This document shows positions 1 to 44,158 of a stretch of 44,158 nt of DNA, piece after piece. Within the stretch, counting starts at the first letter, position 1, and each line of letters starts with the position of its first letter. Under the pieces are notes generated by a model. That model searched no databases and had not been told where the DNA came from. It was given only the letters and a program-made list of their open reading frames with translations. Source of the stretch: a virus; IMG/VR virus record IMGVR_UViG_3300031998_000219, positions 1-44,158 of that record; one strand, written 5' to 3'. The position numbers were made by a program, and so were the translations under genes.

Positions 1-91
1 GCCAACTTTTCAACCGCTTCTTTGGTTGATTTGCGCGGGTTTTTCGGGTTCGGTTTCAACTCTGATAACCGCCTGTACTCAATTTGGTTGT
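1..91. repeat. Terminal direct repeat, left copy (identical to 44068-44158)
   Basis: Compared base by base: bases 1-91 equal the last 91 bases of the window. This is the signature of a circular or terminally redundant genome assembled with an overlap. Confidence 0.95.
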
Positions 92-134
92 GAACGTCTT
101 GTGGCCGTTCGTTTTTCCCTTTAACGTTTGCCAT
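1..134 (-). CDS. 5' end (N-terminus) of the ParB-domain DNA methyltransferase gene, continuing across the circular junction into 42963-44158
   Basis: ATG at 134-132 gives MANVKGKNERPQDVHNQIEYRRLSELKPNPKNPRK. This is in frame (25 codons upstream) with the TTG the ORF track used at 44126, which is position 59 in the left repeat copy. The non-redundant gene is 92-134 plus 42963-44158, 1239 nt or 412 aa. Confidence 0.8.
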   Translation of the reverse strand, partial: MANVKGKNERPQDVHNQIEYRRLSELKPNPKNPRKSTKEAVEKL

Positions 135-151
135 AATCGTAATGTTTTGTG

Positions 152-182
152 CAAATGTAGTCAATAATTATTTAACGGCAAA
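152..182 (-). promoter_or_regulatory. Bacteroidota-type promoter (TTTG -33, 19-nt spacer, TACATTTG -7) for the late operon
   Basis: Minus strand reads TTTG (182-179), 19 nt, then TACATTTG (159-152), ending 17 nt upstream of the ATG at 134. It matches the published Bacteroides consensus TTTG-N19-21-TAnnTTTG. Confidence 0.6.
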
Positions 183-183
183 T

Positions 184-210
184 CCCGAATGGTTTTTTAC
201 GCCATTCGGG
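184..210 (-). terminator. Hairpin after the last early/middle gene (9-bp stem CCCGAATGG/CCATTCGGG)
   Basis: A perfect 9-bp inverted repeat with a 9-nt loop sits 7 nt after the stop at 217. There is no clear U-tract on the minus strand, so it may be a terminator or a processing structure. Confidence 0.45.
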
Positions 211-216
211 GTTTGT

Positions 217-372
217 TCAATCTTCAACCATCATCATACAGGCCGGGGAATCCGGGTTGATGGGTTTACCTGTCAGCGAACAAATTGTGTTGCCTTGGGG
301 ATTTAGGCAATTCCAACATTGGCGGCATTTCTTGCCCTCAACCTTGGGCGGGTCATTTCGGTTCGTACTCAT
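217..372 (-). CDS. Small Cys-rich (zinc-ribbon-like) protein, 51 aa
   Basis: MSTNRNDPPKVEGKKCRQCWNCLNPQGNTICSLTGKPINPDSPAC has a CxxCxxC...C...C pattern. An alternative ATG at 411 would overlap the upstream gene by 59 nt. Confidence 0.5.
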   Translation of the reverse strand: MSTNRNDPPKVEGKKCRQCWNCLNPQGNTICSLTGKPINPDSPACMMMVED

Positions 373-925
373 TTTGGAAATCCGCTTTTGATACAACCTT
401 GAATAACCCATCTTTCACAAACACGATGTAATCGGATTCGGCCGCGTGCGCCCAAACGGAACCGCTTGCGTTCAAGAAATGGAACGTGCCTGTTTTCCCC
501 GTTTCTTTTTCGAATTCCCCGTTTCCGATGAATTCCAAAAGTCTATCCACGTTGTCGGGGCATACCTGTACGGCCTTTATTTCTTCTAATTTATGGCAAT
601 ACGTTTGCCCGCTTTCGGGATTCTCTTTGCCCGGATTTTCGCGGTATCGAAAACCGATGGTGTTATCTTCTTTGAATTTGATGCGTGCAATTAGCGTTTC
701 GCGTTCTGCATCATCCTTTATTTCAATCAGACGTTTTCCCACACGGCCCGCAATAGCATTGTAAATGGCATTGATATAATTGGGGTCGTGGTGTTTGGTG
801 TAATCCGCTTCGATAAAGAAATGGTCGCCGCCGTTCTTTGGCTTGCACGGCATTTCCGTAAGGGATTCAACCATTGCGCACAATTCGGAATCCCACGATG
901 TCAACTTTTCTTTCCAATATTCCAT
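353..925 (-). CDS. Hypothetical protein, 190 aa
   Basis: ATG at 925 lies 2 nt after the upstream stop (TGATTATGG). The longer 262-aa ORF-track version would overlap the upstream gene heavily. No motif recognised. Confidence 0.6.
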   Translation of the reverse strand: MEYWKEKLTSWDSELCAMVESLTEMPCKPKNGGDHFFIEADYTKHHDPNYINAIYNAIAGRVGKRLIEIKDDAERETLIARIKFKEDNTIGFRYRENPGKENPESGQTYCHKLEEIKAVQVCPDNVDRLLEFIGNGEFEKETGKTGTFHFLNASGSVWAHAAESDYIVFVKDGLFKVVSKADFQNEYEPK

Positions 926-927
926 AA

Positions 928-1431
928 TCAACTTTTGATTTTGTTTTTGACAATATCCCAACCGTCTTTTCCCAATGCCATTGCAAGCGGGAAACACGTT
1001 ATATCTCCTTTGGGTACAACAACATCGTAAAAACCCAATTGGCCCGATACAGGCATTTCCACAACCGGGCGTGGGTTGCGCATCATCCATCCCCAACCCT
1101 TTTTGGGTCTGTCCTGTACAGGGATGCAAGTTGCGGCCCAATCTTCCGCCGTGAAATCTTCAACCCGCTTGACATCGTACAATTCCACGAATCCCAACGT
1201 AACGCCGGACATCATGCCGGGCAATACGGGTTTTGCGCTTGAACAAACCAATACGTCGCCGCGATATGTCGTATTCCTTGAACGAACTTCAATGGATTTT
1301 TGGGCGTGACGTTCCCCGTTATCGTCTATATATTCAACCCGCGTTAATAATGACGCATAAGGTTGTTTGACGCTTAACCCTTTGAATTTGTCGTGCAATT
1401 CGGGGTTATAATCTTTTTTGTCTAACTGCAT
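928..1431 (-). CDS. ASCH/PUA-like domain protein, 167 aa
   Basis: LSVKQPYASLL...IEVRSRNTTYRGDVLVCSS resembles the ASCH-domain N-terminal pattern (KQPWA..I..G.K..E.R....RG). Motif-level call only. Confidence 0.5.
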   Translation of the reverse strand: MQLDKKDYNPELHDKFKGLSVKQPYASLLTRVEYIDDNGERHAQKSIEVRSRNTTYRGDVLVCSSAKPVLPGMMSGVTLGFVELYDVKRVEDFTAEDWAATCIPVQDRPKKGWGWMMRNPRPVVEMPVSGQLGFYDVVVPKGDITCFPLAMALGKDGWDIVKNKIKS

Positions 1432-1715
1432 AATTGTTCAAATCGGTTAATGATTTCTATTTCCCAAGTCCAACCCAACTTATTCTTTATGTTCTTTATC
1501 TTGTTTCTTCCATACAATAATGTTGCGTGGTCAATTCCCAACGCCTTTGAAACCTTGGTTGACGGGTAGCCGGATTCCATCAGTTTCGCGCCGATGGCCC
1601 AACGGCAAACCGGTAATGGATATGTGCGTTTTCCGCTTAATATATCATCCCGTGTTTGTTCGCTTGCCGTGACCATTCGGTTTATTAGTGTATCGAATAA
1701 TTCGTTAAAGTCCAT
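1422..1715 (-). CDS. DnaA domain IV-like helix-turn-helix protein, 97 aa
   Basis: SGKRTYPLPVCRWAIGAKLMESGYPSTKVSKALGIDHATLLYGRNKI matches the DnaA C-terminal pattern (R...aR.ia.yl....s...ig..lg.dHsTv.ya..ki). Confidence 0.55.
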   Translation of the reverse strand: MDFNELFDTLINRMVTASEQTRDDILSGKRTYPLPVCRWAIGAKLMESGYPSTKVSKALGIDHATLLYGRNKIKNIKNKLGWTWEIEIINRFEQLCS

Positions 1716-1717
1716 AA

Positions 1718-2101
1718 TTAAAATGGCGCGTCGCCTGTTTCGGGTTGCAGGGCCGGGGCCTGTTCGGGTTTCTTTCCGCCCAACAATTCCATTTCATCAA
1801 TGATGATTTCGGTAATGTATCGTTTTTGTCCGGCGTTATCTTCATAATCGCGGGTGCGGATTTTACCGACAATCAACAACGGGGTTCCCTTTTTCACATA
1901 TTGTTCGCAAACACCGGCCAACCCGGGTTGTTTGGCAACGCAAATGTGCCAATCTGTGACATCGGGGATTTGGCGGCCGTCTTTGGTTGTGTATCCGCGT
2001 TCGGTCGTGCCCAATGTGAATTGCGCAACTTTACCACCTTTTTCGAAATTCTTTATTGTCGGGTCGGCCCCGACGTTGCCTTTTAGAATTACTTTGTTCA
2101 T
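1718..2101 (-). CDS. ssb: Single-stranded DNA-binding protein
   Basis: MNKVILKGNVGADP is a typical OB-fold SSB N-terminus. The protein also has a Gly/Pro-rich linker and the C-terminal acidic tip ...GDAPF. Confidence 0.9.
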   Translation of the reverse strand: MNKVILKGNVGADPTIKNFEKGGKVAQFTLGTTERGYTTKDGRQIPDVTDWHICVAKQPGLAGVCEQYVKKGTPLLIVGKIRTRDYEDNAGQKRYITEIIIDEMELLGGKKPEQAPALQPETGDAPF

Positions 2102-2124
2102 ATCGAAATAAACTTATAGGTTAA

Positions 2125-2445
2125 TTAATCGTCAAATTTCGCGCCTTGCAACAGATATTCGCGTTTCAAATCGGACCAACCGGCCGCATCGTTCAATTGT
2201 TTGCGGTCCCCGTCGTTCACGAATTCAACCCACGTTCCGCCGACCGTTGACGCACGCAACAGACGTACCAAATGTTTCTCAAAGAACCGACGATATTTGA
2301 AATACTGACAATCCGGGTTTAGTTCCAAAACCCTTTTGGTATCCTTTGGGTGTGCCACCTTTGGGGCCTTTGTCAGTTTCTTAAAGTTCGCGTTGGCAAA
2401 ATCCTTACGGATGGAACGCCGTACAATATCATCAAACCTTTTCAT
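2125..2445 (-). CDS. Hypothetical protein, 106 aa
   Basis: Intact ORF overlapping the upstream gene by 14 nt. No motif recognised. Confidence 0.55.
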   Translation of the reverse strand: MKRFDDIVRRSIRKDFANANFKKLTKAPKVAHPKDTKRVLELNPDCQYFKYRRFFEKHLVRLLRASTVGGTWVEFVNDGDRKQLNDAAGWSDLKREYLLQGAKFDD

Positions 2446-2863
2446 TTTGGTATTCCTGTATCAATCGTTCGTTGGTGTACTCTGTTATTCCGAATATCCG
2501 CATATTCTGACGCGTCGGCCGGTGTTCATACCGGTTGTGACATTCGAAACACAACACCGTTATATTGCGCGGGTCAAATGCCATATTTGGATATGCGCCA
2601 CGGCTCAAATTATGGGATATATAAACGGCCGAATATTCCTTTAACGGCTTCATACATTCGGAACAGACGTGCGGCGAATGTTGCCAACACCAACGGTAAA
2701 ATCTTTCGTTTTCTTCCGGGGTGTGTCCGGTCCCGAACAATTCCCGTTGTATTGATACCCGCAAGCGGTGTTCCATAACAAAACGGCGGTCATTCAACGG
2801 TTCGAATCCTTGCGTTCTGCAATAGTCGTAATCCGCCCGGGTATCAATCGCAATCGGTTCCAT
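2432..2863 (-). CDS. HNH-like nuclease, 143 aa
   Basis: CSECMKPL ... ISHNLSRGAYPNMAFDPRNITVLCFECHNRYEH shows a beta-beta-alpha-metal / HNH-type Cys-His arrangement. Confidence 0.5.
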   Translation of the reverse strand: MEPIAIDTRADYDYCRTQGFEPLNDRRFVMEHRLRVSIQRELFGTGHTPEENERFYRWCWQHSPHVCSECMKPLKEYSAVYISHNLSRGAYPNMAFDPRNITVLCFECHNRYEHRPTRQNMRIFGITEYTNERLIQEYQNEKV

Positions 2864-3454
2864 TTATTCGTCGCCGTTATCGGGTTGCGCGTCTGATTGG
2901 TCGCCAAACAACGACAATTGCGCCTGTTTGCCGTTGAATATGAATTGGTAAACCTCGGATTGTATTGCCTTTGCAATGGTTTCCAATTCTTCTTCAAATC
3001 CAAATGAAACGTTGGCCAACTTTATGCACGGGGTGTTGATACAGGTTTTAAGGCCGTTCGGGGTTTCGAATACGGATGTAATGACCACGCCGATTTTGTC
3101 CCCGGTTCCGGCCCACGTCACGCCGCGCACGCTTATTTTCGAAATCAGTTCGTCAGCAAATGAACGGGCCTTGGCTAACTTGGAATCCGCCATTTTGAAA
3201 TCGTCCGATTCCAACAATGACAGAAACGATGTAATGTTGAATACACGGGCAACCACTTGGCGCAAATCCTTGAACAAACCTTGCAAATCGGGGTGTACGT
3301 CGCGGTTGATGGTTGCTTGGTAATCTGTAATGGTCAGTTCGCCGCCGATTTCTTCCGTAACTTGGTATGTGGCTTGCAAACCACCATCGGGCAACAACTT
3401 TACCTTTGACAAATTGAACTTTTCTTCGCTTGGCTTTTTGATTGTTTCTTCCAT
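2864..3454 (-). CDS. Hypothetical protein with acidic C-terminal tail, 196 aa
   Basis: Intact ORF abutting its neighbours. The C-terminus is ...GDQSDAQPDNGDE. Confidence 0.55.
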   Translation of the reverse strand: MEETIKKPSEEKFNLSKVKLLPDGGLQATYQVTEEIGGELTITDYQATINRDVHPDLQGLFKDLRQVVARVFNITSFLSLLESDDFKMADSKLAKARSFADELISKISVRGVTWAGTGDKIGVVITSVFETPNGLKTCINTPCIKLANVSFGFEEELETIAKAIQSEVYQFIFNGKQAQLSLFGDQSDAQPDNGDE

Positions 3455-3456
3455 AA

Positions 3457-3666
3457 TTAATTTGATTTCTTGTTTTCCGGTTCCGCCGGTATCGGGGTCA
3501 GTACGCCAACGGCGATTTCGACCAACTTGTTAATATCTTCGACGATGGCCAATTCAGCCGGGTTCGCCTTTTCCTTTTGTTTGTGTGCCAACCAATTCTT
3601 TGTGTACTCCAAATAAAACGTTGGGGTGTTGTGGAATGTGATTGTTTCTTGTTTCTTTTGTGCCAT
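3457..3666 (-). CDS. Hypothetical protein, 69 aa
   Basis: ATG at 3666 lies just after the upstream stop (TAATTATGG coupling). Confidence 0.5.
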   Translation of the reverse strand: MAQKKQETITFHNTPTFYLEYTKNWLAHKQKEKANPAELAIVEDINKLVEIAVGVLTPIPAEPENKKSN

Positions 3667-3668
3667 AA

Positions 3669-3935
3669 TTAATTGTGTTTTAATATCCATTCTTTGGCCT
3701 TTGTTTCACTTTTGAAATTTTTGGGTACAATTTTCCCATCCATTTCTACTAAGAATAATCCTTTTTGGATTTTGATAACATTAAAGTCGTGGGTTGTTTT
3801 AGCCATTGCAACAATTGTGGGTTTTGGTTTCGGATTCATCAATTGTTCCATATTGCGCAATCTTTGGTATTCCAAATCAACGCATCTTTTCGCATCTTCC
3901 AATGCTTTATTTGCTTTTCGTGCTTTTTTATCCAT
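3669..3935 (-). CDS. Hypothetical protein, 88 aa
   Basis: Intact ORF with start context ACGATATG. Confidence 0.5.
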   Translation of the reverse strand: MDKKARKANKALEDAKRCVDLEYQRLRNMEQLMNPKPKPTIVAMAKTTHDFNVIKIQKGLFLVEMDGKIVPKNFKSETKAKEWILKHN

Positions 3936-3939
3936 ATCG

Positions 3940-4146
3940 TTATGAATTAAAGGTTACGTCAACCAATAGCGGTTCGGACGACCACGTTATTTCCGGGAAC
4001 CATTCTTTGGGTAATAGGGAAAACTTATCGAACGGGTCGTTGACCATCCAATAACCCGAATTGCGGTCGCGTTTTGGCAACTTATCGTATATGTACAAAT
4101 TGCCGTTCTTATCCCGGGCAACATATCCGTTGATGGTGTATTCCAT
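3940..4146 (-). CDS. Hypothetical protein, 68 aa
   Basis: Intact ORF with start context TTGATATG. It is the first gene after the 268-nt non-coding gap. Confidence 0.5.
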   Translation of the reverse strand: MEYTINGYVARDKNGNLYIYDKLPKRDRNSGYWMVNDPFDKFSLLPKEWFPEITWSSEPLLVDVTFNS

Positions 4147-4414
4147 ATCAAAATTCGGTTTCGTTCAACAATTGGGTTTCAATTTCACTTATTTTCGGCG
4201 AATTTTCGATTTGCGGGCATTTCTCGGTTTTGACGTTAGTTTGTACGGGTATGGTCGTTTCGTGCGATTGTGGGGCAATTTTCGCGGTTCCATAATTCAA
4301 TCAAAAAATCGTCAATCTTCGTGTCGGTTATCTTTATATTTAAAAATTAGGTTTTTATGAAATTCATATATACCTCTTGCACATCTTGAAATTCCCGATG
4401 TATCAACATTTAAT

Positions 4415-4801
4415 TTAAATAACCTTTGAATCTTCAATGTAAACATTCAAGTTTTCGGCGGCGTATTGTTTAAGCCAATCAATAAAATCGGACATTCGGG
4501 ATTTATCCAAATTCCTTGCGCTTGTCAGATTGGAACCATATTCGGATAATAACAGAATTTCCAACGTTCCCAATGAATAGCGGTTGCCTAATTCCTTGAA
4601 CGCCTGTTGACAGGTCGGCAAAATGTACGAATAAAAATATGATTGTTGAGCCACCGTGGAACCCGGTTCAGCAACTTCAAACGTTACAATAACGCGCATA
4701 CCCTTGTTGTCTGCCGCGAATTGGTTTATCCGGTCCATCGGCAAACGTAATTTGCCGTCTTTTCCGATGGTTCCGGATTCGCTTATTTTGTCCGCTTTCA
4801 T
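4415..4801 (-). CDS. Hypothetical protein, 128 aa
   Basis: ATG at 4801 lies 1 nt after the upstream stop (TGATATG). Confidence 0.55.
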   Translation of the reverse strand: MKADKISESGTIGKDGKLRLPMDRINQFAADNKGMRVIVTFEVAEPGSTVAQQSYFYSYILPTCQQAFKELGNRYSLGTLEILLLSEYGSNLTSARNLDKSRMSDFIDWLKQYAAENLNVYIEDSKVI

Positions 4802-4802
4802 A

Positions 4803-5216
4803 TCAATTGGCCTTTTTCTTGGGTAACAATTCCGATTCCAATTCCGGGAATTCGTCAACGACATATTGCGCCACGGTCAACGCGTATGCCTGTCCGCATA
4901 TCTGTTGAATGTACAGACGTTGGGCGGCGGGCAACAAACAACGCTTGGCGAATATCTGAATGTAATAAAACGCCAAATCGTCCGTGGTCAGATTACGCAA
5001 ATGGTCTATCGGATGGGCGGGTATCTTCATACCTTTTGCGCCACCGGCTTTGCGCATTGCTTCATACGATTTGCGTATGGCTTCGCGGTCCTCTTTTTGG
5101 GCCGTCCAATATGCCGCCAAATTGTCACGGAACCGGTCGGTTTTTATGACATCTTCGACGGTCATATTTTGCAACGCCTTACATTGCTTTATCTTTTCTT
5201 GCAAATCCTGTTTCAT
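4803..5216 (-). CDS. Hypothetical protein, 137 aa
   Basis: Start chosen at MKQDLQEKIK because of the ATACAGGATATG context shared with other genes here. An alternative ATG lies at 5276. Confidence 0.5.
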   Translation of the reverse strand: MKQDLQEKIKQCKALQNMTVEDVIKTDRFRDNLAAYWTAQKEDREAIRKSYEAMRKAGGAKGMKIPAHPIDHLRNLTTDDLAFYYIQIFAKRCLLPAAQRLYIQQICGQAYALTVAQYVVDEFPELESELLPKKKAN

Positions 5217-5303
5217 ATCCTGTATATTAAACCCCACCCCGGACAGGGACGCACAAACCGACAAATTATTAAACATTCATCGTGTCCGGGGCGTGGGTTA
5301 TGG

Positions 5304-5453
5304 TTACTTCAAACCCAAAGATTCTTTTGCCACATCCATTCCTCGCAATACGCCCTTTTGGAATGCGTCGCACAACATCCGGGTTATACTCTCAATGTAA
5401 GGTCCGCAAACCTTTTGCATTTCTTCGTTTGTTTTTCTAATTGATTTGTCCAT
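5304..5453 (-). CDS. Small hypothetical protein, 49 aa (below the ORF-track cutoff)
   Basis: MDKSIRKTNEEMQKVCGPYIESITRMLCDAFQKGVLRGMDVAKESLGLK, preceded by the recurrent context ATACAGGCGATATG. Confidence 0.45.
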   Translation of the reverse strand: MDKSIRKTNEEMQKVCGPYIESITRMLCDAFQKGVLRGMDVAKESLGLK

Positions 5454-5468
5454 ATCGCCTGTATTTAG

Positions 5469-5672
5469 TTAAACGTTTTCAATCTTTGTGGTACGGAAAG
5501 AACCAATTTCATAATCGGCCGTTTCGTGCATTACCTGTACGCCCGCCAAATCCGGGTCGTTTGCTTTGATTTGCTTTGCGTACTCAACCGCCTTTGCGTG
5601 GTCGTGGAAAATTCTTCCATCAACGATGTTATCTTCCAAACCGCCGGGGCATAAAACAATTTTGTAAATCAT
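5469..5672 (-). CDS. Hypothetical protein, 67 aa
   Basis: Intact ORF. It is preceded by leader hairpin copy E. Confidence 0.5.
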   Translation of the reverse strand: MIYKIVLCPGGLEDNIVDGRIFHDHAKAVEYAKQIKANDPDLAGVQVMHETADYEIGSFRTTKIENV

Positions 5673-5692
5673 AATGTGTTGTATTTAAGTTT

Positions 5693-5708
5693 CCGGGAAT
5701 CGGCCCGG
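5693..5708 (-). promoter_or_regulatory. Leader stem-loop copy E (stem CCGGG/CCCGG, loop CCGATT on the RNA strand)
   Basis: Same architecture as the hairpins at 6439-6454, 13857-13872, 14558-14573 and 16272-16287. It lies 20 nt upstream of the ATG at 5672 and directly after tRNA-Glu. Confidence 0.5.
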
Positions 5709-5718
5709 TCCGGGTTTG

Positions 5719-5790
5719 TAGTCGGTGCGGGAATCGAACCCGCATTACGGGAATGAAAATCCCGTGTCCTAACCGTTAGACTAACCGGCC
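5719..5790 (-). tRNA. tRNA-Glu (anticodon UUC)
   Basis: Folded by hand: acceptor GGCCGGU/ACCGACU (one C-A mismatch), D-arm GUCU/GGAC, anticodon stem CGGGA/UCCCG with loop UUUUCAU. It has a 4-nt variable loop, as in bacterial tRNA-Glu, and T-arm GCGGG-UUCGAUU-CCCGC. No CCA is encoded. Confidence 0.85.
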
Positions 5791-5799
5791 AATCTGTTG

Positions 5800-5883
5800 T
5801 GGCTTTTCCGGGAATCGAACCCGGACCCCTGTAATGGGACGAATGTTTGGGATTCGCGCGTTTACCAATTTCGCCAAAAAGCC
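5800..5883 (-). tRNA. tRNA-Leu (anticodon CAA), type II with long variable arm
   Basis: Acceptor GGCUUUU/AAAAGCC, anticodon stem CGAAU/AUUCG with loop CCCAAAC, long variable arm (CCC..GGG) and T-arm CCGGG-UUCGAUU-CCCGG. Position 33 reads C rather than the near-universal U. Confidence 0.75.
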
Positions 5884-5965
5884 ATTTTCGGGGTTAGACG
5901 TTTCGCAACGTTTCGCCCCTGTGATTATTTTTATGTTTAAATCATTATAAGGCCGTTGAGCCTTG

Positions 5966-6036
5966 ATGCGCCGCCGGGATTCGAACCCGGAATACAAGTG
6001 CCAAAAACTTGTGTGTTACCGTTACACCACGGCGCA
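5966..6036 (-). tRNA. tRNA-Gln (anticodon UUG)
   Basis: Acceptor UGCGCCG/CGGCGCA with the U1-A72 pair typical of bacterial tRNA-Gln. D-arm GUGU/ACAC, anticodon stem CAAGU/ACUUG with loop UUUUGGC, T-arm CCGGG-UUCGAAU-CCCGG. Confidence 0.85.
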
Positions 6037-6042
6037 ATGTTT

Positions 6043-6420
6043 TTAATCAATTCTTCTCCAATCCAAATTTTTGAAACTGAAACGTTTTTCGGTGCGCTTG
6101 ATATAGAATGCGCGAACGAAATCCGGTTCATATTCTTTGGTTAAATCGCCACGTTTTACACCTCTTTCCAATGTTTGTGAACAATCGTTCAATTCATCCA
6201 ATGAACTCTTGCCGTAACATTCGTATTTGTTTGTTATCACAAACATTGTTGAACCAACCGGCATTTCCTTTATATCATCCAAAACGTTACAGAAACGGCC
6301 CAAAAAACCGGGGTGCATAGCCTGTTCGGTAAAAAGGAAAGAACGCATTTGGCGGAAACCCTCTTTGTCTGCGTTCCATATTAATGCCGTTCCATTCTCA
6401 ATAAAAAGTTTGTGTGTCAT
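6043..6420 (-). CDS. Hypothetical protein, 125 aa, first gene of a unit that also carries the three tRNAs
   Basis: Start moved to MTHKLFIENG (context AAAGCGATATG). The 22 codons upstream in the ORF track are the promoter-leader cassette. The stop lies 7 nt from the tRNA-Gln 5' end. Confidence 0.6.
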   Translation of the reverse strand: MTHKLFIENGTALIWNADKEGFRQMRSFLFTEQAMHPGFLGRFCNVLDDIKEMPVGSTMFVITNKYECYGKSSLDELNDCSQTLERGVKRGDLTKEYEPDFVRAFYIKRTEKRFSFKNLDWRRID

Positions 6421-6522
6421 ATCGCTTTGTATTTGGTCCCGGGAACCCGCCCGGTCGGTCAGATTCGCAACCGAATCCGAATGCAAATATAAGCATACTT
6501 TTTTATGTGCAATAACTTTTGA
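6421..6522 (-). promoter_or_regulatory. Promoter-leader cassette A
   Basis: Minus strand reads AAAGTTATTGC (-33 region, 6509-6516), 18 nt, then TATATTTG (-7, 6491-6484). This is followed by hairpin GATTCG/CGAATC (6462-6477), hairpin CCGGG/CCCGG with loop CGGGTT (6439-6454), an 18-nt spacer and the ATG. Homologous to cassettes B, C and D. Confidence 0.65.
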
Positions 6523-6723
6523 TTATTTTTTTTCGGAAAATTGCAAAATTTTTTGCGGGTCGCTTATTTCCGGATACCAATTCACGGTTCCGTTGGCCAA
6601 CGCCCGGGCAAACGCTTTGTCCGTTTCTTTATGTTGGCCCAATTCGAACCACCATTTATGTTTGGCGCGTTTACACATTATGCGATAACCGCCCAATATC
6701 TTTTTAACGTATGCGTCAACCAT
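6523..6723 (-). CDS. Hypothetical protein, 66 aa
   Basis: ATG overlaps the upstream stop (ATGGTTGA). Its 3' end (..PQKILQFSEKK) is the part of cassette A that recurs in degenerate form in cassettes C and D. Confidence 0.5.
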   Translation of the reverse strand: MVDAYVKKILGGYRIMCKRAKHKWWFELGQHKETDKAFARALANGTVNWYPEISDPQKILQFSEKK

Positions 6724-6982
6724 TTTGTATTTCTCTTTTGAAATAGGCCCGGGAACCATAACACGTTACAAGTTCCCAACCCTTTGCGCCTAAATCGTGA
6801 AACATTTTGTGTTCGGTTTCCAAACCCAAACCGTCCAATTTCATAATCTTGTATTCCCATTGTGTTTTGGGTTCCATCCCTTGTTCTTTTGTATCGCGGA
6901 ATAATGGATGGGTACATTTGAAATCCGCCCGAAATGATTTGCAATAATCTTTCATTTCGCAATCATTACATTTGTTACTCAT
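6716..6982 (-). CDS. Cys-rich N-terminus plus DUF4177-like C-terminal domain, 88 aa
   Basis: WEYKIMKLDGLGLETEHKMFHDLGAKGWELV resembles the DUF4177 pattern (WEYK.....G.....L...LN.LG.eGWELV). Start context GGCGATATG. Confidence 0.5.
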   Translation of the reverse strand: MSNKCNDCEMKDYCKSFRADFKCTHPLFRDTKEQGMEPKTQWEYKIMKLDGLGLETEHKMFHDLGAKGWELVTCYGSRAYFKREIQNG

Positions 6983-6993
6983 ATCGCCTTTTG

Positions 6994-7389
6994 TTATTTA
7001 ATGGGTAATTTCTTCAAATCATCAATCAATATGTATTTCGAATCCCACACGGCACACCGGACCAAACGCGGGTCGCGGTCTGAGGTTCTTTCATCATCCG
7101 GGATTACGATTGCATCCGATGGGAACTTATATCCGGCTTTGCATTTGCGCCATTTTACTGCTTGTTGCAAAATGTTTTTCCCAAAAACAGAAACAAAATC
7201 ATCGTATTTGCATTGTACGATTTGTTTTTCTTCATCAATAGAACCGAATGCGGGACAACATTTGCAACTATTTGAACCCACGGTGCAAAAAGAATGTTCA
7301 CATAAAGTTTGGGACCAATCCCCAATGACGGTGTGCCCCTCTACCGTTATGGTTCCATCTTTCAATATTGTATAATGTTTCGCTTCCAT
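6994..7389 (-). CDS. Hypothetical Cys-rich protein, 131 aa
   Basis: Intact ORF with start context GGCGATATG. Confidence 0.55.
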   Translation of the reverse strand: MEAKHYTILKDGTITVEGHTVIGDWSQTLCEHSFCTVGSNSCKCCPAFGSIDEEKQIVQCKYDDFVSVFGKNILQQAVKWRKCKAGYKFPSDAIVIPDDERTSDRDPRLVRCAVWDSKYILIDDLKKLPIK

Positions 7390-7401
7390 ATCGCCCGGTG
7401 T

Positions 7402-7611
7402 TTAATCAAACAATGACGGAACGGGATTCAGCAAACGCCCGTTCAGTTCGTCCAACTCTTTTTCCATCTGTCTTGACAGATTCAGCGCGGATGGGTCTTT
7501 GAACTTGAACCATCGGCGTTGATTGTGCCTTAATTGCGCCACGAAACGCACATATTCCGCCGCCTGTTCCGGCGTAATTGCGTCAATCTTTGTAATCTTG
7601 GGTAATTCCAT
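7402..7611 (-). CDS. Hypothetical protein, 69 aa
   Basis: ATG at 7611 lies 2 nt after the upstream TGA (TGATTATGG). Confidence 0.5.
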   Translation of the reverse strand: MELPKITKIDAITPEQAAEYVRFVAQLRHNQRRWFKFKDPSALNLSRQMEKELDELNGRLLNPVPSLFD

Positions 7612-7613
7612 AA

Positions 7614-8180
7614 TCAAAATAATTTGTATTGTTCTTTTTGGGGTAAATTAGCCATTATCCAACTAATTTCATTTGCCAACATATAACGGCCAAAATGCAT
7701 AATTAAGATTGCATCAGAATTCCACAATGTAATTTTGACGGTCGGATATAATTGCGCCGCCTTTTCTGCATATCTTCTTTTGCGTTCGGCCTTTTCTTCT
7801 TTCATTCCTTTAACCCTCAATTTTAACGTGTTCATCCATCGCATCGGATGTACCATTACATACGGAATTCCGGATGTTTCGATAATGGCTTTAAGGTGTT
7901 CAAAGTTTGCCAACATTCGTTGTATCCTGTACAACTTTCCCATATTGGTTTTGCCATCAGTTCCGGGCGTTATATCGTCCGGGCGCACGGATAGTTTTTC
8001 CAAAAAGACGATGGGTTTGTAGGTGGCCGCGTAATATTGCAAGAAATCGGCCAATTCCGTTACATCCTTTGGCATTTTCACGACCTTGGGATGGTCGCCC
8101 GGGATGAACACGGCGATTCCGCCGTTGGCGGACCCGGGGTCAATCCCGATAATGCAATTAATGTGTATCTTTTCCATCAT
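7614..8180 (-). CDS. RuvC-like Holliday junction resolvase
   Basis: N-terminal CIIGIDPGSANGGIAV is the RuvC/RNase H-fold catalytic Asp motif found in phage RuvC-like resolvases. The protein is 188 aa and its start overlaps the upstream stop (ATGA). Confidence 0.7.
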   Translation of the reverse strand: MMEKIHINCIIGIDPGSANGGIAVFIPGDHPKVVKMPKDVTELADFLQYYAATYKPIVFLEKLSVRPDDITPGTDGKTNMGKLYRIQRMLANFEHLKAIIETSGIPYVMVHPMRWMNTLKLRVKGMKEEKAERKRRYAEKAAQLYPTVKITLWNSDAILIMHFGRYMLANEISWIMANLPQKEQYKLF

Positions 8181-9058
8181 TCAAACTTTATGTGTTCGGA
8201 CAAAACCACACCGTCGGCAACCATCTTTTCGAATGTCTTGCACAATGCGCCGCGTCGCGCCGTTTCAAATGCCCGTACCTGTATTTCCTTATCTTCTGTT
8301 CCCTTTTCTTTCAAATGCCGAACGTCGTACATCTGATAATTTACCGTTAGTTCCCGGATTTTCTTTTGCAGTTCTGATTGCAATATTTCATCAGTAACCA
8401 CGATATCGGTTGCCAACCCTGTATCGGCCAATATGTCGTAAAACAACATTTCCTTTATCGCTGACATTTCCGGCATTTTGCGGTTTACCTTGAAATATCC
8501 GTATGCGTCAATCAGATTTTGCCGCAATTCGTTCATCGCGCCGCGTACCTTGGATTCATCAACAGGTGTCGGCGTTGCGTCATACGCCTTTTTCAAGACG
8601 TTGGCGCGTTGCTTTTCGTATGCGTTCAAGACCTTGCAAATGTATTCGGCGTTGAAACTCTGATAATGGCCCCGGTCGGCGGTCCCATCTGACCGTTTGG
8701 GTAAGAATTCATCCAACGCCCCGGTTATGCACATTTCAAATGCCAACCGGAAATCGCGCAATGTCAAACCGCCGTAATGACGTTTCAAGATTTCCACGAT
8801 GCGAACACACAAATAACTCATTTCGGCGTTGTCCGTGGTTCTATATCCCACATCCTTTGCAATGAACTTGACGGCCTTGGCCAACTCAATCGCCAATTCG
8901 CCATCTTCATATTCCATTATGGTTTTGGCCGTGGTCGCAAGAAACACCGAACGTTCGGCCGGTCCCAATACCGCCATTATTTCCGGATTCGCGGCCATCG
9001 TGCGGCGCACGCTGACGGCCGTTTGTGGCTTATAAACTGCAATTCCTGTTTCCATCAT
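8177..9058 (-). CDS. Hypothetical protein in the replication module, 293 aa
   Basis: Intact ORF translationally coupled to the initiator-like gene upstream and the RuvC gene downstream. No motif recognised. Confidence 0.6.
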   Translation of the reverse strand: MMETGIAVYKPQTAVSVRRTMAANPEIMAVLGPAERSVFLATTAKTIMEYEDGELAIELAKAVKFIAKDVGYRTTDNAEMSYLCVRIVEILKRHYGGLTLRDFRLAFEMCITGALDEFLPKRSDGTADRGHYQSFNAEYICKVLNAYEKQRANVLKKAYDATPTPVDESKVRGAMNELRQNLIDAYGYFKVNRKMPEMSAIKEMLFYDILADTGLATDIVVTDEILQSELQKKIRELTVNYQMYDVRHLKEKGTEDKEIQVRAFETARRGALCKTFEKMVADGVVLSEHIKFE

Positions 9059-9822
9059 TCCGACATCATTTTAAGATATTCCATTGCGTCCGGGTCAATA
9101 CCGCCGGGGTTGTTCAATTTATGTAATTTGCCGCTTTCCATATCCTTACGCATAAAGTTACGGGCCGTTGCAATCCAATCACGTTTCTTTGCGCCTTTAC
9201 TTGCGGACCAATCCGAAACGACGTGGTAATAATATACGATGTCAACGCCGTTAAATTCCGGCGAATTGAATTCGGCCGCAAACAACTTATAATCTGCATA
9301 TTTTGAATTCTCAAATATACATAAATTTTCCGATGTACGACGTGGACGGGTAACGGTTATTGGCTCAAATTCGGGTTGACCGTCAAACAAACCGCCATCG
9401 GCGGGTTTATTATTATCAGTAAGTGAAACGGATTGTTCTTTATTAGTATTTATTAGTTGCGGGTTTTCCGTAAACGGGTTTTCCGTATGCGGCTTTTCCG
9501 CGTTCGGATTTTCAACATTGGCAAATTCCGCAACGTCTGAAATTATGTAATCGTATCCGGAAAACATACCGTGTTTGTCGCGTACCTCTGTTCGTTTGCA
9601 ATAACCCAATTCGATTAACTCTTTGATTCCGTTATTGGTGGCGTCGCGTCCATCCTTGGCGTGTTTCTTTAATTCGGAAAGATTCAAATTCCAATCGTCC
9701 GGTAAACTCATAACATATATGATTATTCCTTTGGCTTTCCAACTCAATCGTTGGTCCCGGATAAAATCATTGTTTACCGCCGTAAAATTGCCTTTATGTT
9801 TTGTTCTTTGTATCGAATCCAT
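9055..9822 (-). CDS. Replication initiator / replisome organiser-like winged-helix protein, 255 aa
   Basis: FTAVNNDFIRDQRLSWKAKGIIIYVMSLPDDWNLNLSELKKHAKDGRDATNNGIKELIELGYCKR matches the N-terminal pattern of DnaD/phage replisome-organiser proteins. Start placed at the ATG with TTGATATG context; the track's GTG start at 9861 lies inside a structured leader. Confidence 0.6.
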   Translation of the reverse strand: MDSIQRTKHKGNFTAVNNDFIRDQRLSWKAKGIIIYVMSLPDDWNLNLSELKKHAKDGRDATNNGIKELIELGYCKRTEVRDKHGMFSGYDYIISDVAEFANVENPNAEKPHTENPFTENPQLINTNKEQSVSLTDNNKPADGGLFDGQPEFEPITVTRPRRTSENLCIFENSKYADYKLFAAEFNSPEFNGVDIVYYYHVVSDWSASKGAKKRDWIATARNFMRKDMESGKLHKLNNPGGIDPDAMEYLKMMSE

Positions 9823-9938
9823 ATCAAAAGAAATTCCCGAATTTTGGGCCACCACAACCACAAAATCCGGGAATCTTTTGCCCCATCCGGGGCGTTTGTA
9901 TCCTATCCGTTGGTGGTGGTCAACGCTTTATGTCGTTG

Positions 9939-9972
9939 CAAATATAGATATTATTTGTATTCGGGAAACAAA
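9939..9972 (-). promoter_or_regulatory. Promoter for the replication genes (-7 box TATATTTG, possible TTTG -33 at 22-nt spacing)
   Basis: Minus strand has TATATTTG at 9946-9939, immediately after the stop of the upstream gene, and TTTG at 9972-9969. Confidence 0.5.
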
Positions 9973-10346
9973 ATCGGATTATTTTTTATCAGTTCGTCCA
10001 ATTCGTTTTTGGCCTGTTCCGCCCTATCGTATGCGCCCGGATTGAACAGACGCACACGGGGTTGTTTGTTGGCAATTTCTTTCAGTTCGGCGGCCTTGCG
10101 GTATGGCTCAATCCAATACCGTTTGATGCGGATTTGTTCGCCGTACCTGTTGATAACTTGCAATCTTTCCCGGCTGATTGGAACACCGATGTTTTCCAAT
10201 TCGCTTAACCTTGCGGATAATCGGTAAATACCCAAATCGTTCAACGCTTCTAAACTTGTTATCTTTTGGCCTGTCTTGAAAAAGGCCATTAAACGTTTCT
10301 TTTGAGATTCGGTTGCGGTTACGTTTTCGTTGTTGTTCATAATCAT
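9951..10346 (-). CDS. Winged-helix/HTH DNA-binding protein, 131 aa
   Basis: KITSLEALNDLGIYRLSARLSELENIGVPI resembles the HTH_36/39-type pattern (t..eA....gi.rLaaRI.eL...G..I). Confidence 0.5.
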   Translation of the reverse strand: MIMNNNENVTATESQKKRLMAFFKTGQKITSLEALNDLGIYRLSARLSELENIGVPISRERLQVINRYGEQIRIKRYWIEPYRKAAELKEIANKQPRVRLFNPGAYDRAEQAKNELDELIKNNPILFPEYK

Positions 10347-11062
10347 TCGTCTTTATTTGTTAGTAATAGGGATAAATTTTCCGTGGGGTGCATTGCATCC
10401 CGGATTTCGCCGCATCTGTTGTAATTGGCGATACAGGAAACCACCGGGTAACGGGAATTGTCGCCCGGCTTGTTGCTTTTGGCGAATTGTACTGACAAAT
10501 CGAATACCGTGTTGGTAACGGTTCCGTACATCGTTTGTACTGCATCGAACGAATTGCGAATGTTCTTGACGCTTGACGCCTTACCCTTGGTTGCAAATTG
10601 CCATACACCAACCACGCCCCGGACGGCCGGAATGATTACGCGCATTGTCAATGTCACGTCCCAATTTTCCGCACCGCGTTTCGTCGGATTCTTGGCCGCA
10701 ATCTGTTCCATTATTTGCGGATAATCATTGATGGAATACGGCGCGTATTTCTTGCCGTCCCAAACCTCGAATGTCTGACCGTCGCCGGATGCAACCAACG
10801 CGCCTTTGTCGTCCCTATATTCGTAACGTTCGCGGCATACCTTTTCGGGGTCGTCATCCGGGAATATAACTTGAATCGTTTGCGGCTTTTCGCCTAACGC
10901 TTGCGTGAACAATGCCGCATATTTACCCGTCGGCCGGAACCAATCAATGGATTGCGGCAAACCGCGTTCGTTCTTCATACCGATATGCAAACGGCCGATT
11001 TCCGGCAATTCCAACATCGAACCGTTTGCGTCGTTTCTAATTATTCGTCCGCCCATACTCAC
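10343..11062 (-). CDS. Hypothetical protein, 239 aa, partner of the exonuclease (possible ssDNA-annealing or ssDNA-binding role by position only)
   Basis: Its start overlaps the exonuclease gene stop. No RecT, ERF or Rad52 motif recognised by eye. Confidence 0.6.
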   Translation of the reverse strand: MSMGGRIIRNDANGSMLELPEIGRLHIGMKNERGLPQSIDWFRPTGKYAALFTQALGEKPQTIQVIFPDDDPEKVCRERYEYRDDKGALVASGDGQTFEVWDGKKYAPYSINDYPQIMEQIAAKNPTKRGAENWDVTLTMRVIIPAVRGVVGVWQFATKGKASSVKNIRNSFDAVQTMYGTVTNTVFDLSVQFAKSNKPGDNSRYPVVSCIANYNRCGEIRDAMHPTENLSLLLTNKDE

Positions 11063-12291
11063 ATTTCAATATCTAAATTCAACAAATCAGTCTTTGCCGC
11101 CATCGGTTCCGGGTCGGCTTTCGGTAAATTTTCCGTGTTTTGCCCTGTATTCGATTTTCTTTCGTCTGACGTGGGTTTGGACGGGCGCGAACTTTTCGTG
11201 GCTCTGACGGCCTTATTTGGGGCCGAATCGGGTGCGTTGTCCGAATCTTTGGATTCCGGGGATTTTATACCCAATGCCTTTTCCGCGGATTCGATTTCTT
11301 CTTTGGTTATTGTCGGGGCGTTGGCCGCCTGTTCCGGGGTGTCTTTTTTGTCCCTCTTTGTCTTTATCAGTTCGGCCAATGACAGATTCAACAAATTATC
11401 CTCAATCTTGCCGTTATCCAAATCCAATTGGCCTTGCACGATGGTAAACGTGTTGTCTCTCTTTGCATCTTCGATGGCGGCCAAATCTAACAAATACGGA
11501 ATCTTCTTGGCATTCACGGAATCCGTTTGGTCTTTTAAATTGTATGACGGGGCCTTGCGCCAATCCTTGGGACTGAAATTGAACAACTTTTGTATCGGCT
11601 TTTCCGGGCAATACACATCCCACATCATTTTGTACAAATGCAATTGGATTTCGTGTTCCTCGTAAAATCCTTTGCGCCCGCTTTTGAAATCCACGATGGC
11701 GGTAAAGGTTTCGGCCGTCTTGGGGTTCGTCATTTCGCACGGCAAATCAAGACATCCGGCATAATGGTATTCGGGATGTACCAACGCGATTTCAACGGCC
11801 AACGGTTTTACGTTCCAATCCTTGACGAATTGGGCGAACGCCAACACGTCTTTGCGTATTGTAACCAACCAATCGCCAAACACCTTATCCGGCAAATTGT
11901 TCCGTTCCATATAATCCAACAGAACACCCGGTACGGCGTCGAAATCGTAATGGCGGTTGATTATCAGTTCTTCGAATTGGGCGTGCATAAACGTACCGTA
12001 TGCGGCCGCCAAATCCCTTTTTTCCGTCGAACCCTCTTTGCCATTGGCGGCAATCCAATCCAATAACGCGGGTGGGGTCGGCATTACCTGTTTCAACAAT
12101 GTAGTTACGGACGGGTAAAATTCCGGGTTGCCGTTGGCGTCGAACCGGTAATAATAACGGTGGCCGTCCGAATTCAATTGATAAACTTTGTATGGCGGTT
12201 CTTTCAACGCATCAGCATTGAAAAACAACGCCGTCATTTCTTCCACGGTCATTCCCGGGAACAACTCTTTTGTCGTGTCTTTTGTTTCCAT
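11059..12291 (-). CDS. PD-(D/E)XK (RecB/Cas4-type) exonuclease with a long disordered C-terminal tail, 410 aa
   Basis: Motifs GCLDL, IVDFKSG (D-x-K) and QLHLY (QxxxY) occur in canonical order. The last ~110 aa are low-complexity K/S/P/E/A. Start context ATACAGGCGATATG. Confidence 0.7.
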   Translation of the reverse strand: METKDTTKELFPGMTVEEMTALFFNADALKEPPYKVYQLNSDGHRYYYRFDANGNPEFYPSVTTLLKQVMPTPPALLDWIAANGKEGSTEKRDLAAAYGTFMHAQFEELIINRHYDFDAVPGVLLDYMERNNLPDKVFGDWLVTIRKDVLAFAQFVKDWNVKPLAVEIALVHPEYHYAGCLDLPCEMTNPKTAETFTAIVDFKSGRKGFYEEHEIQLHLYKMMWDVYCPEKPIQKLFNFSPKDWRKAPSYNLKDQTDSVNAKKIPYLLDLAAIEDAKRDNTFTIVQGQLDLDNGKIEDNLLNLSLAELIKTKRDKKDTPEQAANAPTITKEEIESAEKALGIKSPESKDSDNAPDSAPNKAVRATKSSRPSKPTSDERKSNTGQNTENLPKADPEPMAAKTDLLNLDIEM

Positions 12292-12303
12292 ATCGCCTGT
12301 ATG

Positions 12304-12465
12304 TTACTTTTTGTTGATTCTCATTATTTGTATGTATTCGCGCAAGAACATTCCAAAGTTGATTGCGGACAAAATGATTACGGCAAACAATGCCGGTTGC
12401 CAAAAGATTGCGACGATGGCGCAACCCAATACCACGGCCCAAATGATGGCCCAAAACAGATTCAA
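12304..12465 (-). CDS. Possible small two-TM membrane protein, 53 aa, with TTG start
   Basis: NLFWAIIWAVVLGCAIVAIFWQPALFAVIILSAINFGMFLREYIQIMRINKK is strongly hydrophobic. The only in-frame ATG (12483) is followed by AAA TAT TAA. See findings. Confidence 0.35.
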   Translation of the reverse strand: MNLFWAIIWAVVLGCAIVAIFWQPALFAVIILSAINFGMFLREYIQIMRINKK

Positions 12466-12486
12466 TGAACTTTAATATTTCATAAT

Positions 12487-12966
12487 TTAATCGTTTGAAA
12501 GTCCAAACAGGAAATCGGCCGTGCAATCCAACATTTCACAAATGACGCGCACCCATTCGGGGTTTATCTTTTGTGTCTTGCCGCAACATAAATTGGTCAT
12601 ATTGACCTGTTGCGCAATGGCGGTTGAATCCGGCCATAACTTTTCCGAAATGTCTTTTTTGAACACCTTTTTGCCCTGTGTGTTTGCGCGGGCCAACGCT
12701 TCATTAATTCGTAATGTCATTTCGTTTTTGGTTTTGTTGTTGTTAATAATTCCGTTTCTTCTCTGTCGTTGTTGTTTCAAGAACTCAATATAATTTTCCA
12801 AAACATTCTCAATGGCCCAAGAATCCAAATTTTTGTACTTGGCGGCGGCTTCTTGGATGTCGTTTTCGAAATCGGCCGATTCATCTTCGATAATTTCTTC
12901 CGGCGTGCGGTTATCCATATAACGGTCAAATTCCGCGTCCAATCTTCTATCGTCCAAATCACTCAT
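12487..12966 (-). CDS. XRE/Cro-C1-type HTH regulator with acidic N-terminal half, 159 aa
   Basis: The C-terminal half, ...ISEKLWPDSTAIAQQVNMTNLCCGKTQKINPEWVRVICEMLDCTADFLFGL, has the HTH_3 layout and the typical ..FLFG ending. The ATG follows the upstream stop. Confidence 0.6.
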   Translation of the reverse strand: MSDLDDRRLDAEFDRYMDNRTPEEIIEDESADFENDIQEAAAKYKNLDSWAIENVLENYIEFLKQQRQRRNGIINNNKTKNEMTLRINEALARANTQGKKVFKKDISEKLWPDSTAIAQQVNMTNLCCGKTQKINPEWVRVICEMLDCTADFLFGLSND

Positions 12967-12971
12967 AATAT

Positions 12972-13226
12972 TTATTCTTTCGGGCAACCTTTTGATACCC
13001 ATTCAACTATATCATCAATCGTTTCATTTTTAAATTCAAACGAAACTTTAATACTCATCGCTACCGTTTCAAATAAAGAAAAATGTTCTATTTTGTATTT
13101 TTTAGCGATATTATAATATACACACCCACGTTCTATTGCAGTCATTGAATTAAGTTTATCACCGTGACAATGCCACAAATACGCGGCCAATTCATACATT
13201 CGTTCTAATTCTTCAATACCTTTCAT
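12972..13226 (-). CDS. Hypothetical protein, 84 aa
   Basis: Intact ORF with an ATGA overlap onto the upstream small ORF. Confidence 0.5.
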   Translation of the reverse strand: MKGIEELERMYELAAYLWHCHGDKLNSMTAIERGCVYYNIAKKYKIEHFSLFETVAMSIKVSFEFKNETIDDIVEWVSKGCPKE

Positions 13227-13372
13227 AAGACGTATTCGGGATTATGCTTTTTGAACAATAGGAAACTGACGAATAGGTTTGCACCCACAATCAGATACCA
13301 CCATAAATGTTCGGATTCGCCACACATCGCCAATAAGGATATGGCGAAATAGATTGATGAAAACTTTTTCAT
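13223..13372 (-). CDS. Small two-TM membrane protein, 49 aa (below the ORF-track cutoff)
   Basis: MKKFSSIYFAISLLAMCGESEHLWWYLIVGANLFVSFLLFKKHNPEYVL has start context GGGCGATATG, and its stop overlaps the next ATG. Confidence 0.5.
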   Translation of the reverse strand: MKKFSSIYFAISLLAMCGESEHLWWYLIVGANLFVSFLLFKKHNPEYVL

Positions 13373-13383
13373 ATCGCCCGTTA

Positions 13384-13839
13384 TTACTTGTTATTCATCA
13401 TTCTTTCCATAAAGGTATGTTCAAATTGTTCCATTACCTGTTGGCGTTTCTCTTTCTTGAATTGCTCAAAACAATTCTCAACCAAAGTTTTAGACATCGC
13501 TTCAATTTCTTTGGCAAATTGTGAATTATCGGATGAATAATACCCGGTTTTATACGCAAATCGGTTCTTTATCCATTCTTCAATTGAATAATCTTTGCCA
13601 TCAAGTCTAAACTTGATTTCTTTGGCGGCTTTTTTGATACACTTTGAAACCTCTTTTTTAAATGTTGTTTCAATGTAATTTGTTACCTGTCTTTGGATTT
13701 CCTTTACAATGTCGGTATTTAACTTCTCTGTTAAACCCCTCTTAACCTCGTTCAAGATTAAACGTTTGAATTCTTCTTTTGCACTATCTTCGTTGTAATC
13801 AAAGAATTCGCCTAAATCAATTTCAATTGTTCCTTTCAT
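13384..13839 (-). CDS. Hypothetical Lys/Glu-rich protein, 151 aa
   Basis: Intact ORF directly downstream of promoter-leader cassette B. Start context AAAGCGATATG. Confidence 0.6.
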   Translation of the reverse strand: MKGTIEIDLGEFFDYNEDSAKEEFKRLILNEVKRGLTEKLNTDIVKEIQRQVTNYIETTFKKEVSKCIKKAAKEIKFRLDGKDYSIEEWIKNRFAYKTGYYSSDNSQFAKEIEAMSKTLVENCFEQFKKEKRQQVMEQFEHTFMERMMNNK

Positions 13840-13925
13840 ATCGCTTTGTCTTTAATCCCGGAACCCGCCGGGTCGGTGTTGCAAAGTTAGTTATTATTTC
13901 TTTATGTGCAATAACTTTCGGTTTA
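13840..13925 (-). promoter_or_regulatory. Promoter-leader cassette B
   Basis: Minus strand reads AAAGTTATTGC (13908-13915), 19 nt, then TAACTTTG (13889-13882). This is followed by hairpin CCCGG/CCGGG with loop CGGGTT (13857-13872), a 17-nt spacer and the ATG. Confidence 0.65.
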
Positions 13926-13942
13926 ATTTCTTCGATTGTGTC

Positions 13943-14284
13943 TTATTGCATCCGTTGATGCAACAACGTCTTTATCGCCGTGAACGCCTGTTCGTTGGCC
14001 TTGTATTCATCAAACGTGCAATCGGCAATGAAATCATCCAAACGCTTGTACAGGTTTTCGACCTGTTGCCGGGCCATCGCGTGGCGCGTTACGCCCATAT
14101 CATCCGTGAATCCCTTGCGTACATAACCGTTGGTTGTCATAATGGTTTCCGCATCTTCGAACGAACCTTTGGTAAAGTAACGTTGTTCGAAATAGACATC
14201 GTAAAAGGTTTGGCCGTAATCGTTGCGGAATTCCTGTATTCGCGCTTCTTTGTTGTTCTTGGGGTTTATGTAATTGTATCGCAT
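13943..14284 (-). CDS. Hypothetical protein, 113 aa
   Basis: Intact ORF with start context CCGATATG. Confidence 0.55.
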   Translation of the reverse strand: MRYNYINPKNNKEARIQEFRNDYGQTFYDVYFEQRYFTKGSFEDAETIMTTNGYVRKGFTDDMGVTRHAMARQQVENLYKRLDDFIADCTFDEYKANEQAFTAIKTLLHQRMQ

Positions 14285-14300
14285 ATCGGTAAATGGTAAT

Positions 14301-14318
14301 GGCCCCGTTTCCGGGGCC
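14301..14318 (-). terminator. GC hairpin GGCCCCG-GAAA-CGGGGCC (GNRA loop) between two genes
   Basis: 7-bp perfect stem, 9 nt after the stop at 14327 and 17 nt before the next ATG. With no U-tract, it could be an attenuator, a processing site or a stabiliser. Confidence 0.45.
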
Positions 14319-14326
14319 GTGGGTTA

Positions 14327-14539
14327 TCAATTAAGTTCAACGGTTATTTTTGCCACGATGTAACCATCTTTTACAACAAAACAGGAATACGGGTTTTCGG
14401 TGTCGTTGATGGCGTATGTTACGCTTTTGTAACCTCTTTGTGCGCGGTGGATTTCCTTGTAATAGTTATCAGCATTGAAAACGGTTATTTCGCGGTAACT
14501 CTTTGACTTTTCCGGGTTGCTGAAATTAAATGTTGTCAT
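14327..14539 (-). CDS. Hypothetical protein, 70 aa
   Basis: Start moved to MTTFNFSN (AAAGCGATATG context). The upstream part of the track ORF is cassette C. The N-terminus resembles that of the 16019-16258 gene (MTTLNYT). Confidence 0.55.
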   Translation of the reverse strand: MTTFNFSNPEKSKSYREITVFNADNYYKEIHRAQRGYKSVTYAINDTENPYSCFVVKDGYIVAKITVELN

Positions 14540-14640
14540 ATCGCTTTCATTTTTGTTCGCGGAACCGCCCGCGTGCGTTGGATTCACAACTGAATCCATT
14601 GCAAATATCAGCATTTATTTTTATTCCGCAATAACTTTTA
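14540..14640 (-). promoter_or_regulatory. Promoter-leader cassette C
   Basis: Minus strand reads AAAGTTATTGC (14628-14635), 19 nt, then GATATTTG (14609-14602). This is followed by hairpin GGATTC/GAATCC (14580-14597), hairpin CGCGG/CCGCG with loop GCGGTT (14558-14573), an 18-nt spacer and the ATG. Confidence 0.6.
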
Positions 14641-14706
14641 CTTATTATTTTTACTGAAAATGCAACTTTTTTTCTGAATCGCGCCCACAACACGTTTAAA
14701 CGGGGT

Positions 14707-14714
14707 TATCTTTG
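14707..14714 (+). promoter_or_regulatory. Plus-strand -7 box TATCTTTG upstream of the only plus-strand ORF
   Basis: Perfect TAnnTTTG match 27 nt upstream of the ATG at 14742. No convincing -33 box. Confidence 0.4.
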
Positions 14715-14741
14715 CGGGGTAAACCAATAAATTTTTCAATT

Positions 14742-14876
14742 ATGCCCGTACACAAAACAAATAGTGGTTACAAATTCGGGGAATCCGGCAAAACCTATCC
14801 CACCCGTGCGCAAGCGGAACAACAGGCCCGCGCAATTTACGCATCCGGATACAGGGAAAAAGACAAACGCAAATGA
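14742..14876 (+). CDS. Small basic protein, 44 aa, the only plus-strand gene candidate
   Basis: MPVHKTNSGYKFGESGKTYPTRAQAEQQARAIYASGYREKDKRK has ATTATG start context, sits in an otherwise non-coding gap, and is followed by a plus-oriented intrinsic terminator. Confidence 0.5.
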   Translation: MPVHKTNSGYKFGESGKTYPTRAQAEQQARAIYASGYREKDKRK

Positions 14877-14966
14877 AATAGGGGAAATTTACCACTAATT
14901 ACCGCTAATTTCCTATATTTGCATCGTCTTTTTACCATCATATCGCCTGTATCGGTATTTTGACGG

Positions 14967-14997
14967 CCGCCCCGGATTCGTTCGGGGCGGTTTTATT
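14967..14997 (+). terminator. Plus-strand intrinsic terminator (CCGCCCCG-8 nt-CGGGGCGG followed by TTTTATT)
   Basis: 8-bp GC stem with the T-tract only on the plus strand. It lies just after the stop of the minus-strand gene 14993-15523. Confidence 0.6.
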
Positions 14998-15523
14998 CAT
15001 TCATTTGGCGAATCGCGGCCGCCCGTATCGAATCGTGTTTTAACCAATAATCGTATTGGTACAAATTCCCGTAATGGCCCGTTTCCAACAGGTAACGGCG
15101 CAACGTATCCGGTTCCAACTCAATCAACGATGCGTACAATTCTTTGCGCACGTCCAAATGGCACGCACGTTCAAACGTGGGGTCAATATAGCGGTCCCCG
15201 TATTTAACGAATGCGTGTTCGATTGGGAACATACAATATGCGTAACCCTCAATGTATCGCACCGATTCCGGGAACAACCAATCGGCCCGTTCCATCAAAA
15301 ACACCAATTCGGCCGCGTTCCTGTAACATTGCTTTTGTTGGGCGTGGTAAAACCCTTTGATGAATTCAAGTTGTTTCGCCGTCAGAACGTCACGCATACG
15401 TTCGCATTGGACCGGGCGGCAATCCTTTACAATTTGTTCGAAATACGATTGTTGTTCCCGGCCCCATTTTAATTGCGTCATTCCCTTTAATTGTTCGATG
15501 ATGGGGTTTTCCTGTTCGTTCAT
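14993..15523 (-). CDS. Hypothetical protein, 176 aa
   Basis: Intact ORF with start context AGGATATG. No motif recognised. Confidence 0.6.
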   Translation of the reverse strand: MNEQENPIIEQLKGMTQLKWGREQQSYFEQIVKDCRPVQCERMRDVLTAKQLEFIKGFYHAQQKQCYRNAAELVFLMERADWLFPESVRYIEGYAYCMFPIEHAFVKYGDRYIDPTFERACHLDVRKELYASLIELEPDTLRRYLLETGHYGNLYQYDYWLKHDSIRAAAIRQMNE

Positions 15524-15726
15524 ATCCTGTTGGTTCGGTTAGAATAATCCCTTATTGTATCTTCGCTGATACCCAAATCGAAAGTCCTGTTAATACGGCG
15601 CAACAATTCCAATTTGGGTTCTATTTCATCGGTTGAATACAACCCCATATTCCACGCGGGTAAATCGTTCAGTTGGAAAACCTGTTCCCGGACGAATTGT
15701 TTTAATGATTCCTTTGTTACTTCCAT
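15520..15726 (-). CDS. Hypothetical protein, 68 aa
   Basis: Start moved to MEVTKESLK (AAAGCGATATG context), downstream of the hairpin at 15743-15760. Confidence 0.5.
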   Translation of the reverse strand: MEVTKESLKQFVREQVFQLNDLPAWNMGLYSTDEIEPKLELLRRINRTFDLGISEDTIRDYSNRTNRI

Positions 15727-15742
15727 ATCGCTTTTGTGTTGT

Positions 15743-15760
15743 GGCCGGGTTGCCCCGGCC
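15743..15760 (-). terminator. GC hairpin GGCCGGG-GCAA-CCCGGCC (GNRA loop) between two genes
   Basis: 7-bp perfect stem, 7 nt after the stop at 15767 and 16 nt before the ATG at 15726. No U-tract. Confidence 0.45.
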
Positions 15761-15766
15761 GGGTTA

Positions 15767-15982
15767 TTATCTGATAAAGTCCATTTGTCCCAATAATGTG
15801 TATGATACCGCGTAATCATCAACGTTTACACCGAAACGCGGAATGTTCAAGTTAATACAGGTGGGAGCCAAAAAGAATTGTTTATTATCCGGCGTGCGCC
15901 ATGATGTAAACATTGCACCATTCAACGATTTAGTTGCCATCTTTTCAAATGTGCCAATGGCTTCGCGTGTTGCCTTTTTCAT
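15767..15982 (-). CDS. Hypothetical protein, 71 aa
   Basis: Intact ORF with start context ACAGATATG. Confidence 0.5.
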   Translation of the reverse strand: MKKATREAIGTFEKMATKSLNGAMFTSWRTPDNKQFFLAPTCINLNIPRFGVNVDDYAVSYTLLGQMDFIR

Positions 15983-16018
15983 ATCTGTATGGTTTATAGG
16001 TTTGACAATAAGATTAAA

Positions 16019-16258
16019 TCAATGGCAGTAGAACGAAATTATAATGCCGCGGCGAAGCCGACAAACGCATTTGTCAAGCGGGCAATCAAAAGCGCGGTCC
16101 AACAAACGGTTTGTTAATTCAATGTCAGCAACCAAACGGAGCAGTCCGGAAACACCCACCAATGTATTGATTTTCTTACCCTCATAAAGTCCCGAAACCT
16201 TAATTTTGAATTCGCGGTTGATTTGGCGGGTTGTGTAATTTAACGTTGTCATTTTCAT
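16019..16258 (-). CDS. Hypothetical protein, 79 aa
   Basis: Start moved to MKMTTLNYTTRQ. The upstream part of the track ORF is cassette D. Confidence 0.5.
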   Translation of the reverse strand: MKMTTLNYTTRQINREFKIKVSGLYEGKKINTLVGVSGLLRLVADIELTNRLLDRAFDCPLDKCVCRLRRGIIISFYCH

Positions 16259-16351
16259 TCCTGTTTGTGTTTGCGGAACCGGCCGCATCCGTCGTGGTTT
16301 CATCATCAACCACATTGCAAATATCGGTATTATTTTTTATTGCGCAATAGT
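16259..16351 (-). promoter_or_regulatory. Promoter-leader cassette D
   Basis: Minus strand reads AAACTATTGC (16344-16351), spacer, then GATATTTG (16325-16318). This is followed by hairpin GTGGTT/AACCAC (16295-16314), hairpin UGCGG/CCGCA with loop CCGGTT (16272-16287), a spacer and the ATG. Confidence 0.6.
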
Positions 16352-16406
16352 TTTTACTTATTTTTTTGCGGAAAAATGAAAATTTCTTTTGAATCGGCTT
16401 TTTGTG

Positions 16407-16487
16407 TACCTTTGGGGCGATACATACATAGATAATCACTCATTATAGAACGGGGCCGGATGCGAATTCGCCCCCGTTTTGTTTGTT
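16407..16487 (+). ncRNA. Candidate ~65-nt plus-strand small RNA (-7 box TACCTTTG to intrinsic terminator)
   Basis: TACCTTTG at 16407-16414 occupies the position homologous to the plus-strand box at 14707. It is followed by no ORF, then hairpin AACGGGG...CCCCGTT (16449-16478) and TTTTGTTTGTT. Confidence 0.3.
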
Positions 16488-16706
16488 CATGCGCGTACCA
16501 TTATAACATCCGGCCAAACTTTCCGTTATTTTGGGCGAATTTGGCGCACAATCGCATATCTTTTCCATTATGGTAACTTGTACGTCTGAAAATTTGGGGC
16601 CGTTAGAACGCAAAGAAATGGCCTTAAACGCAAACCGCATCAACCATCGCGGCCAATGCGGTTCAGATTGTTTGTCTATTTGATATTATAAAAAGGATAC
16701 CAATTG

Positions 16707-16714
16707 CAAATATA
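16707..16714 (-). promoter_or_regulatory. -7 box TATATTTG (P2 of the early control region)
   Basis: Perfect TAnnTTTG immediately after the terminator at 16715-16742. Confidence 0.45.
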
Positions 16715-16742
16715 AAGAAAAACCCACGTTTCGCAACGCGGG
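16715..16742 (-). terminator. Minus-strand intrinsic terminator (CCCGCGTT-GCGA-AACGTGGG plus UUUUUCUUU)
   Basis: 8-bp stem (one G-U pair) with a GNRA loop and a U-tract on the minus strand. Confidence 0.6.
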
Positions 16743-16789
16743 CCGTTCCCAATTACTAACCTTAATTACTAAACCTTATATGTGTATCG

Positions 16790-16797
16790 CAAATATA
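16790..16797 (-). promoter_or_regulatory. -7 box TATATTTG (P1), directly after the stop of the last late gene
   Basis: Perfect TAnnTTTG 1 nt downstream of the stop at 16799-16801. About 45 nt further on lies the terminator at 16715-16742. Confidence 0.4.
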
Positions 16798-16798
16798 G

Positions 16799-17404
16799 TC
16801 ATTTTTCAATAACCACGGATTCTACATTTGTTATGGTTGTATATGGGTTTAAGGAAACCACATCGGTTTGCCTGTCTTTTATTTTCTTTGTCTTAAACCA
16901 AAGGAACTTTTTGTAACGGACAGATTCAACAACTTTCAATGATTCCCGGTTGGCCAACGTCCCGGTAAATTCCGTTTCGGTCAACAATCCTTTGAACGTG
17001 TACCATTCATCGCCGCAAGAAACGGCCACGGCCGGAACCTTTATTGAATCCCGGATAACAACGGTATCTTTCGGGATGGAACGCAACGCGATTATCGTTT
17101 GCGCCTGTGCGCTATTGATAGCCGACAAATCCCGGTTCTTTGCTTTCAATTCCTTTATCAACGCCGCATCATCGGCCCGGAACCGTTCAAACTCTTTCAT
17201 TGTCAGTTCAAGCGATTGCACCCGGGCCGCACTCAATGAATCGCGCACGCGGTATGTCTTGACATCTGATAACAACGTTTCCGTGTTACCCTTGTATCGG
17301 TCCCGTTCATCGGTCAACCTCTCAATCTTGCGGTCCTGTCTGTATATCTGAACCGCCATCAGCGTTACCAACGCTATTATCGCAATCGTTATGTACTTTT
17401 TCAT
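16799..17404 (-). CDS. N-terminally anchored coiled-coil membrane protein, 201 aa (spanin-like by architecture)
   Basis: MKKYITIAIIALVTLMAVQIY is a transmembrane anchor, followed by a charged coiled-coil region. The gene sits at the end of the lysis region. Confidence 0.45.
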   Translation of the reverse strand: MKKYITIAIIALVTLMAVQIYRQDRKIERLTDERDRYKGNTETLLSDVKTYRVRDSLSAARVQSLELTMKEFERFRADDAALIKELKAKNRDLSAINSAQAQTIIALRSIPKDTVVIRDSIKVPAVAVSCGDEWYTFKGLLTETEFTGTLANRESLKVVESVRYKKFLWFKTKKIKDRQTDVVSLNPYTTITNVESVVIEK

Positions 17405-17519
17405 CGTTCTTTACCCATTGTTTCCAACATTCTTCAAATCCTTTTTGACGGCCGCCCGTATATGCTATATAACAGGATGCGGCCAAAATCAATATGTATG
17501 CAACCATTGTTTCAATCAT
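17322..17519 (-). CDS. Possible small one-TM protein, 65 aa, overlapping the next gene by 83 nt
   Basis: MIETMVAYILILAASCYIAYTGG forms a transmembrane segment. The start was moved past the terminator hairpin. The C-terminal third is an out-of-frame overlap with 16799-17404. Confidence 0.35.
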   Translation of the reverse strand: MIETMVAYILILAASCYIAYTGGRQKGFEECWKQWVKNDEKVHNDCDNSVGNADGGSDIQTGPQD

Positions 17520-17546
17520 TAAAAAAGAACGGGGCATTGCGCCCCG
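17519..17546 (-). terminator. Minus-strand intrinsic terminator (ACGGGGC-5 nt-GCCCCGT plus UUCUUUUUU)
   Basis: 7-bp GC stem followed by a U-tract on the minus strand, 22 nt after the stop at 17568. Confidence 0.6.
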
Positions 17547-17567
17547 TGTCTGTTCGTGGGTTCCGGT

Positions 17568-17930
17568 TTACGCCTTTTCCCATTTGTCGGTTGAATTGTA
17601 CGCCCAACCATCGGCCGTGAAATCGTATGATACGGTTTCGATAACCGATGCATCAACGTATGTAAGGCAAAGGCCCTCGCCGACGCCATCGCCTTTGTAT
17701 GATACTTGGTACAGGTGTTTTTGCTTTCCTGTTACCTTTGCAATCTTATCGCCTACATTCAGCGAATCCAAGATTGCGCCATCAATGGCGGTAATGTCTG
17801 TGACCTCAACGGCAATTGCACCGTTTACCAATGCGTTCAAAATTTCTGATAACGCACCGCCGCAATCAACTTGGTTGCCCTGTCCGGCAATCTTTTCGGC
17901 AATAGTTGCCAACATTTCTTGTTTTGTCAT
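17568..17930 (-). CDS. Hypothetical protein, 120 aa
   Basis: Intact ORF. No motif recognised. Confidence 0.55.
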   Translation of the reverse strand: MTKQEMLATIAEKIAGQGNQVDCGGALSEILNALVNGAIAVEVTDITAIDGAILDSLNVGDKIAKVTGKQKHLYQVSYKGDGVGEGLCLTYVDASVIETVSYDFTADGWAYNSTDKWEKA

Positions 17931-17990
17931 TTCCTTTGGTTTTTGTTTGTTGTTAAATCGTTTCCAAAACTATCGCTAAACGCCCCACCT

Positions 17991-18356
17991 TTATTTTTCA
18001 TCGTCATTTTCTTTGTTATCTAACGGACAATTATACCCAACCCGTTCACATCGCTTTTTCAATCGTTCATCGTTTGCCGTATCAACCGGGCAAATAATAT
18101 TCGGGTCTTTGAACTTGTGTTTGCAAAAATGGCTTTGCATAATCACGGATGATTTTTCCGCCGAATCCAACTTTTCCCGTTCATAATCCGCGTTGCGTTC
18201 TTGGTAGAACTTTTTTTGTTCCGCTAACAGGTCCCGGAACATATCGTATGGGGTTTTCTTTTTATCCTCTTTGGTTTTAATCCACGACCAAAAACCCGCA
18301 CCGGCAAAAATGGATAACACACCCGTTGCAATCGTAACCCAAATTGATGTTTCCAT
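17991..18356 (-). CDS. One-TM membrane protein with Cys-rich C-terminus, 121 aa (holin candidate by position)
   Basis: IWVTIATGVLSIFAGAGFWSWI is a transmembrane segment followed by a charged region. The gene has its own -7 box upstream and lies near the endolysin. Confidence 0.4.
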   Translation of the reverse strand: METSIWVTIATGVLSIFAGAGFWSWIKTKEDKKKTPYDMFRDLLAEQKKFYQERNADYEREKLDSAEKSSVIMQSHFCKHKFKDPNIICPVDTANDERLKKRCERVGYNCPLDNKENDDEK

Positions 18357-18389
18357 AAACTATTGAGTATTTGTTTTAAGTTGTCTTTG

Positions 18390-18397
18390 CAAAAGTA
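18390..18397 (-). promoter_or_regulatory. -7 box TACTTTTG upstream of the membrane-protein gene
   Basis: Perfect TAnnTTTG 33 nt upstream of the ATG at 18356 and just after the terminator at 18428-18464. Confidence 0.45.
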
Positions 18398-18427
18398 AAA
18401 TATAAATCCGTTATATTATAGTTTTCA

Positions 18428-18464
18428 CGGAAAAATTAAAATAACCCGCCATTGCTGACGGGTT
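18428..18464 (-). terminator. Minus-strand intrinsic terminator (AACCCGTC-6 nt-GGCGGGTT plus AUUUUAAUUUUU)
   Basis: 8-bp stem with one mismatch, followed by a U-rich tract on the minus strand, after the stop at 18506. Confidence 0.5.
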
Positions 18465-18505
18465 GGCCATAACGATTTCAAAGTATGCCAAACGGCCTTG
18501 AAACC

Positions 18506-18766
18506 TTATTGTCCCTTTTCCGGTTCATCATACGGCGTATGGCGTGCGACGTATGGCGAACACATACCATCCGTGGCATTTACAATCGCCGTGAATATTA
18601 CCCGGGCCACGTCTGTTGCCTGTTTGCCGGAAAATCGCATTTCCTTTGATAGTTGCTTTACGACAACATCCGCGTATTTTTCCGCATACACGGCAATTTC
18701 AACCAATCGTTTCTGTTTGGCTTCGCGCTTGCGCTTGCCGAACCAATCTTTAATCTTCTGTATCAT
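18506..18766 (-). CDS. Hypothetical protein, 86 aa
   Basis: Start moved from TTG to the ATG with CGGATATG context. Confidence 0.45.
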   Translation of the reverse strand: MIQKIKDWFGKRKREAKQKRLVEIAVYAEKYADVVVKQLSKEMRFSGKQATDVARVIFTAIVNATDGMCSPYVARHTPYDEPEKGQ

Positions 18767-18777
18767 ATCCGTTTCGG

Positions 18778-19140
18778 TTAATAAGTCCAAATCACATACG
18801 GTTTATGTTGCGGGGAATCGTCAACGTGTATGTACGTTTTGGCAATTCCAATGCGGTTGAATCCCACTTGTTGCAACGCTTCAACAATCTTGTATCGGTT
18901 TTCAACATCATTGCAACGGATGTCAACGGCCCGGCCCAACGTGTGGGATGATGTACCCTTGCGGCCGTGCGCAATTTCATATTCGGGCGTTCTGTATGCG
19001 CTATTCAAGACAAATGGAATGCCCGCAATATCGCGGGCCGTATCCAATCGGTTTATCGTGCTTTGCGCCATATCCTGTAATGAACACGGGGGCGTGCATC
19101 GCTTGAATTCGGATTCTTTGAAATGCTTTGCGGTTATCAT
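18778..19140 (-). CDS. Peptidase M15-family (D-Ala-D-Ala carboxypeptidase-like) endolysin
   Basis: SAYRTPEYEIAHGRKGTSSHTLGRAVDI ... HVDD carries the H-x6-D / H zinc-ligand pattern of Peptidase_M15_3 peptidoglycan hydrolases. The protein is 120 aa. Confidence 0.8.
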   Translation of the reverse strand: MITAKHFKESEFKRCTPPCSLQDMAQSTINRLDTARDIAGIPFVLNSAYRTPEYEIAHGRKGTSSHTLGRAVDIRCNDVENRYKIVEALQQVGFNRIGIAKTYIHVDDSPQHKPYVIWTY

Positions 19141-19150
19141 TTCTTTGTTA

Positions 19151-21070
19151 TTAAGGTTCTACAATCGCGCCTGTTGCCTTTCTGTAACAATTGACAAAAT
19201 GCACGTTTTGATTGTTTGTGATAGAAATCGTAAACGAATCGGAATCATACATACAATTTGCGAATATGATTGCGCCACCACCGGATATTGTTATGTCGCA
19301 ATTATCCGCCCCACAATTGCATCCGTCAAATACAACTCCATCAGAATTAGCCAAATGGATTTGAGAATAATATATTTGGCAACCGCTAAAAATAAAACCG
19401 TTGTGGCAATTCAGAATTTCAATTCCAACACCCGTGTTACTTGCCGTATGATTGAAAACGCATCCGATGCAAGAACCGTGCGAATTATTGGGCGATTGGC
19501 CTTGTGAATTATCCATAACCATCGCTTTGCCGATACAACTTGAAAAATCACAATTGACAAACACATTATTGCCGCCATTGTTAATACAACCATAATAACA
19601 ATAATCTGTGCGAACATTTGTGAATTTGTGGAATTCTGACCAATACGAAATATTAATGCCAACATCGCATCTATCAATGTTGATATTGTTAGCGTTTATG
19701 AAATTAGATGTTCCATAACCGGTATCATAACAGGTAATTGCACCACCTGCAAAATTGTTGATTGTCAAATTAGAAATCATACAGGCCACCGGCGCGGTTC
19801 CGTGTTCCGTATAATCCCCTTGCCATAATATGGCGTGTCTTGTACCGGTTGTGGCCGATGGGGTTATATTTGTAAGGCTTCCAATTAATGTAAAGTCTTT
19901 CAGTTCACACGATGAATTTACCTTTATGGCGAAGCCGTCAGTTACAGACGAATCCAAAATGACACGGGTTGCGGGGCCACTTCCGATGATTGCCGTATTA
20001 GCGGGCATAACAAGATTTTTCACATAGAAATTGCCCGGCCCCAATCGGCATATACCGGTTTGATTCAATAATGTAAGAATATCCGCCGTCCTGTCTGTGG
20101 TGTCATTGGTTGTCGCCAAATATTGGTTGGTATCCGTGTTGATGGTCGGCGTGGCCGTAACGCTTAACGTCTGTTGGTAAGAATTAAAATCATAATTATT
20201 GGTAATATTGACCGCGCCGGTAACTTCTTGCCAATCTTCCCACGAGCTACCAATCAAACCACGGCGTTTGAACAACTTGCCACCCGAAAATGTATAAAAT
20301 TCTTGTATAAGCCAATCTCCCATTACGGCAATAGATACGCGCAAGAAACCAACCGTTTCATCATTGGGCACATTATCGTATGAGTTAGAATCAACAAGTA
20401 ACCATATTCCGTTTTCAACAACATTATCCAAATCGCCGGAAGCCAACACACCTTGCGTATGCGTTGTTTGTGCTTTCAGACTATCATAAAGTTGTTTATT
20501 TATGATTTGCCAATCTTCCCACGAACCACCATTCAATCCACGGCGTTTATAATATCCAGTTCCATTAAAATCGAAGAATTCTTGCAAGAACCAATCGCCC
20601 TCGGCGTCGGGATTCGATACGCGCAAGAAACCAACGGAAGCATTATTTGGCACATTTTGATATGTGTTAGTATCAGCAAGTAACCAAGTTCCATTTTTGG
20701 TTACACTATTTAAATTCCCGGATGGTAATACGCCACGCATCATTGAATAATTAATCAATGATTCTTTTATCCAACTATCACGATAAACGAATACGGCAAT
20801 TTCATCTTCCGAAACCTGTAAATTACCGAAATTTGAATATGCTCCCGGAGTTGCCACTAAATATGCAACTTTTTGGTCTGGCGTACCCGGATTGGTTGAC
20901 GGAATGGCAACACCTTTGAATTGATAACCTACAATAAGGGAATTAATTATTGTCAAAAAATATTGTTTAACGTTCATTCCCTCAATGGCTTTTTCGTTAT
21001 TATCCCACGCGGGCAACCCGTGTTGTGTCGGGTTGTTGATTATATCAAACAATTCATCATAATTGGCCAT
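19151..21070 (-). CDS. Tail fibre/tailspike: two tandem knob-like domains plus C-terminal parallel beta-helix, 639 aa
   Basis: Residues ~113-189 and ~207-281 form a repeat (VLxSGxLxxVxxNGxWLLxDxNxYxNVPNxxxVGFLRVS...DWxxQEF...KRRGLxGxSWEDWQ). The C-terminal half has periodic N/C/G-rich beta-helix-like repeats (NCHNGFIFSGCQIYYSQIHLANSDGVVFDGCNCGADNC). Confidence 0.65.
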   Translation of the reverse strand: MANYDELFDIINNPTQHGLPAWDNNEKAIEGMNVKQYFLTIINSLIVGYQFKGVAIPSTNPGTPDQKVAYLVATPGAYSNFGNLQVSEDEIAVFVYRDSWIKESLINYSMMRGVLPSGNLNSVTKNGTWLLADTNTYQNVPNNASVGFLRVSNPDAEGDWFLQEFFDFNGTGYYKRRGLNGGSWEDWQIINKQLYDSLKAQTTHTQGVLASGDLDNVVENGIWLLVDSNSYDNVPNDETVGFLRVSIAVMGDWLIQEFYTFSGGKLFKRRGLIGSSWEDWQEVTGAVNITNNYDFNSYQQTLSVTATPTINTDTNQYLATTNDTTDRTADILTLLNQTGICRLGPGNFYVKNLVMPANTAIIGSGPATRVILDSSVTDGFAIKVNSSCELKDFTLIGSLTNITPSATTGTRHAILWQGDYTEHGTAPVACMISNLTINNFAGGAITCYDTGYGTSNFINANNINIDRCDVGINISYWSEFHKFTNVRTDYCYYGCINNGGNNVFVNCDFSSCIGKAMVMDNSQGQSPNNSHGSCIGCVFNHTASNTGVGIEILNCHNGFIFSGCQIYYSQIHLANSDGVVFDGCNCGADNCDITISGGGAIIFANCMYDSDSFTISITNNQNVHFVNCYRKATGAIVEP

Positions 21071-21081
21071 AATCGTTTATT

Positions 21082-23280
21082 TTAGTTGTTGAAATCATTA
21101 TTAAAATCATCATTGAAATTTCCGCCGGCCGTTGGTACAACGTACCCGCGTCCGATTTTCTTTGCCACCGTTGCCGTATCGAATTCGGCTTCAACGCTTG
21201 CAACGTCCCCGTTATCTTCCCATTCGGGCGTGATTAAGAAAGTGTCAAGGTTGTAAGTCTGGCCTCTGTATATTACTTTGACATAATCGGCCATCCTAAT
21301 AAATCTCATTACGTCCAGAAGGTACTCGCTTGCAAAGAATTTGAAACGATAGTGTTTCCCGCTGATTTGTTTGTTCGGGAAGAAATAACCGTCCCGGTTC
21401 TCGCCCTCTTCCTCAAACGGATATTCGGGTTTTGCCAGTTCCGAATCCAAGTATAACACATTCTTAAAGTTCGGATTTTTATATACTATTACGCCCGCAT
21501 CCATTATGAAATCTTCCGTATCAAACCATTCAATCTTTAAGTATGGTTCAATATCATTTACGGCCGTAAATATTTCGGAATACCACGTTTGTTTTCCGTC
21601 ATTCAGCATTGCATAATATTGTCCGTTGGGGAATGCGGATATAAACGGGAAATTGCCTTGGTTAATGATTACGTCATAACCCAATGCGTCAAACGTTTTT
21701 ATTCTTAGTTGTTCCTCTAATTGCGAAGTGAAATCGCCTACTTCCTCGCCATTTGCCTTGAATATCTTGAACAGGGAAATAAGCTGATATGGTGCTACCT
21801 CGGAATACAAAGGTGTCATTGTGGGTTCTTCCGTTTGAACAGGTAACGCCAATTGCGTTCCGTATCGGTTGGCATCGAACAACATCGCGTATTCTTCATC
21901 GAGTACATAATGTTCGGGTGCGCTCAATACATAAATGGTGTTCGTTCCGTCCGTCCTTACTGACGAATCGTTTTCGTCACCCTCCCGGTATGCCCTTATT
22001 CCCAATCTCCTTATTGCGGTTGTATTATCCATTTCATCCCTATCATCGTCAATACCACACAATCCATTCGGGAATAACAATATGCTTTCGCCCTTGCCGT
22101 TCAACTTTCCTGTTGCGGTTGTTATAGGCAGTTCCATCGTGCTTTCGTGATAGGGTTCGTATTGGCCGTTGCGGGATGCGTCAGAAAAGTTAATACAAAT
22201 ATCGTGGTTGTAGGTTGTGCCGTAATTGTCAAAACAAACGAATTTTATGTATTCGCAATTACTTGGAGTATTGACATAATGAGTACCCGCTTGAATATAA
22301 TTGCTTCCTATATAATTTTTACTTGCATCATAAAAATAAATAGTCATTTTCTCGTATGACGTATAATATAATGTATTAGGCAATACCCTTATAAAATTTT
22401 TTGTACGAATATGCAAGTTATCTGGAATTGGTTGTCCTTGGCTAATTATTCCCAATTCCCATTCCTCATCCCATTGATTAAACCCGTTTGTCTTTATTCC
22501 TGTTGCACTATTGTTTAGGAACTTGTGTGCATTATACGGATAATAACCATTGGGGAATAAGGCTTCAAATTCTGTTATTGTTGGTTCGTTGCCCTCGCCG
22601 AACATTTGGGTTAGGTCAACAATGAAAACACTCGAATATTCCCATACATCGCCAACACTTACGGTTGAACCAATATTCGGGGTAATAATATAAAATCGCG
22701 TCCAATTTCTTGTGCAAGTTATTATTGTTGAATATCGTTGTGTTGTGCCCGAATACAAAGTAAATGCTTCTTCATTACCTACCGCACCATCCGAAAAAAC
22801 GTATCGTGCATTATTGTTATTGGTTGATGATGTCTTTAAATAACTTGAAATGTAATATTTATGTCCTTGTAACGTTGAAATATTTTGTCTTATTCCACAA
22901 GAACTTATACTACTGATAGTAAATGAAGCCTTATTGTTTGCTACTGAAATCGAACCTCCTTGAACATACCATCCCGTTGAACTATTCGAGAAATCGCCAT
23001 TTTGCACCAACTGATTCCAAACCCACGTTCTACCCAACAAACGGGTAACTTGCGCTTTATCCTTAACTAAACGCGAATCCGTCTTTTGGAAATAATAACC
23101 TTGCGAAAAGGATTGACCGCCACCAACTATACTATGATTACGCATAATCTGAAACGGCAACATATATGTTGCGGGGGTAAACAACGGATATATGCGGTTA
23201 TACACCCACCACTTGCGGGCGTTCTGTTGCTCAATGGACGTGTACCACGGCAACACGGATAAATTATTATTCGGTATCAT
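21082..23280 (-). CDS. Tail tip/baseplate protein with CBM-like jelly-roll segment, 732 aa
   Basis: Lies between the Dit-position gene and the fibre. WNQLVQNGDFSNSSTGWYVQGG resembles the start of CBM_4_9/galactose-binding-like domains. Confidence 0.55.
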   Translation of the reverse strand: MIPNNNLSVLPWYTSIEQQNARKWWVYNRIYPLFTPATYMLPFQIMRNHSIVGGGQSFSQGYYFQKTDSRLVKDKAQVTRLLGRTWVWNQLVQNGDFSNSSTGWYVQGGSISVANNKASFTISSISSCGIRQNISTLQGHKYYISSYLKTSSTNNNNARYVFSDGAVGNEEAFTLYSGTTQRYSTIITCTRNWTRFYIITPNIGSTVSVGDVWEYSSVFIVDLTQMFGEGNEPTITEFEALFPNGYYPYNAHKFLNNSATGIKTNGFNQWDEEWELGIISQGQPIPDNLHIRTKNFIRVLPNTLYYTSYEKMTIYFYDASKNYIGSNYIQAGTHYVNTPSNCEYIKFVCFDNYGTTYNHDICINFSDASRNGQYEPYHESTMELPITTATGKLNGKGESILLFPNGLCGIDDDRDEMDNTTAIRRLGIRAYREGDENDSSVRTDGTNTIYVLSAPEHYVLDEEYAMLFDANRYGTQLALPVQTEEPTMTPLYSEVAPYQLISLFKIFKANGEEVGDFTSQLEEQLRIKTFDALGYDVIINQGNFPFISAFPNGQYYAMLNDGKQTWYSEIFTAVNDIEPYLKIEWFDTEDFIMDAGVIVYKNPNFKNVLYLDSELAKPEYPFEEEGENRDGYFFPNKQISGKHYRFKFFASEYLLDVMRFIRMADYVKVIYRGQTYNLDTFLITPEWEDNGDVASVEAEFDTATVAKKIGRGYVVPTAGGNFNDDFNNDFNN

Positions 23281-25441
23281 ATTTCAACGTTGCTTTTGCG
23301 TTCCTTGACGACAAATTTATACTAATTTTCTGAATTGTTCCGTTACCTAATTGGGTTTTAATCAATTTGACCATATCCGGGTCATACAACGCCGGGAAAC
23401 TGACCGATTGATTTTTCAATTTCTTTATACCCAATGCGGTTTCCTGTACGCCATTTCTTGTGTAATCTTTTGCGGGCATATCCCATCGGTAATACAATTG
23501 CAAATATGCGAATGCGGCGTATGCGTTTTGCAAGATATAATCCACGCCGTCAATTGTAAACGTGTAATATGGCAATTTATATTCGCCGCTTGTCAGAACC
23601 GGGCATAATAACGCAAACCCATCTTGGGAAACATCGCCCGGGTTCAATAACATATAATCAACATCGGATGAAAATTGCGCGATTTCGATTGTTTCGATTT
23701 TGTCTTGGTTTACATATTTGGATATAATTTCCATTGATACGCCATTAAACAATTCGGTTTCGTTATCCATCCATCCAAATTGATACCACGCCGCCATATC
23801 CGGTTTGTCAAACTGATATTCATTTTGTGCAAACGCCCACGGCTTACCGTTGCGCGTCACAATCTGTTGTGTTAAGTCAGTACCAACAACGGGGTCGCCC
23901 GTGTATGTACCGCCACGGCGGAAATATTCGATATGTTCAATACGAAAACGGTACACGTCGTTTTGGTCTTTATCAATAAACCAATAACAACGGAAACAAT
24001 CGCGCAACATATCCAATACCCGTTTTAATGTGATTGGTGCTTTTTGTGCCGGTTGGTCATAACCCGACGTCACAATATTTGATTTTGGCGTTATGAAAAC
24101 ACGTTGGTTGGGAATATCCAAAGGTTGGCCCCCATACAGGAATTGGGAATAATCGGTTGTACCGTCGTGTGTGATTCCGGGTGCAATTTTTCCCAACAAT
24201 ACAGATATAACCGAATATATGGGGAATGCATCTTTTAATGTGAATTCAGTACGCCACGCCGGTTCCGTTTGCCAATCTGTTTCCGATACCGCAAACCAAA
24301 ACGAAATATTGGACCACGAATTACGCGCAATCGGATAACAACGTTTTGGTCCATTTTCTGCATCATACGGCATTACATAATATTGTCCGGGTTGATATAT
24401 TCCCCATTGTGTCGGTGTTGCGCTTAATTCGCTTGAAATTATTATTTGGTCTGATATATCAACGCCGCTTATGCGGGTATAATTCTTGTTGTCCGCAACA
24501 ATATCATCGGCGGGTATGGGATATGTATTTGTTAAGATATTGGAAATGCGGCGTGCATATACATTTACATTGCGGAATGACAATGTTAATGTTCCGGTTG
24601 CACCCGAACCCGATACAGGTTCCAATTCAATATCGTATGTTAAACCCTCGGGGCCTTGCGCGGTCACGGTCTTTGACCATAAAATTTGTTCATCAGACAA
24701 ACGAATTACATACCATTCCGTTTGGAATTCCAAATCCCCAAGTTCTGAACAATAAACTTGTACGCGATAACCGCCGTTATCAAACCAATACACATAATTC
24801 GGTGTCATATCCGGGGTTGGCCCTTGAAATACCGATGGCAATTCCGGGGATATGTTACCCGATGTTTCAATAACACGGTTTGATGTATTCTTTTGGAATT
24901 TATAGGTATTGACCAATGTTGATTCATTGGTAATAACGTCGCATTCCTGTTCCCACCACATATTGGAAAGAAAACAACCAATAACAGATTGTCCGGGAAC
25001 GTATATTTGAATCAACGGGCGTTTGTCAATCTTTACAGGTTGAATAACCGGGGCCAATTCAATCAAATTGAATTCCTTTTCCAATCCGGCCAATACTGCA
25101 TTGTACGGGTCATTTACGTTTGGGGTAACGATAACGGTTTTATCATCATCATTGAATTGGCAATCGGTTTTCCAAAACTGACCGGCCCAATATATATTCC
25201 ACGTTGCGCCCCTATCGTATGAAACAGATATGACGCAATCAAATTGTTCGTCGAATGCCTGTTGGGTAATGAACGTATAATCGTCCATTTGGAATGTCAG
25301 TTTACCGGATAATTTGGCCCGGTAAAATTCTTGGTTGGATTCCAAAGCATATTCCAATGCCAAACCATCAGAAACGACGGGATGGGCCAACCTTGTTGTC
25401 CCATTCGCCGTTAATTCGTATTTATATATCGGATTCATCAA
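23267..25441 (-). CDS. Tail structural protein in the distal-tail (Dit) position, 724 aa
   Basis: Its start overlaps the tape-measure stop. Size and position are typical of siphovirus distal tail or tail-tip proteins. Confidence 0.55.
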   Translation of the reverse strand: MMNPIYKYELTANGTTRLAHPVVSDGLALEYALESNQEFYRAKLSGKLTFQMDDYTFITQQAFDEQFDCVISVSYDRGATWNIYWAGQFWKTDCQFNDDDKTVIVTPNVNDPYNAVLAGLEKEFNLIELAPVIQPVKIDKRPLIQIYVPGQSVIGCFLSNMWWEQECDVITNESTLVNTYKFQKNTSNRVIETSGNISPELPSVFQGPTPDMTPNYVYWFDNGGYRVQVYCSELGDLEFQTEWYVIRLSDEQILWSKTVTAQGPEGLTYDIELEPVSGSGATGTLTLSFRNVNVYARRISNILTNTYPIPADDIVADNKNYTRISGVDISDQIIISSELSATPTQWGIYQPGQYYVMPYDAENGPKRCYPIARNSWSNISFWFAVSETDWQTEPAWRTEFTLKDAFPIYSVISVLLGKIAPGITHDGTTDYSQFLYGGQPLDIPNQRVFITPKSNIVTSGYDQPAQKAPITLKRVLDMLRDCFRCYWFIDKDQNDVYRFRIEHIEYFRRGGTYTGDPVVGTDLTQQIVTRNGKPWAFAQNEYQFDKPDMAAWYQFGWMDNETELFNGVSMEIISKYVNQDKIETIEIAQFSSDVDYMLLNPGDVSQDGFALLCPVLTSGEYKLPYYTFTIDGVDYILQNAYAAFAYLQLYYRWDMPAKDYTRNGVQETALGIKKLKNQSVSFPALYDPDMVKLIKTQLGNGTIQKISINLSSRNAKATLKYDTE

Positions 25442-28400
25442 TTAATGATTTTGCGGGTTAAATTCTTGTACTTTACAATGGTGTTACCTTGACCGTCCAC
25501 GAATCGCACGGTGTCGGAATTCTTGCGCATTGCTGATACATCCTTTTCGATACGCGAAACATCAGTACCCGAACCGAACATATTTAATGCGTAACCATCC
25601 ATACTTTCGTTGGCGCGTTGGTACTTATCGGCAAACGTGCCATCATTGAACGAATTGATTACATCCGGGATTATGTTGCGATACTTACGCGAATTGCGTT
25701 TGTTGACAACGGCAAAGAATTCCCCACCCTCGGCGCGGCGGCGTCTGTGTCTTTTCCTATCGAATCCCAAATCAATGTCGTTGCCGCTTGCGTGGCTTCC
25801 GCCCTCTAACAATTCCACGGTTCCCTCGCCGTATTGTTGTTCCGTAACCTCTTTGGCTTTAACCTTGGCGGACAGGAACGCACCGAACATTGTTGCGGTT
25901 GCTAACGCGGCCAATACAATACCAATTGCACCCATTCCGGAAAAAGCGGACCAAATGTTGGCGGTTGCCGTAACCAATGAACTTGCCTGTGTCAATGAAT
26001 CTATACGCGCTTGCGCCTTTTGTGCCTTTTCTTTTTCCTTTTGTACCTTTTCTTGGTTTTTCTTTGCCAATTCAAGTTCTTTTTGCGCCGTTGCAACCTC
26101 GTTGGCGTAACCGGCGTTGCGTGCTTCAATTTCGGCGTCTAACGCCTTTTGTGCGGCGTCAACTTGCGCGTTGGCGGCTTCCAATGCGGCGTCGGCGGCT
26201 TGGTTCCAACTCTCAATGATGGAATCAATGGAATCTTTCACGGACGAAATGGCCGTGTTCAATGCGTTTTGTTGTTCGCTATCCAAACCGATACCCAACA
26301 ATTCATACAAATTATTGTACGGCAAACGCTTGGTTTCTTTTTCGATTCCGGCGATAGTCGCTTTGATGGCGGCAATTTCCGTATCGGTCATTTTCTCGGA
26401 TGCGGTTTTATCCAATTCCAAAATGGCTTCCAATCGCGCCTTTTCCTGTTGTAAACGGAATATGGTTTTTTGGCGTTCGTTACGGTCCAACAAATCAAAT
26501 TCCGCATTTTGCAAATCCTGTAATGCGTCCAAATCACGTTTTGCCAACTTTGTGTTGAAATCCGCCGATTCTTTCAAACGTAACGCATCATATTTGGCGT
26601 TTATGGCCTTTTCATCCTGTCGGACGTTTTCGGCCTTTTGGCGGTTCTGTTCAAGTTCAATTTGTCTTTGCTTTTCGATATTCTCCAAACGCAAATTCAA
26701 CATTTCTTCCGTACCGTCTTTGGTTATGGCGATTTCAAGTTGTATGGCCTGTTGTTCGGCTTGCAGACGTTGGACGGTCAATTGGGAAACCTCTTTGTTG
26801 AATTGGGTTTCCGTATCAATGCGCATTTTGTCATATTTCGCATTTATCTTTTCTTCATCCTGTCTTTCGGATGCAACCTTTTGGCGGTTCTGTTCCAATT
26901 CCAATTGGCGTTCGGCTTCGACCTTATCCAATCGCAATTCCAACATCTTTTCCGTTCCGGCGGTCGTGGCGGCAATTTCCGTATTGATTGCATCAACCAC
27001 GGCCCGGCGGTCGGCAATCCTTTGTTTCTTGGCGGCTTCTATGGCCTTTTTTTCTTCCTTGGTTAGTTCGATTTGCTTTTGGGCCGTCTGTTCCGCCGCG
27101 ATTCCGGCTTGCCTTGCGGCTTCCTGTTCATCGTTGGCGATTTGTTGTTTTATGATTTCGTAACCGGCCAAATAACCTTTATAGCGGTTCAACGCTTCCG
27201 CGTATGCCTTTTTTCCCTTGCGGCTTTGGTCTTGGGCCAATTCGTCAAGTTCCTTGCGTAACGGGGTCAACCATTGCGTCATATATTCTTTGGTCAAATC
27301 CGCGCCCGCATCCTTGTAATAGTTTTGGAATTTGTTTACAAAATATTCTTGGGATGAACTTTGTGCGGATTCCGTGGCAAACAATACACGTTGCAAACCA
27401 CTTACCAATTCGGTTAAATTGTCAATGGTTTGTTTGATTGCACCGTTTGATTTTTGGAATGATAATGTAAGGCCCTCCCACGCTGATTTCAAAAGTTTGG
27501 TTGAACCCTCAACGGTATTTAATCGTTCTTCCTGTATGCGTTTCAGTTCCCCGGATACATCTTCAAGCGACGCACGCAGTTCGCGGGCCGATTCCGCACC
27601 GGAAAGCAACGCCGAAAATGCCGCAACGCTTCGTTTGTCGGTCAATTCCAATGCATCGTTCAAGTCCGTTCCGGATTCGCGCAACTTTATCAAACCATCA
27701 ATGATTTCGTCAAAGTTCTTGGCCGGGCCGCCCATCGCCTTTGCCAACTTGCCGTTGGCGTCTGCAAGATTCAATATAATATTGCGGGTTGCGGTTGCCG
27801 CGCTTGATGCGTCAAACCCGGCGTTTGCCAATGCACCCAATAACGCGGTTGTATCCTTGACAGATAAACCAAATGCGTTTGCAACCGGGAATACCGTTCC
27901 GATGGATTGCGAAATACGGTCGAATGACAATGCCGATTTGTTGGTTGCCACGGCCAATGTTGCCAAAACATCTTCCGTGTCCGCGCTTGTTAGGTTGAAC
28001 GCACGCAATGTTGAACCGGCGACGCTTGCGGCGTCTGCAAGATTTGCACCCACGGCCGTTGCGAATTGCAAAATTGATTCTTGCATTGCGATTATTGAGC
28101 CTTGACCGAATCCCAATTTTGCAAGTTCGGTTTGTAATTGTGTAACTTGGCTTGCCGTGTATTCGGTTGTCTTACCCAATTGTAAAGCGGAATCCGTTAA
28201 TGCTTTCATTTCATCCCGGGTAACGCCCAATATGGTTGCCAAATTCGCGTTGGCCTGTTCGAATTCACGCATCAGTTTTGCGGAACCTGTCAAATGGCGG
28301 ACAAACAACATAACCATTCCGATTGTACCCGAAAGAATGGTTGTAAATCCTTGCAATGCCTTTTGGCCCAATGGTAACGATGAATGCGCAATCGAACTAA

Positions 28401-29013
28401 TTTGCACACCCATATTCGAAAATCCCTGTACAACTTGGTTTATCGGTCCGGGTAATCCACGCAATGCGTTTTCGTAATGGCCAACTTCCAATGTATATTT
28501 GCCGGTTGCCTTTTGCAAACGCGACATTTCTTCGTATATACGGCGTGTTTCATCTTCAAGTTCTTTACCCACCCCGACGGTTCGGCGTTCCTCGGCCGTC
28601 ATTTCGTTTAATCGAATTTTATTCAAACGATATTGGGCCGACAAACGATTGTATGAACTTTCTTTTGAATTATTGATTTGCACCAACAATTTATCAATTT
28701 GTTGTTTCTCTTTATCGGCTTGTTTTACCTGTTGTTGCAACCTGTATTGTTCACGTTCGGCGTTGGTAACGTCGGTATATTGCTTTACCAACTTTTCCGA
28801 TTCGGCCGACAAAGACGCAATCGATTCGCGTTGCTCATTGGTCGCCCCGGATAATTTACCCAAATCGGTTGTCATTGCGGCCGCCGATGTTTGGATTTTC
28901 TGTTTTAACGTGTCATACTTCGCAATAACTTCATCCAATTGCGTCAATAATGTTGTTATTGAACTATCGGGCGAAATTAAGTCTGAATATTTTATGGGGT
29001 TCGGGTTATCCAT
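25438..29013 (-). CDS. Tail tape measure protein, 1191 aa
   Basis: The largest gene. It has long E/K/Q/A coiled coils, a TP901-type core-like segment (LQLGKTTEYTASQVTQLQTELAKLGF) and a hydrophobic Gly/Ala segment near the C-terminus (GMGAIGIVLAALATATMFGAFL). Confidence 0.9.
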   Translation of the reverse strand: MDNPNPIKYSDLISPDSSITTLLTQLDEVIAKYDTLKQKIQTSAAAMTTDLGKLSGATNEQRESIASLSAESEKLVKQYTDVTNAEREQYRLQQQVKQADKEKQQIDKLLVQINNSKESSYNRLSAQYRLNKIRLNEMTAEERRTVGVGKELEDETRRIYEEMSRLQKATGKYTLEVGHYENALRGLPGPINQVVQGFSNMGVQISSIAHSSLPLGQKALQGFTTILSGTIGMVMLFVRHLTGSAKLMREFEQANANLATILGVTRDEMKALTDSALQLGKTTEYTASQVTQLQTELAKLGFGQGSIIAMQESILQFATAVGANLADAASVAGSTLRAFNLTSADTEDVLATLAVATNKSALSFDRISQSIGTVFPVANAFGLSVKDTTALLGALANAGFDASSAATATRNIILNLADANGKLAKAMGGPAKNFDEIIDGLIKLRESGTDLNDALELTDKRSVAAFSALLSGAESARELRASLEDVSGELKRIQEERLNTVEGSTKLLKSAWEGLTLSFQKSNGAIKQTIDNLTELVSGLQRVLFATESAQSSSQEYFVNKFQNYYKDAGADLTKEYMTQWLTPLRKELDELAQDQSRKGKKAYAEALNRYKGYLAGYEIIKQQIANDEQEAARQAGIAAEQTAQKQIELTKEEKKAIEAAKKQRIADRRAVVDAINTEIAATTAGTEKMLELRLDKVEAERQLELEQNRQKVASERQDEEKINAKYDKMRIDTETQFNKEVSQLTVQRLQAEQQAIQLEIAITKDGTEEMLNLRLENIEKQRQIELEQNRQKAENVRQDEKAINAKYDALRLKESADFNTKLAKRDLDALQDLQNAEFDLLDRNERQKTIFRLQQEKARLEAILELDKTASEKMTDTEIAAIKATIAGIEKETKRLPYNNLYELLGIGLDSEQQNALNTAISSVKDSIDSIIESWNQAADAALEAANAQVDAAQKALDAEIEARNAGYANEVATAQKELELAKKNQEKVQKEKEKAQKAQARIDSLTQASSLVTATANIWSAFSGMGAIGIVLAALATATMFGAFLSAKVKAKEVTEQQYGEGTVELLEGGSHASGNDIDLGFDRKRHRRRRAEGGEFFAVVNKRNSRKYRNIIPDVINSFNDGTFADKYQRANESMDGYALNMFGSGTDVSRIEKDVSAMRKNSDTVRFVDGQGNTIVKYKNLTRKIIN

Positions 29014-29086
29014 AATGTTATTTTCTTGAAATTTGCCGTGTAATCAATTATCTTTTGCCGGATGGTACTTTGTACGTCCCCGGTCG

Positions 29087-29872
29087 TTATCTTCGAATTT
29101 GGGCCGCCTTTTGCGCCCGTTCCGCCTGTTTGTTACGTTCTTTCACGAAATCGAATGCGTTGTAAAACTCCAAAACGGAATAATCCTTGGGTTTAACGTG
29201 CAATTGTTCGGACAGAACCAAACACAAATTTTCAAACTGACGGTCGAATTGTATTTCCACGCTTTCGGGACCTGTGAATAACTTGGGGTTGGAATAAGTT
29301 ATCAACAATGTTGTCAACTTTTCAACCGCTTGCGTCGCAACGGGTTCCGCAACACCATCCGTAATTCCTTTGAGAATTTCCAACGTCCGCTTTTTCAACA
29401 GGTCGTAATATTCTTTAACCTCGGAATCATTGAAAATGGCCGGGAAATACAACATTAATTCCCCGTCAATTTTTTTTTTGGCCGCATCCAATTGGGCGGC
29501 CAACTCTTTTACGGGTACATCTGACAACATTTGCGTTACTTTCGCCAATGCATCATCCGACATATCGTTGCATTTCTTGCCGTCTATCTTGGCAACCAAC
29601 GCGGCGAACGCCCGGTGTTGGGTGTTCATACCTGTTTGTATCATATAAACGCATTGGCGCACGTTTTCCAATTCCTGTTGGGCCTTGTCGTTTTGCCCCA
29701 ACATCAGAAAACGGCGCGTCTTTTCAATCCTTTGGTCGAATGCCGCAATATCTGAACCCACGCCCGCATCAATAAGTAACAACTTTTGATACTTGTGGAA
29801 CCGCACAATGGGCAATTCATCAATCGCATCAAAGTATTCAACCGTGTGTTTGCCAATCTTTGTTGTTGTCAT
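29087..29872 (-). CDS. Hypothetical protein in the tail-assembly-chaperone position, 261 aa
   Basis: Immediately upstream of the tape measure. Contains an A10 run on the coding strand at 29470-29479. Confidence 0.5.
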   Translation of the reverse strand: MTTTKIGKHTVEYFDAIDELPIVRFHKYQKLLLIDAGVGSDIAAFDQRIEKTRRFLMLGQNDKAQQELENVRQCVYMIQTGMNTQHRAFAALVAKIDGKKCNDMSDDALAKVTQMLSDVPVKELAAQLDAAKKKIDGELMLYFPAIFNDSEVKEYYDLLKKRTLEILKGITDGVAEPVATQAVEKLTTLLITYSNPKLFTGPESVEIQFDRQFENLCLVLSEQLHVKPKDYSVLEFYNAFDFVKERNKQAERAQKAAQIRR

Positions 29873-29873
29873 A

Positions 29874-30119
29874 TTACCAAAGTTCCCGTGTTATAATCGT
29901 TGTACACATCGGCGCGGCCAATAATATCCAATGGCCGGTTGCCATGCACAAAAATAAAGAAATAATCATTGCCGTATGGAATGAACAACAGAATTTGCAT
30001 GATAATAGTTCGTGCAAAAAATCATTCGGGGCGTGAACCTGTAAATACTCCAACCATCCCCATTTTACCGCCAATGATAACAGGAACGCGGCCACCAATG
30101 CGATAACCGCGCAATACAT
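29874..30119 (-). CDS. Three-TM membrane protein (DUF1360-like CxxCC motif), 81 aa
   Basis: MYCAVIALVAAFLLSLAV..., LLSCKFCCSFHTAMIISLFLCMA. The ATG overlaps the upstream stop (TAATG). Confidence 0.45.
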   Translation of the reverse strand: MYCAVIALVAAFLLSLAVKWGWLEYLQVHAPNDFLHELLSCKFCCSFHTAMIISLFLCMATGHWILLAAPMCTTIITRELW

Positions 30120-30733
30120 TACAAATTGTCCGATTGGTAACATAATTCGTCAAATTCCAAAAGTCCCTCAAAACGTAATCCGGCAAAAGGATGCATCAAA
30201 AATTGGTTGTCAATTTCCGATAACGTGTAACCCTTGTAAATGTTTTCGGCCCGTTCGTATATCTTGTTAATAACTATCCGGCCGTGTGACAAATGCCAAT
30301 CGGCCCGGCCGTTCAAGATATGCAAAATATCCGATTTAATCTTTTCGGTGTTTCTGTTAGTCCGGGAACCATAAACACGGGTCAAGTCAAACCATACAAT
30401 CAAACTGAACGGTGCTTTGATTTGACGCGCCCACGGTCCCGGGTCTATCGTTTGCGGGTCGTCAACCTCGAAATATGAAAAATTGCCAATCTTCGCGTCC
30501 GGGGATACTTCGATATAATCGTTGGGGCCGTGGCCGTTCCATCCGCCGCAATAGACGTTTGGGGTAACGATGCGTTTGCCCTCAATGTTTTTTGTCAGAC
30601 GTTGGGCGCGACCGAATGCCGCATCCAACCACGAAAGATTGTTGACCAATCCTTGTTGTATTTCGCCGATTACCGCATCCAACATTACGGCGTTGGGGAT
30701 AACCGGCGCATTTATGGGTTTGTTAGTTGACAT
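30119..30733 (-). CDS. Virion morphogenesis protein (head-tail or tail-tube region), 204 aa
   Basis: Intact ORF, translationally coupled on both sides, lying between the capsid and tape-measure genes. Confidence 0.5.
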   Translation of the reverse strand: MSTNKPINAPVIPNAVMLDAVIGEIQQGLVNNLSWLDAAFGRAQRLTKNIEGKRIVTPNVYCGGWNGHGPNDYIEVSPDAKIGNFSYFEVDDPQTIDPGPWARQIKAPFSLIVWFDLTRVYGSRTNRNTEKIKSDILHILNGRADWHLSHGRIVINKIYERAENIYKGYTLSEIDNQFLMHPFAGLRFEGLLEFDELCYQSDNL

Positions 30734-31235
30734 ATAATTGCGATTTTAGTTTATCCATCAATTCATCGTATCCGCCCCGGTTGAAAAATATTTCGTTCCA
30801 ATTGTCCCACATCAAACCGAACGTATCCAATCCGTATTTATCAACGATTTGTTGCGCGTACCCGGTTGCACCGATAATGGCCACCGTTTGGGAATCGAAA
30901 CGCACGCCCAATTCGTCGTGAAACCGGCCGTTGATATACAGGTTGGGCGCGTCCGGGTTGCGCTTGGCTTCATACGGGTAATTCAATGTTTGTTTCCACG
31001 CGGCGTACATCTTGGCGGTATCCACCGAATAGAAATAACCGTTGGGTTTCAAATCTTCCGTGTAATACGGGCGGATGTCTTGGCCGTCTGAACGCTTACC
31101 GGCAAACAATTGTTCCTTTTGTAGTTCCAAAATATCGTCCGGGTGTTGTATCACGACATCGCGGATGATTGCGCCGGATTCCAAACCGTCGTTCACATCC
31201 TGTACGCGTTTACGCAAGTCATTCAATATTCCCAT
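30723..31235 (-). CDS. Virion morphogenesis protein, 170 aa
   Basis: Intact ORF lying between the capsid and tape-measure genes. Confidence 0.5.
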   Translation of the reverse strand: MGILNDLRKRVQDVNDGLESGAIIRDVVIQHPDDILELQKEQLFAGKRSDGQDIRPYYTEDLKPNGYFYSVDTAKMYAAWKQTLNYPYEAKRNPDAPNLYINGRFHDELGVRFDSQTVAIIGATGYAQQIVDKYGLDTFGLMWDNWNEIFFNRGGYDELMDKLKSQLYVN

Positions 31236-31338
31236 CGTTTCGGCCTATTCTTTTGCCCTGTACGGCCTTTTCTCTTTCGGTGCGGTAACTTGTACCGCCC
31301 AAAGGGAGAAAAGCCAATACACGGGAAATTCGACAAAA

Positions 31339-32682
31339 TTAAACGGTTCTATATTTGACGCCGTGGTTGTTTTCACACAAACAAATGCGGTCCAAACCTT
31401 GGGTATCAAATTCCAACGCCTTGTATGCCTGTTTAAGTTCATATCCCAAACCGCTTGCACGGCCTTGGGGTGCGCCGTCCAACTCATACAAGATTTGGTC
31501 GCGGGTTGCGTTCACTTGGTTGCGGTTTACCCGTACATCGGGATTCATCGCAAGTGTGCGCAATACGTTGGCCGCTACCTGTTTTTGTATGACGGTGGCA
31601 AACACCATACGTTGGCGTATGATAAAATCGGTTAGGTCACAACCCACGGATATTTCAAGATTCATTCCGTAATTCATTGTGTTGGTGTAACCGATTTCGC
31701 CAATATCGAACATTTCTGGATATTGCGCAAAGTCCAACGGGGCCGCAATACTGAACGGGGATACCTGTAAATACTTGGTTAGTTCTTTCCACGATTCGAT
31801 GGAACCACCCAAACAGGTTTGGCACGGCTCAACGGACCAATCCTTTGATACGTTCAACGCTTGCATACCCAACGGCAATTCGTTTTGGTCGTAAACCAAG
31901 AACCACGCGCCGCCCGCATCGTTTCTGTATGTTTCATCTTGGCCGTCACGTTCGACGCTTGAACCCGGGATGTACGGCAAATATATGGGGTCTTTGCTCA
32001 TATCAAACCATTGGAAACCGCCTTTGGTGTTCGTGAAATCCAATTCAATTACTTTCATTGGGGCCACCTGTGACGAATGGAACAGATACAATTTGACCTT
32101 ACCCGTTGCGCCGACCATCTGCAAACCAATACGTTCAATCTTGGCCGTTACTCCTATCGAACGGACCGGGACGATTTCAAAACCGACCAACTTTCCCGTG
32201 GGGTCTATCGTGGCTTGTAATCGTGCGGCCCCGTCAAAGAACGTGCGGCGTTCCATCAACGATTTGGTTTCGCGGGCCAATTGCTTTTCCTGTATGAATT
32301 GTTGTATGGTTGTGTTGATACCTTGCAACATCAGATTTTCGACGAAATCCGACAACATATTGTATTCGTCCCAATCTTCATTGTTGGCGGCCGGTTCGGA
32401 ACCGGTGTTGGCCTTGGTTGCAATCCATACAATACCGCCGTGTTTTACCTTTTTACCCTTGGTATATGCAACGTCGTTTACCCAATCGGGATACTTGAAC
32501 AAATAATCGTCCGGCATAATGGCCCGGACGTTCGCCAACGTACATAACGGGTGCGCACCTTGGAACGTCAACCCGCTTTCACTTTGGCACAACTTTTCGT
32601 CAATCTGATTTTGTGGGTTGTAATCCTGTTGCCATCCGCATACATTGAGTAATGCGGCTTGTATTTTATCTAATCTTATCAT
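31339..32682 (-). CDS. Virion structural protein with CBM5/12-like insertion, 447 aa
   Basis: The ATG overlaps the HNH stop (ATGA). [33 protein letters not shown] resembles a CBM5/12 carbohydrate-binding motif. Confidence 0.55.
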
Positions 32683-33233
32683 AAGAATTTCCAATAATAC
32701 CCAAATGCTTTGTGAATCAAATATTCTTTCCCTTTTACTTTTCGTGTGTATTTATGAATTGCACCCGAAATATAACGTGGGGTTGTCTTAAACTTTTGCG
32801 CCGCTTCTGTTATGCTACCAAAAGTAAAAACAAAATTTCCGTTTTCGTCTATTGCGCAACATTTCTTATATATATGACGTGTTGCCAATTTATTTCTATT
32901 GCCGTAATTGTGGTTGTATTCGTTTGTACACCATTCCAAATTTTCAACCCTGTTGTCGGATTTGATTTCGTTTTTATGATTGATTTGCGGTAAATTATCC
33001 GGGTTAGGTATAAACGCCATCGCAACCAAACGATGAACCATATAATGTTTGAATTCCGTTTTTCGGGAACCCAAACGAACACGCAAATAACCCTTGCGTA
33101 ATTTTTCCGGGGTCAATAATCTTTCGGGGTAAAAACGTCCGTTTGAATCCACACGCGGCAAACCTTTGATTTTGCCTGTATTACTCACTTGGTACAAGTT
33201 TTCATACCCTTGTATATCTTTCCATATTTCCAT
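32679..33233 (-). CDS. Free-standing HNH homing endonuclease (NUMOD4 + HNH_3 type)
   Basis: [21 protein letters not shown] is NUMOD4-like. [40 protein letters not shown] is an HNH_3 motif. The gene is inserted between the capsid gene terminator and the next structural gene. Confidence 0.85.
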
Positions 33234-33239
33234 ACGTCA

Positions 33240-33247
33240 AAGATATA
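33240..33247 (-). promoter_or_regulatory. -7 box TATCTTTG only 6 nt upstream of the HNH start codon
   Basis: Perfect TAnnTTTG. The same TATCTTTG version precedes the other HNH gene and the plus-strand ORF. Confidence 0.4.
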
Positions 33248-33286
33248 ACAATGTTTCCACAAAATCAAACATTACCGCCACTAATT

Positions 33287-33324
33287 GAAAAACGGGGACG
33301 GGGTATTAAATGCCCGTCCCCGCA
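33287..33324 (-). terminator. Strong intrinsic terminator after the major capsid gene
   Basis: 10-bp perfect GC stem CGGGGACGGG/CCCGTCCCCG followed by UUUUUC on the minus strand, 26 nt after the stop at 33350. Confidence 0.8.
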
Positions 33325-33349
33325 AATCAATTATGGATTATGTTTCCGG

Positions 33350-34465
33350 TTAGGAAATCACGGTTGTATTAACGGGGTTGTCCTCGCTATTTACAACCTC
33401 AACGGGTTGTGCGAACGGGTTGGCGGTTCCGGGTGTTGCAACCTCAACTTTGATGATGGGGTTGGCAACGGTTGCGGCGTTGCTATTGTAAGCAACCAAG
33501 AACGCAACATCAACGCTGAATCCGAAATACTCCTTACCGGCGCAAGTCATATCGGCGGATGCGGCCCCGGCGATACCGCTTTGGTCGCCAACGGCGGTGT
33601 AATAGTGTGAACCCACGGGTAAATCAATGTACGGCAAACGTACAACGTCCCATTCGTGGAAATTCATTTTGGTACGGCTCAATGCCTCGCGGTCAACGCG
33701 GGTCAGAACGCCAACGTTACCATCGGCAACGATGTAACCGGTTGCAAATACACCCTGTTCGTTCACGATGTTGTTGGTATAGTGGAATACCTTGTTGTCA
33801 TATTCCAAACGCTTGTTGACAGCATTGTAAATGTCGTGTTCGGCCATCTTGCGTACAAGTGAATCGAAACCCGCGCCGCCAATGACGTGCAACATTTCGG
33901 GATATGCGTTCGCACGCATCATTGCGTTCATATCCGACAAAAATTCCATTCGGGCATTCCACGGAATTTGAACGCTATTTGATGTTACGGTGTAATACAA
34001 AGAATCCTTGAACACCTGTGTTTTGTTGGCTTCCAACGCGGCGATTGCCTGTACATCCATTGCGGTTGCAAGTGCGCGGCAAACCTTTTCCATCTTACGG
34101 GCAAAGTCGTGTTCGTAAGATATTTCGTTGTTGCGGTACAATTGGGGAACCATTGTGAAACCAACGGCCAAAGTTACCCAATTCACGGTGTACAATGCGG
34201 ATGTGTTTTCGTCGTCAGCGATAACGCAAGAACGGACGTTGGCCACGGTTACATCGCCATCGTAATTGATAACGGGGATTTGTACGGTGTTTCCGATACT
34301 CTCAAATGCGCGGTCGCGCAAATTGGGATTGATAATTGAGTTACCGGCGTTGGTTTGCTCAATGAAGAAATCCAATGCGCCATACTCCAATGGGCGGGCC
34401 ATATTACGGTCAAATTCCGGGTTTTCAACTCGCCAATTCTGTAATCTTGTTGCAATAAGTGACAT
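33350..34465 (-). CDS. Major capsid protein, 371 aa
   Basis: Directly follows the scaffold-like gene, has a typical size, and is followed by the strongest terminator in the genome. Its leader carries the conserved late hairpin. Confidence 0.7.
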   Translation of the reverse strand: MSLIATRLQNWRVENPEFDRNMARPLEYGALDFFIEQTNAGNSIINPNLRDRAFESIGNTVQIPVINYDGDVTVANVRSCVIADDENTSALYTVNWVTLAVGFTMVPQLYRNNEISYEHDFARKMEKVCRALATAMDVQAIAALEANKTQVFKDSLYYTVTSNSVQIPWNARMEFLSDMNAMMRANAYPEMLHVIGGAGFDSLVRKMAEHDIYNAVNKRLEYDNKVFHYTNNIVNEQGVFATGYIVADGNVGVLTRVDREALSRTKMNFHEWDVVRLPYIDLPVGSHYYTAVGDQSGIAGAASADMTCAGKEYFGFSVDVAFLVAYNSNAATVANPIIKVEVATPGTANPFAQPVEVVNSEDNPVNTTVIS

Positions 34466-34497
34466 AATTGTTTGTGTTTAAGTTGTTTGTTATTTGC

Positions 34498-34518
34498 CCG
34501 GATTGACCCTTTACCCGG
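34498..34518 (-). promoter_or_regulatory. Late-leader hairpin copy 1 (stem CCGGG/UCCGG, loop UAAAGGGUCAA)
   Basis: Lies exactly 32 nt upstream of the capsid ATG. The identical 11-nt loop and the same spacing recur at 38858-38878. Confidence 0.55.
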
Positions 34519-34533
34519 TCGTTGTTTGTTCTC

Positions 34534-35487
34534 TTAACGAATCGGCAATGCCTTTATAACATCGCGGTTGTCTGACCACGCCTTTTGCATCGCATCTTCG
34601 AATTCTTTTGAACCGTTGATTTTGCCTTGCGCCAACAATTGCTTTGCAATGATTTCGTGTGCTTCATCTTGGGTTCGTGCGCCGGAAATATCCACGGTTC
34701 CGGAACCGCCGCCGTTGCCGCCCTGTCCGCCTTGGGAACCCGCGCCCGTCTGTTGGCGGCCGGTATCCAAAACGTCCATTGCCTTTAATTCGCGTTCGAC
34801 CAATTCGGCGGCCGTGTAATAACGCAAATTGTTTTCCTTGTTACGCATCGGCGAACCGTTTTCCATAAATGCCAACATCTTTCCGCCGTTGCCATCATCA
34901 ATGTATTCGGGGTTCATCGCCTTTACCTTTTCAATGGCTTGGTTCATAAGAACAGACGTTACGGATGCGGGCAAATCGGCCTTAAACTTAATGTTGGCGG
35001 TTGCCTTGGCAAATTCGCCGTCAAGTTTCAAACCGAATATTTGTTTTTGGTGTTCGCTTTCGGAATTATCGTACTTGGCTTTCAAGTCGGTAAATTCCTT
35101 GGTTACGTTGGCCAAATCCGCCTTTGTCTGTTCCAATTGGCGTTTGGTTTCTGCATCCGCGCCACCCTTGGCGATTACTGATTCCAAACGTGTCTTTTCC
35201 TTTGTCAATTCGGAAACTTGGTTTTGTAGTTCGGCGGCGTTGCCCGCTTGCGTTTTGATTTCGCCAATAACCCTTTTGGCGTAATCGAATGTCTTTTCGG
35301 TTCCGTTCTTGCTGATTCCGGATGCGGCCAAAATGTCTGCATCCAAACCACCGTAAATTTCCCCGGTTTTCTTTGCGATTACCGTATTTTCGTCATTGGT
35401 TGACATTTCGACAATCGCGTTAATCTGTTCGTCTGAAAGTCCCGCGGTTGCGGCGTTGGCTTTCAATAAATCGGTTGTTAGTGCCAT
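34534..35487 (-). CDS. Scaffolding protein, 317 aa
   Basis: Alanine- and charge-rich coiled coil with a Gly-rich linker (GAGSQGGQGGNGGGSG), located immediately upstream of the capsid gene. Confidence 0.65.
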   Translation of the reverse strand: MALTTDLLKANAATAGLSDEQINAIVEMSTNDENTVIAKKTGEIYGGLDADILAASGISKNGTEKTFDYAKRVIGEIKTQAGNAAELQNQVSELTKEKTRLESVIAKGGADAETKRQLEQTKADLANVTKEFTDLKAKYDNSESEHQKQIFGLKLDGEFAKATANIKFKADLPASVTSVLMNQAIEKVKAMNPEYIDDGNGGKMLAFMENGSPMRNKENNLRYYTAAELVERELKAMDVLDTGRQQTGAGSQGGQGGNGGGSGTVDISGARTQDEAHEIIAKQLLAQGKINGSKEFEDAMQKAWSDNRDVIKALPIR

Positions 35488-35547
35488 AATTCTTTCCCTT
35501 TGAATGTTTGGTTAATGTCTTTTCGTCATTATCGCCCAATCAGTTTT

Positions 35548-35805
35548 TTACGCTGATATTGTTTCTTCCACGGTCACGGTCTGCAATGATGCACCACCGA
35601 ATACGAATGTGTATGTGCGGGTTGTGCTTACATCGGCAAACGATGCGGAAATACATTTTGATACACCGGCGGCCGAACGTTGTACAACGTCAAGAATGGT
35701 TCCGCCTTTGAAGCAATCAACCAACTTTTTCTTTTGGTCGTCTGTGAACGTACCCAATGTGGTTACGTCAATAAACAGATTGTCCTGTTGTGCGATTTGT
35801 GACAT
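35548..35805 (-). CDS. Hypothetical head-module protein, 85 aa
   Basis: Intact ORF between the portal and scaffold genes. Confidence 0.5.
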   Translation of the reverse strand: MSQIAQQDNLFIDVTTLGTFTDDQKKKLVDCFKGGTILDVVQRSAAGVSKCISASFADVSTTRTYTFVFGGASLQTVTVEETISA

Positions 35806-35828
35806 AAATTTGTTGTTTTAATTGTTAG

Positions 35829-36248
35829 TTACTTGGTTTCATCTTTCGGGGGTCGCCCGGGTTTGCCACCCTCTTTTTTCGCCATTTCCTTTGCAACGGC
35901 GGCGGCAACGGCCGCATCGAACTTTTCTTGTTCGGCCTTGGCCTTGGCTTCTGCCTGTTCCTTTGCAAGTTTGGCGGCGTTCGCCTGTTGTTCCTTTATC
36001 CATTGGTTCGGGTCGTGCAAAATGGTTATGGTGTAACCTTGCTTTTTCAGAATCGGCAACACCAACGATTCGAACGTTTTTTTACCGAACTTTTGAACGC
36101 GGGGTTTTGAAAGTTTCTTGCCGTTGTTTTGGTCGTATTTCACAACCTCAATCACGCAATGGTAACTTTTTTCTTCGCCCTTTGGAACAATGTAATTTTC
36201 CGGGGTCAATTTCTCAATTGGCAAATCCCTACCATCTTTTGTTATCAT
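35829..36248 (-). CDS. Hypothetical protein with Ala/Lys/Glu-rich basic tail, 139 aa
   Basis: Intact ORF. The C-terminus is AKLAKEQAEAKAKAEQEKFDAAVAAAVAKEMAKKEGGKPGRPPKDETK. Confidence 0.5.
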   Translation of the reverse strand: MITKDGRDLPIEKLTPENYIVPKGEEKSYHCVIEVVKYDQNNGKKLSKPRVQKFGKKTFESLVLPILKKQGYTITILHDPNQWIKEQQANAAKLAKEQAEAKAKAEQEKFDAAVAAAVAKEMAKKEGGKPGRPPKDETK

Positions 36249-36269
36249 ACCTGTTTCGATATTATTGTG

Positions 36270-38012
36270 TTAAACATTGGCGGGTTCCGGTTTCTGTTCG
36301 TCCGCATACTTGCGGAATTCCGCCGTTATCTTCTCAATCTTTGTTTGGTACGGTATTTCAACGCCGAAATCCAAAATATTCGTGTTTTCGCGTTCGAACC
36401 GACGCACAAAATTAGGAAAGTTTAATTTAATGCGCAAATCCTGTTCGGAAACAAGATTTTTGGCGAATAGGTCCGTAACCTCGGTGCGTGATAAATGCCG
36501 GTATGGTTCAAGTTCCGCCAATATCAGCATACGCCGCATTTGCATTGGGTCGTTCCTGTATTCCGTTTCCAATATTTGGTTTTGCATCATATCCAATTCG
36601 GATTCAGACGCGCCGGATTCCTTGGCGGCCTTGTAACGCTTGCGCAATTCATCCGGGGAATACAAGAAAAAGTCCGTGCCGTAATTGATAGTTGCCGATA
36701 TGAAATAACGGCCGTAACGCAAACGGCAAACGGTTTCGTCAACCCATTTTTGGGCGGCTTCAAATCCCTTTTTAACGCGGGTAAGAACGGTTGTTACGTT
36801 TTCGAAATTGGCTTGTACCTGTTGTTCGTTGAACGCATCGCGGTTCGTTATGATTTCTTCTTGACCGACAACGGCCGTTATGATTTCTTCGCGTAACCTC
36901 TTTTGTTCATCAACATTGTATTGCAACGAATCGCGGTCCACTTTCAGCAATTGAACCGGGTTCCGCAAATCGGGTTGGTTTTCCTGTTCGTTCGGTACGG
37001 GTATTTCAACGAATGAACCCGGGCCGATGATACGTTTGTTTCCGCATTTGGGGCAACGCATCAGCAAACCGGCCATATCGAATTTGTATCGGCCTTGTTT
37101 GTCGCGCAAAAAACCACCGTCGCAATAATCGCCGTTTTCGGCATTACTGAAATCGCAACTTTGTTCATATCCGGATAAAATGGGATATGCACCCATCAAA
37201 TCCAACGTGCGTTTACTGATATGGTAGAATTCGAACCAATCCAAAGATTCAAGTTCGGCCGATAACGGGGACGCCTTTACATCCGGTTCGTCCAATGATA
37301 TGGGTTCGTTCCAAAAGAAACGCGCCGGGCAATAACCCAAATCGTGCGGTGCTTCTATCTTGGGGAATCCATCAATGGTTCCGGTATGTTTCGAATCATC
37401 CCAAACCCTATATGTTTCATCGTCCAACACAACGATTTCGTCACGGCGGCGGAATATGATATAATCCATTTGGCCCGTTGTGGGGTCCGCCTTGTATGTA
37501 ATTACGTCGTCTATCGGCAACCAATAGAAATACGGTTCGGGCAATTCGGTTTTCTGTTCCCTCGGTACGTCAACGATTAAAACGGAATTGATTTCCGATT
37601 TGAAGAATTCCCAACCCTTGGTTGACCAAACGTTGGGTTCATCCAATTTGGTTAATCTGTATTGTTCCCAATCGTCGCGTTGGGCCGAATTGATGAATTG
37701 GTAATTGAACGCCGGGTTGCGGCCGTCAAAAATACGGCTCAATTTGTCAAAACATATTTCCGTTATCTCGTTGGTTTTAACGGGAAAACGGAAAAGTGTT
37801 TTGAACAATACGAATTTATCGTGGGGCAAGATATTTTCAACCATTGCCAAAAATTGGGTCAATGGCAAAGAAATATACGGGGCATTGAAAGACGTAACGC
37901 GCTTGACCGTGTGAAATTTGATGCGCATTTGATGCATCCTTGCACGGCTCAAAACGGCGGAACGTTTATTTTCCGCTATTATCTTTTTTATCTGTCCTAC
38001 ATCGTAACCCAT
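36270..38012 (-). CDS. Portal protein, 580 aa
   Basis: Size and position (the large ORF after TerL in the head module). The start is uncertain: 38012 overlaps the upstream ORF by 47 nt, and an alternative ATG lies at 37940. Confidence 0.6.
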   Translation of the reverse strand: MGYDVGQIKKIIAENKRSAVLSRARMHQMRIKFHTVKRVTSFNAPYISLPLTQFLAMVENILPHDKFVLFKTLFRFPVKTNEITEICFDKLSRIFDGRNPAFNYQFINSAQRDDWEQYRLTKLDEPNVWSTKGWEFFKSEINSVLIVDVPREQKTELPEPYFYWLPIDDVITYKADPTTGQMDYIIFRRRDEIVVLDDETYRVWDDSKHTGTIDGFPKIEAPHDLGYCPARFFWNEPISLDEPDVKASPLSAELESLDWFEFYHISKRTLDLMGAYPILSGYEQSCDFSNAENGDYCDGGFLRDKQGRYKFDMAGLLMRCPKCGNKRIIGPGSFVEIPVPNEQENQPDLRNPVQLLKVDRDSLQYNVDEQKRLREEIITAVVGQEEIITNRDAFNEQQVQANFENVTTVLTRVKKGFEAAQKWVDETVCRLRYGRYFISATINYGTDFFLYSPDELRKRYKAAKESGASESELDMMQNQILETEYRNDPMQMRRMLILAELEPYRHLSRTEVTDLFAKNLVSEQDLRIKLNFPNFVRRFERENTNILDFGVEIPYQTKIEKITAEFRKYADEQKPEPANV

Positions 38013-38157
38013 TGTTTACAAACTCAAATTTTGAATCCTTTGGTAATTTCCATCCGCCATTACGCGGCATTCTCAATATCCTTTCCGCGTGGGAAAATTC
38101 GAATGATTCTGTAACGCCGTTTGCAACCAACGTTACATTGGTTGTTTTTGCGTTCAT
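37966..38157 (-). CDS. Hypothetical protein, 63 aa
   Basis: ATG at 38157 lies 2 nt after the upstream TGA (TGATTATGA). Confidence 0.45.
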   Translation of the reverse strand: MNAKTTNVTLVANGVTESFEFSHAERILRMPRNGGWKLPKDSKFEFVNNGLRCRTDKKDNSGK

Positions 38158-38159
38158 AA

Positions 38160-38825
38160 TCAAGCGGGGATAAGGTCGGTAAGCGGGTTAAAGTCTGTGG
38201 GTTTGATGATTTCCAAATCGTCCGAATAGTTATCGGGATACATCCAAGAAATGGCGTTGGAATCCTTTGCGTCAAAGTTTCCGTGAATCTTGGAACCGAT
38301 GAACAACGAACGTATGGGAATGGGATAATATGTGTTGGGTTCTGTTTGGTCCTGTATGGCTTCGATGTTGCCGTTTTCGTCAAACAGGTAAACACCCAAG
38401 TTACCGGCATTGGCTTCGCATTCCAATTCTTTCATAACCTTTATGACAGATTGGGGAATGGCACGCAATACGCCGTCAAATTGAACGGGGTTGCCGCCCA
38501 ATACTTCTGCAATACCGCCCAAATCATCGTTGCCACCACTTGAACGGCGTGCGTCGCCGCCACTATCGGCCGGGGCATTGATGTAAGGAGAAATAACGAT
38601 TTTTGAACCGTTGGTTGCGGCCATCTTTGCGGTCCAACTTGCCAACAAATTGATTGTCGGGGTTGTGGGGGTTCCGCTTGCGGCGGCAAAACTATTGCGT
38701 GTGCCGTCGGCTTGACGCAATCTTTGGAACGCTACTTTTTGAATTTGGCCGAAATTTTCCGGGCATTGCACGTTGGGAATGGTGCTGATTGCGGATGCGG
38801 CCGGGCATTGACATACTAAACTCAT
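38160..38825 (-). CDS. Probable abundant virion protein, 221 aa (major tail protein candidate)
   Basis: It has its own -7 box and the same leader hairpin and 32-nt spacing as the capsid gene. No motif recognised, so the role is inferred. Confidence 0.5.
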   Translation of the reverse strand: MSLVCQCPAASAISTIPNVQCPENFGQIQKVAFQRLRQADGTRNSFAAASGTPTTPTINLLASWTAKMAATNGSKIVISPYINAPADSGGDARRSSGGNDDLGGIAEVLGGNPVQFDGVLRAIPQSVIKVMKELECEANAGNLGVYLFDENGNIEAIQDQTEPNTYYPIPIRSLFIGSKIHGNFDAKDSNAISWMYPDNYSDDLEIIKPTDFNPLTDLIPA

Positions 38826-38857
38826 AATTCGAATTTTTTAGTTAAACAATATGGTTT

Positions 38858-38878
38858 CGCGGTTGACCCTTTACCGCA
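38858..38878 (-). promoter_or_regulatory. Late-leader hairpin copy 2 (stem UGCGG/CCGCG, loop UAAAGGGUCAA)
   Basis: Lies exactly 32 nt upstream of the ATG at 38825. The stem covaries relative to copy 1 while the loop is identical. Confidence 0.55.
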
Positions 38879-38886
38879 TTACGCCA

Positions 38887-38894
38887 CAAATGTA
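38887..38894 (-). promoter_or_regulatory. -7 box TACATTTG upstream of the 221-aa gene
   Basis: Perfect TAnnTTTG, the same TACATTTG version as the late promoter at 152-159. The hairpin would then sit at the 5' end of the transcript. Confidence 0.5.
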
Positions 38895-38994
38895 GTTATT
38901 TTTTAGAAATTTCGCACACAATCAATTATTTTTCGTTTTGTGTGTAATTTATCATCCGGCAAAAGATATGCGATTGTGGGGCAATTCTCGCGGT

Positions 38995-39645
38995 TTAGTC
39001 ATTTTTCTTTCCTCTCTGTTTATATGAATAAACAATCGCACATCTTCGACAACAAAACAAACGGTCCGGGGCAGACGGTTTGGGTTTTCCAAATTTAAAA
39101 GGTTTCCCACATTCTTTACATATTCCATCATATTGCAATATTTTGGTTCTGTATTTTGCGCCGCAATTATCAGAACAAAACATTGCGTCGTGATGGGATG
39201 CAAGAAATGTTTTGCCACATTGTTTACAAATACATTCAAACCGTGGGGAATAATCCATTTGTTGCGCGTGTTTACTATGCCACTCCCGGCCATCCTTACT
39301 TTTGTGCCATTCTTTTGCCTTTTCGGACGCTTTGAGCAAATCGGCCTTATTCTTTCGCCTGTATTCTTCATTATTAAAACTTTTTTTGGCGTGTTTGCTT
39401 AAATGTTCCGATATTGGCATACATTCCAAATTGGATATATCATTATTGAACGTGTTACCGTCTTTGTGGTGTATGCAATAACCTTTGGGAACTTTACGTT
39501 TATTGTGATACTCCCATATAGCAACGTGTAAACCTTTTGCGTGTTTACGCCCGGCGTTTGTATTTGATTGGCTCAAATAGTATTTACCCGCGCCCATCAA
39601 TTTGTAATCAACGCCATTAAATCTAATTATTTGCGGTATTTCCAT
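38995..39645 (-). CDS. Free-standing HNH endonuclease with C-terminal zinc ribbons, 216 aa
   Basis: LHVAIWEYHNKRKVPKGYCIHHKDGNTFNNDISNLECMPISEHLSKH is an HNH_3-type motif. CKQCGK...CSDNCG and CKECGK...CCRRC are zinc-ribbon pairs. Start placed at MEIPQIIRF, downstream of its own -7 box. Confidence 0.8.
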   Translation of the reverse strand: MEIPQIIRFNGVDYKLMGAGKYYLSQSNTNAGRKHAKGLHVAIWEYHNKRKVPKGYCIHHKDGNTFNNDISNLECMPISEHLSKHAKKSFNNEEYRRKNKADLLKASEKAKEWHKSKDGREWHSKHAQQMDYSPRFECICKQCGKTFLASHHDAMFCSDNCGAKYRTKILQYDGICKECGKPFKFGKPKPSAPDRLFCCRRCAIVYSYKQRGKKND

Positions 39646-39662
39646 ATTATTATTTGTTTTTA

Positions 39663-39670
39663 CAAAGATA
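39663..39670 (-). promoter_or_regulatory. -7 box TATCTTTG upstream of the HNH gene
   Basis: Perfect TAnnTTTG 17 nt upstream of the ATG at 39645, in the 61-nt gap after TerL. Confidence 0.45.
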
Positions 39671-39706
39671 CAAATAAATTGTGAAATGCCGTTCAATGTA
39701 TCCGAT

Positions 39707-41266
39707 TTAATGAACCCTTACTCCCTTAGACATTGCATTGTATGGTTTTATGTTACCATCCGCAATTTCCTTTTGGAATATTCCGGTTGCGCAATCTTCG
39801 AAATCGTCGTGCGAATTGGCGTCGAATTTGCGCAAGAAATTTGTAATATGTTTATGCGCCGCCGGGTATCGCGTTTCCCATCCATAAGGGAATATAATAT
39901 GTTGGTTGACAAACGGCGCGTTGGTAACGATGCGCGATTCCTTATTTTCAGATTGATAAAACGGAACGGTCAACGCCTTTACTTTTTTCTTTATTTCTTT
40001 TTCAAATTGGGAACCGCCGTTATTCGATTCAACCCACGCTTTTTGCGTGCCATTGGCGTTTATCATCCGGGGTACGGTCACGGTCGTTACGTCCGTTGGT
40101 TCGTCCGTAAAGATAATATCGGTAATCAGCGCGAATAACAACGGTTCAAACCGCTTTTTGTTTTCGTTCCATACTTGGTTGTCGGATTTGTAAATATCAT
40201 AAGTCATTGCGGCCAAATAGTCGTCGCCCTCGTCGGCAACATCAATGTAACAACCGGAACGGATATACGTTCCCCATTCGGATTTTTCGACGTATGTTTT
40301 GAATGGTTGATAAAGAAACGCCGTTGCGTCGCCCGGGTTGCCTTGGTACAGGCATTGGAAACCCAACGGGTCAAGTGCCTTTTGTTGCAACAGACGTTCC
40401 AACGAATGACGTTCGGGCCACAATGCGGTTCCCGGTTCCCGTTCGTCCAATTCCGTGGCGTTGCCCGTCTTTATGGCTTCAAAGTTGACCAACACCCACG
40501 CGCCGTTCGGGATATTCTCGAAATCCGACCATCGTTCGGCAAATATGACGTTTTCCGTTTCAATTATCTTTCCAATTATATCGTCCGGGTGCCAACGGGT
40601 AAACACAATCAATTGTTGCGAATCATTATGCAAACGGGTTCGTGCAACCTTTGTGTACCAATCCCATGCCGTTTGCCGTATCTGTGGGGAATTGGCTTCG
40701 CTTGCATCTTTATATAGGTCGTCAAATATCATCACGTCAACGGTCTTTGATGTCAAAGAACCGCCACGGCCCACAACGCGCAATGAACCCGTGTGGTTTA
40801 CTATTTCAAACACGTCTGAATTGCGTAAATAGTTGTTGGCAATGGTAACGACGTTGGAACCGTTCAATTGGGTTTCCGGGAATATCGCCCGGTATTCGTC
40901 CGAATCAATCAACCTTTGCACGTCACGGTTGAAATCCTTTGCAATGGTTGCGGCATACGAACAAATTGCAATCTTCAAATCCGGGAAATGGCCCAACATA
41001 TCGGCGGGTAAAAATCGGCTTGACCCTTGGGATTTACCGTGTTGGGGCGGGGCCTGTATGATTAGGTTTTTAATCTGACGTTTGGCGAACATATCCAATA
41101 CCCGGTAATACGCTTTATGGAACGGGGTTGGTTGGAATGAACGTTGCATATATTGGGCGAACCATAACAATTGCCGCCGTGCGCCCTCTTGCAAGAACAA
41201 TTCCGGGTGTTGCGTCAAAGTTCGCGTTATTTGCATTGTCTGTTCGTCCATCGCGCCTGTATTCAT
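39707..41266 (-). CDS. terL: Terminase large subunit
   Basis: 519 aa. It has a Walker A-like APPQHGKS, a Walker B-like VDVMIFDDLY and a C-terminal nuclease-like half, and lies downstream of TerS. Confidence 0.85.
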   Translation of the reverse strand: MNTGAMDEQTMQITRTLTQHPELFLQEGARRQLLWFAQYMQRSFQPTPFHKAYYRVLDMFAKRQIKNLIIQAPPQHGKSQGSSRFLPADMLGHFPDLKIAICSYAATIAKDFNRDVQRLIDSDEYRAIFPETQLNGSNVVTIANNYLRNSDVFEIVNHTGSLRVVGRGGSLTSKTVDVMIFDDLYKDASEANSPQIRQTAWDWYTKVARTRLHNDSQQLIVFTRWHPDDIIGKIIETENVIFAERWSDFENIPNGAWVLVNFEAIKTGNATELDEREPGTALWPERHSLERLLQQKALDPLGFQCLYQGNPGDATAFLYQPFKTYVEKSEWGTYIRSGCYIDVADEGDDYLAAMTYDIYKSDNQVWNENKKRFEPLLFALITDIIFTDEPTDVTTVTVPRMINANGTQKAWVESNNGGSQFEKEIKKKVKALTVPFYQSENKESRIVTNAPFVNQHIIFPYGWETRYPAAHKHITNFLRKFDANSHDDFEDCATGIFQKEIADGNIKPYNAMSKGVRVH

Positions 41267-41550
41267 TTATAACGAATTGTGTATGTTGTATCTATTTGTT
41301 CGCCGGAATACTTTATATTGGTTTCAATAATATATTCCGTACAATCCAATGTTTTGTATTCTTCATCATCGTTCCAATGGATTTGTGATACAAGAATAAA
41401 AACCAAACCAAACATACTGAAAATAATACCGGGAATAATCATATATTCTTCATCCTTTGCAATCATTCGATATGCTGAATAAATCGCATAACAAACCATA
41501 CCGATTCCCAACACTAAAACTATTATGCACGCAATTAAATTATCACTCAT
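41263..41550 (-). CDS. Two-TM membrane protein, 95 aa
   Basis: NLIACIIVLVLGIGMVCYAIYSAY and IIPGIIFSMFGLVFILV are transmembrane segments. The stop overlaps the TerL ATG (ATGA). Confidence 0.5.
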   Translation of the reverse strand: MSDNLIACIIVLVLGIGMVCYAIYSAYRMIAKDEEYMIIPGIIFSMFGLVFILVSQIHWNDDEEYKTLDCTEYIIETNIKYSGEQIDTTYTIRYK

Positions 41551-41645
41551 ATTGTTTACTCGTTTAATTTCAACCAATCGTTATATGTTTTTTGGTGTTT
41601 TATCGGGAATTTCCGATACCGGTTTCCCAAAATTCCGACCAATAG

Positions 41646-41825
41646 TTACAAATTTAGGTGTTCGCAAGCGGTTTCGGATTTCAGACGCGCCCGGGTTGAA
41701 TGCGGGCAACGTACACAAATGTAATGACCATCCAATGCCATATTCCAATGTTGCCGGATTTCCTCGCCTAACGCGCATTCGCCGCAAGTGTGTTCCGGCT
41801 TTATTGGTTTTGTTTTACCGCCCAT
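41646..41825 (-). CDS. Small zinc-ribbon-like protein, 59 aa
   Basis: MGGKTKPIKPEHTCGECALGEE...YICVRCPH has CxxC...CxxC. The start was moved to an ATG overlapping the upstream small ORF by 16 nt. Confidence 0.4.
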   Translation of the reverse strand: MGGKTKPIKPEHTCGECALGEEIRQHWNMALDGHYICVRCPHSTRARLKSETACEHLNL

Positions 41826-41911
41826 AACAGAATGCACACGATGAATATAAAAACGTACATCAATGCGGAAAACAAACAACCGTTCGTTACTTTGGGTTCC
41901 TGTTTATCCAT
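41810..41911 (-). CDS. Tiny one-TM ORF, 33 aa
   Basis: MDKQEPKVTNGCLFSALMYVFIFIVCILLWAVKQNQ. The ATG lies 2 nt after the upstream TGA. Confidence 0.3.
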
Positions 41912-41913
41912 AA

Positions 41914-42078
41914 TCAATTGTCTTTACCGATGGTTGCCACGTTGGGCCATCGGGTGTTCATAAATGCAACAATGGATTTCAACACGGCGTTGTATTGTTC
42001 ATCCGTTAGGTTTTTACCCAAATGGATTACGATTACATCTTCGCCGTTGTCCGGGCCGTTAGTCTGACCGAATGCCAT
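41914..42078 (-). CDS. Small hypothetical protein, 54 aa
   Basis: MAFGQTNGPDNGEDVIVIHLGKNLTDEQYNAVLKSIVAFMNTRWPNVATIGKDN. The ATG lies 1 nt after the TerS stop. Confidence 0.4.
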   Translation of the reverse strand: MAFGQTNGPDNGEDVIVIHLGKNLTDEQYNAVLKSIVAFMNTRWPNVATIGKDN

Positions 42079-42079
42079 A

Positions 42080-42592
42080 TTACTTGTTGTTTATTGCGTC
42101 AATCACTTTACCCAACAATTCGTCGGATACGTTAGCCAATGACAATGTTTGTTTGGATTCGGTTTCGATTTTGCCGTTGATGTCTTGTTCAACCCTGTTT
42201 TTCCAATGTTCCGGGTCGCGGTTGCACAATGCAAAGATTACCGCCGTGGGGTTCGGCAATATCTTCTTTGTTGTGCGCGATTGCTTTTTGATGCGGGGTG
42301 CATCGGGGTTGTTGGGGTTCTGTTCGTATTCCGTTTTGATTTCCTCGTATTCCGTTCCGTTTATCAAAACTTTCAATGAACGTTCCGCATCGGCCAATAT
42401 ATCATTGTGTAACCATTTTTGGTATTCCTCTTTGGCCTTTTTAACCGCGTCAGAAAAGTCAACTTTTGTATTCAACCAATCGTAAAACGTTTGTTTTGAT
42501 ATACCCGCCAATTCCGCCGCGTGTTCGTTTGTTTCGCCCTGTTCAATATGTTGGCAAATTAAACGCACTATTTCGGGATTGTACTTTGCCAT
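42080..42592 (-). CDS. terS: Terminase small subunit
   Basis: MAKYNPEIVRLICQHIEQGETNEHAAELAGISKQTFYDWL...AVKKAKEEY is the typical N-terminal HTH of phage small terminases. The protein is 170 aa and lies upstream of TerL. Confidence 0.75.
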   Translation of the reverse strand: MAKYNPEIVRLICQHIEQGETNEHAAELAGISKQTFYDWLNTKVDFSDAVKKAKEEYQKWLHNDILADAERSLKVLINGTEYEEIKTEYEQNPNNPDAPRIKKQSRTTKKILPNPTAVIFALCNRDPEHWKNRVEQDINGKIETESKQTLSLANVSDELLGKVIDAINNK

Positions 42593-42603
42593 ATCTATCG
42601 TTT

Positions 42604-42966
42604 TTATAGTTTCACTTTTATATTAGTCCGTTGGGGTAATCCGAACAAAACGCGCCTTTTTTCATCAGCATATAACTTGTGTCTTTTTTCCCCAATCAAT
42701 CTTTTCGCTTCCTCTGTATGTTTGTGGCCGTGCGTATATGGTTGTGGACGTTTACCGAATTTTATTGCCGCTTGTCTGTTAGTTTCCGTTCTGCGTTCCT
42801 TGTAATATTGGCTTTTGTCTTTTAACGTCAATCCTAACAATTCGGCGTGTGCGCGGATGGTATTTTTACTGCATCCGATAAATTGGGCCAATTCTTTCAA
42901 ATAACTGCAACTCCAATTTTGGCGCAATTTTTCGTCATCTTCCTTACTCCAATGTTTCGGTTTCAT
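42604..42966 (-). CDS. DNA-binding protein (Myb/SANT-like HTH plus NUMOD3-like motif), 120 aa
   Basis: HWSKEDDEKLRQNW...LKELAQFIGCSKNTIRAHAELLGL is Myb-like. GHKHTEEAKRLIGEKR is NUMOD3-like. ATGA overlap with the methyltransferase gene. Confidence 0.45.
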   Translation of the reverse strand: MKPKHWSKEDDEKLRQNWSCSYLKELAQFIGCSKNTIRAHAELLGLTLKDKSQYYKERRTETNRQAAIKFGKRPQPYTHGHKHTEEAKRLIGEKRHKLYADEKRRVLFGLPQRTNIKVKL

Positions 42967-44158
42967 TGTTCAACCTTTATCGCCTTTTTACCTGTAAACT
43001 TTTCCCATCTTTCAATTATCACATCACAATAATGGGGGTCTAATTCCATCATATAACATTTGCGGTTTAATTGTTCAGCCGCAATCATTGTTGTTCCTGT
43101 TCCACCAAATGGGTCTAACACAATACCCGTTTTCGGTTTAACCAAAGAAATTCCCTTTGATGGCAAACCGATTGGAAAACACGCCTTATGGTCGTTTCCG
43201 TTTGCGCCTGTATTGCTTATTTCCCAAATATTAGTTTCCACAACTTCCGTTCCCAAATTCTTTTTAGTGTTTGAAAAGATATAGACGGGTTCCCATCCGC
43301 GCCGCATACATCCTTTTAAGGGAATTGCAGAACTTTTTTTCCAAACCACCTGTTCAATCAGTTTTGATAGAAAAGGAATGATTTGCGCAATATATTCGTA
43401 TTTTGAATTACTATTATAATTCACGTTCCAAAATATAAATCCATCTGTATTTTCAAAACATATTTCCAAAACCGATGATGCAAATTTTATATATTCCGCA
43501 CTTGGCAAATCATCCGAATATCCATCGGCATATAATCTTTGTGTATTCTTTCGTTGAAAAACATCGCCACTTCCCAATTCATTATTCCCGTTATAAGGTG
43601 GGCTTGTAAACGTTAAATCCGCCTTGCCCCCCCCCATAAGTTGCTCAAAATCAGCGCGTTTTGTGCTATCGCCACACATCAAACGATGTCGGCCCAATTG
43701 CCAAATGTCGCCGAACTTGACACGCGATTTTACTTTTTTGTCGGGGTCAAAATCATCTTCTTTCACTTGGGGTTGTTCTTTCGCCCATTTCACGCCCTCA
43801 ACGTTCCAACCCTGTAATTGTTCCTTTCCCCACGCCTGTAACTTCTGTTCATCCCAAACGCCCGCGTGGGTGTTGTCCTTTATCAGTATTTCATCTTCCT
43901 CCGCTTCATCCAACCCGTGCAAAAGAATTGTGGGAACGAATGTCAATCCCAGCAACTTGGCCGCTTCCGAACGGCGTTCGCCGCCTATTATAACCAATTC
44001 GCCCGTCCTGTCACTTAACAGGATGGGACGCGCTTCAAAGAATGTGGGATTGCTTTTGATTGATTCCGCCAACTTTTCAACCGCTTCTTTGGTTGATTTG
44101 CGCGGGTTTTTCGGGTTCGGTTTCAACTCTGATAACCGCCTGTACTCAATTTGGTTGT
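42963..44158 (-). CDS. ParB-like nuclease domain fused to a beta-class N4/N6 DNA methyltransferase (runs off the window end; true start at 134 after circularisation)
   Basis: ParB N-domain: PNPKNPRK...LAESIKSN...ELVIIGGERRSEAAKLLG. MTase motif IV (TFTSPPY) precedes motif I (VLDPFGGTGTT), which is the beta-class order. Total length 412 aa. Confidence 0.85.
   Translation of the reverse strand, partial: NQIEYRRLSELKPNPKNPRKSTKEAVEKLAESIKSNPTFFEARPILLSDRTGELVIIGGERRSEAAKLLGLTFVPTILLHGLDEAEEDEILIKDNTHAGVWDEQKLQAWGKEQLQGWNVEGVKWAKEQPQVKEDDFDPDKKVKSRVKFGDIWQLGRHRLMCGDSTKRADFEQLMGGGKADLTFTSPPYNGNNELGSGDVFQRKNTQRLYADGYSDDLPSAEYIKFASSVLEICFENTDGFIFWNVNYNSNSKYEYIAQIIPFLSKLIEQVVWKKSSAIPLKGCMRRGWEPVYIFSNTKKNLGTEVVETNIWEISNTGANGNDHKACFPIGLPSKGISLVKPKTGIVLDPFGGTGTTMIAAEQLNRKCYMMELDPHYCDVIIERWEKFTGKKAIKVEQ
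44068..44158. repeat. Terminal direct repeat, right copy (identical to 1-91)
   Basis: Identical over all 91 bases to the start of the window. Confidence 0.95.

Follow-up and report, generated by a model that had tools for sequence, protein, structure and literature searches.

A strongly covarying hairpin at a fixed distance from start codons in siphoviruses of gut Bacteroidales

Here we describe a short GC-rich hairpin that precedes start codons in an abundant family of gut phages, in which it is a strongly covarying and apparently undescribed cis element that also forms the joints at which gene cassettes are exchanged. Its stem changes in sequence from copy to copy and stays paired, and its 3' end is held 15-22 nt from the ATG of genes that are unrelated to one another. 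We infer its biochemical function from sequence; tentatively, we favour a cis-acting mRNA element that would mark the 5' edge of a translation-initiation region lacking a Shine-Dalgarno sequence.

Class-1 hairpins in the window

The DNA analysed, hereafter the window, is a viral sequence of 44,158 nt with a G+C content of 43.7%, in which nearly all long open reading frames (ORFs) lie on the minus strand and the portal, large terminase, tape measure, head proteins and an exonuclease were identified by PHROG matches. A megablast search of 20 kb of the window against GenBank phages gave no match, and its placement came from a protein search, in which the portal was 67-68% identical to those of Bacteroides phage BKO1-3, Parabacteroides phage PDS1, Alistipes phage AS73P1 and Bacteroides phage C1_85S2P, 61% identical to that of Elizabethkingia phage TCUEAP2 and ~50% identical to those of B. 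fragilis siphoviruses. Based on these portal identities and the lack of a close DNA relative, the window is best placed as a siphovirus of gut Bacteroidales related to PDS1 and BKO1-3.

Five hairpins with a 5-bp stem and a 6-nt loop (class 1) lie on the minus strand, which is the coding strand. Their sequences and coordinates are exactly as a first-pass annotation of the window had written them, and its spacing of 17-20 nt to the ATG was measured as 18, 17, 18, 19 and 20 nt in the order listed here:

6439-6454, minus strand: class-1 hairpin CCGGG-CGGGTT-CCCGG, 18 nt upstream of the ATG at 6420
13857-13872, minus strand: class-1 hairpin CCCGG-CGGGTT-CCGGG, 17 nt upstream of the ATG at 13839
14558-14573, minus strand: class-1 hairpin CGCGG-GCGGTT-CCGCG, 18 nt upstream of the ATG at 14539
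16272-16287, minus strand: class-1 hairpin TGCGG-CCGGTT-CCGCA, 19 nt upstream of the ATG at 16252, which starts a conserved 77-aa early protein (ORF 16019-16252)
5693-5708, minus strand: class-1 hairpin CCGGG-CCGATT-CCCGG, 20 nt upstream of the ATG at 5672
6455-6458, minus strand: 5' flank CCGA, conserved
13873-13876, 14574-14577, 16288-16291 and 5709-5712, minus strand: C-S-S-A flank of the other copies
6418-6438, minus strand: A-rich spacer and ATG, predicted to be unpaired
13837-13856, 14537-14557, 16250-16271 and 5670-5692, minus strand: spacer and ATG of the other copies
6484-6491, minus strand: -7 box TATATTTG of a putative Bacteroidetes-type promoter
13882-13889, minus strand: putative -7 box TAACTTTG
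14602-14609 and 16318-16325 (GATATTTG), minus strand: putative -7 boxes
6462-6478, minus strand: optional AT-rich hairpin in the leader, downstream of the promoter and upstream of the class-1 hairpin
14580-14597 and 16294-16313, minus strand: the same optional AT-rich leader hairpin, missing at 13857 and 5693
5718-5790, minus strand: tRNA-Glu, adjoining the fifth class-1 copy upstream

A scan of the window for a perfect 5-bp stem closing an SSGRTT loop returned exactly these five matches on the minus strand and a single one on the plus strand (9970-9985), which is AT-rich and unrelated; the total of six on both strands compares with a chance level of 0.47 on average and 4 at most in 300 dinucleotide-preserving shuffles. 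The stems vary at three of the five pairs with complementarity kept throughout (CCGGG/CCCGG, CCCGG/CCGGG, CGCGG/CCGCG and TGCGG/CCGCA). In predicted centroid folds all five hairpins form and the spacer up to the AUG is open; leader energy z-scores were unremarkable, as expected for small hairpins.

Four of the five copies lie downstream of a putative promoter of the TTG...TAnnTTTG type, two of the four reading GAnnTTTG. We take these putative promoters to be of the Bacteroidetes type, based on the published consensus for the -7 box. The fifth copy had been reported to follow tRNA-Glu and to have no promoter, and we found it 9 nt downstream of that tRNA with no promoter cassette. Spacers end in GCGATATG in three of the five copies.

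ARAGORN and the Rfam tRNA model each identified tRNAs in the window, three in all. The fifth copy (CCGGG-CCGATT-CCCGG) resembles a tRNA-Leu T-arm (CCGGG-TTCGATT-CCCGG), and the other copies do not. In a T-arm, a 5-bp stem carries a T-loop of 7 nt (TTCRANN), and both are part of a tRNA-like fold. We rejected this identity for the hairpin, the loop of which has 6 nt and lacks T54 and A58, and the two tRNA searches matched the three real tRNAs only. Also set aside were a loop-spacer pseudoknot (GGUU/AACC), complementarity to the 3' region of 16S rRNA and T-arm mimicry, all judged by eye, which applied to some copies only or were sterically implausible.

Anatomy of the element across the family

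Over 100 distinct instances the consensus reads aaaaa-a-c-C-G-A / CCGGG / CGggTT / CCCGG / a-A followed by an A-rich spacer, and we write the family consensus as A-rich-CSGA-[CCGGG-CGKKTT-CCCGG]-AA. The least variable parts are the two inner GG/CC pairs, the T at loop position 5, which is nearly invariant, and the 5' flank C-S-G-A (C in 74%, G in 74% and A in 79% of the 100 instances), and loop positions 3-4 switch between G and T (CGGGTT, CGTTTT). The SSGRTT loop proposed from the window describes its five copies but gives way to CGKKTT family-wide. Likewise, the stem and loop first put forward as the element do belong to it, but the conserved part also takes in the 4-nt 5' flank (C-S-S-A) and the 3' A(A). 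This module of ~22 nt is repeated five to eight times per genome. Among 66 gene-start instances, spacers were mostly ~45-70% A and 10-30% T, and no GGAGG-like Shine-Dalgarno element was found in them.

The 3' flank is A-rich and never T-rich, with no U-tract, so the hairpin, judged by its flanks, is not an intrinsic terminator. An intergenic inverted repeat rich in G and C would fit a terminator, an attenuator or a palindromic operator acting at the DNA level, and the promoter-early stem-loops (PeSLs) of T4-type phages are terminators. However, canonical terminators with a hairpin and a T-run are found elsewhere in the window (14966-14990 and 16452-16474, plus strand), and four of the class-1 copies lie between a promoter and its own gene. 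A bound palindrome, for its part, would keep the sequence of its half-sites rather than co-vary among the sites of one genome. We consider this whole group of explanations very improbable.

Base pairing is under selection

For comparison we used 80 related loci, taken from the surroundings of genes homologous to the exonuclease gene. Instances of the anchor GG-N4-TT-CC in which the three outer positions were all Watson-Crick pairs numbered 132 on the coding strand versus 21 on the other strand. So that structure would not be fitted, a covariance model was trained on sequence only, using the five copies in the window, and was run on the window itself, the 80 loci and PDS1. All 169 matches (169/169) fell on the coding strand, which agrees with the orientation with the mRNAs that had been claimed from the window.

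Pairing was counted on the best 150 of the 169 matches, which amount to 74 distinct rows. In this set, 98.9% of stem cells formed standard pairs compared to 87.5% after shuffling, all five stem pairs had changes on both sides, and 27 cells were double changes compared to 4.1 ± 1.7 in shuffles, a level reached by none of 500 shuffles. The covariation score was 0.277 and fell to at most 0.045 when the partner was slid by 1-3 columns.

The strongest evidence for pairing is found at orthologous sites. Ahead of the 77-aa gene, the phages carry at least seven different Watson-Crick stems, including TGCGG/CCGCA in the window and CGGGG/CCCCG, CCGGG/CCCGG, CTGGG/CCCAG, CGCGG/CCGCG, CCCGG/CCGGG and AGCAG/CTGCT in relatives, in addition to G-U forms (CGGGG/CCTCG and CGGGG/TCCCG) and a few single mismatches. 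Another site presents a stepwise series from CCGGG/CCCGG through the intermediate CCGGG/CCCAG to the compensated CTGGG/CCCAG. The asymmetry between G-U and A-C, with seven wobble cells in the sense strand versus two or three in the antisense strand, rests on too few cells to decide the RNA strand.

Measured by these comparisons, the hairpin is a real base-paired structure under selection. The first-pass annotation had argued for a selected structure rather than simple sequence repetition, and supported covariation among homologues bears this out, in the score, in the double changes at five of five pairs (27 cells where shuffles gave 4.1) and in the stem variants of orthologous sites.

A fixed position before start codons

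We took a census of GC-rich hairpins in 15 genomes of the group, defining gene starts as ORFs of at least 40 codons opened by ATG. A total of 66 out of 318 distinct hairpins ended 15-22 nt upstream of an ORF start, compared to only 5 out of 331 in antisense, and the neighbouring distance bins held few (nine at 10-14 nt and four at 23-30 nt). The fixed spacing spans 33 non-homologous downstream genes, so the constancy noticed first in five copies holds well beyond them.

These 66 hairpins divide into 29 of class 1 and 37 with other loops. Many of the 37 belong to a second class with a stem of 7-8 bp (for example, GCCGGGG/CCCCGGC) and a loop that is either GNRA (GAAA, GCAA, GGAA) or TTCGT. Class-2 hairpins sit 5-8 nt past a stop codon (TAATAACC) and 15-17 nt ahead of the next ATG, and never follow a promoter. 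Two occur in the window and had escaped the first-pass annotation, which held the five class-1 copies:

14301-14318, minus strand: class-2 hairpin GGCCCCG-GAAA-CGGGGCC, 16 nt upstream of the ATG at 14284, after the stop codon of the gene at 14327-14539; z = -2.75
15743-15760, minus strand: class-2 hairpin GGCCGGG-GCAA-CCCGGCC, 16 nt upstream of the ATG at 15726, after TAATAACCC

The window therefore has seven genes with a gene-start hairpin, all between 5.6 and 16.3 kb. They are a subset of the window genes that are preceded by an intergenic gap, which argues that the hairpin is not a general requirement for initiation.

The same architecture was found in B. fragilis phage vB_BfrS_23 with different hairpins (GTGGGG-ATAATA-CCCCAC and others) at 15-17 nt. 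Since these and the class-2 hairpins occupy the same place with unrelated loops, position and helix, rather than the loop, are the common denominator as far as the genomes compared here indicate. The conserved loop does not set the position: unrelated loops (GAAA, GCAA, TTCGT and others) stand there in the same genomes.

Class-1 hairpins were found in three contexts: 19-30 nt past a -7 box, in many cases separated from it by a further AT-rich hairpin; ~11 nt past the stop codon of the upstream gene; and ~10 nt past a tRNA. Their occurrence after tRNAs and right after stop codons confirms that the hairpin is separable from the promoter, as had been proposed from the fifth copy.

Such surroundings would also suit an mRNA processing or stability element. 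Under that explanation, polycistronic or tRNA-linked transcripts would be cut in the A-rich tracts and the GC stem would guard the upstream and/or downstream cistron, by protection from 3' exonucleases and/or from 5'-end-dependent decay, like REP-like hairpins and 5' stabilisers. Class-2 hairpins at 5-8 nt past stop codons are at a classical 3'-protective site, class-1 hairpins follow tRNAs, where RNase processing must occur, the A-rich flanks are single-stranded, and the CSGA flank could be a cleavage signal. The predicted stems are stable as well, a class-1 copy folding at ~-8.5 kcal/mol and a class-2 hairpin at ~-13 kcal/mol or stronger. Against this, 12-30 unpaired or separately folded nucleotides lie between promoter and hairpin, often with another hairpin nearer the 5' end, so that the hairpin is not 5'-terminal unless the RNA is processed, and the spacing is tied to the ATG and not to the transcript start. 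We regard a role of this kind as unlikely, if still worth keeping in view.

Hairpins at the joints of gene cassettes

To compare the surroundings of the 169 instances, we clustered 120 nt on each side. This yielded 24 upstream clusters and 33 downstream clusters joined in 46 combinations, including one upstream context joined to seven different downstream genes and, conversely, one gene behind four different upstream contexts. In alignments, identity continues through the last base of the hairpin and then stops, and more generally, homology between related phages breaks at the hairpin or at the start codon. Between the window and its closest relative (L002), ORFs were replaced from just past the ATG until the next hairpin, and a 45-nt island of homology (15765-15722) consists of a class-2 hairpin, its spacer and the ATG, with unrelated ORFs on both flanks. 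From these breakpoints and the 45-nt island, the hairpin is, on comparative grounds, a joint between exchangeable gene cassettes. This cassette-junction property is absent from the first-pass annotation. The genes downstream of the hairpins had no function assigned by Pfam or PHROG.

Could the module be mainly a recombination linker, a 22-nt sequence that persists for the exchange of ORFan cassettes, in the manner of T4-type PeSLs, and has no role in expression? Breakpoints exactly at the hairpin, the 46 combinations of clusters, the ORF replacements relative to L002 with their 45-nt island, and an exonuclease encoded by the phage would all be expected. However, recombination needs identity and not a hairpin, which leaves unexplained why the stems change in a compensatory way, why the hairpins keep to one strand and why they stand at a set distance from non-homologous start codons, and stems that have diverged within one genome offer less homology for recombination. 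We therefore judge a linker-only role improbable.

A candidate boundary of the initiation region

Our preferred explanation, held tentatively, is that the hairpin is a cis-acting mRNA element marking the 5' edge of a translation-initiation region that has no Shine-Dalgarno sequence. The hairpin would be placed as near the start codon as the 30S subunit permits, and its helix would serve as a fixed boundary, or 'bumper', leaving a short, single-stranded, A-rich landing pad of constant length. A constant landing pad could then give the same gene expression in any genomic context. Being repeated five to eight times per genome, the module (A-rich-CSGA-stem-CGKKTT-stem-AA) would also supply the phage recombination system with short homology for the exchange of whole ORFs.

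The geometry is consistent with a boundary: a GC stem of 5-8 bp has its 3' end 15-22 nt from the ATG whether a promoter leader, a tRNA or a stop codon lies upstream. The mRNA track of the 30S subunit reportedly extends to about -15, in work by Yusupova and co-workers from 2001. In Prevotella bryantii, a hairpin inserted at -21 was not inhibitory and gave 1.34x reporter output (Accetto & Avgustin 2011, PMC3155529), and hairpins starting at -14 to -18 lowered reporter output in Prevotella (PMC3155529). Shine-Dalgarno sequences are absent from Bacteroidetes mRNAs, in which initiation depends on an A-rich stretch free of structure between ~-20 and +20 (PMC6847099), and the A-rich spacers found here fit these published initiation regions.

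To model insulation of the initiation region from upstream sequence, 81 natural contexts were folded by partition function, both intact and after the hairpin had been removed or disrupted. Mean unpaired probability in the initiation region went from 0.616 in the wild type to 0.598 on deletion of the hairpin and to 0.581 on disruption of its 5' arm. This predicted effect on accessibility (0.02-0.035) is statistically detectable but too small to matter, and we rejected insulation on that basis. The tight spacing could also reflect compact genomes and the closest approach that the ribosome allows, in which case the hairpin would have some other purpose.

A more active version, which we consider rather doubtful, is that the hairpin selects the start site. 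Unable to enter the mRNA exit channel, the GC helix would dock against the 30S platform and measure off the distance, so that the AUG 16-20 nt downstream is placed in the P site. It would thereby stand in for the Shine-Dalgarno helix in ribosomes that make no use of Shine-Dalgarno pairing.

Distribution and a possible partner protein

The exact class-1 core was present in at least 120 viral contigs, mostly of 23-49 kb and from human-gut samples. Phage TCUEAP2, whose host belongs to a different class, has five or six copies of class 1 and keeps the leader as TAnnTTTG-TCAAACAAAACAACGA-CGGGG-CGTTTT-CC(C/T)CG. By contrast, the first 50 kb of crAss001 had no model matches and no gene-start hairpins, and B. 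thetaiotaomicron plasmid p5482, a small sample of 38 genes, had no model match and no GC hairpin at 15-22 nt, which suggests a feature of the phage lineage and not a rule of the host. A search of the 19-mer core against 185,579 species genomes (one for each species) returned 18 matches in high-GC Actinobacteria and similar genomes and none in Bacteroidota; these matches are attributable to chance, and a host or prophage copy is not indicated.

At the gathering threshold, Rfam 15 matched only the three tRNAs in the whole window. E-value scans of 5600-6600 and 13780-16450 gave nothing credible on the hairpins, the sole overlap being PyrR205 (E = 6.1). The statement that no described motif matches thus stands at both levels of Rfam, and a literature search that included the PDS1 paper found no description of the motif. 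The hairpin element is apparently previously undescribed.

The class-1 loop and flanks are conserved even in the Elizabethkingia phage, which a purely structural role does not explain and which suggests a partner that reads sequence. The extra conservation of class 1 thus leaves room for a trans-acting factor alongside the boundary role. One such arrangement is an operator for an RNA-binding protein, from the phage or a conserved one of the host. Once bound, this protein would block the neighbouring landing pad and thereby regulate translation of a set of early ORFan genes, as happens with T4 RegA and at the T4 gene 43 operator.

Several observations point towards an operator. Conservation goes beyond pairing (5' CGA, closing GG/CC pairs and a CGKKTT loop with a nearly invariant T5) and is kept, with the leader TCAAACAA-ACGA, in the phage of another host class with 61% portal identity. 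The element is specific to phages, with no Bacteroidota match among the 185,579 species genomes, only a subset of genes has a hairpin, and the hairpin lies by the ribosome-binding region at 15-22 nt from the ATG, with a 5-bp stem ending ~17 nt before the AUG, a geometry that resembles the T4 gene 43 operator. In addition, the 77-aa early protein occurs together with class 1 and has a copy ahead of its own gene. But hairpins with unrelated loops take the same position in the same genomes, recombination or gene conversion at the joints can account for part of the identity among copies, and no RNA-binding domain was found by Pfam or PHROG in the scanned ORFs, including the neighbours of the hairpins. 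We thus hold an operator to be a minority possibility.

The 77-aa protein is highly conserved and was modelled confidently by AlphaFold2 (pLDDT 91.6). Pfam and PHROG assigned it no function, and its best match among PDB folds was not significant (E = 0.067, TM 0.35), which counts against the operator reading. As the fold search was non-significant, nothing can be inferred from it about the protein as a trans-factor, and the search for a partner led no further.

Comparison with known systems

Phage translational operators such as T4 gene 43, the MS2 and PP7 coat-protein operators and the T4 RegA targets share with the hairpin a small size (5-bp stem) and a place just upstream of or at the ribosome-binding region, and RegA acts on many early mRNAs. 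They differ in being defined by a known binding protein; apart from RegA, whose sites are unstructured, they are also single-copy and autoregulatory. In the phages studied here, one position is taken by hairpins with unrelated loops, and the hairpin is a candidate operator only. The boxB element of lambda nut sites is likewise a 5-bp GC stem that co-varies between phages and is promoter-proximal in early transcripts, but it has a GNRA-like pentaloop, is paired with boxA and occurs twice per genome without positioning relative to start codons. The hairpin here has a 6-nt CGKKTT loop and five to eight copies, each 15-22 nt from an ATG, and so, by loop, copy number and placement, falls outside boxB. 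Stabilisers of 5' ends, intercistronic REP-type elements and synthetic insulator hairpins also place a stable stem by a cistron boundary and could protect RNA ends or free expression from context. They act at RNA termini or without a fixed distance to the AUG, and the insulation predicted here is negligible. The insertions in Prevotella bryantii (PMC3155529) come from the same host order and have the same geometry, but they are artificial constructs and not a natural conserved motif.

The closest parallel in genome organization is offered by the PeSL cassettes of T4-type phages (Arbiol et al. 2010, PMC2839356; Comeau et al. 2014, PMC4122927). Both are short regulatory cassettes that recur within a genome and contain a lineage-specific stem-loop, the host-type early promoter of PeSLs has a putative counterpart in the -7 boxes ahead of four of the five class-1 copies in the window, both cluster among ORFans in plastic regions, and both sit at breakpoints of insertion, deletion and replacement between related phages. 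Besides host phylum and promoter type, they differ in that the PeSL stem-loop is a functional terminator, whereas the hairpin here has no U-tract and would lie inside the leader, downstream of the promoter. The hairpin also occurs without a promoter (in the fifth copy and in many copies in relatives) and has a fixed distance to the start codon with no Shine-Dalgarno sequence. PeSL mini-circles were demonstrated experimentally, and the cassettes described here are known from sequence alone.

Implications

This element bears on how start codons are chosen without Shine-Dalgarno pairing in Bacteroidota: a large natural phage family holds a stable helix 15-22 nt from dozens of unrelated start codons, the position that was tolerated in the one published insertion experiment. 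The hairpin can also correct the annotation of start codons, and gp_5 and gp_30 of PDS1 appear to be mis-started. As a defined element of 16-22 nt with natural compensatory variants, it is directly testable, and it may provide a ready-made portable 'gene-start' part for the engineering of gut Bacteroidales. If the hairpin does actively select start sites, phages of Bacteroidota would have evolved portable, context-independent gene starts. Finally, the joints extend cassette-mediated modular shuffling from T4-type coliphages to abundant siphoviruses of the human gut, where such shuffling could explain the turnover of ORFan early genes.

Hairpins at gene starts

In the window, several kinds of hairpin were found besides the five class-1 copies, which pair a 5-bp GC stem with a 6-nt loop shortly before an ATG.

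Other hairpins in the window
14301-14318 and 15743-15760, minus strand: class-2 gene-start hairpins, GC stem of 7 bp closing a GNRA tetraloop (GAAA, GCAA)
6462-6478, 14580-14597 and 16294-16313, minus strand: AT-rich leader hairpins, downstream of the -7 box and upstream of the class-1 hairpin
38863-38874 and 34503-34514, minus strand: short hairpins, stems CGG/CCG and CCGG/CCGG, same 12-nt loop GTAAAGGGTCAA
9834-9873, minus strand: long imperfect hairpin, TTCCCGGATTTTG...CAAAATTCGGGAA, ending 11 nt before the ATG at 9822

Both class-2 hairpins lie between genes, with a stop codon 5-8 nt upstream (TAATAACCC) and the next ATG 16 nt downstream, and the class also occurs in the Parabacteroides phage PDS1, in BKO1-3 and in L002, the closest relative of the window. 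Of the four promoter cassettes, three carry the AT-rich leader hairpin, whose stems differ yet stay complementary and which has counterparts in relatives (for example, GTTGAAAGTTCAAC). The 3' ends of the short hairpins fall 33-36 nt before two head genes (ATG at 38825 and 34465, minus strand), and this pair with its shared loop may be a late-gene element. An HNH endonuclease gene (38995-39645, minus strand) lies between the genes for the large terminase and a head protein. A TATATTTG promoter at 9946 is located upstream of the long hairpin, which, from its position, would overlap with the initiation region.

The class-1 copy at 5693-5708 (minus strand), 9 nt past tRNA-Glu, has the sequence CCGGG-CCGATT-CCCGG, one deletion and one substitution apart from the T-arm of tRNA-Leu (5799-5883, minus strand; CCGGG-TTCGATT-CCCGG). 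YGATT loops are found in all three tRNA-adjacent copies (window, L002 and the related locus L003). Coincidence or common origin may account for these likenesses.

A conserved early protein

The 77-aa early protein (16019-16252, minus strand), whose gene follows a class-1 hairpin, is far more conserved than the exonuclease, with 75-86% identity across >900 database proteins compared to 55%. It was found in PDS1, BKO1-3 and the Elizabethkingia phage TCUEAP2, and was absent from the B. fragilis phage vB_BfrS_23. Its AlphaFold2 model (pLDDT 91.6) had no fold match in the PDB.

A homologue also accompanies a class-1 core on a 1013-bp contig filed under Vibrio olivae (NZ_JBHMEP010000052.1), and this contig probably entered that assembly as a gut-phage contaminant.

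Start-codon context

In PDS1, the annotated starts of gp_5 and gp_30 (1886/1952 and 16098/16068) do not match the hairpin-to-ATG spacing; an ATG 17-20 nt past the hairpin is the likelier start. Ten start codons in the window are preceded by GCGAT (minus strand; for example, 5451-5458, 6418-6425, 6980-6987, 12289-12296, 13837-13844 and 15724-15731), including those of genes lacking a hairpin. GCGATATG occurs 11 times, ten of them on the coding strand, compared to 1.78 expected. GCGAT before ATG looks like a family-specific start context.

What the first reader, a model, noticed from the sequence alone, without database searches (positions are those of the whole stretch)
14641..14997. Only plus-strand gene in an otherwise minus-strand genome: 44-aa basic ORF with its own -7 box and intrinsic terminator
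About 70 genes are on the minus strand. The 378-nt gap at 14615-14992 instead carries a plus-strand TATCTTTG -7 box (14707-14714) and an ORF with ATTATG context (14742-14876, MPVHKTNSGYKFGESGKTYPTRAQAEQQARAIYASGYREKDKRK). It also has a hairpin whose T-tract lies on the plus strand (14967-14997). The unit is convergent with the upstream minus-strand gene and divergent from promoter cassette C. That is the geometry of a regulatory switch or an inserted moron. The same TATCTTTG box version precedes both HNH genes, which hints at a shared expression class or a mobile origin.
Basis: partly seen in the sequence, partly recalled or inferred. Interest (0 to 1): 0.6.

Follow-up and report, generated by a model that had tools for sequence, protein, structure and literature searches.

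The report
Backwards phage cassette: tiny protein plus sRNA
The only gene pointing the "wrong" way in this 44-kb gut phage is real: it encodes a 44-residue protein common in many phages, and it is always followed by a small RNA gene whose exposed loop mirrors the start codon of the phage's own exonuclease gene, so the unit probably turns that gene's translation down.

Summary
ORF 14742-14876(+) is a real gene. Its codon usage beats all five other frames, and every other plus-strand ORF looks like the shadow of a minus-strand gene. Across 20 relatives pN is 0.13 against pS 0.65. It matches phrog_31267 and has relatives in more than 550 IMG/VR contigs and in cultured Roseobacter, Escherichia, Streptomyces, Aeromonas and Vibrio phages.

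In those other phages the gene lies co-oriented beside portal, terminase, scaffold and capsid genes. It also forms the N-terminus of MuF, DUF2213, prohead-protease and ADP-ribosyltransferase proteins. This points to a head- or DNA-associated role, which is inferred only.

In the window and all 23 syntenic relatives, a second -7 box (14914-14921) follows the stop codon.

The first loop of this RNA pairs with positions -11 to +3 of the PD-(D/E)XK exonuclease gene (start 12291), and its 5' arm pairs with positions +8 to +14. Relatives keep this pairing through compensating changes. A sister clade has neither RNA nor ORF, and it also lacks the target motif.

The same RNA family was already noted by this scan in another genome (e1-3474497). 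No transcript has been seen. The link to the HNH genes is not supported.

The parts
14707..14714 (+). P1: Bacteroidota-type -7 box (TATCTTTG) of the small-protein gene, 27 nt before the ATG
   Evidence: A box sits at the same position in the window and 23 relatives: exact TAnnTTTG in 21 of 24, one mismatch in 3. Promoter activity is inferred, not shown.
14742..14876 (+). 44-aa basic protein gene (P0001; phrog_31267 family; predicted three short strands plus one long helix)
   Evidence: AlphaFold2 model with mean pLDDT 79.8.
14883..14913 (+). Inverted repeat just after the stop codon (GGAAATT ... AATTTCC), ending directly at the P2 box. It may be a weak attenuator hairpin or an operator; its role is unresolved.
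   Evidence: The outer arms GGAAWT/AWTTCC are conserved and the inner stems vary among relatives. In several relatives the hairpin is followed by a T-run.
14914..14921 (+). P2: second -7 box (TATATTTG) heading the small RNA
   Evidence: Several of its columns are invariant in the alignment of 22 genomes (TAT[CA]TTTG). The conserved GTC follows after 3-5 nt.
14926..14964 (+). First stem-loop (SL1) of the predicted ~72-nt sRNA: outer stem GUC/GAC, inner stem UACC/GGUA, and an apical loop carrying the anti-start-codon seed (14939-14952, CATATCGCCTGTAT)
   Evidence: Fifteen diverse relatives fold to the same architecture on their own, with z-scores of -2.1 to -6.1. The UAUCG core is invariant.
14965..14997 (+). 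Intrinsic terminator shared by the P1 and P2 transcripts (12-bp stem, UUCG loop, U-run). The U-run overlaps the stop codon of the convergent gene 14993-15523(-).
   Evidence: The stem covaries among relatives (GC/CG/AU/UA/GU at the same column pairs). There is no U-run on the minus strand.
12276..12311 (-). Predicted primary target: the translation-initiation region of the PD-(D/E)XK exonuclease gene (11059-12291). It has a 14-nt perfect complement at 12289-12302 that includes the AUG, plus AAAAGAC at +8.
   Evidence: It ranks first among 93 minus-strand ORF starts.
5451..5464 (-). Second perfect 14-nt complement to the sRNA loop, covering the start codon of a 49-aa ORF (5304-5453)

Best explanation
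The plus-strand unit is a conserved two-gene cassette.

Gene 1, read from P1, encodes a 44-residue basic protein of a very widespread and so far unnamed phage family. In other phages this protein belongs to the head-assembly module, or forms the N-terminus of proteins that are packaged in the head. Its most likely role is therefore a small nucleic-acid- or portal-associated head protein. That role is inferred at about 35% and nothing about it is shown.

Gene 2, read from P2 just after the stop codon and ending at the same terminator, is a ~72-nt RNA with two hairpins. The large loop and 5' arm of the first hairpin base-pair with positions -11 to +3 and +8 to +14 of the mRNA of the phage's PD-(D/E)XK exonuclease, the first gene of the recombination/replication block. 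The loop pairs more weakly with other early genes that carry the same GCGAUAUG start tag.

Pairing over the start codon would block ribosome loading and so lower synthesis of the exonuclease, probably as part of early-gene shut-off. The longer P1 transcript carries the same RNA as its 3' end, so it may act in the same way.

Shown: the gene, the conservation of each element, the shared fold, the complementarity and its co-variation. Inferred: transcription from P1 and P2, and repression of translation.
For: Evidence that the ORF is real:
- Codon log-odds are positive against all five other frames.
- pN/pS is 0.13/0.65.
- It matches phrog_31267 at E 2.8e-10.
- There are 70 homologues of similar length and 264 representatives of 50%-identity clusters.

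Evidence on the family's context:
- The most frequent named neighbours in 57 non-syntenic loci are portal, large terminase, scaffold and major head proteins.
- The module is found at residues 1-40 of proteins carrying MuF (PF04233), DUF2213, Peptidase_S78_2, ART-PolyVal, zeta toxin, NUDIX and SNF2 domains.

Evidence for the cassette:
- All 23 syntenic relatives in which the ORF is reverse-oriented carry the P2 box, the conserved body, a covarying terminator stem and a downstream T-run (clear in most) about 172 nt after the ATG. None of the 57 loci with a co-oriented ORF do.
- In an independent IMG/VR pattern scan, every true RNA hit whose upstream sequence could be read has the ORF or its Lys-rich 3' end just upstream.

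Evidence for the target:
- In the window there is a 14-nt perfect match that includes the AUG. The duplex energy is -29.8 kcal/mol, ranking first of 93 gene starts (mean -11.6, sd 4.7).
- The first in-frame ATG of the exonuclease is preceded within 0-4 nt by a (G)CGAUAY-type tag in all 17 loci examined.
- The exonuclease start ranks first in 9 of 15 genomes and fifth or better in all 15.
- Cognate duplexes average -23.3 kcal/mol, against -8.9 for shuffled targets and -21.3 for non-cognate pairs (permutation p = 0.0004).
- There are compensating changes: GUCCUCUU/AAGAGGAC in L042, GUCUCUUU/AAAGAGAC in L068, AAUCG/CGAUU in L011, and in the window CAUAUCGC/GCGAUAUG against the consensus CGUAUCGC/GCGAUACG.
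- In a sister clade of 77 loci, with an exonuclease about 55% identical, the ORF and the RNA are absent and the tag is absent too (0 of 77).
Against: - No transcript, transcription start site or protein has been observed; every promoter call rests on a motif.
- The non-cognate controls are only 2 kcal/mol weaker than cognate pairs, and the genomes are related, so the permutation p-value overstates independence.
- The comparison of fold stability on the two strands is weak. The plus strand is more stable in 17 of 22 genomes, and five favour the minus strand.
- Read on the minus strand, the same DNA looks like one more copy of this phage family's 'hairpin, A-rich spacer, GCGAU-AUG' gene-start cassette. 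The resemblance to the exonuclease start could therefore partly reflect common descent or recombination linkers.
- The sister-clade contrast is a single evolutionary event.
- For the protein, no solved structure matches (best Z 4.4), and this genome has no detectable MuF or DUF2213 partner.
Confidence: 0.6

Rival explanations
1. Protein-only unit. The 44-aa gene is a mobile passenger ('moron') with its own promoter and terminator. The conserved stretch after it is merely its 3' UTR combined with a relic of a minus-strand gene-start cassette (hairpin, spacer, GCGAU-AUG). That relic was left where the gene was inserted, and is kept alike by recombination between such linkers rather than by any RNA-RNA function.
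For: - Read on the minus strand, 14941-14992 has the same layout as other gene starts of this phage.
- The protein gene does sit at different places in other phages.
Against: - There is no conserved minus-strand ORF here: it is 8 codons long in L008 and has no ATG at all in the L016/L065 type.
- An almost invariant plus-strand -7 box sits 3-5 nt before the conserved body in all 22 aligned genomes.
- The 3' arm of SL1 is conserved although it does not match the exonuclease gene, and the stem tolerates plus-strand G-U pairs in L020 and L068.
- The lineage-specific double changes lie inside exonuclease codons 2-5. These are hard to explain by drift of a relic.
Confidence: 0.2
2. Transcriptional insulator. 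The purpose of the unit is convergent transcription itself. Plus-strand transcription from P1 and P2 collides with, or forms duplex RNA with, minus-strand read-through coming out of gene 14993-15523. This separates two early minus-strand transcription units. The sequences of the peptide and of the loop would be secondary.
For: - The hairpin has a U-run only on the plus strand, so minus-strand transcripts may read through it.
- The unit sits exactly between a gene end and the next minus-strand promoter cassette.
Against: - It does not explain purifying selection on the peptide.
- It does not explain the invariant loop motif or its co-variation with a site 2.6 kb away.
Confidence: 0.1
3. Protein switch. 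The 44-aa basic protein is a small DNA-binding regulator that acts on the divergent promoter region (P1 and cassette C) or on the inverted repeat in front of P2, as the first reader's 'regulatory switch' geometry suggests.
For: - It is basic (net charge about +6) and predicted to have a three-strand-plus-helix topology.
- There are weak, non-significant fold resemblances to the lambda Int arm-binding domain and to AP2 DNA-binding domains (Z 3.4).
- A conserved inverted repeat abuts the P2 box.
Against: - The family is found mostly inside head-assembly modules and as the N-terminus of packaged proteins, in phages that lack this promoter arrangement.
- It contains no recognisable regulator domain.
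Confidence: 0.08

Closest known systems
phrog_31267, and the unnamed N-terminal ~40-aa module of MuF/SPP1-gp7-family (PF04233) and DUF2213-containing phage proteins
   Same: The window's protein matches phrog_31267 over residues 1-35 (E 2.8e-10). It shares the motif MP[VI]hK..GGY.[FW]G.[ST]GK.Y.T+.qAe.QarAIyASGY with free-standing 40-60-aa proteins and with residues 1-40 of MuF, DUF2213, XkdF-protease, ART, zeta-toxin, NUDIX and SNF2 fusion proteins.
   Different: No member has a known function or a solved structure. In this genome the gene stands alone, is reverse-oriented in the early region, has no MuF or DUF2213 gene nearby, and is coupled to an sRNA gene. That coupling was seen in none of the 57 other loci.
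c4 antisense RNA of phages P1 and P7 (Rfam RF01695) and sar RNA of P22 (own knowledge)
   Same: It is a small phage-encoded RNA with exposed loops that pairs with the ribosome-loading region of a phage gene in order to block its translation. c4, like this RNA, acts on a site it does not overlap.
   Different: There is no sequence or model match: RF01695 was not among the matches at E up to 10. c4 is processed from the same transcript as its target and controls an antirepressor in an immunity region. The RNA here has its own promoter, lies on the opposite strand 2.6 kb from its target, and targets a recombination exonuclease in what looks like a non-temperate phage of Bacteroidota.
Start-associated sequences (SAS) of Cluster K mycobacteriophages (Pope et al. 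2011, PMC3203893)
   Same: Both are short asymmetric tags placed within a few bases of the start codons of many non-structural genes. Both are restricted to one half of the genome, and single copies occur in the opposite orientation. The authors left open whether a phage RNA or protein reads the tag. In this window GCGATATG occurs 11 times against 1.8 expected, and 9 of these are early-gene starts.
   Different: The SAS contains a Shine-Dalgarno core and no reader has been identified. Here the tag contains the AUG itself, the host type uses no Shine-Dalgarno pairing, and a candidate reader RNA with co-varying complementarity is at hand.
sRNAs made from the 3' end of an mRNA locus by an internal promoter, such as MicL and DapZ of enterobacteria (own knowledge)
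   Same: The sRNA has its own promoter inside, or just behind, a protein-coding unit and shares that unit's terminator. The long mRNA therefore also carries the sRNA sequence.
   Different: Those examples are chromosomal and Hfq-dependent. Bacteroidota lack Hfq (own knowledge), and here both partners are encoded by the phage.
Morons of lambdoid phages: an independent promoter-gene-terminator unit inserted between two genes (own knowledge)
   Same: The unit has its own promoter and terminator, is embedded between genes of another transcription unit, and its protein gene occurs at different sites in different phages.
   Different: It was present in every clade member recovered, while the flanking genes vary. 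It also carries a regulatory RNA directed at a core phage gene.

Membership tests
phrog_31267 (small phage protein of unknown function) | Significant match to the family profile over most of its length | tested here: met
   E 2.8e-10, 41.2 bits; residues 1-35 against profile positions 1-36 of 56.
DUF2213 (PF09979), the label carried by some homologues in GenBank | Match to the Pfam DUF2213 model | tested here: not met
   There is no DUF2213 hit even at E up to 1. The label on the Roseobacter and Aeromonas phage homologues probably arises because the module forms the N-terminus of longer DUF2213 proteins, not because it is part of that domain.
Intrinsic (Rho-independent) terminator | A GC-rich stem-loop followed directly by a U-run on the transcribed strand | tested here: met
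   12 pairs (8 of them G-C), a UUCG loop, then UUUUAUU on the plus strand. The stem covaries and most relatives keep a U-run after it.
Bacteroidota-type promoter (-33 TTTG / -7 TAnnTTTG) | A -7 box at a fixed distance from the transcribed element | tested here: met
   P1 is exact in 21 of 24 genomes, mostly 26-28 nt (range 22-34) before the ATG. P2 is nearly invariant in 22 aligned genomes, 3-5 nt before GTC.
Bacteroidota-type promoter (-33 TTTG / -7 TAnnTTTG) | A -33 element at the proper spacing, and a mapped transcription start | tested here: inconclusive
   No clear TTTG lies about 19-21 nt upstream of either box. No expression data are available with these tools.
Trans-acting antisense sRNA | A conserved secondary structure with an exposed seed | tested here: met
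   Fifteen relatives each fold to SL1 plus a terminator, with the invariant UAUCG in a 13-23-nt loop.
Trans-acting antisense sRNA | Complementarity to a target that is kept through compensating changes | tested here: met
   the core helix is 7-15 bp and the arm helix 5-8 bp. L042, L068, L011 and the window all show changes on both sides.
Trans-acting antisense sRNA | The RNA is made and changes expression of the target | not testable with these tools
   This needs RNA-seq or a Northern blot, plus reporter assays.
Rfam C4 (RF01695) or any other Rfam family | A covariance-model match | tested here: not met
   The whole window searched at gathering thresholds gave only three tRNAs. For 14600-15050 at E up to 10, the best hit is Hrs13 at 16.8 bits against a gathering score of 52.
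Moron | Present or absent at the same site among otherwise collinear relatives | tested here: inconclusive
   The cassette is present in all 23 syntenic relatives, but these were found through the ORF itself. It is absent from the 77 sister-clade loci (exonuclease about 55% identical). No pair of close relatives differing only in this unit was found.

The most novel reading that the evidence does not exclude
The 44-aa protein and the RNA are functional partners. In hosts that lack Hfq and ProQ, the phage would bring its own miniature RNA-binding protein. That protein would stabilise or deliver a 'master' sRNA, which reads a start-codon tag (GCGAUAUG) on the exonuclease and about eight other early genes and shuts that whole class off. 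This would be an RNA counterpart of the T4 RegA translational repressor.

What is observed is strict co-occurrence and co-transcription of the two genes in this clade. There is no evidence that the protein binds RNA, and its relatives elsewhere occur without any such RNA.
Probability: 0.12. Interest if true: 0.85.

Novelty: new variant of a known kind. Interest (0 to 1): 0.6.

Why it matters
First, it turns an 'odd small ORF' into a defined member of a large and unstudied phage protein family. The family has hundreds of clusters across phages of at least four bacterial phyla. Its repeated fusion to MuF, prohead-protease and injected-effector domains gives a concrete hypothesis to test: targeting to, or residence in, the phage head.

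Second, the unit contains a candidate phage regulatory RNA for Bacteroidota. I found no phage-encoded sRNA described for this group in the one literature search I ran. The RNA comes with a predicted target and natural compensatory variants that make the mechanism directly testable.

Third, it offers a possible answer to an old question raised by the start-associated sequences of mycobacteriophages, namely what reads a tag placed on the start codons of many early genes.

The RNA part is not new to this scan. It was noted before in a related genome (e1-3474497). What this report adds is that the RNA is always paired with this protein gene, and that the sister clade lacks RNA, gene and tag together.

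Tried and rejected
The closest homologues (81-93% identical, P0002-P0008) could therefore not be placed on their contigs.
- A distant DNA search of 14300-15600 against 50,697 phage records found nothing.
- Pfam gives no family for the peptide, only DUF3721 at E 0.08.
- PDB sequence, Foldseek and VIA searches gave nothing significant. The best results are AcrIF4 at E 0.22 and Z 3.7, and lambda Int and AP2 domains at Z 3.4. These are leads only.
- The ESM Atlas returned only unnamed clusters.
- The 737-aa hit P0112 is a Listeria-Bacteroides repeat protein that probably shares only a GY.F.GW-like motif with the peptide, so I set it aside.
- I rejected a minus-strand ORF across the RNA (14837-14941, 34 aa), because relatives have 8 codons or no ATG there.
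- I rejected the longer TTG start at 14712 (54 aa), because all homologues begin at MPV.
- The comparison of fold energy on the two strands was too noisy to decide.
- The loose pattern CGTATCGC-N-GGTATT in IMG/VR and the tight pattern in GTDB genomes returned mostly chance hits. For the GTDB scan, 88 hits were found and about that number is expected by chance.
- The true GTDB copies lie on contigs, several of them 44-49 kb, binned into MAGs of Alphaproteobacteria/Ca. Enterousia, Acutalibacteraceae and Elusimicrobiaceae. I read these as binning artefacts, not as hosts.
- Four apparent 'RNA without ORF' hits in the sister clade were regex accidents inside coding sequence.
- The polyvalent-protein paper (PMC5512222) does not name this module.
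I re-ran it from references.

Full report
**What the window is.** The window is a complete 44,158-bp IMG/VR phage genome with direct terminal repeats. All long genes are on the minus strand. Reading that strand, the order is:
- packaging, head and tail genes, then lysis genes, from about 44 kb down to 16.8 kb;
- an island of small early genes;
- a PD-(D/E)XK exonuclease (11059-12291; phrog_298 at E 1e-30, with a weak PDDEXK_1 Pfam match);
- a Gp3-like protein, a winged-helix protein, a replication initiator and a resolvase.
No integrase turned up among the roughly 40 proteins I scanned.

I trained a codon model on 16 long minus-strand genes. The 44-aa ORF scores positive against all five alternative frames. 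Every other sizeable plus-strand ORF scores negative against at least one shadow frame and overlaps a minus-strand ORF; each such minus-strand alternative that I scored was positive. The claim of a 'sole plus-strand gene' therefore stands, with one small ambiguous ORF at 1233-1370.

Across the window and 19 syntenic relatives, synonymous sites are saturated (pS 0.65) while pN is 0.13.

**The protein family.** The peptide matches phrog_31267. It has relatives at 47-63% identity in cultured phages of Roseobacter, Escherichia, Streptomyces, Aeromonas and Vibrio. There are 70 homologues of similar length, 264 representatives of 50%-identity clusters, and more than 556 IMG/VR contigs.

The alignment shows a tight motif that always begins at residue 1, followed by a Lys-rich tail. 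AlphaFold2 predicts three short strands and one long helix, with mean pLDDT 79.8. No solved structure matches convincingly.

About a fifth of the best 150 representatives are 200 residues or longer, and nearly all of these carry the module at their extreme N-terminus. The domains fused behind it are MuF/SPP1-gp7 (many cases), DUF2213, the XkdF-type prohead protease, ART-PolyVal, zeta toxin, NUDIX, PBP and SNF2 helicase.

In 57 loci from unrelated phages the gene is co-oriented and tightly packed with its neighbours. The commonest named neighbours are large terminase, portal, scaffold and major head proteins.

The 'DUF2213' label on some GenBank homologues is probably transferred from those fusion proteins, because the Pfam model itself does not match the peptide.

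From this I infer, without showing it, a role inside or at the head. It could be a small basic nucleic-acid- or portal-binding module. SPP1 gp7 is known to bind both DNA and the portal (own knowledge).

**What is special in this clade.** Twenty-three IMG/VR loci share the window's neighbourhood: the exonuclease, the 171-aa XRE-like gene, and the 98-aa and 201-aa genes. In all of them the small gene is inverted relative to everything around it. The immediate flanking genes differ between relatives, but the unit does not. In a few more distant relatives (L022, L038, L043) the gene is instead co-oriented, either at the end of the lysis/late block or beside a 121-aa gene.

Aligning the sequence after the stop codon shows that the unit has a second half. 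In order, it contains:
- an inverted repeat that starts at the stop codon and ends at a second, almost invariant -7 box (window 14914-14921);
- 3-5 nt further on, a conserved ~40-nt body, GUCUUUUUACC-(A)UCGUAUCGCC-N-GGUAUUUUGAC;
- a GC-rich hairpin whose stem covaries, followed by a T-run.

Fifteen diverse copies each fold on their own into the same two-hairpin RNA of about 70-80 nt, with z-scores of -2.1 to -6.1. The invariant UAUCG lies in a 13-23-nt loop.

This element is found in all 23 inverted loci and in none of the 57 others. A pattern scan of IMG/VR for the RNA alone returned 18 true copies. Fifteen had the full ORF upstream by my regex, and the other three showed the gene's Lys-rich 3' end and stop codon. 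Rfam has no family for it.

**The predicted target.** I scanned the whole genome with the first hairpin. The loop is a perfect 14-nt complement of positions -11 to +3 of the exonuclease gene, start codon included, and the 5' arm (GUCUUUU) pairs with positions +8 to +14. Among the 93 minus-strand ORF starts this is the best duplex (-29.8 kcal/mol; mean -11.6, sd 4.7).

Taking the first in-frame ATG of the exonuclease ORF in 17 genomes, without reference to the RNA, a (G)CGAUAY-type tag lies within 0-4 nt upstream of it in all 17. The exonuclease start is the top-ranked target in 9 of 15 genomes and fifth or better in all 15.

Both helices change together in several lineages:
- arm GUCCUCUU with AAGAGGAC in L042;
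- arm GUCUCUUU with AAAGAGAC in L068;
- loop AAUCG with CGAUU in L011;
- in the window itself, CAUAUCGC with GCGAUAUG, where relatives have CGUAUCGC with GCGAUACG.

Cognate pairs are more stable than non-cognate pairs (-23.3 against -21.3 kcal/mol; permutation p 0.0004) and far more stable than shuffled targets (-8.9, sd 2.8). These genomes are related, so that p-value is optimistic.

A sister clade supplies a contrast. In 77 loci, with an exonuclease about 55% identical, there is no ORF and no RNA. None of the 77 has the tag at the exonuclease start, and GCGATATG occurs at 0.004 per kb, against 0.86 per kb in the window's early region.

**A wider tag.** In the window, GCGATATG occurs 11 times against 1.8 expected (0 of 100 shuffles reach 11). 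Nine of these are start codons of minus-strand genes between 5.4 and 15.7 kb, and one is the antisense of the RNA. One of the nine, at 5451-5464, repeats the full 14-nt match.

In most relatives only the exonuclease and the RNA carry the motif. I therefore treat the exonuclease as the conserved target and the wider set as a possible extension in this genome.

**The main rival.** Read on the minus strand, the RNA locus looks like one more gene-start cassette of this phage family: a hairpin, an A-rich spacer, then GCGAU-AUG. The similarity to the exonuclease start could then be a relic of such a cassette.

Several observations count against this:
- there is no conserved minus-strand ORF here (8 codons in L008, no ATG in the L016 type);
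- the plus-strand -7 box is nearly invariant at a fixed distance;
- the 3' arm of the hairpin is conserved although it does not match the exonuclease gene;
- two relatives have G-U pairs that work only on the plus strand;
- the coordinated changes lie inside exonuclease codons 2-5.

The strand test by fold energy favours the plus strand only weakly, in 17 of 22 genomes. I put this rival at about 0.2.

The geometry is as described: convergent with 14993-15523 and divergent from promoter cassette C.

The idea that the TATCTTTG variant links this unit to the two HNH genes does not hold. It is true that only three copies exist in the window (14707+, 33238-, 39663-). However, the same promoter in relatives uses other variants.

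**Relation to earlier notes of this scan.** The second -7 box and terminator had been flagged on this window as a candidate small RNA (e1-3643524). After I had worked out the target, a word search showed that the same RNA family, with its GCGATACGATG tag on nuclease and recombination genes, had already been reported from another genome (e1-3474497). My result agrees with that note.

This report adds three things: the constant pairing of the RNA with the protein gene, the family-wide context of that protein, and the sister-clade contrast. Another note led me to the start-associated sequences of Cluster K mycobacteriophages. I read that paper, and it leaves open what reads such tags.

**Verdict.** The ORF is real (about 0.95). 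The unit is a conserved cassette of a protein gene plus a small RNA. The antisense mechanism is well supported by comparative evidence, but no transcript has been seen (about 0.6-0.65). The protein's function remains a hypothesis.

Noticed in passing
window 5451-5458, 6418-6425, 6980-6987, 7387-7394, 12289-12296, 13370-13377, 13837-13844, 14537-14544, 15724-15731 (all minus strand): GCGATATG sits on the start codon of nine early genes. The window has 11 copies against 1.8 expected, and none of 100 shuffles reach 11. No copy lies at a late-gene start. This looks like a start-codon tag for the early gene class.
   Followed up: partly
window 14327-14614 (-): The 95-aa ORF next to the unit probably starts at 14539, giving 70 aa beginning MTTFNF and preceded by GCGAT. 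Its first 25 codons overlap its own -7 box (14601-14608) and two leader hairpins.
   Followed up: partly
window 14883-14913 (+), and the same place in 22 relatives: An inverted repeat lies between the stop codon and the P2 box. Its outer arms (GGAAWT/AWTTCC) are conserved and its inner stems vary. In several relatives it is followed by a T-run. It could be an attenuator that ends the protein mRNA, or an operator for P2.
   Followed up: partly
L022:4387-5147, L038:1948-2719, L043:2668-5488: In more distant relatives of the same phage group the small gene is co-oriented. It sits directly after the spanin-like 201-aa gene, or between a 775-aa gene and the 121-aa gene, and has no RNA behind it. 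The inverted, RNA-coupled arrangement is therefore a derived state.
   Followed up: partly
L316-L392 (IMG/VR contigs, mostly from sample 3300045988): A large sister clade of 43-47-kb phages has an exonuclease about 55% identical but lacks the small gene, the RNA and the GCGATATG tag.
   Followed up: partly
L238, L239, L254, L257, L269, L283, L288, L298 (GTDB genome contigs): True copies of the cassette lie on contigs, several of them 44-49 kb, that were binned into MAGs of Alphaproteobacteria/Ca. Enterousia (5), Acutalibacteraceae (2) and Elusimicrobiaceae (1). These are probably whole phage genomes swept into bins. The repeated Enterousia assignment is odd, given the Bacteroidota-type promoters.
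   Followed up: no
window 1142-1421, including GCGATATG at 1261-1268 (+): There is a 280-nt stretch between two minus-strand ORF calls. It holds the only plus-strand copy of the tag and an ambiguous 45-aa plus-strand ORF (codon score -1.4). It may simply be minus-strand coding sequence with an unusual start.
   Followed up: no
L004:3501-4996 (Roseobacter phage CRP-901 gp69 and gp68): The 41-aa homologue is followed at once by a 456-aa gene. Together they are the same length as the fused module-DUF2213 proteins of about 460 aa (P0267, P0281). This looks like a split form and a fused form of one protein.
   Followed up: no
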